Assembly (NCBI RefSeq): GCF_006345805.1
Contig: NC_043012.1
Coordinates: 31,682,001 to 31,746,000, forward strand
Length of the DNA: 64,000 nucleotides
Direction of reading: 5' to 3'
DNA from: Octopus sinensis
Lineage: Eukaryota
The notes under the pieces are model-generated. The model searched no databases. It was not told where the DNA came from and saw only the letters and a program-made list of their open reading frames with translations. Shown here in pieces: positions 1 through 64,000 of the stretch (the stretch's first letter is position 1; the number at the start of each line of letters is the position of its first letter). The position numbers and the translations under genes were made by a program.

Positions 1-79
1 AATAAGTAATGTAAAATTGTAATATCCGTAAGTTGATAAACGAGATGAATTTGTTTCTCCATTTTCTTATTTGTATTAT

Positions 80-111
80 ACACACACGCACGCACCACAC
101 ACACACACACA

Positions 112-200
<89 letters not shown>
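80..200. repeat. (CA)n/(TA)n microsatellite
   Basis: Direct reading; explains the HT/YI ORFs at 71-399. Confidence 0.95.
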
Positions 201-269
201 CTGTAGCACAATTACTTTTTCTCAACACAGAAAAAGTAATTGCTCCAGTTACATTATCCCAAAACAAAC

Positions 270-380
270 CGAAAAAGAGAAAGATGCCACATTTAAACGA
301 TGTCTGGACAAATTTCTTCAAGGGATGCCAGGCTAGGGACATATTTGGATACATCTCAGTCAACAAATACTTCACTAATT
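270..380 (+). mobile_element. Degenerate 3' end of a CR1/L2-group LINE
   Basis: 289-330 reads TFKRCLDKFLQGMP, resembling the FKxxLDKFL C-terminus of CR1-type ORF2; a similar motif occurs near 52660. Confidence 0.4.
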
Positions 381-796
381 GAATGGGCCATGATTTCACA
401 AAACTTGATTTTAAAACTCACAGATTGTATTAGTTGGGTCCTACATGTGTCGTCGGTAACTTATTGACTGAAATATATCTAAGATTTATCTAAGTTTATA
501 AAACATTTTACTGCTCATTCTACTTCGAAACTTGGACCTTCAAGATGTTGCGTTATATTTCCTTCATTTCATCAATATTACGAAATATTTGCATCGCATG
601 CGTTAATATCTGTGGTTTCAATGAATTAGTGTAAAAGATATTAATGGTTTTCAATATTTTCAGAGCTGCTGTATCAGGCTTAGCGTTCTTAGATACAATT
701 TAGACAACTATATTCGTATGTCCAAGTACAATCGTGTAATTGTCAATAAACAAAAAGGGTTTCCATATATTTCTGTATGTGCATGCTTGTGTGTGC

Positions 797-817
797 ATAT
801 ATATATATATCTATCTA

Positions 818-897
<80 letters not shown>

Positions 898-914
898 ATC
901 TATCTATCTATCTA

Positions 915-962
<48 letters not shown>

Positions 963-968
963 TATATG

Positions 969-1062
<94 letters not shown>
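797..1062. repeat. (TATC)n + (TA)n compound microsatellite
   Basis: Direct reading. Confidence 0.95.
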
Positions 1063-1066
<4 letters not shown>

Positions 1067-1675
1067 TGTACACACATATACATATGAAAACAACACGATA
1101 TTCCGACATATTTCGTTATAATCTTCATTGCTAATTTTTGACATGAAGCTAAATTTGGCGTAGATTACATCTAACCGTTCGTATTGCTACTTTTATATTA
1201 TAACACCGCTTAAGTTTAATAACCTGATGCTATCTATTTTTAGATGTTACGTTATGAAATAGGTTTTGACATAATACCGTTGTTCCATCTTGGTGGTGGA
1301 GATGTTTACTTAAGTAATTAGAATTTAATTGATGTTTCTAAGATTCAGAGAACGTTTCTATTTCAGGGTTTACTGATAATAATACTTTCGGAACAGATTG
1401 TATCTGAAGTGTAGCCAATGTTTCCAGCATATCTTGTGATATATCTCTCAAACATGATACAAGTTATTGAATATACATACATACATACACACACATACAC
1501 ATATATACACATATGTATATATATATATATATATATATCTATATATATATATATATACATATGTATATAACCTGCTTAATAGCTGTCAAATATGATAGAT
1601 TTTATTGAACACGTATACACGCACATGCTAACATATGCATACATACATACATACATACATATATATATATATATA

Positions 1676-1719
<44 letters not shown>

Positions 1720-1762
1720 TGTTTAATAGCTACAAACATATATTTCAACTACTTGTGTGTGT

Positions 1763-1832
<70 letters not shown>

Positions 1833-2443
1833 TATATATATACCCATCTATGTATGTATACACATCCATACACATTGATGCACTCACATATTACATTATT
1901 TATGATCTCTCAGTTGATTAGTTGTTCGTCTGCGTAGCAAGAGGATCTACATTCCGTATTGCCTTCAGTGCATCTTAAATATTTTATTCACATATTTTCT
2001 TTGTTTATTTTCTTTGAACGATTGACATTCGTTTCGATCAAGTTGGATCATATGAATACAACTTGCTAAGGAATCTAGAATCAATTAAATATTAAATTGT
2101 ATTGTATTTTGTTAACTTTAAGGAGGGAGGTATAGGAAAATATGTAATGAAAGTATTTCTCTACGAGAAAGTCAGTATCATTTACAGCGTAGTAGTATTG
2201 AAACCTGTATCCTTCACCGTCTTCTCCGTTAGATTCGCCATGTGATTCGGATACCGGGTAGCCAGCTTCCAATTATTGTCCTCATCAGCGAGATTGAGAC
2301 TGGGGGTGTAGGGCTCCTGGATTTCCAGAACTTCGTCTTCATCATAATCTCATTTTAAGCGTTCTCCCTTCCAATAGGTTGGAGGCCTTGGATGTTAATC
2401 GGAAGGCATGGAAATTCGTGAGTGATGCTGGACTAGGGCGGCA

Positions 2444-2677
2444 CATGAGGATGCGCGTGGCTTAGTAGTTAGTGTGGTGGACTCATGATAGTAGATTGCG
2501 GTTTCGAGCGGGCAATGCGTTGTGTTCTTGAGAAAAACACTTTATTTCACGTTGTTCCAGTCCACTCAATTGGCAAAAATGACTAATTCTGCGACGGACC
2601 GGCGTCCCATCCAGGTGGGGAATTTGTACGCCTTGGAATTGGGAAACCGGCATGACTTCAGAAGGTAACTTTACTTT
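2444..2677 (+). mobile_element. tRNA-derived SINE, diverged copy
   Basis: Box A-like TGGCTTAGTAGTTAG and a body shared with copies at 6147-6400 and 38967-39260 (GTTGTGTTCTTGAG..CACTTTATTTCACGTTG..CCAGTCCACTCA). Confidence 0.75.
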
Positions 2678-3163
2678 AGAGCAGCGCTTTGAAATGGAAT
2701 GCTGGGGGCTGCATGATGAGAGGAGGCGACGAGGTCATGAATACCCTGCGGCTATTGTTCGGGGTCACTTTTAGGCTCTCACTGTCACAGTGTCTGCCCC
2801 TCTCGTGTCAGTCTTGTTAGCCACGTCTGCTCCCGTGAGAAACAATGTGCCGAGGGGGAAGTTGGATAAATATCCTGGATCGATGCTGTGATGTGCAGTC
2901 AGTAGTAATGAAAAGATATAGAAATGGCGAAATAGATGGATAGGTGGACAGGCAGACAGGTAGACAGGCAGACAGGTAGATAGGTAGATAGATTTCTTTT
3001 GTCTTCTGTTATTAATGAGGTTGTTTGTCTTGCAATTTCAGCAGCAGATATATCAAAGATATTCAGCAGTTGCTACAAGGCTGTTGAGTCGTCCAAACAT
3101 TTTCGGCGATAAGAAAAACAACAAGGCCTATGTTGTGTGTGTGTATGTATGTATTTATATATA

Positions 3164-3221
<58 letters not shown>

Positions 3222-3223
<2 letters not shown>

Positions 3224-3560
3224 GGGTAAAGACCCCCTTCGGTCATGAATGACCATGGGATTGCACCTAGAAGTTACCCTCCTAGACACAAGTCCGGGCA
3301 AGGTTGTTTATGGAAGACCAGCAGTCGCCCATGCATACCAGCCTCCCCTCTCCACGCCACCAGTGTTATCCAAGGGAAAGACAAAGGTCGATACAGCTTG
3401 GCACCAGTGACGTCGCAACTCATTTCTACAGCTGAGTGAACTGGAGCAACGTGAAATAAAGTGCCTTGCTCAAGAACACAACACGCAGCCCGGTCCGGGA
3501 TTCGAGCTCACAACCTCACGATCGTAAGCTCGACGCTCTAACCACTGAGCCATGCGCCTT

Positions 3561-3562
<2 letters not shown>
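3222..3562 (-). mobile_element. Full-length tRNA-derived SINE (family A)
   Basis: Minus strand starts GAAGGCGCATGGCTCAGTGGTTAGAGCG (box A) with CTCGAATCCC (box B-like); nearly identical to 11725-12072; inserted in (TA)n. Confidence 0.9.
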
Positions 3563-3594
<32 letters not shown>

Positions 3595-3723
3595 CCATGT
3601 TTTTTTTCTTTTCATGATTTCAAAATCGTTCTAAGCTATTTGCCAAATGCTTCAGGGAAAAGCGTTATGATCATGAGGAATTGGGACTTTTTTGTTCTTT
3701 TTTGTAACAAAGGAAGAAGTTAC

Positions 3724-3803
3724 CTATGTTTGAGGGTGGATTCTGCAACAAGGACCGAGGACCAAGCCTCGGTGATAAACCAGGCAACGAATAAAATCTA
3801 CGT
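3724..3803 (-). CDS. Candidate 80-nt exon (unverified)
   Basis: cctgttttgcag|...TAG|gtaact; reads RRFYSLPGLSPRLGPRSLLQNPPSNI or VDFIRCLVYHRGLVLGPCCRIHPQT* depending on phase. Confidence 0.3.
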
Positions 3804-4326
3804 CTGCAAAACAGGAACAGTTCATAGAGATTTGGTTTCGAAATTTCGTTGACATGCATTTATTTTGTCGACATTATGATTTGAATACTTGTCCTTGACA
3901 CGGCCCAATGGGATTAAAATCAAAACAACGCAATTGCAAAGCGACTTTTTAGTTACACAGAACGTGTGTTATATGTGCATTAACGTTAATAAGGAGTGAA
4001 AGGTTATATCATTTATATAGAAAGTGACAGCCAGAAGAAAATGGAGAATAGGAAAAAAGAAGTAGATGCTATAATGAGATATATTTGGATTTATGGACTT
4101 TAGCAGCTTGACAAAGTCCTATATGTGTGTATTTAAATAACAAGGGTGAAAAATTGAATATTAATTTTTATTAATATCAATTTAAAACCAGTGGCCAAGC
4201 ATATGGGGTCTACATCTAGCATAATAGATGTCCACTTAGTACTCTTATATGTATGTATGTATGTATTATGTATGTATGTATGTATGTATGTATGTATGTA
4301 TGTATGTATATATATATATATATATA

Positions 4327-4370
<44 letters not shown>

Positions 4371-4981
4371 ATATATATATAATATATTATATATATATAA
4401 TATATAATATATATATATAGACCCACACACTTAACTTAGCTAAGTTAAGTAATATGGTCGATGTTATCGCCTAAAGCCATCCACTCAAAATTGCTAGTGC
4501 TGTATCTAAGCTAGAAATGATTACTCTAAGCAGTTGAACCGCGATTCAGTTTGGAGACAAAATTCTTAAAACAAATGGAGGACGTCTTATACAATATACA
4601 TGTTATTTACCTAACAGGGAACATAAAGGCATTAAATATTTGTACAGCACTTTCTGCTGTATATATCCTGTTTTATGTGTGGTGAATCAGTAGTGAATAT
4701 GGGAATGTACTGTTAAATGTGTTTCCGGAGAAATATTAATCCGAATAATGAAGGGATCTAATCACACAGATACATAGATTAACCGCCATACTGAAATTTA
4801 ATACACAATTTGCTATTTTTATTGAAATTTAGTCTCATATATATTCGATGCACTTTATGAATACTGGGAATACATCCGCGATCACATACATAATTTATAT
4901 TCGTGGGTAAAAATTACGGAGAATATATTCATGAATATATGTATGTGGGTAAGGTGTGGGAGAATGTGAGTGGGTGTTTGA

Positions 4982-5422
4982 GTATGTATGTATGCATGCA
5001 TGCATGTATGTATGTATGTGTGTATGTATGTATGTATTATGTATGTATTTATGTATGTGTGTGTATGCATGTATATGTGTATGTATGTATTTATGTATGT
5101 ATATATTATGTATGTAGTTATGTATGTATGTGTGTGCATGCATGTATATGTGTCTGTCTGTCTGTCTGTATGTATGTATGTATATATTATGTATGTATTT
5201 ATGTATGTAAGTGTGTGCATGCATGTATATGTGTCTGTCTGTCTGTCTGTATGTATGTATGCATGTATATATTATGTATGTATTTATGTATGTAAGTGTG
5301 TGCATGTATGTATATGTGTCTGTCTGTCTGTATGTATGTATGTATGTATGTAAGTTTGTATGTATGTATGTATGTATGTATGTATGTATGTATGTATGTA
5401 TGTATGTATGTATGTATGTATG

Positions 5423-5455
<33 letters not shown>

Positions 5456-5456
5456 G
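4982..5456. repeat. (TATG)n-derived higher-order minisatellite (~76-80 bp units) plus pure (TATG)n
   Basis: Recurring unit TATATTATGTATGTATTTATGTATGTAAGTGTGTGCATGCATGTATATGTGTCTGTCTG..., about 4 copies. Confidence 0.85.
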
Positions 5457-5675
5457 TTGATATTTGTATTTGCACATTTCTGCCACTTAGTTTCTTAGTT
5501 TGTGTTTAGCAGTTAAGCAAATACTCGTTTTTGTTTATATTAATCCTTGTGACTATCGTTCTGGACAATTATGCACGTCCGGTTTGCCAGGTCCTTGCTT
5601 TTCATTTTTCATTTATATAGAAGTATGCGTTGTAAGTAGACTTTGATGATTCCAAATGATGCAACGTAGTTACTT

Positions 5676-5727
<52 letters not shown>

Positions 5728-6146
5728 TAGAGAGAGATCTTAGTATTTGATGTCATCTTACTTATCGAACCCTAAAAAATGTAAGTCAAATTCAACTACG
5801 AAGTCATTTGAATTCAGAACGGAGAGAACTGAAACAAACACTCTTCGTTTATGTTGGATGCTCTAACAACTTCGAATTTGCAACCTTACCCGACCTTATA
5901 ATATGCACCAATTTGCCACAGAAAAACAGCTCACGCATAGACCTATCACTCACTGGATAATTGCATTAATTTCTACCCTATGAATAATTCACCAGTTACA
6001 ATAGTAAACGTGTTACTATTTTGTATTTCCAGTTAGGGTTACTATTAACATATTTAACGCAGGGAACACTGAAAAGCTTAGGGGAGATAATTATGTGGTA
6101 GGAATATTAAATACTAGTTAATGCGCAATAATACTTAATTTATTTT

Positions 6147-6400
6147 GGCAAGCACGGCGTGTGGCTTAGTGGTTAGGGTGTTAAACACATGATCGTAAGG
6201 TTGTGGTTTCGATCCCTGGACCGGGCGATGCGTTGTGTTCTTGAGCAAAACACTTCATTTCACGTTGCTCCTGTCCACTCAGCTGGTAAAAATGAGTCAT
6301 CCTGCGACGGACCGGCATCCCGTCCAGGTGGGGAATTTCTGCGCCACTGAAACCGGGAAACCGGCCCTTGTGAGCCTGGCATGGGTCGAGAAGGAACTTT
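6147..6400 (+). mobile_element. tRNA-derived SINE
   Basis: TGGCTTAGTGGTTAGG (box A), GTTTCGATCCC (box B) and a body shared with other copies in the window. Confidence 0.85.
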
Positions 6401-8337
6401 TACAAGCACGGAATCAACTCCCTTCACATTTCTGTCTAATGTTTACTCTACCTGCGAGGCATAGCATTCACTGAACCGGTTGTGATATTGAATGGAGAAT
6501 TAGTGGCGAAGAATTCTTTGGAGAATAAAGAATTCTACTACCATAAAGTCTGCGAATCCGAAGGTTTCATGAGCCTTATGACTCAGGAATTGTTGTTGAG
6601 TGAAATAGCAAGAGATATCACATGTGTATTTCAATTCGTCTTTCTGCAGAAACTGTGTGTATTGTCTGGGATGGTTATTTTGATGTGATGTATTTGAAAT
6701 TAGCCCTTGTATGTTTCTCCCTCTCCCACTAACTGAAAACGCAGAGCCACATGTACGTGTGTGACGTGTGTAATAACTAGCACTACTTCTGGTGTGTGAA
6801 TGTATTTATGTCTACTTCTGTGTTGCATTATATATTAATATACATCTGTAAGGTTTATCAATGTGTCTAGTTGAAATGTTTGCATTACATAATATGCTTT
6901 TCTATTTGCTAAAGAACATATGCGCACTTGTACACGCCTACTTAAAGGAGATGTATACATGCACAAATGTTCATTCACACTACTTCATATACACTTACAT
7001 ATACACACAGACATATTACTTCGTTCAAAATCATACACAACAAAATCGATACTCAGAGAGTTTGGATCATACACAAAGACGCACGAGATTGACAAGTAGT
7101 CTAGATACAGATATATACACAAAAATGGAAATCATTTGAAATTACATATAGACAAGTACATAAAAACACACCCTAATGTAAATTATTATGGGTTCTCCGT
7201 TTGATGCACCTGTTTTGCCAGCAGTAATGTTTACACGTTATGAAAATATTCCTGTATTATATAGTTTGTCTTCATCTTTGATAACAATTTACCAAAACCG
7301 AATCGTTTTATCTGGCACTCCCTCTTCATCAAATATTATTCTATTAATTTTCCTATTTGTTTTATCTCTTATTATATGTTTGCACAATAACACATGTGTA
7401 AATAAATGTAGGAAATCAAAACAAAATTCGGAGTAAAAAAAAAAGAAAGTTTAAATTTGATATCTTATTAAAAGATAACTGATTCCAGTAAATTGCAGAA
7501 TAAACTTTGAAAATAACTCTTCAAATAACTCAGAAATAAAATATCAATATTACATCTGTCATCATGAAAATAAAAGATAAAATAGGACAAATGGTTTAAT
7601 TTTATAATAATTTTGCTCGGAGGTATTCTTTTCATCTATCAAAAGATTACGAATAGCGAAAACATTGTATTGAAAACAATATTTTGTTAAAATTCCCATT
7701 TAAGACAGCAGATTGTCTGCCGAGTTAATAGCAAAGATACTGAATAATATGTAGTAAATGTAGTTGAGTTACAATAGTTATTTCCTTTTGAGTAGATCTT
7801 TATAACTGAGGCTGTCGAGGTAATGAATCAAGGCAAATAATTCACTGTCTGCGTTGGACAGCAAGTTCAAACGAATTGGCCGTGTTGTCCACAAATTGAG
7901 TTGATAAAGAGATGGTAGGCAGAAATTGGCAGCCATATTGCATTCTCAATGAAATACGAGGCATTTTTACTTAACGCTGAGCATAAAGATTGTTTTCACG
8001 CTACACAAATTCTCTTGAGATACCTATGTTACATCATATACTTGGAAAAGTTTATTCCTAACCGAATACGCATACACGACACAGAAAATCCACGCAAACC
8101 GATATGAAGATACACACACTAATGTACACCCATACATCACGAGGAGGGTCACAGCTTCAATCTGTACCAGGTGCAAGTTTATAGAATTTTGTCAATAATG
8201 CAACAGAAAGTGTTATTTTTTTATCAACGATATCTTCATGTCTGAGACATGTATCTAAAAGTGCAGACATGTCAGGTGCTATGCAAGTGAAAAACTAATG
8301 TCTGTATACTACGAAATAATACCTTTATAAAATTAAT

Positions 8338-8625
8338 CACGTGATCACGTGACCGACCAGGCTATCAGATGTTGCTACACATCGCTGGTCACAATGCGTC
8401 TTGGCATTATTTTAGCCTTCAAATGACGCCACCCCGCTGGCTAAGCGAGCAGGCCAACAGAAGAAAGAGTGAGAGAAAGTTGTGGCGAAAGAGTACAGCA
8501 GGGATCGCCACCACCCCCTGCCGGAGCCTCGTGGAGCTTTAGGTGCTTTCGCTCAATAAACACTCACAACGCCCGGTCTGGGAATCGAAACCGCTGCACT
8601 TACCACTGGACCATTGCGCCTCCAC
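8338..8625 (-). mobile_element. tRNA-derived SINE (family B) with 13-bp TSD
   Basis: Head GGAGGCGCAATGGTCCAGTGG..GTTTCGATTCC on the minus strand; TTATAAAATTAAT at 8325-8337 and 8626-8638. Confidence 0.85.
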
Positions 8626-8867
8626 TTATAAAATTAATAATAAAACTAAATGAATAAGATTGCATTTTCGTGGAGAGAAATTTACGCAATATAATTGAGG
8701 TACCCTTAAGCGTGATAATTTGCTATTCACTTAATTTGAGACTGCCAGAAATTTGGTCTACATGTATGCTCCTTTTGATACAATTCCAAGTGCTACAATA
8801 AAAATAGGTAATTTTGTTGTTTTCAGATGCTATAGACTGATTTCCACCTTCAAGTTACAATATTTAC

Positions 8868-8913
8868 TCAATTTGTGGCACGTTTTCAGAGATGCGTTGG
8901 TCGTCTGCTGGGG
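8868..8913 (-). CDS. Candidate 46-nt exon (unverified)
   Basis: gaatttttcag|...TGA|gtaaat (weak donor); open as PADDQRISENVPQI or PQQTTNASLKTCHKL. Confidence 0.25.
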
Positions 8914-9009
8914 CTGAAAAATTCATCAAATGACATACCTTTTCAACAAGACATTTGACTATGATATTTAAGCGATTAGTCTTGAGTAGTACTTGATGCT
9001 GTTGTTATC

Positions 9010-9161
9010 ATTCTTCTTCTTCTTCTTCTTCTTCTTCTTCTTCTTCTTCTTCTTCTTCTTCTTCTTCTTCTCTTCTTCTTCTTTCTTCTTCTTCTTCTTC
9101 TTCTTCTTCTTCTTTCTTCTTCTCCTTTTTCTCCTCCTCCTCCTTCTTTTGCTATCGTTCC

Positions 9162-9221
<60 letters not shown>

Positions 9222-9222
9222 C
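9010..9222. repeat. (TTC)n/(CTC)n and (TTA)n microsatellites
   Basis: Direct reading; explains the poly-R/F/I ORFs. Confidence 0.95.
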
Positions 9223-9304
9223 ATTGACAGGTAAATGAAAACACTTCTAAATTGATTGTGACGTTATTTATTAACAAGTTTATATGATGCATTATAGCAG
9301 TTTT

Positions 9305-9390
9305 ACCATTTCTTTCTATGCAGGGCGTACATATATTCCAATCATCTTAAAACAATGAATGAACTTAAACAGTGCTTCAAAGATCAATAA
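9305..9390 (+). mobile_element. Tc1/mariner transposase C-terminal relic
   Basis: TTCTTTCTATG followed by a frame YIYSNHLKTMNELKQCFKDQ*, resembling the DFFLWGYLK..VY...PKT..ELK..I tail of mariner-type transposases. Confidence 0.4.
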
Positions 9391-10499
9391 CTTCAGGTAA
9401 GTTGCTTATTGTTATATGTTTCATAAATCTAATCAATTGATACATTTACCACTTTATATTAGCTTTAGTTGTTGCAGAACATACCCATTATTTCTACACT
9501 TCTTACATTAAACGCTTACTTTAAGTTTCTAAATTTAATTATTCCTTTTATATTATTTCTCATAGCTTCCATTCCACATAGATTATATGCTTTTTTTTTG
9601 TATATATGGGATTTATATAGCTATGTAAATATTTCAAAGTAAAAAAAAAAGCATCGCAGCAATCAAACAAGAGCTCATTGACTGCTTCATGTGCCACATG
9701 ACGCGTCAGCATGTAAGTTAGTCAACTTATATAGACCAACATTTAACTCTCGTTATACTTTGTCTAATTGTAAAGACTGTTAAAAAGACTAGACTTCGCT
9801 TAATTGGTTTTATACGATTGAACCCTGTCCATAGTTGTTATCTAGCACAGCTAACATGAAGTTTCATCACCCTCATAGAATCATGACTATGAAAGCCGAC
9901 ATTTTATAAAATTTGTTATATGTCAAATTTGTCACTCTTTACATTGAGCATCGCTAACAGAAGCCTTCAGATTTTTTTAGTTCATTAATATTCATCGAGA
10001 ATTTTGCATGCGTCATTCAGAATTGTAGTATAATTGCATTTATGTAAACTCATTGAACACTTCTCTCTATTTTTTTATACACTCGTACACTCATGTATTG
10101 AGCATTCTTAGGTAAAATTAATTGATGATGTTCAACTGCAATTTGTATACTTTGTCTACAGTACATAAACGCGTGCTTCTTTGCGGCTAAGAGGGTCTTT
10201 ACCGCTTTTTTTCTAGCAATGTGGGTTCTAATTTGTACTGTTAGTCATAATTAGTGAACTGAATTCCTATTTAGTTTTATATTGCTTATAGCCTCTTTCG
10301 TTACTACATATATATACATACACACGCACACACACACATATATATATATATATCTATCCATTGTTGTGTGTTTTTTCCGCTCGCTATTCCTGGGAGGGTC
10401 GTGGAGTTAGAGTCCTGAGGCACCTCTTTTATGACATCCTATCAGAAGCAAGTCATCTCACTTTCCGGCTGGATTCCCATGTGGTTGATAAGTAACCTT

Positions 10500-11225
10500 T
10501 TTTTATTTCCTTTAATTGGCCACAAGGGCCTTACACAGAAAGGAAGCTGCGAGCTGGACACATACACGCATAATGATATAAAAGACAAATGAAATGGTGA
10601 AAAATGAGGGCAACAGCAACGCCCGCCGATTGCTGTATACCCGAGCACATTATTCTTTTATAAAACATTTTGAGGCAATAAACCTCTTACAAAAACAGCA
10701 TTAAAGAGGCAATATACCTCTTACTACATTCGAAGCCACTTTGGGGCAATGAACCTCTTACTCAGATTTATTTAGGTATCAAAATTAGAATCTTCTTGCC
10801 CGACCAGACTCCACGCCTCAGAAAAATACCTGGACGGTTCCAAGTCGGGCTAATTCAACATAAATTTATAGGTATCCTTGGGGAAGGAATCCATTATCCT
10901 GAACAGGTCGTTCTCCCTCATGACCTTCGCAGCCACCTTCGAAGGCCAGTCAGGGTCCTTCGTGCAGGACAGGATCCCCTCCCTTCGGCCCTTCGTTTTG
11001 AGCTTGCTAACAAAGCGTTCCACTGTCCCTCTTTTATGGAAGAGGACCACAAATTCCTCCTCCATATTACGGAGGGGCGGTACAGTCTCGATCTTTGGTG
11101 GCACATCTCCCACCAAAGATGCTTCGGGACAGGCCGGCAGTGTATTACCAACCGCAGACGATGTCCCATTCTTCTTTTATTTCTTTTTTTTCTTTTGAGC
11201 CAAGGGAGGGTGGAGTTCCTACGTC
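10500..11225 (-). mobile_element. Internally deleted L1/Tx1-like element (ORF1-like fragment joined to 3' end)
   Basis: GC-richer 88-aa ORF 10850-11116; the minus-strand terminus CCTTGTGGCCAATTAAAGGAAATAA resembles the terminus CCTGTGTGGCCAATAAAGAAA at 31162-31182. Clade assignment is inference. Confidence 0.5.
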
Positions 11226-11229
11226 TTGT

Positions 11230-11447
11230 CCATATACAAACACATGCACACGCGCACGCACACACACACACATATAGACGACGGGCTTTTTTTCAGTTTT
11301 CGTCTACCAAATCTCCTCACAGGACTTTGGTCAGCCCGAAGCTATAATAGAAGAACACTGCCCAAAGTGACACGCAGTGGGATTGAACCAGGAATGAAAT
11401 GGTTGGGAAGGAAGTTTCTTACCACACAGCCACGTCTGCGTCTACGC
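11230..11447 (-). mobile_element. Partial SINE (family D, internal CA/TA tract)
   Basis: TCTACCAAATC..TCACA.GG.TTT...ACACT.GCCCAA block shared with 16085-16180, 54870-55008 and 60887-61041. Confidence 0.75.
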
Positions 11448-11598
11448 ACATTTATTTCACAACTTCGTTTTGTTGATGAATATACGATTATCTGGGTTAG
11501 ATTTTCACTGTCGTAGGTTGAAATATTCGAAAATGTTTATTTAGAAGAAAAGCAACAACAACAAAAAAAATCAAAATGAAACAACCAAACAAACATAC

Positions 11599-11649
11599 CA
11601 TACGGATCTTGTTCATATACCTGATAGGCTTCAGCAAAGGTAAATTTTT
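11599..11649 (-). CDS. Candidate 51-nt exon (unverified)
   Basis: cttatttttttcag|...ATG|gtatgt, both sites strong; length is a multiple of 3; open as KFTFAEAYQVYEQDPY or KNLPLLKPIRYMNKIRM. Confidence 0.4.
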
Positions 11650-11724
11650 CTGAAAAAAATAAGCAATAGATACCGATAAGTCGTGGTTAATTGAAAAAAA
11701 AAACTGTCGTTGGATTTAACTAAA

Positions 11725-12072
11725 TAAAGTAAAGTAAAGATCCCCTTCGGTCATGAATGACCATGGGATTGCACCTAGAAAGTTACCTTCCTAAACACAA
11801 GTCCGGGCAAGGTTGTTTATGGGAGGCCAGCAGTTGCTCATGCATACCAGCCTCCCCTCTCCACGCCACCAGTGTTATCCAAGGGAAAGACAAAGGTCGA
11901 TACAGCTTGGCACCTGTGACGTCGCAACTCATTTCTACAGTTGAGTGAACTGGAGCAACGTGAAATAAAGTGCCTTGCTCAAGAACACAACACGCAGCCC
12001 GGTCCGGGATTCGAGCTCACAACCTCACGATCGTAAGCTCGATGCTCTAACCACTGAGCCATGCGCCTCCAC
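11725..12072 (-). mobile_element. Full-length SINE (family A) with 14-bp TSD
   Basis: Near-identical to 3222-3562; TGGATTTAACTAAA at 11711-11724 and 12073-12086. Confidence 0.92.
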
Positions 12073-12639
12073 TGGATTTAACTAAAACTTTATAAAAATA
12101 TCACTTCAAAAAGCTGACATCTTAAAAGAATTTTCAGATTTTAATTCTACCAGAATTTAAGAGTAACAAGAATGTTGCAGATTATAATATTGATGTGCTG
12201 TAGATTTCAATGACACTTGTGTCTAATAGCTTATAATAGCATCAACCACTTTTCACCATAATTTTAGAAATACTAGACCGAAACCAATTACGCATCGACG
12301 TGAATAACAACTAATTTTACGCATTTGGAATGTATTGCAGACATAATCAATGCCAAAATAACTGGCGAAGGAGATACACGATAATGATTTATTATACAAT
12401 AATAATGATTTCTTACATAAGATAGTGATGAAGAGGATATGATAATGGAAAGCATAATAAATGGAAACAGTATTGAGAAGAGGGAAGGGAAAACAATATG
12501 GAACGGGAAATGAATGAGATAACGATGAGTTAATAAGAAGGGGAAACCTTTTACCCCAATTACGATTACCAATATCATTAGCTTGTGTCAAATCACTAAG
12601 CTAGCATAAACCGACCTCACCAACAAACTAGTAGCTTAC

Positions 12640-12960
<321 letters not shown>

Positions 12961-13513
12961 AAAAAATAACCTAACATGGTAATCAAAAGATGAGGTATAA
13001 TTGCATATGAGATGCAGACTTGCTAAATGCTATAAATAAATGGCGATCACAATAGAGATGAGATTAAACTCAATGCGGCACACTAAACTGTCCTGCAGTT
13101 CTTTAACACGTATTTTTCTTATCTTCTCAGGCTTTATGCCTGGAGTGGAAATAATAATTTCATTTTGTTTGATGTTCTTTAAATAAAATAATACGCAATT
13201 CAAGATGACGATGAGTGAACTATTGAAATGTAAAGCTAATAACGACTGAACGTATGTCATGCTGTTTCTTTTCATAATGCTTGAACCTGGTCTGAATTGC
13301 ATATTTCTGTTTACATTTTCTGAACAGAGAAGCATTGTGCAATTAGTCAAAGCAAATGAGATAACCGATAATGGATGAGAACCTTAAGTGAACTCGCGGC
13401 TCCATTGAACATATAATTGCCATTGCAACTCCTGTGTTTCGTAAATCTAAATGCATCACGCAGCACTTTCGTCATATTTATCGACATTTTTACGTAACCC
13501 AAATATCTCTAAC

Positions 13514-13747
13514 CTGTTTCTTTACTACCCACAAGGGGCTAAACACAGAGGGGACAAACAAGGACAGACAAACGGATTAAGCCGATTACATCGACCCCAG
13601 TGCGTAACTGGTACTTATTTAATCGACCCCGAAATGATGAAAGGGAAAATCGACCTCAGCAGAATTTGAACTCAAAGCGAAACGGCAGACGAAATACCGC
13701 TAAGCATTTCGCCCGACGCGCTAACATTTCTGCCAGCTCGCCGCCTT
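13514..13747 (-). mobile_element. tRNA-derived SINE (family C)
   Basis: Minus head AAGGCGGCGAGCTGGCAGAAATGTTAGCGCG..GAGTTCAAATTC; matches 57127-57526. Confidence 0.88.
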
Positions 13748-14088
13748 ATATAATATCTCTAACCATCGATGTAATTACCACTATATCGGAGGCCGCTCGT
13801 AAATCAAAATCCATGCTCTTGTATTTATACACAATAAATTTTTATCATTTGTTTGTGCTTGATAATTGAACATGTACAAAACGAACAGCTCACACTGCTC
13901 ATTAACTGATGATATTTGCATGGTAGAACTATCAGTCCGACGCATGTTCTCAAAAGGCTTGTAGCAATAAAGCGTTTGTAAATGCAAGTTAGAAGAAAGT
14001 TCTTGCATAGAATTAATTATAATCAGGTAAACGAATAATCAGGTAACATTGATATTTTATATTGACCTGAAATAGTTGATTTGATCTC

Positions 14089-14152
14089 AGTGTACGACTA
14101 GAATAGTGTACGACTAGAACAGTGTACGACTAGAACAGTGTACGACTAGAAC
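14089..14152. repeat. 16-bp tandem repeat x4 (AGTGTACGACTAGAAC)
   Basis: Four consecutive units with one mismatch. Confidence 0.95.
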
Positions 14153-14742
14153 GGATTGTATCGAAATGCATAAGGAGGTCATAATACCTCCATCGTGATA
14201 GTCTTCGGTGAACATAAACTAGTTGGCACTACCAATTGTACGGCCTTGTGCTGGGAGCACTATTGTTTGTTCCAATCACCTGCATTCCAATTTAAAGAAT
14301 GTATTTATACCTAACTTAAGCCGTATATCTGATATTTTAGAGGGCTGAAGAATTATTTGTTTCATTACTTAACTGGTATTTGGCTGATCGAAGAAAATGA
14401 GAGCTGAGAAACGAAATTCGAAATCAGTATGGCATGAGGACTAAATATTACATGGTATTTGGCGTCACGCTCATGCGAGACTGCCAAGTCTGAGCTCTAA
14501 ATTTAAATAATATTCTTTCTAATAAGCCATAGATTTGAAGTAGAGGTGTTAGTCAGTGAAATCGATCCAGTACTTGGCAATAATATTTTGTTATGGACCT
14601 CGGAAGAATGAAAGGCAAATTTGATCTCGGCGGTATTTAAACACAAAAAGGCATGAGTCAAGACAAAAAGAATAGAGGACTTTTTTTGGTAGTGCCGATA
14701 ATCTCTTAACCAAATTCAATTAATATCAAACATTGAACTTAC

Positions 14743-14765
14743 TTCAAACGATATGCGATTATTAT
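14743..14765 (-). CDS. Candidate 23-nt microexon (unverified)
   Basis: Long poly-T tract..aatatag|ATAATAATCGCATATCGTTTGAA|gtaagt; phase 1 to 0 reads xNNRISFE. Confidence 0.35.
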
Positions 14766-15789
14766 CTATATTAAAAAAAAAGAAAATAACTTGCTTTAAC
14801 ATTCTTGATCGGAAATTAGGTGAGTGAAAATGAATTCGATAGGCTGACCAGAAAAACAAGAACATATCAAAACTAGCATGAAATATTTCGAATGTATCAT
14901 GGAAACAAAAATAGATCGACAGGATTAAATGAGCATAGATCAATATACTAGAAGACAAGGTCAAAATCTCTAGGGAGAAACAACTATTAAGAAATATATC
15001 GATGCAAAATACACACGCTACGTAAATCGACCTCAAAAAAATAAGAAAAAAAAATACGATGGAGTTCAGGAGTCTTAAACCAAGCATAACTGTAAAAGCG
15101 CTTGGAAGTTGAAATTAGAACCGTAAAGTTTATTGATTATAGAACAAGGATAAGAGATGAAAAGTCAGATGAGAGTAACCTAATACGTCTAGACTAAAAG
15201 TTAAGATCGAGCAGCTGAGTCAGGAAAAAATATTTAAGACGATAACAATTTTCATATTATAAGTTATATAGCAATAGCAGCTACACCATCATAAATTACA
15301 CTTTCATTATACATACACTCACGTAGAAGAATATGCATACATGCATGCATACTTACATACATATATGTATATATATGACAGTTGCAACACTCCTGTCACA
15401 ACCTGGGACCTTGAAGACTGCTATAACGCATGTATTAGTCCCCTAATATTTTATATTCAACATTTCATCTATTCAGTAAGAAAATCAATACTTCATTTCA
15501 TTTTACTATATATATATTATTTATACTATATATTCTACATTCTACATTTTACATTAATATTATAAAGAATATAAATAAAACATAAAAAGCAGAGTTGGAA
15601 TTTCTTTGAATAATATACATAAATATGTATATGAGTTTGTGATTACATTTATATGAAAATTCTGCATCATGGATGTACACAAATATATACATGTATGTAT
15701 GTATGTATGTATGTATGTATGTATGTATGTATGTATGCATGTTTCTGTGTGAGTGTATGTATAGTGAAAGTGTAGTCTAAGATGATGTA

Positions 15790-15997
15790 CTCTTTTACTC
15801 TTATATTTGTTTGAGTCATTTGACTGTGGTCATACTGGAGCACCGCCTTTAGTCGAGCAAATTGACCCCAAGACTTATTCTTTGTAAGCAAAGTACTTAT
15901 TCTATCGGTCGCTTGTGCCGAACAGCTAAGTTACAAGGATGTAAACACACCAACATCGGTTGGCAAGTGATTTGGGGGGACAAACATAGACACACAA

Positions 15998-16071
<74 letters not shown>

Positions 16072-16180
16072 CACATACATATATACGATGGTCTTCTTTC
16101 AGTTTCCGTCTACCAAATCCACTCACAAGGCTGAACCCGGAACCATGTGGTTCGTAAACAAGCTACTTACCACACAGTCA
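15790..16180 (-). mobile_element. SINE (family D) with internal (CA)n/(TA)n
   Basis: GTCATTTGACTG.GG.CAT.CTGGAGCACCGCC block; homologous to 20800-21150, 54655-55008, 60587-61041 and 63768-63920. Confidence 0.85.
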
Positions 16181-16613
16181 CTAGTTGAGATGATGTACTT
16201 TGGGTTGGTGTATATGTATATATATTTATATAGACATAATACACACATATGTAGCGACATAAATATGTGTGTATATATAATTGTATATATGTAATTGTAT
16301 CTATATATACAAACACGTACACACATATACATATATATATGTATATATATATATATATATATATAGGTATGTATGCATTTATGTATGTATGTTTGTACGT
16401 GTTTGTATATATATACAACCATATATATACATGTATATATAGTTAAGATGATATACTTTATGTTGGTGTATATGTATATATATATTTATATAGGTATGAT
16501 GCATAATACATACACACTTACATATATATATAGATATAAATATCTGTGTATGTATATATATATATGCGTATATATATATATATATATATACATACGAACA
16601 CATACACACATAC

Positions 16614-16650
<37 letters not shown>

Positions 16651-18448
16651 CAGATATATACACACACACACACACATTCAAACACTTAGACATATTCATC
16701 TAATGAAGTTGTGGTTTAACGTGATGCAGCCGGTGTTGATGGTAATTCCAAGCCTCGGAATGTCGAGAAAGAAACAAGATAAACAATTAAATAAGGGATG
16801 GGCCAAGTGTCAGTAGAACAGTGAGTCACACAAAAAATTTAACTTTCTGTAAACACTTTTGTAGGCAACTTAATTTTCTCTCTAATTAAAAAATAAACGA
16901 AGAAAATTAAGTGAAATGAGCCAATGGAATAATTTGAATAAATAAGTTAACGAGTAATTTATTTCTTTTATTTTTCTTGTCTCACTGCAAACGACTGATA
17001 TCCTCCAAGCTGACATACCGCTAAATTTTGGGGGTGTATATGACGCGACTTGTAGAGGAGGGGAATATTCAACAAAATTTCAAAAATTTCATTTCTCGTC
17101 TTCAAGGCATGCATATTTGAAACTTTATATTATTTTCTACCTCTCTTTCATATCGGAATTTAAGTTGGAGAATCAGTGCTAAACACGTGAGTGATTGGCG
17201 CAGAGGATTTCAAGAGACAATTAGCCGCCGAAACAAATCACATACATGAACTAGTTATAAATTAAAAAAAGATAATTATGTTCTTGTTTCAACTTATCAA
17301 CCCTCTGACAATAATACATGTTCTAATTTGTAAATAATTCACCAGCTCGCAAAGAAAAAAAATCGAAGCTAAAACATCTATGTTCTTGGGAAAAACTATA
17401 AACGTCATTTGTGGCAAATTCCTAAAATGACGAATATTGCCTTTCTTCATCAAACGTGTTATATATATATTAAGTATCTCAATAGTACATATTCTATCGT
17501 GTCTAAAGAATAAAAAGAAATCAAAGACGCACCTGTGGAATGAATAAATGTATTATTAATAATTATCGTATCAAGTATACTATAATAGTCATCTCTTATT
17601 TAGGTACAAGGCCAATAATTTTGAAGAGAGCGGGGTTAGTCAGTCCCATTAATCTCAGTACTTGGTCGCTATTTTATATTATCGACCTCGAGATCATGAA
17701 ATGCAGATTGGCAGTGTGAGAAAAATTTTCGAGGCTTTCCAAATCTCTCTTAAGCAAGCTAACTTAGAATTGAAGACCAGATCGTTCCGATTGCCTTCAT
17801 AAACTCATAAACGACCAGAAGTCTGACGGGATTACCTTCGCCACCGTCCAGCCTTAGCATCACCGACTTATTGCTCAGTCAAGCAAGATGGTCTCTACCG
17901 CTAAACCGAATAATTCCCGGAACTATATTCCAATCAATTGCTTCATTTTTATTGACCACATAAAGAATATAACTAGTAGTCATGGGTGCAAGTACGTGCG
18001 TTGTAGTAATTTTGTTCATGTCATTGGTTACCGCATCTATGTCTAGTGACCTGAGACCATCGAGCCTAGATCATACTCCCAAAGCCAATCCTAGACTACG
18101 TATATTTATACACTAAATTCCGAATGAAACCATATCTGTTGGGAAAGCATACAGTGGCTGAGGTTGCTCACCTTCATCTCTTAAGAATGCTTGGTAATCT
18201 GGTCATGTGTCCTTTGGAAAGCCCCCTCCAAAGTTGGAAATTGTAGCAGTCGCATCTATGCATCTACCGACGTTTTCGATAATATTCTATCATTGCGCTG
18301 GTTTGGAGGCGAAACCTCCAAATTTACGCCTGCTGCTACATTGTCTTTTTTTATGTATAGTCCAGCTATTCACTGTTGATTATTTTCATAACAGAGAAGC
18401 TGGTGACTTTTAGTTTTTTGGTTGTGATTGATTTTGCTGTTGCTGTTG

Positions 18449-18816
18449 AGCGAACGGTCTTCGTCCCAGAGCTCGCATAATGGGAGAAGTCCGAAACGTG
18501 GTCCTTTGCTATTCGTAAGACCTGCAGAAGAGAAAGCAGGTCAACCCCCGACACCGAGAGCATCGACGGATGGATGAGTGCACATCCAGGCTCAGCGGTT
18601 GCGTAGGAAGTCGAGGACAAGAAACAAGAAGAAAGAGTGAGAGAAAGTTGGAGCGAAAGAGTACAACAAGGGTCGCCACCACCCCCTGCCGGAGCCTCGT
18701 GGAGTTTTAGGTGTTTTCGCTCAATAAACACACACAACGCCCGGTCTGGGAATCGAAACCGCGATCCTCCGACCGCGAGTCCGCTGCCCTAACCATTGGG
18801 CCATTGCGCCTCCACT
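18449..18816 (-). mobile_element. SINE with family-B head and a different 3' module
   Basis: 18628-18816 matches 8458-8625 and then diverges; TGTTGCTGTTG flanks both sides. Confidence 0.8.
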
Positions 18817-19779
18817 TGATGTTGCTGTTGTTCTTTTTGGTGATTTTGTTGTTCTTGTGTATGCGTGTTTTCCTGTTATTGTTAACATTGTCACAGATTT
18901 GCGTCGTGTAGTCGTTTCGGCTTTTATTTATTTTGGTAGCTCTTGATATTTTTTAGTGCTTGTGTTAGTGTTTTACTGTTCGTTTATCTTTTTGTTTCTT
19001 CCGTTGGGCTTTAGCACTTTGATCCTGTCTTTTGAACTCCCCAGGTAACTCCAGGTAACTATATATCACTCATTGGCTTCCCCAATTTTTGTTTTCGACA
19101 TTTGACAAAAAAAAATCAAAGGAAGAAGTGTAAGGCTGTTTGATGCAGTTATAAACGTCAGTGTTCTTTTTCTTTTCTGCTCTTCTCGCTGCAAGCGGTG
19201 GTATAGTGGCTGCTGCTACGGGTCATAAAATTGTCGTGGATGCATTTTCATTCTGCTTTAAGGGGATTTTTGTTCTCTTTTAATAGAGGATGAGACGCTT
19301 TGGTAGTTGCGGCTACTATAAACGTAACCAGATGGCATTCTTTACCACAAATAAAATTGGAGCACCATTCTCAAGGTGAATGACTTCTGTGAACATTTTA
19401 TGTATTCTGTGTTGAATCTCTTCTAAACCTCTGCTTAAAATGCTAGTTATTTGGTGTCATCTTATTCCTTTCTCCATATAGGAGGGTAGAAAGAGATAAT
19501 CCCCAGAAGACCATGTGTGTGTGTGTGTGTGTGAACTGTGTGCGTGGGCATGTGTCTGTGTCTATCTGTGTGTGAGTGCGTTAGGCTATTTCTATTGTCT
19601 CTCACTGAAACTCGATACTATAACCCCCTCATACTGTCACCACATCTCATACATTGACTTTCTCATCTTCCTGCACTTTCCCCTTTGTGCTGTGTAGGGT
19701 TATCGGTGATACTAATTTCCCTGTTTATGCGTCTACAAATCCCATTCCTTGTTGTTCTGTTTCTTCAGGTAGAGATACG

Positions 19780-20175
19780 ATCATCATCATCATCATCATT
19801 GTTCGACCGTGGTCGAGACAATAGAATTTACTATGTTACGCCAGACTTCACGGTCCATCATAGCATTACGGAGGCCCTGTTGCTGGATGCTTGTATCCCT
19901 GGAGATTACATCAGGGTAGGAGAATGTGCGCCCTCTGGTATTACGAGCAGATGGCTTCCAGGGGAGAAGAGTAGAAATTGCCTCATTTTCAGCTCTACAA
20001 CAATGTCCAGCAAACTGGAATCTTCTACCTTTCACAAGAGATGATACAGGTGGTAATTTCCCATATATTTGTACTTTGGTTGGATGGCGCTTCCACGAGA
20101 GATTTTGAGCTCTCATAAGGAGGCGAATGTAAGTTCCATCCAACCGCCTCTCAAGCTTCTTTGATAACGTCCAGG
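19780..20175 (-). mobile_element. 5'-truncated RTE-type LINE, ORF C-terminus plus (TGA)n tail
   Basis: ORF 19796-20143: DGTYIRLL..NLSWK.H.T...IYG.LP.VS.....RR.QFAGHC.R..RGR.....DVI..D....AM.DREVW, a typical RTE C-terminus, followed directly by a simple-repeat tail. Confidence 0.85.
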
Positions 20176-20629
20176 GCTGGTAACGTAGTGTCTGAGATTC
20201 AGCTTAAAATCTGGGACATCGTCACTGACATAGCAATCGTTATTTCTATTGCACTTAAAAACGATGCTATTATTTCCATACTAGTCGTAACAGCTGTATG
20301 TTATTGTCGTTGCTGTTGTTGGTAATGTTTTGTATTGTTTTTATACTAGTTGTATCGGATGTGTTTCATTGCCGTTATTGTTCAGTGTTACTGGTGTTAT
20401 CGTTATTCTCGCTGTTATTCAACGTTGCTGTTCTTTGTGTTGGTGATTTGTGGAACGTCAGTTGGTTTGGCGTCAATAGCTTTTGACTCTAAAGTTTAGA
20501 GTCTATTCATTGTTAGAACTGTGAAGTGTTCAGTGCTGTTGATAGTATATCTAATGGGTGATTTTTAGAGGATTATTGTGTTTTCTCAAAGACCGCATAT
20601 GATAGTATAAAGATAAATCTTTCACTTAC

Positions 20630-20750
20630 AGCCTCTAATTTTTTCTTCAAATTCAGGTTGACCGTTTTTCGAGAGATTTTCGGGGTGTATGATAGTCCTT
20701 TCCCCGTTTAAAGAAGGGCCAAGCGACCTATTCAACGGCTGTCTTATCGA
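20630..20750 (-). CDS. Candidate 121-nt exon (unverified)
   Basis: attcgttttccgaag|...GCT|gtaagt; 40 open codons SIRQPLNRSLGPSLNGERTIIHPENLSKNGQPEFEEKIRG; in phase with 14743-14765. Confidence 0.3.
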
Positions 20751-20799
20751 CTTCGGAAAACGAATATAAGAATTTTAGAGGATTTATGTCTGAGACACC

Positions 20800-20982
20800 T
20801 TTACTCTTTTACTTGTTTCAGTCATTTAACTGCGGCCATGCTGGAGCACCGCATTAAAAGGGTGTTAGTCGAACTAATTGACTCCAGGACTTGTTCTATC
20901 GTTATCTTTTGCCTACAATACGGGGACATAAACACTCCAGCATCAGTTATCAAGTGATGGTGGGGGAGGGAGACAAACACAC

Positions 20983-21021
<39 letters not shown>

Positions 21022-21150
21022 TAAAAAAATGGAGTTAACGCAGGTGTAATGAAATATTTTTACTCACAAGGCTTTGGCCAGTCCAGGACTACAGTACAGG
21101 ACGCCCAATTTGCCACACAGTGGGACTGAACTCGGAACCATGTGTTTGGG
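20800..21150 (-). mobile_element. SINE (family D), diverged
   Basis: TTGTTTCAGTCATTTAACTGCGGCCATGCTGGAGCACCGC and the shared distal block. Confidence 0.8.
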
Positions 21151-22007
21151 AATCAATCATTGTTCTGTGGTAAGATAATCAGGAAAAACAGCAGCAAGTG
21201 TTTAATCTATGCTGGCTTTACTGCAGATAAAACGCTATTAATATTGCACAAATAGATAACTAACTTAATCTCTGTTTATCTGCATACTTTGCCATCAATT
21301 ATTTACGGTTGCCATTTTTATCACGATCAAAGCCAAAAATTTTAAAGCAGCGATGGTGCCGTTGTTTAGCGATTGGAAAACACGTGACGTCAATATTAAA
21401 ATCCTCTTCAAAAACGACTCAATTATTGAATATTTTTGATTTCCAGCCCTTCAAATTACTCTATCTATTTGGACTATCATGACATTCCTTTCTATTGGAG
21501 CATTTCTCACTTCGATGCAAATGAATCTCTCTTAATACTTTAGAAATCAACATCATTCGTTAGTGATTGTGGTGAATTTTAAGTGTACTGATGTAAATAT
21601 TGTATAGTAGTGTGATGATCAAAATTTCGGAGCAAAATATCAGAACGCAGTAATTGAAAATCATCCTCTCCATAATTTTCTGTACTTAGATTTTGTGTTT
21701 ACGGATAGTATTATGAATAGCTTGCACACGCACTGAGGTACGTAAACACGTACGAAAAAACAGACACACAAACGTGCGCACGTACACACAAGCATATGTA
21801 TGATGTATTTCATATCACCAAAAGTGTAGGCTTTTTAAAACAAGGCCACATATACAATCCATGTAAAACAGATTAGACGAAAATGTCCGTGTTTAAGACA
21901 TGTTATGAGCGTTTACAATGTAAAAAAGACGAATCTGTAGGACGAACTGAAGGACATTTTAAAAAAGTAAAAGGAAGATGTGTGTGTATTTATGTGTATG
22001 TATCTAT

Positions 22008-22045
<38 letters not shown>

Positions 22046-22206
22046 TAAAGATTAATGGAAATATTTCCCTGAGATTATAGAAAATGTCAGGAAATGTAAC
22101 AGACACAAATAAGAAAAGGAACAGATACAAATCCATCATGTTCATTTAACCGGAAATAAAAGATTATTGTGTATCATGTAATGTAACAATATATAATATA
22201 ATATAT

Positions 22207-22239
<33 letters not shown>

Positions 22240-22409
22240 ATATATATATATATATATATAATATATATATACATATATACATATATATATATATGTATAC
22301 ATATACATACATATGCATATATATATATACATATATATACATACATGTATATATGTATATATACACATGTAATTATATATGTATATATTCATATAGTCGC
22401 CTACACCGA

Positions 22410-22443
<34 letters not shown>

Positions 22444-23125
22444 AAATATATATTTATATACGTACACATACATATGTGCGTTTATGTGTGTACAGATGTA
22501 CATACATGCAGAGGCACGAGAATTTGATGTTGTAATGTTCACATATATAATCGACGTATATAAAACAATAATTTTACGTTCATCCTTGCGAAATGTAGAT
22601 AAAATCTAAAGGACTTAAAGCGTTCTTCAATTAAAGTTCTGTTAATGTAAACTAATTGGCAATTAGTGTGGTAGTTTAGGCTACAGGTTTGAAATAATCA
22701 CATCATAATCATCATCAGAGAACTGGTTATTACACTAGGTGTTTAAGGATATTGATTTAAACTCTCCACTCAGTCACACATATTCCTGAACCCATATATA
22801 CTCACACAGGTAAATATATTTATGATAGGCATAACTGCACACCATACGTAGGGGTATCTCTGTGTAACGCATAAATACGTGTACGAAAGCTCCTGCATAG
22901 GTATATATGCTTATACTATTTCTCTGTTTACCCAAAGTTCATACGACATTACTGCAAGTTGTCAATAAGTTCATCAAAAGAGACTGATAGAAGAACACGA
23001 CTTTGGAGTCGATTGTTTCGACTTAAAGTCTAGAAGGTGGTGCCACAGTATGGTCGCAGTCTAATGAGCGAAACAACTAAAAGATAAAAGATAATAGCAC
23101 TTCAAGTTTATGAATAATTTAGAGT

Positions 23126-23156
<31 letters not shown>

Positions 23157-23157
23157 C

Positions 23158-23431
23158 TTAGAAGAAATGAGGTACTCAGAAATTCGGATGGTTTTATATT
23201 TACAGATATTTATTTGTATATTACATGTTTTTATACATCATATAACTTACATCATATATTAACGCTTTCTCCCATTCTAGTGGGGTTTTCAAATCGAACT
23301 AAGTTCCTGTGAAAGTTTTGACCATTTTATAGTGTTATTGAGTGTATTGTGTAAATATAAAACCATCCGAATTTCTGAGTACTTCATTTATTCTAATATA
23401 AAATACCTGTACATCATCCCCAAACCTTCCA
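23158..23431. mobile_element. Small foldback element in (TA)n: 47-bp inverted repeats plus ~35-bp one-sided tail
   Basis: 23158-23204 is the reverse complement of 23350-23396 with 2 mismatches. Confidence 0.8.
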
Positions 23432-25384
23432 ATATATATATATATATATATTTGATTTTGATTTTTCCAGTTTCAGCTTATGAGCTGTGGCCATGCTGGG
23501 GCACCGCCATTTGAGCAGTACTCAAATATATATATATTTCATTCATGACTAGTTCATATTCAAGATTTGCATGAGGCTTACCTAAAATATATGCATTATA
23601 AACTGCATTATGTGTAGCATTTATTATATGTGGAGTCTAAATTTATCTAACCGCCTGCCTCACATATGTGCAATGTCGTAGATGTTGTTAAGTTTCAGAA
23701 TCAGGTATATCATATTGCTGTTCATTATCGTTTCAGAACTTGGTCTACTGTTGGTATAAGAAATATATTCTACAGTATCTTTATAATTCATTGTTGCTAG
23801 TGATATTACTAAATAATAATTTTATGACGATAAAATGTCGACGGAGTACTGCTCAAATATATTTAGACATGTGCTAACGATGATGAATTTCAGTGCATCT
23901 TGACCTTTTCTTTATATTACTCTTTTTTACTTGTTTCAGCCATCCGGCTGAGGCCATGCTGGGGCACCGCCCTTATATACAAAAGATTAATTAATACCTA
24001 AATCAGAATTGACGAATTAGGCTGCAAATAAGTGAGAGTAATTACTACTTTAAAATTATGATTATTAGAAGTTACTTCTATCCTATTAAATATTATATTA
24101 AATTATATTATCTGGGAGACAAATCAAAGGTAAACTAATTTGGTTGATTAAGGATAAAAGTAAGGTGGGAAATAGTTAGCGGAGCAAAATCTTATAGCAT
24201 TGGGAACAAAAGATGTCAACTTTTCATCGAAGAAATTGACCAGATTCTTACATCAAAACGCAAATTAATCAACAGCAGGAGAGAAAGAGGACCCTATTGT
24301 ATTCATAAAATCAAATATACATTCAATAAATTTAAAGCAGATACGGTTAAAATAAACACTGTGAAAAATAACACCTATGAATAGTTCACAAAGTTAAATA
24401 TACCCTTAATAAATTTAAATAGACATCGTTAAAATAAACACCGTGTAAATAATACCCATGAAACCTGAATCTATACTATATTTTAAATAGGAAAAATATA
24501 TATATGTATGAACCCAACCTATCAAATAATACCTTTGAATAAATAATTTTATTTATTAGTAACTAATATAAGTCTTACAAATATAAATAATAGTGTTCAT
24601 ATAAAATTGATAAATAAAAAGAACTATTAGCAACATACCTAGACTTATTTATTAGGTCATCGATGGTTATGTTATGGATATGCTGAATAGTATAAATAGT
24701 AGAGGCAGGCTTGTAAACATAAATAGTTCATCACTTTGGCCAAAAGGGTGGAATAAAGACGTAGAAGAATATGTTACGGACATACTGAATAGGATGATAA
24801 GTAATGACAGGCTTGTAAATAGTTAATTGGTATTACAAAAGAAGGGGAATAGTCACATGACCTAGTTCTTCTGAACTATGCCTATCCCTTGTCCATTAAG
24901 GTCGAAAATCAACTTTTAGCTATTTTTAGAACAGAACATAAGACGCACATGCTACAATTCAATCGGAATACACTCTCCATTCGTTAGGTTGTGAAAAATG
25001 TCAGTCAATTAGGCTCTGAGGAGACTTTTTGCTTTTTCAAATTCATAATGCAGTTTAAAAGTGTAAATGTTGAATAACAGCAATCAGCCGAAACGCAGCG
25101 TAGGCAATGTGAATGAACATATTAATTTGACTGGACTGTGGTTCTACATATCCGTGCATTCTCCGTTTTCTCTGAATTTATATATATATCAATGCATGCA
25201 AGCATACATGCATCTCACATTTTATTTTATTTTACACCCACACACGCGCGCGCGCACACACACACACGCATGCACGCGCGCATACACATACACATCCTTC
25301 AGTATTTATTTTGATACACATTCTTCTGTATATTTATGAACTGAGTCACTCGCTGATCCATCCATCCCTTTATCCATTCATCCC

Positions 25385-25425
25385 TTCATACAGATACACA
25401 CATATACACACATATACGTACATGC

Positions 25426-25522
<97 letters not shown>

Positions 25523-25563
25523 TATACATATGTATATATATATATATTATATATATATATATA

Positions 25564-25596
<33 letters not shown>

Positions 25597-25762
25597 TATA
25601 CACACACAAAAACACAGACACAAACATATATATGCATACATATACTAACATAAGTATGTACATACACAGATACATACATGCATACATACATACATACATA
25701 CATACATACATACATACATACATACATACATACATACATACATACATACATACACACACGTA
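25385..25762. repeat. (TA)n and (CATA)n microsatellites
   Basis: Direct reading. Confidence 0.95.
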
Positions 25763-26419
25763 CATAGCCAGTTATACAAATATTCAAGAAACATTCCCTG
25801 ATGGCAATGACAGAAATTGACATACGCATACAGTATGTGGTCTATTCTTAGACTCACTAACGTAAACTGATACAGCAATAGTGAACTTCATTCTTACGAA
25901 CAAGACATTCTTTATTTCACGCTAGGAAATGTTTCCAAGGTAAACATTCATTCAGTAACACGGACGGGTCCATTCTTCTTCAAACTACTATTTATTCTAT
26001 TTTTCCTGTTTGTATACAGTCCTAATTCATTTTTTGTCTTTTTATTTCTAACATTTTTTTTGGCGAATTTTGTGTTTTGGGGCGTTTAGAAACGTTTTTA
26101 TTCTATATCAGTTTTGCTTTTTGACATGGCTCATTTTATTTTATTTCGATGTTATTTCAACGTTTCATTCAGTTGTTGTGTAGGTGCAAAACGAGTTATG
26201 TTACATTTACCTTAAAATGCGTTATGTTTCTTTTTTCTTGTTCTGACTGGTGGTTATAGCAAGAATTAATCTGTGGGGGAAGATTGTTAGATCATCGAGC
26301 AAAATACGTTGCGCTATTTCGTTAGACTTTTTATGTTCTGATTTCAAATCTCACCAAGGTTAGCATTGACTTTCATCACCTCAGCATCGATCAGGTCAAC
26401 TACAAGACGATTATTAACT

Positions 26420-26813
26420 TTTCTACTCTAGACACAAGGCCCGAAATTTTGGGGAGGGAGCCAGTCGATTAGATCGATCTCAGTACGCAACTGGTACTTA
26501 ATTTATCGACCCCGAAAGGATGAAAGGCAAAGTCGACCTCGGCGGAATTTGAACTCAGAACGTAGCAGCAGAAGAAATACCTATTTCTTTACTACCCACA
26601 AGGGGCTAAACCCAGGGAGGACAGACAAGGACAGACAAACGGATTAAGTCGATTATATCGACTCCAGTGCGTAACCGGTACTTAATTTATCGACCCCGAG
26701 AGGATGAAAGGCAAAGTTGACCTCGGCGGAATTTGAACACAGAACGTAGCGGCAGACGAAATACCACTAAGCATTTCGCCCGGTGTGCTAACAATTCTGC
26801 CTGCTCGCCGCCT
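26420..26813 (-). mobile_element. Dimeric SINE (family C)
   Basis: Two ATCGACCCCGA.AGGATGAAAGGCAAAG..GACCTCGGCGGAATTTGAAC cores; same architecture as 57127-57526. Confidence 0.9.
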
Positions 26814-27541
26814 TGGCGAGACGAGTATTAGGGTCGATGTAATCTGACAAATCTCTCCTCCTAAAATTGCTGGTCATGTGCCGAAAATTGAAGCGTCTTC
26901 CTCCTCTGCCTGTCTTCTTTTTCCTCCCGTTCCTCCTCCTCTCCCTCCTCCTCCTTCTCCTCCTTCTCAATCCACATCCTGTTATTGACTTCAAAGGAAT
27001 GAAAGGCAGAGTACCAGTTTAGGACTGGGGTGGATGTAATCGACTTATCCCCTCCCCCAATCTTGCTGGCCTTATGCCAAAATATGGAACCTTAATTAGT
27101 TTTGTTGTTGGTGGTGTTGTTCTTGTTTTATCTACAAGACATTTCTTCGATTCCCTTGGAACGTTTATAATCTTTAAATGTGTTTCAGAAGTTTAAATAA
27201 TATTTTTTTGTTTCTGTTTTGTTGCTAAACTAATCATAATTCTAAGGAATTCTAAGGAACTATTTCTTGAGAAAGACATGAGAGAAGATAATGTCCTCAT
27301 CATGTGTATCCCATTAACTACCCCACCTCCTCCCACCCCTTCCTCATTACTCCACTCTCTTTAAGCCTTTATATCTATCTTGCTTCCTCCATAAGAAGTC
27401 TTTAAGGATTATTCTTATAGCCGACTTTCTCTGCGAAAGCTCTGACTCTGGAGGACAAGGTTGGAGTTTAGGTTCTCATCCACTTTTGAGTACTACGCTG
27501 CGTTATCTGTTTTAAGCTTATTTCACTGTCAACTACTCACT

Positions 27542-27575
<34 letters not shown>

Positions 27576-27867
27576 TAGTGCATGCATATACAGCTGCGTG
27601 CGTGCGCACATACACGCGATTACTGTCCAAATTTCCGACCAATCATATACAGCTAGCTAGCATTCAATTGGCGTATCAAGTTTCGGGCATTATGGTTGGG
27701 TTTTGGATAGAAAATTCACTAAAAACTCACTTCTACTGATTGTTTAATGGCTTTGCAGGGTGACTGGGGAAATGTAAAGATGTGCACAACCGCCCTTGAA
27801 CGGTTTTGAATGACCATGGGAAGTGGGAGCCCTCTAACTGAAAAAGTGTGGATTTGTATAATGGACA

Positions 27868-28000
27868 CTCTCTCACTCCACTTCTCACTCATTCCACCCT
27901 TCACTCACTCCACCTCTCATTCACTCTACCTCTCACTCACTCCACCTCTCACTCACTTAACCTCTCACTCACCCCATCTCTCACCAACTCCACCTCTCTA
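27868..28000. repeat. CT-rich minisatellite (CTCTCACTCACTCCAC-like units)
   Basis: Direct reading. Confidence 0.75.
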
Positions 28001-29575
28001 ACTAAAGTATAACGGGCGAACGAACAAGCAGATTATTTTATGGATCTTTAACATAAGCCGTATTGGTGTGCAAGTAGCGCTATTCAGAAACTTGTTCACA
28101 TTTCTCAACATTTGACTCACGCTACATATTTTCGACATCTTTGAAGCAGAATCTAATAATCACAGATGAGTTTTAATTAAGACAAACGTAATCGAGTCAA
28201 CTCTGATTCGAAAATATGGGACGTATTATGTTTTAACCACAGTGTCTACCTTCATATGTGGATAAGGTAAATGCTTATTAATCATAAAGACATGATTCCT
28301 CATGCATATTTATTCACAACCTATGCTTTGTGGATACCATAATTTTTACTGCCATTACTTTAGAAATAATGCCTCCTTTTCGAATCTACTCTTGTACAAG
28401 AATAAGTTCCCTGCTAATGATCGGAAACCGTGTAGGTATAAGTATCTAAAAGAAATTATCGAAAAAAGTGAAGGTTAATAGCTCGGAATCTATGCGTATT
28501 AACTTATAGGATACGGGAAAGGATTTTCGCTTCATTGTTTATCGTTAGGCAGCACTTATCCTGCAGAGCTGATAAAGTTTATCTCCAGTAAAATATCATA
28601 TTCTTATTGGTTTAGCAAATGTTTTAAGTACCATAGAATACAGTGCATTAGATTTCTGTAGAGGTAGCCAATCTGACAAATAGAATAAACCTATCCAGAG
28701 GATAATACAGAACCGAAGTAAATGGATATTACTACATTTTCAGATAAAGATCCATCCCAGGTGGTTTTTCACGTTTATTAGACTATTAACGCTGTCAGGT
28801 TATCACAAACTGTTGAATTCCAAATGAAATACTAAACAAATATAAAGCAAGCGACGAAATGCGTTAAAGCATAACAAAATAGATCGTTCTATTGTAGATC
28901 TGCATTCATCTGCGCAATAGTATCGATGCTATTACATGAATATCTCCTTAAAAAATGAAGGTTGAGACATCACGGGGACCGTAAACCAAATCAAGTATTG
29001 CATTATTACCCTAGAGTAAGAATTTCGTCTATTAACTATGGATGAAAAATAAATAATATGTTATTATGTCCTTATAAACTCTATGACTGCGGAGTGTCTT
29101 TTCCTGAAAGAAGTATGGGAAAGTTTAGTCCATGCGCGTAATGTTACACAAATTTACAGGAAAATACCCCTATGAGGAACTATACTATCGAGTAAAACGT
29201 GAACCTGCGTAGGAGATTATTGCAAAATAGACAAATCTCTTTTTACACACGTTTTATGGAAGCTGTTTCATGAGAGTATCGGGAAAAAGTTTTAAGACAT
29301 AAATGTCAGGAAATAGATATATGACATAAATGACAGTTTTACAATCAGTGTAGTTTATAAATATTATGAAGTTTCATGAGTAATATGATATTAGTCGTCA
29401 AAGATATCCATTTTACTTTGATATTTACAGTATGTTACATGTGAATACACACACCCGCATATACATATGTAATCATGTTTTACATGTATGTCATATATGC
29501 TTGTTATGCGTGCATGTAAATATATATATATATATATATATATATAATGGATGTTTTGCGTTCTTGTCTCATTTT

Positions 29576-29614
<39 letters not shown>

Positions 29615-29682
29615 GCCCGCGTGTGTACCGTTAGCGATTTATTTCCTCCGTCTTCCCTTCTTTGGATCTTTCCTTTTCCTAT

Positions 29683-29717
29683 GTTTCTGACGAAGAGCTC
29701 CGCTCGAAACGTTAAAT
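29683..29717 (+). ncRNA. Minimal type I hammerhead ribozyme motif in a Penelope-like terminal fragment
   Basis: GTTT-CTGACGA-A-GAGC tcc GCTC-GAAAC-GTT^AAAT; stem I GTTT/AAAT; stem III is the palindrome AACGTT. Confidence 0.65.
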
Positions 29718-29818
29718 CCTCCTTCTTTCCTGAGCGTCCAATAATACTATACTTGTTCCACATCCTCGCGTTGTTATGTTTTCTCTTTGTGTTTTCATGT
29801 TTGGATTAACCATATATA

Positions 29819-29910
<92 letters not shown>

Positions 29911-29928
29911 ATATATAATATATATATA

Positions 29929-29984
<56 letters not shown>

Positions 29985-30241
29985 GGACTCTCCCGTCAAG
30001 AACGACTTTCGAACGTTCAGCTCCTGCCGAACGACCAACACAATGTTCGTAGCGCATATTAGCTTAGTCTCTCCATCAAATCGACGTTTTCTAAAAAGAT
30101 GCACGGTGTATCGCTCGTCAGATGTCGAAGTGATCGTAGAGCAACGTGAGACGAAGTAATTTTGGGAAGAAAACAATACCCCAACCGGTCTATGAATTGA
30201 AATCACGATCGAGTGAACATACTAAGGCCATGCACACCTCA

Positions 30242-30341
<100 letters not shown>

Positions 30342-30367
30342 CATCCATACATCCATCCATCCATCCA

Positions 30368-30398
<31 letters not shown>

Positions 30399-30518
30399 AT
30401 ATATATATATATGTGTGTGTACAAAGCTATATGCATATATTAAACTTAGCTGCATATATGGATATGAACATACATACGTATCTACATATATAGACACTCA
30501 TACTTAGTCACGTATACT

Positions 30519-30738
30519 TGTTTCTTCATTGCCCACAGGTGGCTAAACACAGATGAGACAAACAAGGACAGACAATGAAATTAAGTCGACCTGAATGCGT
30601 AACTAGTACTTATTTAATCGACCCCGGAGTGATGAAAGGCAAAATTGACCTCGATCAAATTTGAACTCAGAACGTAACGGCAGACGAAATACCACTAAGC
30701 ATTTCGCCCGGCGTGCTAACGATGTTACCAGTTCGCCG
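30519..30738 (-). mobile_element. SINE (family C), diverged
   Basis: Shared core and head with 13514-13747. Confidence 0.82.
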
Positions 30739-31039
30739 TCAGATATGTTGTTGGGTCAATAGAGTGATGCACGACCACTCAAATATAAGTGCATTGTAGC
30801 AGAAACAGCTGCAAGCTAATGAAGGTCTCGATATAATATCTTCTTGCCTTGTCATTTTAATTCCCCGTCTTTGTGTGTGTGTGTGTGCGTGTGTGTGTGT
30901 GTGTGTGTGTGCATGTGTACTTCAGCCCATGGTGGTGCCACAGCATGACCGCAGCCACATGGTTGAAACAAGTAAAAGAGTAATACATCTATCTATCTAT
31001 CTCTTTTCATTTTTTATTTTATTTATTTATTTATTTTTT

Positions 31040-31182
31040 TGTTCTTCTCTTCCCTTTTACGATCCCTCTTGATCGAAAACCTACGCCACCCCCTTTTTTT
31101 TTGTTTTCTTCACCCCCAAAAGAAAAGCTCTACCTTGTAACTTGTCCCATCTGTGTGCAGCCCTGTGTGGCCAATAAAGAAA
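31040..31182 (+). mobile_element. Short 3' end of a LINE (Tx1/L1-like) next to (TATC)n
   Basis: Ends GCCCTGTGTGGCCAATAAAGAAA with a poly(A) signal; similar to the terminus near 10505-10530. Confidence 0.5.
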
Positions 31183-31183
31183 C

Positions 31184-31271
<88 letters not shown>

Positions 31272-33117
31272 TTTAACTATCTATCCATCCATCTATAATG
31301 TCACTATATTTAAGAATAGATAGATATATTAATTATATGTTATCCGAATTTTCGACCGTGTTTCTATCATTCAACATACTGTAATAACTGTAGTCATACA
31401 ACTTAATGAAGCGTTAAAACTTCACCGGAAACGAACTGCAAAACCTGGAATACAGAGAGTTCTGCTACGATCTCTGTCCTTGTAATCAAACTTTACAGAG
31501 TTCTAAAAACGGAAGTTATAATTAAGAAACATAACTTACTAATATGAAATAAATTGATGTTATGAGCAAAACACTATATTAGTTATATGGAATAATATAA
31601 TTCCTGCTGCTGTGAATTCACTCAATGATTAAAAAGCTGCTTATGACAATGCATTATATGAAACATGTTATTACGTTATATTTCAGAGAAATTTCTTTTT
31701 CATTATAATGCTTATCTATTTCAGTTTATTTCTTATTTTCTTACATAAATTTTGTTTATTAGATTTGTTTTTGTACAGATATTTTACGTGGTAAAAAATC
31801 ACGAGTTTTCACCATTTCCGGTTTCTTCCATTATTTTCAAATGTTGATTTCTAAACCTCCTTATCCAAGCAGTAGTTTTCAGCTAAGGCTTCTTCTTTGC
31901 TATTTGCTGACAGCTCCATCACGTAGTTATTTTTCTGCCTCGAGTGTTACAAACACTTTGTTCAGAAAATAGAGATTATACATATTGGAAGAAGAATTAA
32001 AATTATCAGAGGCATTCATATCGAGATTAACTTGAATAAAATAACTCTAAGAAACAATGTTAAGAAAAGGAAATATTAACATCTTCAAAGAAGTGCAGTA
32101 TGTGCCACTTTTCTCATATAGCTGAATACTTCTGCGATAATGGCTGCAAATCCTATTTTGGTGCCACTATGTCTATGCTTTTAGGAATGAAGCAAAGCAT
32201 AAATCTCTTAATACAAATTCTAGAATTTCAATGTATCAATAACTAATGAGACTAGTGGACTTCAACAGATGGTAACATAGTAATTTGTAAGGAGAAGATA
32301 CACAATAGAAAAACACAACTGTACACATACACACAAGCATATCCAAATACACGCACAGAGATAAACATACGCGTATACATAATCATACGTGTACGTATAT
32401 ATAATGATAAACACACACAAAAACTTATCCATGTACACACATGTTTACGAGTATAATTCCGCGCAGTTATGTTACTCTACATGTACGCATGTGTATGTTT
32501 GTACGCTTCTGTACGTTTGTGGTGTTTGATTATGCACAAAGGATTCATATATAGATCTTTATAGTTCAGCTCATGTCGGGTATCACGTGGATCTTCCTTA
32601 ACGTTCATAACAAGAAAATGGAGGCATATGGTGGTCAATTGCTCTCTATTCAGTTTATCTTCGTTTAGAAATACAGTTTAGTGACAAGTAGTGGATCACG
32701 TTATCCTTTATTCATTAGTAGAAGTACATTTGGTCAAACATGTACAGTTGGTCAAACATGCATAGAAAAATTTGATTGACAGCATGTAGTAATCACAGCA
32801 TACCCATACATTTGATACTAAAGAATAATAATAATAACAATAATAAACTAGTCAATTAAATAGCTTTAGGTTTTTGGATGTTTGAATTACAAAATCGACA
32901 CGATTCATGTGTGAGTTTGTGCGTGTACGTGTGCGTTTGTTGTGGGAGGTGTGCGCATGTCTACATCTACACACGGTGGCACATACAAACACATTCGCGT
33001 GTGCATATATATATACACTTGCCTGCCTCTCTCTCTCTATATATATATATACACACAAACACACACACACACACACATATATATATATGTACATTTAACG
33101 AGATAATTCTTCTTACA

Positions 33118-33192
33118 TCGCGCCTGACGATGTAACTATTGTGCATCGGTGCTGAAGCGATGGATGCAGGTGTGGTGAAACGATCGTTGTGA
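33118..33192 (+). ncRNA. Type I hammerhead-like motif (partly decayed)
   Basis: CGC-CTGACGA-(46 nt with TGCATC/GATGCA and ACTA/TGGT pairing)-GAAAC GATC GTT^GTG; followed by AATAAA; lies between TA/CA tracts. Confidence 0.5.
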
Positions 33193-33286
33193 GCAATAAA
33201 TTTTCCCGCGTATTGCTTTTCTTATCCTTATCGTTTTATATATATATATACATATGTTTGTTTTTCTTATATGGATATATATATAT

Positions 33287-33357
<71 letters not shown>

Positions 33358-34961
33358 TACAATGCAACACGTCATACTGGCGGCTCAGTTATTTGACGCG
33401 TTATGAGAATAAAACTGCGGAAACTGACTTTTATTTTAATGATTCTCCTTGAGTTCACTTTTCTACTTTTGAATTCATTTTTCTTAGTTTGCGTCGCCTC
33501 TGATGCCCTCTTCCGCAAATTCTCCTCCTTGCTATTCTTTCAACTTCTCTTTCTCATCACTAGTCGATTGGTTTGCACTGCAGGAAGGGAGAGTGTCTAT
33601 GTTTGCTCCTAGGAAGATGCAGAGTCGTTATGCCATCAAAAGCTAGAGCCGAAATTGATGGTACGACTGGTGGTCGCCGTCGTCTCTTTCTCGCTTCTGC
33701 AGCTCTTCAAGGGTTAAGCACATACAGAACTCTTTTGCTACCACTATATTATCTGAGTTTTTGTCCTGTGCCATTAGTCTGATCGTATTTGTCTGAGAGC
33801 CCACTGTGTGGTACACTATCGCAATGGACGTTAGATACTGAGGAGTGATAAGTATTTGTTACATATACAAGCAATGTCCGACGCCATGTTGTTCTACGTT
33901 ACATGTACTGAACTATCACACATAATGTATTGCAAAGGTGATAACGAACTAGGGTCTTGCTCACTTGCAATGCCTCTGTCTGCCACCCTTTTGTTATTGC
34001 TCTCACATAAACTGGTATGTGAACACCACTGCCATGTACTGTGTCTTGCATTCGGTATTAACGGTCAGTCAGGTTTTGACATAAACTTGAAATTTTTAAC
34101 TTCTCTATGAACAAGACGTTAGTCCAGAGATCTGTTAGAGATTCCCATATATTGTTCTTTGAAAATATAGAGAAATTTTCATTCCTTTATAAGTAGAATG
34201 TTGATAAATACTTTTGTTATCCATTTCTGAATCTCCTTTAATAAATTTTGTCACAGTCATGTTGCAGAATGTGATCTGTGCGTATCTAATTTCAATCTGA
34301 TTTGTTAATGTTTCCCCTTGGCAAAAGGTTGTGTGTCTGTTTAATTTTATTGTTTTGTTGTCAATAAACTTGCTAAAACTGTTTCCGAGAAGTACGCCGT
34401 GCTTTACAATATCTTCATGTTACCAGATACCCTTGTTCTCTGGGTGATGCAGAAGGCTTCATTTTTTTTTCTTTCGCAGGGCGTAGTTATTATAATTTGA
34501 AGCCATTTTGCTAATGTGTGCAGTCAAATAACGAAAGATATCTTGTATAAGATCAAACATCATTCGTTCGTCTAAACGTTGTTAGGGTGTATTTGCCAAA
34601 TTCCAAAGTTTCTAAGTAATTAAAAATAATATATTTCCTGAATTTTGCATTTTGAAGACTGATGTGAAATACACACTGACTTCGTCCACAGCGAAGAATA
34701 GTAATAATTATTGTTATTAAGGCAAATACATGCCGGAAATTGGGGGGGGGGAAGGGATGCGTTGATTAGATAGACGTCAGTGCTTGACTGATATTTTATT
34801 TTGTTGATCTAGAAAGGACAAAAAGCAAAACTGAGAGCGTAAAGAGTCGGAACAAGGAACGCAACACATTCTATTCTTCTAATGATTCTTCTAATCCACC
34901 ACCACCACCACCACCACCACCACCACCACTAATAATAGTAATGATAATAATAATAATAATA

Positions 34962-35001
<40 letters not shown>

Positions 35002-35003
<2 letters not shown>

Positions 35004-35340
35004 GTGGGGGAGCATCATAGCCATGTGTTGAGAGGGATTCTTTGGGGTTTGAATAATTCACCTCTGGAAACATGGGTGGTTCTTTCAACATCCTTAAACA
35101 ATCCTTATTCAGGGACCTTTTGAGCGGGATGGGCTACTCAACCTGAAGAAAATTCTTACAGGGCCCCACCTGCAAGGTCATGTGCTGTTTATCTTGATAT
35201 GGGATCACCATGTCGCGCACATATGGTTGTGATGCATGTGCCTGGTGTACCCTTATCAGACGGGTAGTCATGATGGGTATATTGGGCTTCGTATATTTTA
35301 CCCCTGTGTCACTTTGATGGCATGAACTGCTCTCTCACTC
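35002..35340 (+). mobile_element. 3' end of an R4/Dong-like retrotransposon inside (TAA)n
   Basis: Flanked by (TAA)n on both sides; start reads SHVLRGILWG, similar to the AHILRRTL ORF end near 62465. Confidence 0.55.
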
Positions 35341-36018
35341 AATAATAATAATAATAATAGATAATAGATGGATTCGTTCTACATCAACAGTATGTGATCA
35401 ATATAACTTCACATGTCAACGATGGTTGGGTACTGACGAGTCTGTACAGAACTGTTTCACTATCATTCCGTGTCTGGTCAATCGCGACCAACGTCACTTC
35501 CCTCCTTGTAAAATTTGTCCCAAGGCATAGTTTTGGCGTTAGCCTTTTAAATCTGACAACGAGGCTTTCCTATTTTGCTTTGAAGAAAATATCGCTGCTA
35601 GCACGTCGTTTCTAATGTTTTTACTAATTGCCTCTTCGATCTTGTTTAACTAGGCCTTTTCAGTCCTATTCTTCTGTATCAATAGCTTTATACGAAGTAC
35701 TGTACGCTCACATCTAATCGACCCCTTCAGATTGTCCCATTCCCTGTCGTTGATAACTGAGCACGTCAAACGCTGCTTGACTAGCTCGCTAATACTGTCT
35801 TCACGTACTGAGAAAGACATGTTTAACTTCCGGCAACTAGTTCCGGCTTGTCATTTCTATTTCAGTCACCCATGCCGATCACAAATTTGTGGTCTGTGTA
35901 ACCGACAAGCTCAAATTGTGGACATTCTGCGCAATCTCTCTAGATATCACTATATCTAGGTGAGGTCAGGGCGGTATACTGTGGTTGCTCCCTACACATT
36001 CTATCACATCCAGGAAAA

Positions 36019-36071
<53 letters not shown>

Positions 36072-36514
36072 TCTCAATCTCTCTACGTTCACACTTTTAA
36101 TCATATCACTGATTTTGACTTTATCTGCAATTTATCACAACTTGCATTTTACCACCCATGAATTTTCACTACTAAATGGCTGTTGGCAGATCAAATTCAA
36201 TCGTAACAAAGCTAATACTAACAGTATTTCTAAAACATGGTCATAAGTTAAACGTACGTTTCATTACCTTAAATCTAAAACCACGTTGTTTGTTAATTAA
36301 AAATCCATCCCTGCATACATGTATCAATGTATATTCTCTATATTAACTGTTTGCAATCTTCATGTAGGGCGGGGAGCTGCTCTCTAATGTAGATATAAAG
36401 CGTCTTCATTTGAATATAGATAACAAAAACAAACTCACATTTTGAACTTGAGAAAGTCTTGAATATTTTAACTCTTCCGTTTGCAGATTATATTTGTCTT
36501 GTGTGAGTCGGATG

Positions 36515-36750
36515 ATATCTATGTATGTGGAAGAGAGTGTAATTCCGCAGGAGGACTTAAACGACATGCAAAGGTACATGAAGCCCAGTTACAACTACAG
36601 CCGGCTATTACCGGTAAAGGTTTTAGTTGCCAATTCTGTACAAGACATTGTAGATCTTTAGCTGGGCTAAAAAGTCACATTCGATCACAGCACCAGTAAC
36701 AGTTAAGCTTCGTGCAATGGCCATACTCGATAACGAGGGGGCAGCCATAA
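36515..36750 (+). mobile_element. RTE-type LINE 3' end with C-terminal C2H2-like zinc fingers
   Basis: VCGRECNSAGGLKRHAKVH...CQFCTRHCRSLAGLKSHIRSQH* (C-x2-C-x12-H-x4-H), a ~50-nt 3'UTR, then a (TATG)n tail. Confidence 0.65.
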
Positions 36751-37797
36751 TGTATGTATGTATGTATGTATGTATGTATGTATGTATGTATGTATGTATG
36801 TATGTATGTATGTATGTATGTGTGTATGTATGTATGTATGCATGCATGTATGTATTTATGTATTTATGTATGTATGTATGTATGTATGTATGTATGTATG
36901 TATGTATGTATGTATGTGTGTGTGTATGTATGTATGTATGTATGTATGTATTTATCTATGTAGCTACTTCTCTCTTTCTATCCGTTCTTCCTTCTATATA
37001 TCCATGTTTAAATATTTCTATGCGTATTAATTATACGTACATGAAAATGACTATAAACGATAAACTGCTATCTTTTCATAGTATGTTTGGAAATGAGTAT
37101 AATTGGTCTGGTTTCAGATTATCGTGATTGATTAGTAAGTGGATCAACTAAATATAGATTAATTGATTATCGATTGTTCGCTTTTACAATAAGCGGAGAG
37201 AATAATTTGCAAATCATGATGAATTGTATAATGTCTTGTTTGTAATCCGTAATACAGATGCAGTTCACAAATTTATTTATGGCATAAAGCTGTATAGAAT
37301 CTTGTGTATCATAACGATAATATTCAAATGACATGATGACTAACCAGGTTAATCATCTTGTCATCTGCTTATTATCGTTTTGATAAATGAATCCTCAGGG
37401 AATGTGAATATTTTGTTTTATATTTCCACATCTGGCATATAAGTCTACTGTTAGGATATCACTTCTTATTTCTGATATTATATTCTATATAATTGATCTG
37501 GAGTAAATTTTGCGTGACGCATGATCATTATAATAGTATCGGACTTGTCATTATAGGTTTGATATTTGTAATGCAAAGGAAAACAAGATAACATTAGAAC
37601 ATTTGACGCTTTGTTCTCTCGTGTTGCTCCAACATGCGAAATATCATCTATTTTCTTCCGATGCTCACTTCAAGGTACCTATGTAACAGTAGTTATGTAT
37701 CTGATAAATTCCTGCTGTTGGCTTCCATTTTTTTTAGTTACAATCTATATATTGTATTTTATGGACAGATACTAATATCAATATAAGTGTTTTCATT

Positions 37798-38011
37798 AAG
37801 GCGGCGAGATGGCAGAATCGTTAGTACGTCGGGGGAAATCCTAAACAGTATTTCGTCTCTCTTTCCGTTCTGAGTTCAAATTACGCCGAGGTTGACTTTG
37901 CCTTTCATCCTTTCGGGGTCGATAAATTAAGTAACAGTTGCGTACTGGCGTTGATCTAATCGACTGGCCCCCTCACCCAAAATTTCGGGCCTTGTGCTTG
38001 GAGTAGAAAAG
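37798..38011 (+). mobile_element. SINE (family C) with 18-bp TSD
   Basis: AATATAAGTGTTTTCATT at 37780-37797 and 38012-38029. Confidence 0.9.
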
Positions 38012-38029
38012 AATATAAGTGTTTTCATT

Positions 38030-38245
38030 AAGGCGGCTGGCACGTAGAATCGCTAACACGCCTGGCAAAATGCTTAACAACCTTTCGTCCGTCCTTACGT
38101 TCTAAGTTCAAATTCTACCGTGTTTGACTTTGCATTTCATCCCTTCGTGGTCAATAAAATAATTACTAGTAGAGCACAGGGGTCGATGAAATCGACTTAC
38201 CCGCTACCCCGAAACTGCTGGCCGTGTGCCAAAATACGAAACCAG
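38030..38245 (+). mobile_element. Older SINE (family C)
   Basis: Diverged head and core directly behind the previous copy. Confidence 0.8.
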
Positions 38246-38966
38246 CGTTAGTATTTTCGTTATTCTTTATCAGATTATTTTGTTTTCCTAATGGGGGACA
38301 ATGTATAATGACTTCCTAGTTGCATAAAATCATTTTACATTATCGATAAAAATGATCATTGTACAGGAAGTTGTGGGCGGTGTGTTCTAAATGTAGTCAT
38401 TTTTTTGTTTTCCTGTCTAGTCTTGTTTGTTTATTTGGCATTCAATTGAGGATATTATAATTATAATTTATTTCAAGAACAGATACATTATCGATTGATG
38501 CCGATTTACTTTATACTTTGCGTTTATCTGTGTTTTAAGAACTACACTAATACTTTTATAATAATGTTTCCTGATGATTTTTCTTCATTTCGTGTTTGTC
38601 GTGGTCTGTCTATTTCTTTAATTCTAAATATTTCTCATCTCAGTTTTTTTCTACTTCTATATCTAGCCTCATAATTACTGTATTTATTTTTGCACTCTTT
38701 ATTTTTGCTTTTCTTAACATAGAGCATTTTTTTCTTATTTGAGTCCCATAACAATTTCTCTGTCGAATCCTCGAACATGTGCAGGAATATTTCTTGCCCT
38801 TTATCCTAAGCTGCAAATAACTCATTATGTATATACAGATACTCAATTATCCAGTCATAGTATTTGTATCCGTGTTCAGTTCCAGCTTAACATGTCAATT
38901 AAAGGTATTAACACGAGGCGGAGACGTCGTAGATGAATAAAGACTCCATTGTACTTCAATTTCGAG

Positions 38967-39262
38967 AAGGCGCGCGGCTTAGTGCCTTGGGTATTCGGCT
39001 CATAATCGTAAGGACGTGAGTTCGATTACCGGCGGCACGTTGCGTCTTTGAGAAAGACACTTTATTTCACGTTGTTCCAGTCCTCTCAGCTGGCAAACAT
39101 GAAGTGTACCTGTATTTCAAAGAACCATCCTCGTCACATTCTGTGTCACGCTGAATCTCCCTGAGAAATACATTGAAGGTACACGTGTCTGTGGAGTGCT
39201 CAACCACTTGCACTTCAATTTCATGATTAGGCTGGTCTGTCGATCGGAGTGCAAGTAGCAGT
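38967..39262 (+). mobile_element. tRNA-derived SINE, diverged
   Basis: AAGGCGCGCGGCTTAGTG..GAGTTCGATT head and the shared CACTTTATTTCACGTTG core. Confidence 0.8.
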
Positions 39263-39299
39263 AGACTTCATATCTTATAAAAATGGCTTTTATTTTTAT

Positions 39300-40130
39300 A
39301 GTTTCTACTTCTTTCTGTATCTACCAAATTGTTTGCCATTTACTAATGTGTTGCTCACACCTATAATCCATATAAGCTTCTGAAGCTTTTCATTTTCTTT
39401 TCTGGAAATTGTATTTTTTTCTGTAGCTTGGTATATATTATTGGTGCTAAGGCTTTGTAGATTGTAGGAAACAGGTTATGTTTCCATAGGACTTATGGTT
39501 CCTTGCTGTTTTTCTCTTGTGGATTAAAAAGATTTTTCCCTGGGTAAGCGAGTCAAGTGTTTTCCTCGACTCCGTCAGTACCTGAAAAAACATTTCTTCT
39601 GACATCAGTTTGCCCATTTTTCGCGGGCTTTGATTGTTGCAATCCCTGAGATACTTTCTTATATCTCTTGCTATGTCCTGCCACAATTGTTCAGATTTAG
39701 TATTTGTTCTTTCGAGCAATCCCGCAGTGATGTTTTTATTGTCTCTATTTCTGCCTCATATTCTACTTCTCTTGCTTATAATACTTTACTAGGTTTCTAT
39801 TTTATTTTTACCAAATATTTTATGAAATTATTTTGCGTTGGTAAGAAATCGTTTTGTTTTGTGAGAAAAAAAACACATCGTTGTCATTTTCGTACCGATT
39901 GATTCTTTGAGATTTAGCGAGGATCTCATGTTTCAGGCAATCTTTGATTTCCGATGGCACTTTCGCTGATGTGATGTTTTTGTAGCATTCGTCTCACTTC
40001 CCTTCTCAGTTGTGCCCAATTCTTATCGATTTCATGTACGTTAGCGAGATCTGTTCTCTTTTTTTCTCATATTTTGTATATTTTTTAATATATTATCTGA
40101 CTTGATTTTGATATTATTTTATGAGTACAA
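39300..40130 (-). mobile_element. Degenerate non-LTR retrotransposon (pre-RT/RT start, R4/Dong-like)
   Basis: ORF 39447-39719 ends TQGKIFLIHK..HKSYGNITCF, matching the GxT.LIPK..NYRPITCL RT N-terminal motif; many stops and frameshifts. Confidence 0.55.
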
Positions 40131-41400
40131 CTGAAGAAGTCTTCAGTTTCCCTTGTAATTACAGTAACTGCTGCAAATACAGTACTATTCCATTTATGCT
40201 GATGATACTGATGTTTGTGTCTGTTATCATCATGCCCGTGATGACTAGCTTTGCGTTATTTATATTCTTGCTGCTATATTTATTGGTGAGTTTAATACTG
40301 AGTAGTACCTCTTGGGTCCACAGGATGATCTATCTTTTGTAATTAGATCTATCTTTTCTAACCACGCTTTCCAACTTTAGAATTTCCTATAATTATTTTT
40401 TTTGTATTCCCTTTTATTAATATTTTTGTTTGTTCTAAATCTGTTGCGGTTTGGTTCAGCCATGGCAATGCTGATGATAATGCCTAAGTAAAGTTGTCAA
40501 TATACAGATGGGATATTTTTCTCAATTTATCTTTTTATCTGGGGTTCATATATATTTCAAGATGCAAAAGCAGTTAACATTCAAATGTTATTCAAAGTTG
40601 CATTCTCATATTCAACCATTAGTCTACACATCCTTACGTTCTAAGTTCAAATTCTGCCGTGTTCGACTTTGCATTTCATCCTTTCGTGGTCAATAAAATA
40701 ATTACTAATAGAGCACAGGGGTCGATGTAATCGACTTACTCGCTACCCTGAGATTGCTGGCCGTGTACCAAAATACGAAACCAACATCTCCTATATAAAC
40801 TAGAACCAAACAGTTAACGTTTCACATTATCATGACCCAAATTATATCAACCACTTGTCATCCAGCATTGAATCTTCTTCCTTGTTCATGTCTAAATGTG
40901 TAGGTATACAAATTACTACACATCTCCACACCTATGAATCTCGAACCCCACTGCCACAGATCCACATTACAAGGTTTAATCAAACAAAGCATCTGACACA
41001 TACTATTTCTACTTTATAAACAACTCCTCACTCTGCAATTCTTGCAATGTTTCAACTCTAGTCAAACGGTGAGCTAGCAGAATCGTTACCTCGCCGGAAA
41101 AATGCTTAGTTGCATTTCTTCTGATTTCACGTTCAAATGCCACCGCTGTCGGATTGCCTTTCATCATTTCAGGGTCAATAAAAAAAGTACTTGTTGAACA
41201 CTAGAATCGGTGTAATCGATTTTCTCCTTCCGTGTGTATCACGTCAGGCTGGATATGGGAACGAGAACTTCTCTTTGCAAATTCTGATAGGGCACAGAAA
41301 GTGTGTCAATAGCCAGCTGGAGGAGATGCCTTCCTCGGGCTACAGGCTACAGTAGCATCAACCCTTACGGGTTAGCCACATTTAGGTGGCAAATATATTT

Positions 41401-41640
41401 CATAATAATACATTATTTACATTATTTACATTTGACGGATATTTGTCCTCATCTTGTTTGTGGTTAACACATCGTTTTGGCTGATATATATCTCCAGCCT
41501 TCATCAGGTGTCTTGGGGAAATTTCGAACCTGGGTTCTCATTCCTAAGGTATTTTTCGATGTTATTATTATTATTATTGAGGCCTGGAATCGAACTCGGA
41601 GTCTTGGGGTTAGTAGCCCGCGCTCTTAACCACTACGCCA
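41401..41640 (-). mobile_element. SINE-like unit: tRNA-like head + (AAT)n + body with a mutated hammerhead
   Basis: Head TGGCGTAGTGG (box A)..GTTCGATTCC (box B) at 41640-41581; GACAC-CTGATGA-A-GGCTG..CAGCC-aAAAC-GaT^GTGTT at 41512-41466. Confidence 0.65.
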
Positions 41641-41885
<245 letters not shown>

Positions 41886-42601
41886 TATTGCTAATAATTT
41901 ATACATAAATAAGCGGGACCACATTAAAACATATTTACTTACACGGATATTTGAGAAGAAATCCTAACATATCCCCGGCAATACGTTAATTTCTTTTCAT
42001 CTCGTAAATCACCCTGGACTGCAAATGTGAGTGCGTCAGTAAATTTTAATGTGAGCTAGCTTGTTTATATATAAATTTTTATGTTTCTTCTAATGTCATG
42101 GAAAGCTGAGTTCGGAAAATTAAATTTGATAGTCTGTTTCATGTATTTCTTCAATGCTTACATTTTACTCAATATTATACTTTCTTTTGTGAAATGCAAT
42201 TTATAACGATGATGTTTGCTAATATTAGAATGGTGATGGTAATATTGACGACGATAATAATGATGTTGAAATATTTATGTCAATCTGCTGGTGATGAGGA
42301 TTCGGCAGTAAACTTTATAACTTAACGAGGCACTTTAAAAATATATTACGCTTGTGTATTCAACCGACAATAGTGTACTTTTGCTACGAATTATCAGAAT
42401 AATAGTTATATCAAGAATAATGGTAATATCAATTTATTTTGGTTTTAAAATAAAAATTTCATTTGATATTATCGACAGCGTCAGAAACAATTGAAGTTTT
42501 ATACATTGTATATCTTGTTATACAGTCTAAATTGATGTTTCTAAGACATAAACATTGATCGCTCTATAAGATTTGCTATTTAATATGTTTATATTTTCCA
42601 G

Positions 42602-42697
42602 GCGGTTGCGATTCTGTCTGTGGAGGATTGGGTCAAGGAACAATGCTATAAATGTCCCAACATCCAAGAAGCGGAGATTTGTTTGAAGGATGATTAA
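42602..42697 (+). CDS. Possible terminal exon (unverified)
   Basis: tttatattttccag| followed by a GC-richer island reading AVAILSVEDWVKEQCYKCPNIQEAEICLKDD* (phase 0) or GCDSVCGGLGQGTML* (phase 1); no upstream partner exon identified. Confidence 0.2.
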   Translation, partial: AVAILSVEDWVKEQCYKCPNIQEAEICLKDD

Positions 42698-44170
42698 AAC
42701 ATTTCTATTATCTATTTACGATCTCCGTGAAAGAATATACTCAGAAAAGCAGACGGAAAATTTAATATTAAAAAAAAAATCATCAATATTTCTTTATCAT
42801 CAGGTCGGAAGAAAACAGCTATAAAATGGATGAGGAATTGTCATGAATGTACATTATATCCACCATTTTAATATAAAAAAATCCATAGCTGTTACATATT
42901 CGTAACTTTAGTCATATTAACAATCTTAATACATTAATAAGTATACACCCTCTAAAGAAGTGCTGACTGTATATCCAAACTATTTCTTTTACCTCGAAGA
43001 CACAATGTCTGGAGTTACATTTTATTTCCGTATTTTCCGGATTCAGAAACATATCAAATGAGCAGTTATTCATTGATGATATTAAAACAAATTCAGAGAT
43101 AATGCGTTGCTGTTGCTCAGGCAATATATGTATATCGTGTGTATGATGTTGCTTTATGTAATGCAAGAAATGAACTAGCAAAATGGCGAGATACCAAAAT
43201 AATATCAGTTTATTGTAACAGAGAATAGACATTGCAGTTGCCAGTCTAAGTTTTAATTGCTTCACCGTACTGACAGATAGGTGACAGCGATGAGTAATCG
43301 TTTAAACGAATAGAAATAGACAGAAAGTAGATAGGTAGATAGTCAGCGGTATAGATAAACTGATTGGTAGCTAGTCAGATAGATATCTACATATATAGAC
43401 AAATAGTTAGAAAAAAGTGAGAAAGTGGAATAGGCAGTACTTTAGTGTGTGTGGGGGGGGAATATGTATGTGTGTGAGAGGGAGAGAGAGGAAGAGAGAG
43501 AGACAAAGAAATCAGATGATATGGCTTACTGGACGGAACCGTCAAATAAAATGCATTAAATTACAGTTGTATGAAAACATACTAGCATGCCAGAATTTAT
43601 AAAAGACAGAAATAAATAGCTGGAATTAATTAAAATGAAATTGACTCGTAAATAACTGTTGACTGAGATTTCGTCCTGGATAATATTCAATTGTGAGCAA
43701 ATTTAGACTTAAAATCTCATTATCATAACCGTTTGTATTTTGTTTTTCCATATATGCAGCTCACTCCAGTTTTGCAGGATGTGCATTAGTATTTTAATGT
43801 AGTGTGCTTCGGTTACCCGGAGATTTACAGCCACTGTGTTTCATTACGATCTGTATTGATATACAACCTCCGCACCTTACTTTGTGTAAGAACACTAGAT
43901 AGATGATAGGACTCTCTGATATGAAATGAAGTTTATAAATATATATATATATATATTATATATATATATACTTTGTTTTACCTGTTATTTCTTTAAAGCT
44001 ATTGTATATACCTAAAGGTTTCGTGCAGGAGGTGCTTGTCGAAAAGCCCAGCTGACTTAAGACCACGCACAAGAATTAGTTACGTAGGTACAAGTAACTC
44101 GGCTTACCAGGGTTCACTTGCAATGTTTTTATTACTTCTGAGATTTTCTTTGTAATTATAAACAAACGTT

Positions 44171-44282
<112 letters not shown>

Positions 44283-45936
44283 ATATATATTTTTTCTTTC
44301 TCTATCTTTCTTTCTCTCTCCTCGCTCACATTATCTAATGATCTGCATGATGTTTTATAGAAGGCATTAATTTAGTGAAAGACATTGTTTTTAGCGAATA
44401 AAGTAGTCCTTGAGAATTCACAGAACAATTTTGCAGGCCGTTTTCCATAGGGGTTTGCAGAGCAGTAAGTCAAAATACAAAAATACTGGACAGAAAATGG
44501 TTTGATTTTTGGCTAATTCTCGGATAGGATATTCCACTGCATATATTTTTGCTTTTTTATAGAACGTCTAACTACTAAAGTTATTCTTAATTAATATTCA
44601 TTAACCTGTAATGTATAGAGTCCAGACTAGAGCGTTGCCACTGAGTAAGATACGCTGTCTCTCTCTGAAGTGAGATTTTAGTGCCACCTATAATACAACA
44701 AAGGACTCCCCTTTCAGTAGTTTCTGATTTGACGATGGAAAATAAAATCTATTCGAGAAAAATATTATGTGGGATCTAATTGGTTACAGAGTATATGCTC
44801 TTTGTATGCCTTTTATTGTAACTACTTGTCTGATTTTCTTGGAGCTTGCAATTCGAACATCTAGTTTTGGAATATTTAGATGTTTTGGTTTGAAACACAA
44901 ACTCATTTGAAGTACTGTTATCGAAAGCTTTAGCAGAATATCACTCCGTTTTGTTAAATTTCGTCCTCCTCAAATCACACATTAAACATGTAATCTTCAA
45001 GTGAAAATATGCTGAAGTAGCACCCTATGATACGAAATCAGCATTTAATATTATTAAAGAAATGATTGTCTTTTACTTAATTAAGAAATTTCGAACTACT
45101 TATTTCTTTACGTATACGAAGACGGATATAGGTCTGTAATTATGTGATTGTCTTTTGCTTAATTTTCTTTTGCGTATTGGCTTGATGATTAATTCTTTCA
45201 ATGCTGTTGGAAGTTTTCCAGTAGATAGAAATCTACTTCAAAAATTAAATTCCAAACACATTTACAGGCGTCCTATTAGTTTTCCTGGCTCACACGACTA
45301 ACCGTAGTAAGGTATCTCGAATGTTTCCCAATCAATGACACACTTCAGAATAGAAAACACATATTTACCGTGTTTTACATACTTATTTATACTACTCACA
45401 CATATATGAAAGTGTATGTTGACGAATGCGCTCAAAAATAAAGATACAACGAACAACTTAATATATGTGTATATAGAGATAATTAGTTAACTTGAAAACT
45501 TAGCAAATATATTCTCAGTATTAATTTGGTGGAAGTTATTTACTCTGAAATTTTATATTGCGTCTGAACAGAAAATTAATTTTCTATTTTGTACATTTTT
45601 GTTTTGACTCGTTTACGCAGTTCTTCACAAAATACACGGCTGTGTGGCTTTTGTCTTTAAATAAAAAAATATAAAAAGAAAGGCATGCAAAGTTTAAATT
45701 TCAGCAGTTAAAAGCGTAGAAAAAATACAAAAACAGATCGTATCTGTTCAGGTGGAAAATAAAACTATTTAAAGTGTAAGGGAGTATTATCAGACTGAGA
45801 AAACGGATAAGAAACGCAATAAATCAACAGCGATAAAAATAAGTTTGCGTTAAGTAAATAAGTAAGACGTTCAATATTCATTGCTTAACTTTTTATCATT
45901 CTTAATGTCCCTCCCTCTTAGCAGTTTATTTATAAA

Positions 45937-46798
45937 CTAGCTGACATACCCGGTAATTCCCGGGAAAGCAGAGCTTATACCTTGGTTCCGTTCTCATAAT
46001 TGTTTCGCTAATCCAATAACAACAATACAAAGTATGTAGCCCTTAAAACGGTCTTTGTGCATTTGCAGAGAATACCGAACTGATCTTGTTTTTAGGAATT
46101 CCCAATAAGTTATGAATACCCAAATTGTGAAGTCAGTTATGTAATAACATGAAATTATTTACCCGATAGTAAGAATTCATATAAAGTAGCCCCGAGAAGG
46201 GTTTTAATGCTTTCCCAGAGTATATAGAACTTAGGAGGAAATACCAATAAGGTATGTATACTAAAATCGTGAAGCATGTTACGTAATAACGGGCTAATCA
46301 GATATGAGATAATAACAATTCAAAGTAAATAACTCTGAAAAGGGCTTTTGTGCGTTCCCAGAGAATATAACCGAAATAAGTGGATCTATTGCTTAGGAAA
46401 ATGCTATTTACTTCTTTAAGGGTTGTACTGGATACATTGCAAAAATAACTCTGACACTTAAAATGCTAAGAAATAGGCATATTCAATTTGATTTATACCA
46501 AATAATTTAGGAAAATGAATGGGTTATTTTCCCTTGACTATATATAAGGATCCCTTCCAGGGGCGAATGGGTTATTTCCCTTGGATGTTAAAATAAAATA
46601 TATTAGTTATATATAAGGATCCCTTTCAGATGCCCTATTATCGAGTCTTTTTAACAATCTGAGTATGCCATGAGGTTTCCAGACATGAGTTCTGCTCACA
46701 TGTCAAGTTTCATCAAAATCGATAAAATGATATAAGGAGAGTTAGCTAACAACTCCACAAATACACCCACAGACAGAATTTCCTACATATGTAGTAGA
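45937..46798 (-). mobile_element. Non-autonomous Helitron
   Basis: Minus strand: A^TC start at 46798, subterminal hairpin CCCGG gaatta CCGGG, CTAG^T end at 45937; internal ~125-bp and ~45-bp duplications; no TSD. Confidence 0.75.
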
Positions 46799-47038
46799 TA
46801 TAGACACCTCACCACTCCCAGCACATACACATTCACTCAAACACACAATATTCTTTAAGTTTTTATATGAGATTTTTATTATTTTTAATTCCCCCTGGAT
46901 ATCTTTAGTTGATTTATAAGTCCTTGACCTTCTACCATTACTAAGAGTGTTCATTATGATCACTAACATCTTATTATGTGTTAAAGGGGCGAGCTGGATG
47001 GTACAATGCGCAATCTTGGTTGTTGTGTTCTAATCTAC

Positions 47039-47137
<99 letters not shown>

Positions 47138-48425
47138 GTGTGCGTGTCTATTACCAAATCTTCTGGGATGCTTAAGGCGTAAATAGTATGGAGAAATGCC
47201 GAATTCATGTGATAAATGGCGAGCTTTGCTTACAGAAAATAGTATTTATCACCAGCAGCTGAATTTGTAATTTGGAATAATCTTAATCCCTAGTCTTTTA
47301 CCAATGTTAGATATGACTGGTTTCACAATTTCGCTGTATATATGTCCGGCGAAATTAAAATCAGTATCACGTCTGCCAGATGTTTGTAAACAGAGCAATC
47401 CCTTGATTAAACGTCTGTTTTAATGATTGATTTAAGTACGAATAAATGAATAAACTAGTATAAGTAAATCATTCACAGCTACAGACCTGCTTTCAAAACG
47501 GTGAAAAATATTGTAAACAATTTATTTACATTGTCTTGAAATAATTTATAAAGTAGCATTTTCAAGGAGTGCAGGTACTAAACCAACACCATAAAATCGT
47601 ACAACGTATCAGTTAACGGATTTAAAATACTGCACATGTGACTAAGTTACAAGAGCAAGTATGTCTAAATAATTTTATGTACTGTATAATCCATATAAGA
47701 TAAACGGAAAACGTGATCCGTTTAGGAAACTTTCGAGAATTAAAAAAATAAACAAACATCTAAATCTTCTGAGGACGCAAGCTAAATAACACTGAAGTAT
47801 ATAGCACATGCTTTCTAAATATACTTCTGAATTGAATTTGAGCTGAGTTGTATTCATTGTAAGCTTTAGGAAAAAATTTCACACACCGTGCGTCTGAACA
47901 AATATATGTATTATCTATTTAAACATTGGCTTGGTCAGGTCATCTCAGGTATAAATCAACATTGCCTAAAGTAACCTTCTGTGATAAATCACTGTGTGAA
48001 AGGAATTAATTTGACACTCATATTTCCACCATAGCTATAGTTGTAAAAAGGACACAAAGTAATAGAAACCGATTTAGACATTTGGGAGATCGTTGATTTT
48101 TGATAAGACGGAAATATTTATCCACGTATCTACCTACCTACTTACCTAACAACCTATCTATTTACATAAGTTATGGAAACGCTAATATGATAAAATCACC
48201 ACGCTGTATATTACCTAGTCATCGGTCAAAAGTATTATACATACACCTACCAAAGAGTGTGAATGCCGCTGAAAATAATTTTGTCTCGACTCATATTTAA
48301 TTTCTCTTCTCATCTATGAAGGACAATGCCAACACCAGCTGATACTCAGAGGAACGCAAGACAGAAGATAACAAAGGAAAAGACACTCAAAATATATTAT
48401 TTTTCCTATTTAGTTCTAATATTTT

Positions 48426-48496
48426 CTATCTGTGACAGACGTTACAAATGATTCTCTTTGTGTATCTAACGTGAAGATTGCACTGATCAAAAACAC
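48426..48496 (-). CDS. Candidate terminal exon (unverified)
   Basis: gatgtttcag| phase 1 reads (G)VFDQCNLHVRYTKRIICNVCHR*; in phase with 49725-49764. Confidence 0.2.
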
Positions 48497-49724
48497 CTGA
48501 AACATCACAAATATCAATTAGTGAAATGCGGTTGCTAGGTTACCGACGTTTGCATTTTTGTTGCAACATTAATGCTTAGGTAAATGCTAGGAATACGATT
48601 CATCCCCTAATCTGTTCATCCACCTCGGTCATTACCGCGTGAATATCTTTAGGGATGACACTACAGGCAAATTATTTCTATAGGAAGTATTTGTTACAAG
48701 AGTGGCTGAATTTTGCATTAAAACTATATGTAAATAGAATCTGATGAAAAATTACATATCTCTTCAGGACTTTTGTGGGGAGAGCTTTCGAATAACTAGC
48801 AAGCTTCAACAACACGATTTACGTTCTCTGTTATAAAGTTATATCTAATTAACATTCCATTACGGTATTATCACGTTTATATGTGGGGGAAGGGATAGGA
48901 TGTAAAATTACCAAAATAATTTATCTGTCATTTTGAGATATTATACGTATATCATTTTAAAAATGGCTTTCTATTTAGAATTCAACATGGCATTATCAAA
49001 CCTCTTTAAGTTCTGTTTATCTCTGTGGATGTCTATAATAATTACTTTCAAAAATGATGTTCAGTGTACTAATGCTAGAGCCTGCATAAATTCAAGATAG
49101 ATATCTTTAACTATTAAATCGACAAAAAGGGGCTAACCTATAATATTAACGAACCTCACAATAGTGACATCGGAAATTCTTAGGAGATTTCTTTGCATCA
49201 ACCGAGACTGTTTAGGAAAAATAACTACAATGAGAATATCGACAGGAAGGAAGTTTCAGAATAAATGCAACTAAAATTAGTGAAACATTTTAACACCAGA
49301 AATAGAAGTGAGATGCCAGCAAAGGGGAGGGTTACCAATTTAAAAGAGCAGCGGAATAGAAGAAGAATGAACACAACTCCATGATTATTTGTATCTACAA
49401 GGCATGGTAAAAGGAAGCCAACTTATCAAGGTAGATAATTCCTAGGGATAATTAACAATATGATTTATGTTTGTGCATGTTTCTGAGTAAATCTCTGAAC
49501 TTGTGTGCAGCTAATTGCAAATGTTGCAACAATATTTCACTCCATTTAATTTATACATGTCATTAGAATGTCTCATATAATCATAACCTTCCTATGTATC
49601 TGATTAATTATGTACGTTCGTAGATACTCTAAGAGTCTAGCACAGTTAAGCTTTTGATTTAATTATGTTAACGTAATTATACATGGACAAAATTCTGGCC
49701 TCGTTAAAAGAACCGAAAACTTAC

Positions 49725-49764
49725 CCTGGAAGCATTTAGTATATACCGAGTGATGCAAATGTCT
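49725..49764 (-). CDS. Candidate 40-nt exon (unverified)
   Basis: ccttttatttatactag|...AGG|gtaagt; phase 0 to 1 reads RHLHHSVYTKCFQ. Confidence 0.3.
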
Positions 49765-51705
49765 CTAGTATAAATAAAAGGCGAAAAGAGCCAAACTGAT
49801 ATTTAAAAACGTGACCACCATAGTCTTTAACAGCCGTTAATTAACTATGTTCACTTTGAGACATATTTATAACAGCTATATTTCGATTTTAAGATTAAAT
49901 GGATCTCCAAGACATCATGGTTTTTGCTTTTACAACTAGCTTACAAGACCTGCAGAAAATGAGAAATATCGCCAGTGTTTAGGAGTAAGTTTCAGTCTCT
50001 GAATAGTTATAAATGTTCTATCTCTGACTCTTGAAACAATGATTTACGGGAGTATAATCTGTGATTCTACTCCAAATTTGTTGACATAGATAAAATGGAG
50101 GTGGTTCGACTTGATTATTTCATTTACTCAATCATCATTTTTTATGTTTTAATAAAATTTATACACAAATATAAAATTTATACACAAAATATCCTATAAT
50201 TTAAAACATTTTGTAAGCGAGGTGTCTTACCAAGAAACTAAGAATTATGTCACTACTTTTATTTTTCCAAGAAATAAGCAAAAATGACCCCAATATGCCT
50301 CTCCTTTTATTAAGCTTATAAAAGAACCGGATAAAACCGGTGCAAGTATTTAGTTACAGTCTAAACCCGGGTAAAGTGAATGTTGTTTTCCATAGTTCAA
50401 GGCTGATTTTGTCGACAACAATCCAACAACTTCGCAGCAGGGTACTGATATAAAATTTTGGGTCTGCTGTCTATGAAGGAACTATTGAACCATACATATA
50501 TGCATTATTTACAAATTATAGCTGATAGCTAAGTAGGGTGACACAATAATTCAAACTAAAGTTTTATGAGGTGCTTTTAGAATTAGAAGTGGCAAAGTTT
50601 ATAAGAATTCGAAATTGCATATAACAAATGAGTATATATATGATTATAGAGCAAACTTTTGATTTACTCAAAGTTTGAATTGTTGCAGCTGAAATATTTT
50701 CAAACATTTTGAAATATTTAACATATATTCTGTTTCATTGAGATAGATTAAATAAGTGTAGGCCAGAATTTTATCATTAAAATGACAGACAAGAGTTTCT
50801 TTTCCTGAAGCCTTCTCCACGTGAGACTAGCGTTCTATACATAAAATATCACTTTAATTATTCTGGTAAGCTACTTTAGACCTCAGCAATGAATCTCTGT
50901 GTCCTGGTCGTACTTACGACAAAAGTAGATTTCCATCTGTATATATTCTAAATTTTATATCTAAGCTAATCGTCTCTGTGTTTGTCCTCTTCTTAAGTCG
51001 CAAAACACGCATCCTTTTAATACGACCTTCACCGCTTTTTGAATTACCATTCCTAGCATAAATTCAGTTATTTTTCATAATTTGTTTTATATCCTTCTAA
51101 CAACTCATATCTCTCTGGTTATATTCGAACCCCTCTCGCTGTCATTACATTTATCTCCCTCATACTCGCTTCCTCAATATCTTTGTCTCACATGACCTTT
51201 CCCATTCTGTCATCAATTTTTTGTTGCTCTAGTTTCCTTACAGAGCAATAAATTTTCTCACCTCTCCACTCGCGGCCGATGCAATCACCAACACTTCTGC
51301 TATGCATATATCGTGGCACTTCAGTCACATTGTGCAACCTATATTCCAACCACTTTATGTATCTGAGTTACATACATCTATTACAATTTCAACAGTTGTT
51401 CAGTCTACAAATTCTATATGTAGCACTTGGTGGTTTATAAAAGTATGAGAGCGATCGATATTTGCTAGAAAATAAAGTGTAATAATGGTTTGAAAACCAC
51501 GAATGAAACTTTCAAATTCGCATTTTGAGGTTGGAATATATGCTATACAGGTATGAGAATACTAGCCGGGAAATTTGGCAACATTAATTAAATAATACAC
51601 CACATTCAGTACAAATATTGCGTGTTATTCTCTCAAAAAGCCACACATAGAAAAATATATGATGTAAGAATCTGTTATGATCATTGAAATACATAGTTTA
51701 TATAT

Positions 51706-51845
<140 letters not shown>

Positions 51846-52145
51846 GTGTATGTATGTATGTATATAGGGTATTATAACATTCATGTATACATATGCATAT
51901 ACATATGTATTTATATACTTATACAAATATACATTAATTTATAGAGCAATAAGAAAATGGAGGGGATCAATAGGTGGTTCATCAACTTTTAGACATTATA
52001 TTATGTCAACTTATTTATTTACTAAAATGACAATTACAAGACTATACATGCATGCATAACATATGCTTTACATATAATATATATTAATATATAAAGATAC
52101 CAGTAATTATTATAAATATAACATACAGGAATATAAATTGGGAAA

Positions 52146-52281
52146 AAAATCTTACAGCTGTTTCAGCCAAGAGGCAAAAATACCTCTACCTCATTCTACA
52201 TTTATTCCTCCAGTATACTGAAGTAATAAGTAGATAAAATTGAGGTACTCGGGTGTATCTCTAAGCTTCGTCAGAGATTTT
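52146..52281 (-). ncRNA. Type I hammerhead ribozyme with 103-nt stem II
   Basis: AAAATCT-CTGACGA-AGCTTAGAG...CTCTTGGCT-GAAAC AGCT GTA^AGATTTT; perfect 7-bp stem I and all core residues intact. Confidence 0.8.
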
Positions 52282-52524
52282 ATAAAGTACATAAGGTTAA
52301 GTTATAAATAAAAATATATATAAAATAAATAAATACACGCACATTTACATCCTTATATTTATACATATACATACATATATAAATATACATAAATACTTAT
52401 ATATAATATACACATAAATGTACATACATATTTACATTTATATGTATATACAATAATTGATTATTAATATATAATTGATATATATATATATATATGTGTG
52501 TGTGTATGTGTGTGTGTGTGTGTC

Positions 52525-52850
52525 TGGGAGGTGTTCCGCAAACCATTCAGCCAAGCGGCGTCTCGTTTGACCAATGTAGAGTGAAGGACAGAGAGAGCAG
52601 GAGATGCAGTAAATGACGTTGCTAGAAGTATAACCAAGATGTAGATATGGTGTTCATTAAAGAATGTCTGGAGAAATTTTTATCTGAGACACCAGATGAT
52701 TCTCATATAGCGGCAGGCGGCACAGAGAAAAGCCCTCCCGTTCACGCACTATTTCACCTGGAGCAATACAGACAATAAATGAATCACGCTGAAAGGTGCT
52801 CCCACAGAACGCTCACAATCTCTAGCTGAAGCCAGTAAAAAATAAAAGAT
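52525..52850 (+). mobile_element. Degenerate CR1/L2-group LINE 3' end
   Basis: IKECLEKFLSETPDD near 52657-52700 resembles the FK..LDKFL..PD ORF2 end. Confidence 0.45.
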
Positions 52851-52902
52851 GTATACACACACACACACACATACTTATATATATACATATATATATATAT
52901 AG

Positions 52903-53737
52903 TAAGCAATTAAGGGTTTAGCAACGAATTGCCTCACCACACACCGAATTTAGAAATAGTTATAGCTATTCTTTCTACTAAAAGGGAGATCTCAGTAAAA
53001 ACACAGCACTTGAAAGGCAAACACAGACAGGTAAGAGAGAATGAAATGACGGCAATCTATCATACAATTTTAAGTCACCTACGGACGTACGTTTCGAAAT
53101 CAAGTTTTAGGAAAGCATAAGAATTAGAAAATTCTACCTTACCCAAACTTCTTTTCTCATCAGCGTAGGATACTACAATTATGAATAATTGTATATTAAA
53201 TTTTTGAGATACTAGAAGACATTATCTCAACTCAGTGTCAGAGCGAGCCAAAGCATTACCAGTACCACGAAATTCAAAGTGTGAATGAAAGTTTGTGTCA
53301 CCAGCCCCTTCCACCCGCGTGTAGCCAAGACTAGATGCTGTGGTCATTTACTGGGATAAAATATGGTTATCAGTAACAGTAAAGGGTGAAATTAATTAAT
53401 TTGGAATAACTATTAATTACACCAAGTAGATTTCGGCATGTAAAAGCCTCATTCGAGGAAAATTTAAGTAATACTAAGCAATTAAGGGTTTAGCAACGAA
53501 TTGCCTCACCACACACCGAATTTAGAAATAGCAGTCAAAGAGTTATAGCTATTCTTTCTACTAAAAGGGAGATCTCAGTAAAAACACAGCACTTGAAAGG
53601 CAAACACAGACAGGTAAGAGAGAATGAAATGACGGCAATCTATCATACAATTTTAAGTCACCTACGGACGTACGTTTCGAAATCAAGTTTTAGGAAAGCA
53701 TAAGAATTAGAAAATTCTACCTTACCCAAACTTCTTT

Positions 53738-53743
<6 letters not shown>
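52903..53743 (-). mobile_element. Partial-tandem non-coding retroelement (retrozyme / Penelope pLTR-like) with ~260-bp direct repeats
   Basis: 52903-53160 matches 53475-53743 apart from an 11-nt indel; flanked by (TA)n on both sides; contains a hammerhead. Confidence 0.85.
53078..53169 (-). ncRNA. Type I hammerhead ribozyme with 61-nt stem II
   Basis: CCTACG-CTGATGA-GAAA..AAGTTT...AAACTT..TTTC-GAAAC GTAC GTC^CGTAGG; 6-bp stem I, canonical G10.1-C11.1 pair, GUC cleavage triplet. Confidence 0.85.
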
Positions 53744-53780
<37 letters not shown>

Positions 53781-54536
53781 CTTCATTGATTTTCCCATCC
53801 TAATGCGTACAGACACAGTCAAACACAGATACATGTTTTCATTTAGGATCCGTTATCAGATTTTAACCGTAACAATGCTCGCAAATATTCTTCATTCAAT
53901 ATATGTTGCTAATTTGAATCCAATCAGCGATGCTTTATTTAATATAAATGTCAAGCAACTATAGTCAGAATAGCTGCAATAATACTCAAGTTTAAATTAT
54001 TCTGGGAAATACTTGATAAGCGCTAATAACTCTTATCGTAGTTCAACTCATTAAAATTAACAGCAAATCAGTTACATTACATCTTTGCAGATCTTAACAA
54101 CGTCAGAAAAGTTAAAAATTAACGTCTATCAAAGTGGTTATTTTGTCGTTTTTGCTTCTTTTCCACGTGCATAAATATACTACATTTGTAGGATTGTGTT
54201 AAATTGGATGCTGCTTGTTAAATTGGATGCTTCTTGGAAACAAACAAATGCTGGAAGTGAAATGGCCTTGACATTCAAACGAACTTATAAATTCAGATTA
54301 TTACTACTGCATCACTTGTAAGTGATGGCACACGCTCAAATCTCAACAAAAATTTTATTTCTCTTGACACATGACAAATTCTCGCTGTGAAAATATATAA
54401 ATAATAGTGTAAACACTGGATTATTGATAACGCCTATTTTGACTTACATTATTCACTCACAGAGAATAAGTAAATTAAACTTGTTTGATAGAGCATCTCA
54501 TCCAGATCTTGATGTTCATTGATTTCTGCATCTTAC

Positions 54537-54562
54537 CTTTTGTTCTAGATCTCCGAAGTTAA
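54537..54562 (-). CDS. Candidate 26-nt microexon (unverified)
   Basis: ctgttatttcag|TTAACTTCGGAGATCTAGAACAAAAG|gtaaga; phase 1 to 0 reads xNFGDLEQK. Confidence 0.38.
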
Positions 54563-54654
54563 CTGAAATAACAGTGGTTGAAAATGAGATATAAAACGAC
54601 TGTATGGATGTAATTTCAGTATTTTAAGCATACATTTTGTAAATTATTTTATTC

Positions 54655-55008
54655 TTCTACTTTTACTTGCTTCAGTCGTTTTACTGCGGTCATGCTGGAG
54701 CACCGCCTCGAAGGGTTTTAGTCGAACAAATCGACCTCAGTACTTATTTTTTTAAAGCCTAGCACTTATTCTATCAGCTCCTTCTTACCGAACTGCTAAC
54801 TTACAGGGACGTAAACTCACATACACACACATACACACATACACTCACACAGAAACACATATATGTAGTCGACGAGCTTCTTTTCAGTTTCCCTCTACCA
54901 AATCTACCCACAAGGCTTTCCTCGTCCCGAAGCCATAGTAGATAACACTTGCCCAAGGTACATATGGTTGGGAAGCAAGCTGCTTACCACATAGCCACGG
55001 CTGCGCCT
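54655..55008 (-). mobile_element. SINE (family D)
   Basis: Homologous to 60587-61041. Confidence 0.85.
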
Positions 55009-56443
55009 ATGTATACAAAACATTCTGCAATTTGCTAGCTCTACATCCTATGTATTACGAATAGTGTAATAGAATCAGAAAACACTAATCATTTTTAAAG
55101 TTCTAATCTTGAGTCAGTTTTCCATTTAGTCTGTTGGGTTGATAATAAGATAACCAACGTTATTAGATACCTGTCAAAGAGGTTATTGGCTTTGAATTGA
55201 TTAACAGTGGCCCAGAATATGCCGAAACAATACTCACTGTGTGGTAAATTTGGTAAATTTGGTCTAGTGCCATTAATTAATATCTTTCTGGAAAGCTGCT
55301 ACTTTATGACACTTATAATGATAAACTTTACCTGTTATACATCCAAAATCCACATAATGTTCTCAGTTAGGTATCGAGTGTATATTTAAACGAATTATAA
55401 TCACGCCCTTTTTCAGGATATCGCCATATGTAGCATATAATTTTTATGTCATACGTCAATCAGACGCTTAAATTATACGTTATCTCATTCTGTCAACTAC
55501 ATCATCTCTCTCACTGTGGTGTATAAGAATGCCAATTATTCATTTTCAATTCTGGGTTGAGAAGCGGTGTTCATCAAATTAGCTCAACGCATAAACTTGG
55601 AGAACTTTTGTACATTTACTGATCCGCTTACAGTTATGAATTTGCCAAATGGGTGATAGTGGCTCATTTCGCTTCTAAACCCCAGTATTGCGAGACTGGT
55701 ATTTAAATCTTAGCTAGCATAAATACACTAATCAATATGGTTATTAAGTATAGGCATCAATGTGATTCACCCCAGTAAAGTCATAGTACCATATTCAGAG
55801 ATGAAATCGAATACATCGAATGTAAAAATTTAAATCAGAACTGAGGAGGCTCCCTCTATGGGCTCAAGTACCAACTCATCTTTGAAAAATACGATAAAGT
55901 TGGTAATTTAGTCGCACATTATCTTCACAAGTTCACTGCCGGCAGTAAACATGTACGTGTGAGACAACTTTAACAAAACTCGTTTCATATAGATTCTTAT
56001 CAATTGATATCCTTCCTTTCTAAGCCTACAGGGGAAATATAGTTGAGATGAAGGAAATTATGCACAACAAAAGTCAGAAATTCGTGGCTTAAGGCTGCAA
56101 TTAGAGATTAGCACTCGTAGAAATTCTGGCGATGATTAGTGATGCGTGATCTCTCACATGTGCAATATATTAAAACATTGCTGTACCGCTGTTAATCTAT
56201 AATTAACTAATTACTTATTACGTAGAACTTTTGTCTCTGTTCCAAATGTTTTTGTTTTTTTTACAAATGTGCATATACACTCATAATTATTTATATACTG
56301 GTAATTTTCCGCGTTAGTCCCTAGACTGCAGCCATGCTAGTGCACCATGCTGTGAAGCAGTGAAGCGCACAAATGCAAGTACATGCATACTCACACATCC
56401 TTACAAATATATAAATATATAAGCATTAATAAATCTCTGAACG

Positions 56444-56506
<63 letters not shown>

Positions 56507-57059
56507 CTGTTGATACTGTTTTCTCGCCTATATGTTAATCATTAGTGGATGGCTCACATCTCAAGATCTATGAATGTACCACTTTGGTGACCATGGCGGC
56601 ATGGAACATATTTCCAATACATACACCTTATACCTTGTAAGAAAGACGCATCTGTACTATATAAAATTTATCTGATGGATTAGCAACACGAATCAATTAT
56701 AGATGGAATGAAAACTGAGACACCCTGTGTTCAGAGGCACAGAAACGTACACTTACAATCACACAGAGACTCATATGCATATGTAGATGCTCAAATACGT
56801 TATGTTTTACTGAAAGCTTTTGTCTAATACACATGAGAAAATATGAAGGCAGCCATACATCTGACTGAGGAGTCGAATGCTAAGATTTTCTATTCTCTTT
56901 CATTTTCTAAGCTAACACACACAGTGATATGTGTGTGCACGAATACATACATACATACAGACAGACACACATACATACATACATACATACATACATACAT
57001 ACATACATACATACATACAGACACACATACATACATACATACATACATACATACATACA

Positions 57060-57091
<32 letters not shown>

Positions 57092-57126
57092 AGACACAAT
57101 TTTCTATTCAATATTATAACTGTTAT

Positions 57127-57526
57127 AAGGCGGCGAGCTGGCAGAAACGTTAGCACGTCGGGAGAAATGCTTAGCGGTATTTCGTCTGCCGTTGCGTTCT
57201 GAGTTCAAATTCCGCCGAGGTCGACTTTGTCTTTCATCCCTTCGGGGTCGATAGATTAAGTACCAGTTACGCACTGGGGTCGATGTAATCGACTTAATCC
57301 ATTTGTATGTCCTTGTTTGTCCCCTCTGTGTTTAGCTCCTTGTAGGTAGTAAATGAATAAGTATTTCGTCTGTCTTTACGTTCTAAGTTCAAATTCTGCC
57401 GAGGTCGACTTTGCCTTTCATCCTTTCGGGGTCGATAAATTATGTACCAGTTGCTTACTGGGGTTCATCTAATCGACTGGTTCCCTTCCCGAAAGTTTCG
57501 GGCCTTATGCCTAGAGTAGAAAAGAA
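57127..57526 (+). mobile_element. Dimeric SINE (family C)
   Basis: AAGGCGGCGAGCTGGCAGAAACGTTAGCACG head, GAGTTCAAATTCC box B and a duplicated core. Confidence 0.92.
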
Positions 57527-57958
57527 AATCATAACTATTATTTTGACTTTTATACAGATATTCTGAAACATTTTTTGATATTAATACTTCAACTAAAAGT
57601 AACAGCTGGTTATTGTAAGACAGAAAGGAGTTTCGATGTGAAACATTTGTTCATGTTTAGTCGGCTGACTGAAAAGTTAGGCAACTGTTCCTTCATTAAG
57701 TAACTGTTCTCTTCTATAGTAAAGTAACTCTTTTAACTGTTCTCTTGTTTATTAATGCTCGAAAGATAAGCGAATAGAATACCTTACAATATTTATTCCG
57801 GTTCTCTGCACTCGGATATTAAACCCCATTAAGGCTTACAGTGTCTTGAAACACTTCTTGCGAAGTACTGCCGTCGTTTACTCTCTACGTTCCGTGTCTC
57901 TGTTTATCTGTACCTCTCTCCTCGCTCTCTGCTTCCCTCTCACCCCTCTCTCTCTCAG

Positions 57959-57984
57959 AATTGGGTTCGTATTAGGTGGTGCAG
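57959..57984 (+). other. Candidate 26-nt microexon, or 3' end of a first exon
   Basis: About 85-nt pyrimidine tract ending ctctcag| and a consensus CAG|gtaagt donor; flanks are locally CpG-rich. Confidence 0.3.
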
Positions 57985-59630
57985 GTAAGTGTTTTTTCCG
58001 TCAAAGCTCCACTAATCGTGTTTATGCGCGCAACAAGAAAGACAGACCTACTTTAAGCATTCTGTGCTGAACGCCTCCAATTGTATAAGAAAGAAAGAAA
58101 GGAAAAAAAAAAGAAACAAACAAACAAACAAACAAACAAATGTATGAGAGCAAATGATTTATTTGTTATTTCTGGAATTGAAAATATTCAGTCAATTTAA
58201 AACTTAGTGAAACATACATATGCAAATGAAACACGTCGAAAATTTATGAAAGAAAAATTCTATAATCACTGATTGTTTGGTTGCTTCATTAGACATATCA
58301 TAAGAGTTAACAGATATATTAAGGTTTTTAAATATTTCTGCAAGATGCTCTTGTTTTTCTTCTATCTCCTTTTAATCAGCCTGAGTGAATCATGGTGTTG
58401 TTACAGTTTGACCCATAAACTAAACACATGGAATCTAATGAAATTTTTTAAAGACACCTATGTTTTGTAAGGAAGACGTTACTTGTAAAACACAGGAATA
58501 TTTGCATTACAAAGTATTAAAAAAGTACATGTATTAGAAAGTATAAAATAAATACACACCTTAGAAATTATAAAACTACGGTAAAGATAAATAAATATGC
58601 GTGAATTCCATTTAAAATGACATTCTAGAAACATTGTTTTTTGTATGCAATATCGTATTTAAGAATATTTTAAATAAATAAACAACTAACTTGAATTAGG
58701 TTCATCTGTAAGTTGGCCAAAGATAATATGGAATGATTCATGTGAAAAACATGCACACATATTCACATGTACACACATACATGGACATGTAAGCCCGCAC
58801 AGACACAGGTACACATGCAGATATGCACACATGCACACATACAGACATACACATGCACACTCCACGTTTCCTTACAACTTGGCTTTGTTCTTTAACAATC
58901 ATATTTCATCAGAAAAAAAGAAACTAACTTACTGGTATTTTCATATATTATGATATAATGAGAGATGCAGTATGAGAGAAAAGTAGAAAGGTACTCGAAT
59001 AAAAAAGAAAAAACGCCGAGATAATAAACCAAAAGAATATAGATGGTGAACAAAAGAATCATTTCTGTGGCAGGGATCGGAGAAAACAGGATGCGGGAGT
59101 GCTACTGTGAAGAAAATATGGTAATTGGAAGATGTGAAAGCAAACATTAAAATAAAGAGAAAGTATGCCTTACTTGGAGAAAACAAGAGAGAAAAGATGG
59201 TCATTAAGCACTAAATGATAGGGAGAAAAAGTGAGAATAATCGTATAGTAGAAACAAGGATTCACAATAGGGATCTCGACAAAAGAACAACGATCTGAAA
59301 GAAACTCAAAATCATTGACATTTGAATATTCAGTATCAACCATCATGCATAATTGGCTTCCAAGTTTGAAGAGTTTTGAAGAGTCTTAAATAGGGGTGGA
59401 TATCCATTTCAATGTCGGTACTCTACCAACAGCCTGCTGGTTGTGACTTGACTTATTTAGTAGTATCAAAGTAGGTAGTTGAGAGTAACAATGAAATCGT
59501 GATAGATTGACGGTTTTTCATGCTGAGAAGGTGAATGCAAACATACTGTAGTCTATATCATATTTGGAATAGGTCGTTTTACCATACCTACCAAACTATT
59601 AGTCGAACACTGTGTCTCTTGTGAGAGACA

Positions 59631-59707
<77 letters not shown>

Positions 59708-60586
59708 GAGTTTTAGTTTAATCATTTGCTTAAACAAACAAATATCATTAAGAATATGAGAGTAGCGAATATGAAACTATTCAAGGCGTGAATATAGTAA
59801 ACAGCTCTAAGTATCTCGGCTTATTCAAAAACTTCGTTTCAAAATTTCGAGAATTCAACAAACTCCAAAGAAGAGCGAAGAGTAAACATTTGGTTTACAT
59901 AGATTAAAGAATCTTATTTGTATGGGTATTGTACTCTATTATATAAATTCGAGGTAATATCGAGAGAGGTGACTGTTTTGATATTGTATCTAAAGTTCTA
60001 CTTAAGCCTAAGATTTTGAAGATGTTGAGCTTTACATTAATACTATCATAGTATGTGGAATGCGTGCATTGAATATTGATAATCTAGAGTCACGATATAA
60101 TCCTCCTTGAAACGTAGAATTGTATTCTTTAAGAACATCAATAACCTGGAACTCATATATACGCATCAAAAGAATTTTGTTACTGCTAGTGATTGGGAGT
60201 ATTTGATAGTTACTTTACTGGCTTCTAATTCTAATTCTAAATCTATGCTGTTTACAGTTCTAGAAAACTCTTTCTTCTTTTCTGGTAGAGTTGTAATAGA
60301 AGTGGTTATCTTGTGTAATTGTCGAAACTTCATAAATAACCTTATTAATTATACCGCAGGTTCAATTTAATACTTGTAACATAACAATCAATAGACCTGG
60401 CCGACAATATTCGTCTAGTTACCGAACGAAATAATTTTCTAAATTCTCTTATTAATTCTCCACACATCCGATTTAGTTGGATTCAGTCTCCTAATAAGTT
60501 GAATTCATTTGACATCTGCTGTGTGTCCGATCAGACAAATACATAGGCGTCTTTAGTTATCGTGTTCAGTTCTATAAAGTGTGTTC

Positions 60587-60819
60587 TTTTACTCTTATAC
60601 TATTTTTCTTGTTTCAGTCATTTGACTGCAGCCATGCTGGAGCACCGGCTTTAGTCGAGGAAATCGACCCCAGGACTTATTCTTTGTAAGCCCAGTACTT
60701 ATTCTATCGGTCTCTTTTGCCGAACCGCTAAGTTACGGGGACGTAAACACACCAGCATCAGTTGTCAAGTGATATTGCGGGGACAAACACAGACACATAA
60801 AACTTATACACACATACAT

Positions 60820-60867
<48 letters not shown>

Positions 60868-61041
60868 CACACATATACATATATATGACGGGATTCTTTA
60901 AGTTCCCGTCTACCAAGTCCACTCACAAGGCTTTCATCGGCCCGAGGCTATAATAGAAGACACTTGCCGAAGGTGCAATGCCGTGGGACTGAACCCAAAA
61001 CCATGTGGTTGGTAAGCAAGCTACTTACCACACAACCACTT
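60587..61041 (-). mobile_element. Near full-length SINE (family D)
   Basis: Best-preserved copy, with an internal (CA)/(TA) tract. Confidence 0.9.
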
Positions 61042-61059
61042 CTTATGCATTTTATTTCT

Positions 61060-61325
61060 TTAGGTGCCATGTATAGGATATAGGGCATCATGTCCTACCA
61101 CAATTCTCTGTTCTTCGTTTTCTGTCATAATTCCACTTGTTGATGCTTAATGCTTCTCTCTTCCAACCAATTTGTCGAAGTTCACATCCAGATCATCCTT
61201 CTCCTTCCTCTGTTTCTTTTCCCTTCTATTATTTCAGTCCCCGCTAAATTTTCCAGGCCCTCTTTCCTCATCGCATGAATAAGAAATCTTAGTTGTTTGG
61301 CCCTTGTCTAACGAAGCAGCGTTCT
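61060..61325 (-). mobile_element. Degenerate RTE 3' fragment
   Basis: Minus frame QLRFLIHAMRKEGLENLAGTEIIEGKRNRGRRRMIW matches the L.F.GH..R...LE.....G.IEGKR.RGR.R..W motif. Confidence 0.7.
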
Positions 61326-61671
61326 ATTTACTGCAGGAAATTGTTAGGTTATTTCTAATCAGAATATTGTACAAATTCTTGCTTTATATGTTAGTCTCCA
61401 TTTTATCAGAACACACCTGAACAATTTGGGAATTGCAAAAGTCTTGTAGCATTTATTACTCCAAGATGGTGAAAAGTCTTAATTATTTTTGCAATGATAA
61501 TTCCCTAATTAAATGTGAAAAGATCATCCTCAGTGTTGTTGGGTGAAGGGCATGATGGTGGCATTCAATTAAGTTTAAATTTCAATTTATTATAATTGAA
61601 ATCATTATCATCATTTTCATTAATGTCGTCATCGTAAAGAACAATAATATTAATAACAACAGCAACAAGAA

Positions 61672-61729
<58 letters not shown>

Positions 61730-61732
<3 letters not shown>

Positions 61733-62598
61733 CGATGGCAAGAAAAGCCCCTTCATGGTAAATACTGCACTAAACTAAACGCAAAACAAATAGACAAAGA
61801 AAAATCCCAGCAATGGTTGAGAAGCTCAGGACTCAAAGCAGAAACAGAGGGATTTTTAATTGCAGCACAAGACCAAAGCCTCCCCACCAGAAATTACCAA
61901 AAACATGTAATGAAAAGAAATATTACAAGTAACTGCAGAATATGTGGAGATGGACAAGAAACAATAAATCATATTATCTTTAGCTGCCCAGTCCTGGCTA
62001 AGAAGGAATATATTCACAGACATGACAGAGTTGGAACCTACATACATTGGAAGCTATGCCAACATTATGGAATAACAACAGAAAAAAGATGGTATAGGCA
62101 CACACCAGAAAAGGTCACAGAAAACGAGAAAGCAACCATACTCTGGGATATGCCGATACACACAGATAGAGAAATTAAGGCCAACAGACCAGATATAGTT
62201 GTCAGATATCATGAAGAAAACAATGCTTTCTAATTGATGTATCAATACCGGCAGATGACAACGTGTCTCTAAAAGAAATGGAGAAACTCTCAAAATACAA
62301 AGACCTGGAAACAGAGGTAACTAGAATGTGGAATCTGAAAACAGAAACAATTCCTATCATAGTAGGTGCATTAGGCATGATAAAAAAATATTCAGACAAA
62401 TACATAACAAAAACACCAGGACTTACAACACATATAACATACAGAAAATTGCACTACTAGGCACTGCACACATCCTACGCAGAACACTTTCCATACAATA
62501 ACCATCAGAGCATCACAACAAATCACAGCACATACCCAAGGCACACAGAGCTGCGCTCGGTAGTGAAGTGAAAGCACGCTATAAAAATAAAACTACTG
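61730..62598 (+). mobile_element. 5'-truncated R4/Dong-clade retrotransposon (CCHC finger + restriction-like endonuclease + 3'UTR)
   Basis: WQEKPLHGKY..ETEGFLIAAQDQ..CRICGDGQETINHIIFSC..YIHRHD..ILWD..NRPDIV..EKLSKY..VGALG; two frameshifts; (TAA)n on both sides. Confidence 0.92.
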
Positions 62599-62608
62599 AA
62601 TAATAATG

Positions 62609-62666
<58 letters not shown>

Positions 62667-62695
62667 TAACAATAATAATAATTAATATTATTATT

Positions 62696-63765
62696 TGGCT
62701 AACTGCAGAAGAATTCATTGTTAATTCCAGTTGTACAAGTCCATGGCCACCCTCTTTTCTTGGCAGGTAAAGTCGTTCTATATCTGCCTTAGGGTGGTGC
62801 ATACTATGCATTGTCAACAGTTTTCGTACTTTTCTGTCAAGACTACATATTTCAGTAATTGACCAGTTAATGATATTGAAACTGTATGTCACGACTGGTA
62901 TGGTTAACGTATTGATCACTTCGATCCTGTTTCTTTTATTCAGCTCTGTCTTGAGTATTACCTTTACCCTCCGATAAAATTCTCTTCTGATCCTTTCCCT
63001 CATCATTGAATGTTTGATTCCATCACCTTCAAATTCTCCAAGGTATATGTAGCTCTCCGTTGGTTCTAACTCCCTTATGGCATTCTGCTGATCAAGATTA
63101 ACGTTATATGTTTTTGTCATTTTCCTTTTGATAACGGTAGCTTTTGCACTTTTACCGAGGCCAAATTGCATCCTGATGTCATCATTGAATTGTTTAACAA
63201 TCGCTAGTAATCCCTATAGTTGTTAATTATTTTTTCCAAAGAGCTTTAAATCATCCATGTAAATGAGATGATCTATATTTTTACCAAACATTTTATAGTC
63301 ATTGTACATCCTCGAGCAATTTCGTGAGACGTATTCACCCTGGAAAATGCCATATGAAATTGTTACATCTCCAGCATTCAGAGATTCATTGGCACTGTTC
63401 AAAGTCAGAGTGGTTCTCATACTTACAGGCAAGAAGTTTCGCAGAGTATTACCATTTTATAAATTTCATACTTACAGACAAGTATGATCTCATACTTACA
63501 GACAAGAAGTTTCGCAGAGTTTTATAAATTTTATAAATTTCCAGACATTTCTTAATCCAGCTATGTGGTAGACTATCAAAAACCTTTTTATAGTCTATCC
63601 AGGCTATCGACAAGTTCTTGTGTTGTTTGTGACGATCTTCCAAGACCATCTTATTAATGAGTAGCTTACCGTTACAACCATAGGACCCACGTTTACATCC
63701 TTTTTGTTCATTAGGGAAAATATCACTTTTTATTAAAAAACTGCAGGTGTACTCAGTCAAGACAG
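62696..63765 (-). mobile_element. R4/Dong-clade reverse transcriptase fragment (frameshifted)
   Basis: EQKGC, DYKKVFDSLPH, GIFQG, YMDDLKLF, MQFGLGKS, YLG and LYLPRKEGG.GL motifs across three ORFs; internal duplication at 63415-63540. Confidence 0.92.
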
Positions 63766-63767
63766 AT

Positions 63768-63920
63768 TCTTTTATTTGTTTCAGTCATTTGACTGCGGCC
63801 ATGCTGGAGCAGCGCTTTTGCCCGAAAAAATCGATTCCAGGATTTATTCTTTGTAAGCCTAGTACTTATTCTGGCCGTAACTTTTGCCAAACTGTATAGT
63901 TACGGGGACGTAAGCACCAA
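63768..63920 (-). mobile_element. Partial SINE (family D)
   Basis: TTGTTTCAGTCATTTGACTGCGGCCATGCTGGAGCA block. Confidence 0.8.
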
Positions 63921-64000
63921 AATATTATCGACCCATAACCTGCTTAACAACAAAACAATATATAAAATAAGTAGCTTGCTGTGTCGTAAGTAGCTTGCTA

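Follow-up and report, generated by a model that had tools for sequence, protein, structure and literature searches.

The closest described relatives of the ribozyme considered here are the hammerheads of Hydra-clade Penelope-like elements (PLEs). As described by Craig et al. (2021; PMC8557442), this clade joins a reverse transcriptase (RT) to a GIY-YIG endonuclease at the C terminus, with an RWK motif, a change of DKG to DKT, a CxCX5C linker, CxxC and CxH motifs, and (TA)n targets. Ragged 5' ends, fixed 3' ends, inverted partner copies, and TA junctions are given there as hallmarks of PLEs. Hydra-clade hammerheads are of type I, lie close to the element's 3' end, and have a short, near-palindromic stem III. 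In the 26 Hydra rows of File S2 of that study, stem II has 3 to 7 bp and a loop of 3 to 10 nt, at most about 24 nt in total; the octopus Hydra family listed has a stem II of 22 nt, and the elements are generally <3 kb. The metazoan PLE min-HHRs and their palindromic-helix-III variants, as presented by Cervera and de la Pena (2014; PMC4209133), likewise have a short stem I and a short palindromic stem III, are predicted to cleave as dimers, and occur as thousands of dispersed, single, truncated copies. A helix II described as "larger than usual" in that account has 6 to 8 bp. Longer stems II are tolerated in at least two described cases. PLE-X1_sMoe, with 9 bp and a 35-nt loop (53 nt), is the longest non-Hydra case in the published table (File S2, PMC8557442), and the minus-strand hammerhead of CChMVd is described as having an "unusually long helix II" (PMC3705267).

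The role of the hammerhead in PLEs is a wider question on which the length of stem II bears. The PLE hammerhead cleaves poorly alone. According to Frangieh et al. (2024; PMC11167929), protein was required in the one element tested, Poseidon PAc of the anole, in which cleavage occurs only with the element's own protein. The RNA required by that protein runs from stem II to +172, two start sites for the RT are preferred downstream, and insertion uses mostly uncut RNA.

The window, which is the whole 64,000-nucleotide stretch of Octopus sinensis DNA analyzed here, contains a type I hammerhead motif that spans 52281-52146 on the minus strand (Table 1). The core boxes CUGANGA, GAAA, and UH are all present and surround a three-way junction with its opening at stem I. 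The 7-bp stem I, core, GUA site, and 103-nt stem II of the original prediction were all found at the positions proposed for them. When the genome was scanned with a strict pattern that kept the palindrome and allowed arms of 78 to 108 nt, 1,429 exact matches were obtained, compared with 0 in the reversed control; thus, the motif is real and far above chance. A second pattern with other palindromes and arms of 42 to 72 nt had 9,388 genome matches versus 3 in its control. Rfam gave no match at gathering score anywhere in the window and no hammerhead family around the motif site at E values up to 10. More than 10,000 motifs of one animal genome therefore escape standard descriptors and Rfam.

Table 1. 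Positions of the hammerhead and of the surrounding element remnant in the window
Feature	Position	Strand	Basis or remark
Stem I, 5' strand, AAAATCT	52275..52281	minus	sequence; pairs with 52152-52146, 7 bp
Catalytic core, 5' box, CUGACGA	52268..52274	minus	sequence
Stem II rod, 103 nt (family 97 nt)	52165..52267	minus	folds and covariation
GAGGTA tandem duplication in 3' arm of rod, private	52181..52192	minus	1 of the 30 nearest copies
Catalytic core, 3' box, GAAA	52161..52164	minus	sequence
Palindromic stem III, ACAGCTGT (= ACAGCUGU)	52154..52161	minus	as monomer, 2 bp plus 4-nt loop
Predicted cleavage site, GUA^ (between 52153 and 52152)	52152..52153	minus	hammerhead consensus position
Stem I, 3' strand, AGATTTT	52146..52152	minus	30-copy comparison
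5'-truncated remnant of Hydra-clade PLE (3' UTR/pLTR end)	51932..52475	minus	BLAST against 30 loci of the same genome
(TA)n/(CA)n microsatellite at 5' junction of remnant	52476..52523	no strand	typical Hydra-clade target

When folded alone, stem II of the window copy forms a nested rod of 40 bp (-36.3 kcal/mol; z score, -5.0). From its base upward the rod consists of a 4-bp helix, a mismatch, a second helix, an asymmetric internal loop, and a long middle helix, followed by a bulge, the upper helices, and an apical loop of 4 nt. The nested hairpin that had been proposed for stem II is thus recovered, except that the apical helix has 6 bp rather than 8 bp. Similarly, the predicted stem III is a palindrome, but within a single molecule it is hardly a helix. 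The first pair of stem II is A-U in the window family and G-C or G-U in its relatives (the canonical closing pair is G10.1-C11.1), and the second pair is an invariant G-C, in columns that were partly fixed by the search pattern. Arms of this kind differ from those of the described systems. They have 85 to 109 nt in the window family and its allies and 52 to 70 nt in other families, compared with the short stems of the 26 Hydra rows, and their roughly 35 to 40 bp, interrupted by internal loops, far exceed the helix II of the metazoan min-HHRs. PLE-X1_sMoe and CChMVd are shorter and isolated examples, in which stem III is long or the loops contact each other, whereas the arms found here form a genome-wide class. 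The palindrome is even in length and perfect, the unit is 5.5 kb, and about 500 nt separate the motif from the first Met of the ORF downstream of it; in PAc, which belongs to another PLE clade, the ORF starts in stem II. A hammerhead in the end of a PLE is already known. No report of hammerhead arms of 50 to 110 nt was found in the literature searched, which mostly excluded subscription papers.

Several lines of evidence connect the motif with a Hydra-clade PLE. Copies of the family have ragged 5' ends and TA tracts at their junctions, inverted 5'-truncated partner copies are frequent, and insertion into (TA)n is seen in the flanks. Two 3' ends are preferred, one at +217 and one at about +402 to +410 from the cut, and the window remnant ends near the shorter of the two. 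Walking upstream through approximately 2 kb of AT-rich sequence led to an endonuclease remnant. At locus L122 the endonuclease remnant, a 2.1-kb UTR, and a motif 79% identical to that of the window follow one another in order on one strand; the direct link to the ORF therefore reaches a subfamily 79% alike, beyond the window's own subfamily. Two relatives found via the endonuclease remnant, L152 and L154, have near-intact frames of 749 and 760 codons, and L247, from a sister family, has the complete pLTR-ORF-pLTR layout, its two motifs lying in direct orientation 5.5 kb apart. Motif reading identified an RT followed by a GIY-YIG endonuclease at the C terminus in the frames of L247, L154, and L152 and in the remnant L148. 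The RT-endonuclease frame of L247 carries RWR, DKT, CxxC, and CxH motifs, and L116 has RWK and DKT; both loci lie outside the window's own subfamily. A CxCX5C linker and CxxC and CxH motifs around a conserved E and N, with no CCHH, were seen by eye in L122, L148, L150, and L265. Pfam found no RT or GIY-YIG match for three ORFs of the element, so the assignment to the Hydra clade rests on motif reading, with a tree of sequences from this genome rather than reference sequences. The 5.5-kb unit and the 85- to 109-nt stem II depart from the small size and short stem II that are typical of, rather than diagnostic for, the clade. We conclude that the motif is almost certainly the hammerhead of a Hydra-clade PLE. 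The RT that was expected to mobilize the hammerhead is thus identified, through the endonuclease link and the protein motifs, and the copies of the family and the layout of the element agree with the proposal of an extended-architecture hammerhead of a mobile element.

Non-LTR retrozymes, which are described as short head-to-tail tandem monomers that each contain a hammerhead and no ORF (PMC7229834; 10.64898/2026.07.22.740005), were considered and rejected because the motif has no tandem unit and its copies are dispersed singly or inverted and are joined upstream to the ORF of a PLE. Two direct copies of the window's own subfamily, both on the minus strand, lie 3 kb apart at G000:C1:56872358 and C1:56875335 and are possibly a tandem pLTR pair. 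Elsewhere in the window, positions 24148-24336 (plus strand) contain a remnant of a Hydra-type endonuclease C terminus that shares 38% identity with the protein of L154.

The window copy itself is an aged insertion. A search of the same genome with this copy returned 715 candidates, and the 39 other copies that were scored were 88 to 91% identical to it, a divergence of about 10% from its nearest relatives. Over 171 nt, 8 substitutions and the insertion of 7 bases set it apart from the family majority. The GAGGTA duplication that lengthens the arm to 103 nt is found in this copy only among the 30 nearest, so that 97 nt is taken as the arm of the family, and a 7-bp stem I is present in only 2 of the 30. 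The 3' strand of stem I is AGATATT in 12 of these 30 copies and AGTTATT in another 12. Two private changes of the window copy strengthen, in fold predictions, a competing hairpin that swallows the core, and once at least 25 bases of flank are included, the helix at the base of stem II forms with a probability of ≤0.01, versus 0.84 to 1.0 in young families. The original prediction regarded this copy as intact. An intact core and palindrome are common among aged copies, being present in 14 of 25 copies picked by similarity of the motif and in 10 of 23 copies labeled by outside anchors (a few of the latter were recovered by similarity as well). Given this and the predicted misfolding, the window copy is likely to be a dead relic, and it is the family that needs explaining. 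The core, the palindrome, and the 7-bp stem I are all intact in the window copy, as would be expected if the host had kept it as a working ribozyme. However, aged copies commonly retain intact cores, and the private changes strengthen the competing hairpin at the expense of the core. The window rod is not covered by any putative RNA contig, which by itself is no evidence either way. We regard retention by the host as extremely unlikely.

Long arms are a property of particular lineages. In an endonuclease tree of 20 rows from this genome (141 columns, long branches flagged), the families with arms of 85 to 109 nt form one clade (support, 99/98) and those with arms of 54 to 55 nt form the neighboring clade (100/98); the union of the two has support of 94/85 and is unstarred. 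The Hydra clade does not need a long arm, since the young and abundant Hydra family L116-L121, which lies outside both clades, has a stem II of 10 nt. This very young family has open frames of 727 codons (e.g., L116:1912-4092, plus strand), 11,115 candidates in a protein search, and a minimal hammerhead whose stem III, ACTCAGAGT, is of odd length. Relative to its 727-codon frame, the ORF of the long-arm clade (L154:1462-3744, plus strand; L247) has two Asn-rich insertions of about 100 to 130 residues. The rod of the window family is also covered by contigs under two further organism labels. Two motifs near ORFs were set aside as evidence of arm length for the rod clade: the 16-nt motif of L165 is not the arm of the nearby ORF, being a separate insertion between TA tracts, and the pairing of the 45-nt motif of L156 with its nearby ORF was unconfirmed.

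The long stem II is very probably selected as an RNA structure in the active master elements. Representatives of 12 clusters, whose stem II sequences are as little as 46% alike, all fold as rods (z scores, -1.3 to -5.2; 11 of 12 at -2.4 or below). For 38 sequences picked to cover the families and aligned with MAFFT without editing, 82% of the cells in 24 named pairs were paired, and two-sided changes were found in 55 cells, compared with 26.5 after shuffling and 17 or fewer in slid registers. In these 38 sequences the number of pairs with a two-sided change (10 versus 8.7) and the pair types were not above those of shuffles. A tree-aware test of a gap-corrected alignment, in which one 2-nt gap was moved by hand, gave 9.3 compensatory changes on the same branch, versus 0 to 2 in slid registers, and P values of <0.01 for 4 of 36 pairs. 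In that test no single pair was significant (best E value, 0.16 to 0.28), and none of the top 25 column pairs fell in the structure. From the MAFFT alignment, RNAalifold recovered only two rod helices, owing to a misplaced gap. The expected covariation across copies is therefore seen collectively and not in individual pairs, and pairing of the rod is conserved among paralogues, as both the folds of the 12 clusters and the compensatory changes attest. In most rows the search pattern itself dictated the columns of the core and palindrome, which therefore do not count as evidence of conservation. The middle helix is largely lost in one sublineage (L197, L205, L209, and L213). Four unconstrained rod columns are invariant, near what the tree length of 3.8 allows, and thus there is no clear recognition motif in the rod. 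An invariant bulged A (column 55) was considered as a handle for protein and rejected, being not beyond chance. We read these results as selection on pairing that is strongest near the base and in the middle, with little fixed sequence.

The palindrome suggests how the motif might cleave. As stem III, it had a monomer pairing probability of approximately 0 in all 13 copies folded, and between two RNAs it forms an 8-bp duplex (-11.1 kcal/mol). These properties fit the dimer model of PLE hammerheads as given in two sources (PMC4209133, PMC6765202). The palindrome varies by family yet stays self-complementary (ACAGCTGT, ACACGTGT, ACATATGT, and ACGTACGT), and the two direct copies that flank the ORF in a single transcript unit of L247 also fit cleavage as a dimer. 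The active monomer fold lies 4 to 13 kcal/mol above the minimum free energy in 13 of 13 copies. For the window copy, the dimer constrained to the active fold reaches -75.1 kcal/mol, versus -98.6 kcal/mol when folded freely. Motifs of the window type are predicted to cut only as dimers. The core CUG can also pair with the CAG of the palindrome (alignment A1, columns 14 to 16 with 134 to 136), giving a conserved inactive monomer fold that might be a latch against monomer cleavage.

The rod was also proposed to be a substrate for ADAR, and the young sister family with an 85-nt arm offers indirect support for this idea. Contigs of three putative RNA runs from three studies, presumed to be RNA and derived from different individuals, were compared with a DNA-type run. 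Sense-strand A>G changes at the paired rod adenosines 5793 and 5819 were found in all three putative RNA runs, and those at the paired rod adenosines 5814 and 5820 were found in two of the three; at zero depth for all four, the DNA-type run (depth, 190,000 to 430,000) did not contain them. All 23 genomic copies compared have A at the four sites. A fifth site, 5824, was rejected as an edit because it is a genomic variant in 3 of the 23 copies. Among the 40 changes listed, the four were the only A>G changes found in multiple runs and absent from DNA, and one other change, A>T at 6082, shared this pattern. Of the 136 adenosines in the stretch examined, 16 lie in the rod. No corresponding set of T>C changes was listed for the 85-nt family, suggesting that the duplex is the rod and not the long inverted repeat. 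It is likely that the rod of the sister family is edited by ADAR, given A>G changes in putative RNA runs that are absent from the DNA-type run. The rod is thus a candidate for a natural substrate of ADAR that forms part of a ribozyme. In the 3' tail of the window copy (51991-52095), one putative RNA run has eight A>G places on the plus strand, antisense to the element, that are rare in DNA-type runs; depth was low, and these may reflect editing of inverted copies.

What the long arm is for has to be considered with other PLEs in mind. The 97- to 103-nt stem II may well be a docking and folding arm for the RT-endonuclease of the element itself. By analogy with the anole element, in which cleavage depends on protein, the required RNA begins at stem II, and uncut templates serve for insertion, we favor this reading, with a tolerated insertion as a close rival. 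Several observations count against docking: the lack of any individually significant pair and of a clear recognition motif, the 10-nt stem II of L116-L121, the loss of most of the middle helix in one sublineage, the unfavorable energies of the active monomer and constrained dimer folds, and an ORF link that reaches only a subfamily 79% alike. In the mechanism that we propose, a pLTR-ORF-pLTR transcript would bring two motifs together via the 8-nt palindrome, and the RT-endonuclease would bind the arm, keep the base of stem II closed, and aid cleavage, which would release a unit-length RNA. Uncut RNA would still be the template of most insertions, with priming 220 or about 400 nt downstream. 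In two young families, at least about 90% of the listed copies extend across the cut site, consistent with uncut templates. The close rival is that loop II simply grew by slippage in an expansion-prone lineage and that nothing binds the rod, selection asking only that the extra sequence fold away and the base of stem II stay closed. Arm length ranges from 10 to 109 nt within one clade, the lineage with 85- to 109-nt arms also has long UTRs (2.0 to 2.4 kb) and the Asn-rich ORF insertions, loops and apex vary freely (the 85-nt families miss 12 nt of the apex), and few rod columns are invariant, all of which a tolerated insertion would accommodate. However, arm length does not simply track general expansion, since UTRs are shortest (about 0.6 kb) in the families with 54- to 55-nt arms. 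Furthermore, arm length is nearly fixed inside each clade, and long arms have persisted in >10,000 motifs of many families rather than being lost. We therefore hold the tolerated insertion to be possible but less probable than docking.

Action of the rod through double-stranded RNA enzymes of the host, with ADAR editing (or cutting by Drosha/Dicer) regulating folding, cleavage, or silencing, would account for the A>G changes at the four rod adenosines, and pri-miRNA hairpins resemble the rod in size and number of pairs (about 35 to 40 bp, imperfect). Yet any duplex would be expected to be edited, so that editing shows no function, and the four edits shift the fold of the rod only from -40.7 to -39.5 kcal/mol (1.2 kcal/mol) and leave the structure intact. 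The longest uninterrupted helix in the rods is 5 to 12 bp, there is no A>G excess in the rod of genomic copies (A>G, 17 of 1,508; T>C, 14 of 1,560), and the editing signal comes from contigs of presumed RNA status, with 15 further changes outside the 40 listed. This route to a function is improbable. Even less credible is an action in copying, in which the folded ribozyme and rod would stall the RT or set the site of 5' truncation or inversion. In the window family, 100 listed copies reach +42, and the ends of 58 of them fall in the 41 nt on the 3' side of the cut, whereas only 9 of the 85 listed end in the next 45 nt upstream (counted by eye). The pattern is not repeated in the 85-nt family, with 1 of 100 junctions from the cut to +9, or in the 55-nt family, with 10 of 100 from 0 to +41 versus 6 of 90 from -1 to -21. 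The 41-nt zone is also more AT-rich (79% versus 62%), which favors microhomology joins. There was no clear spike of 5' junctions at the cut site itself (1 of 100 in the 85-nt family, 2 of 100 in the 55-nt family, and 2 of 100 in the window family). Cleaved templates, stalling of the RT, and AT-driven microhomology are all possible sources of the step in the window family.

Docking could be combined with editing. Stem II would then be a family-specific docking arm, the palindrome a family barcode, and A-to-I editing of the arm a gate for RNP assembly or cleavage across the >10,000 motifs. We consider this combination speculative and improbable; if true, it would constitute a ribozyme controlled by RNA editing. 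Docking as such could be evaluated with arm swaps, because one clade in one genome provides young families with 10-, 55-, 85-, and 100-nt arms and near-intact ORFs, a setting in which a protein handle could be tested.

Other hammerheads are present in the window. A second long-arm type I hammerhead, from another family, lies at 53169-53075 on the minus strand and has a 5'-truncated duplicate at 53743-53471. It has a 61-nt stem II, the palindrome ACGTACGT, a 6-bp stem I, and a GUC site, and the arms of its relatives are 59 to 70 nt; the four loci examined gave no link of this family to an ORF. The short type described by Cervera and de la Pena (PMC4209133) is also found in the window, at 29687. 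This canonical short PLE min-HHR (29677-29720, plus strand) has an unpaired A before a 4-bp stem II and an ACGU palindrome, and the same type occurs in L086 and L117.

In two separate families, that of L154 (5858-5864) and that of the window copy (52152-52146), stem I varies to an unusual degree in its 3' strand, 3 to 5 nt past the cut, while the flanks are near-identical. In the young L154 family, the variants of this strand are AGATTTG, AGTTTTG, AGATATG, AGATGTG, AGAATTG, and AGTTATG.
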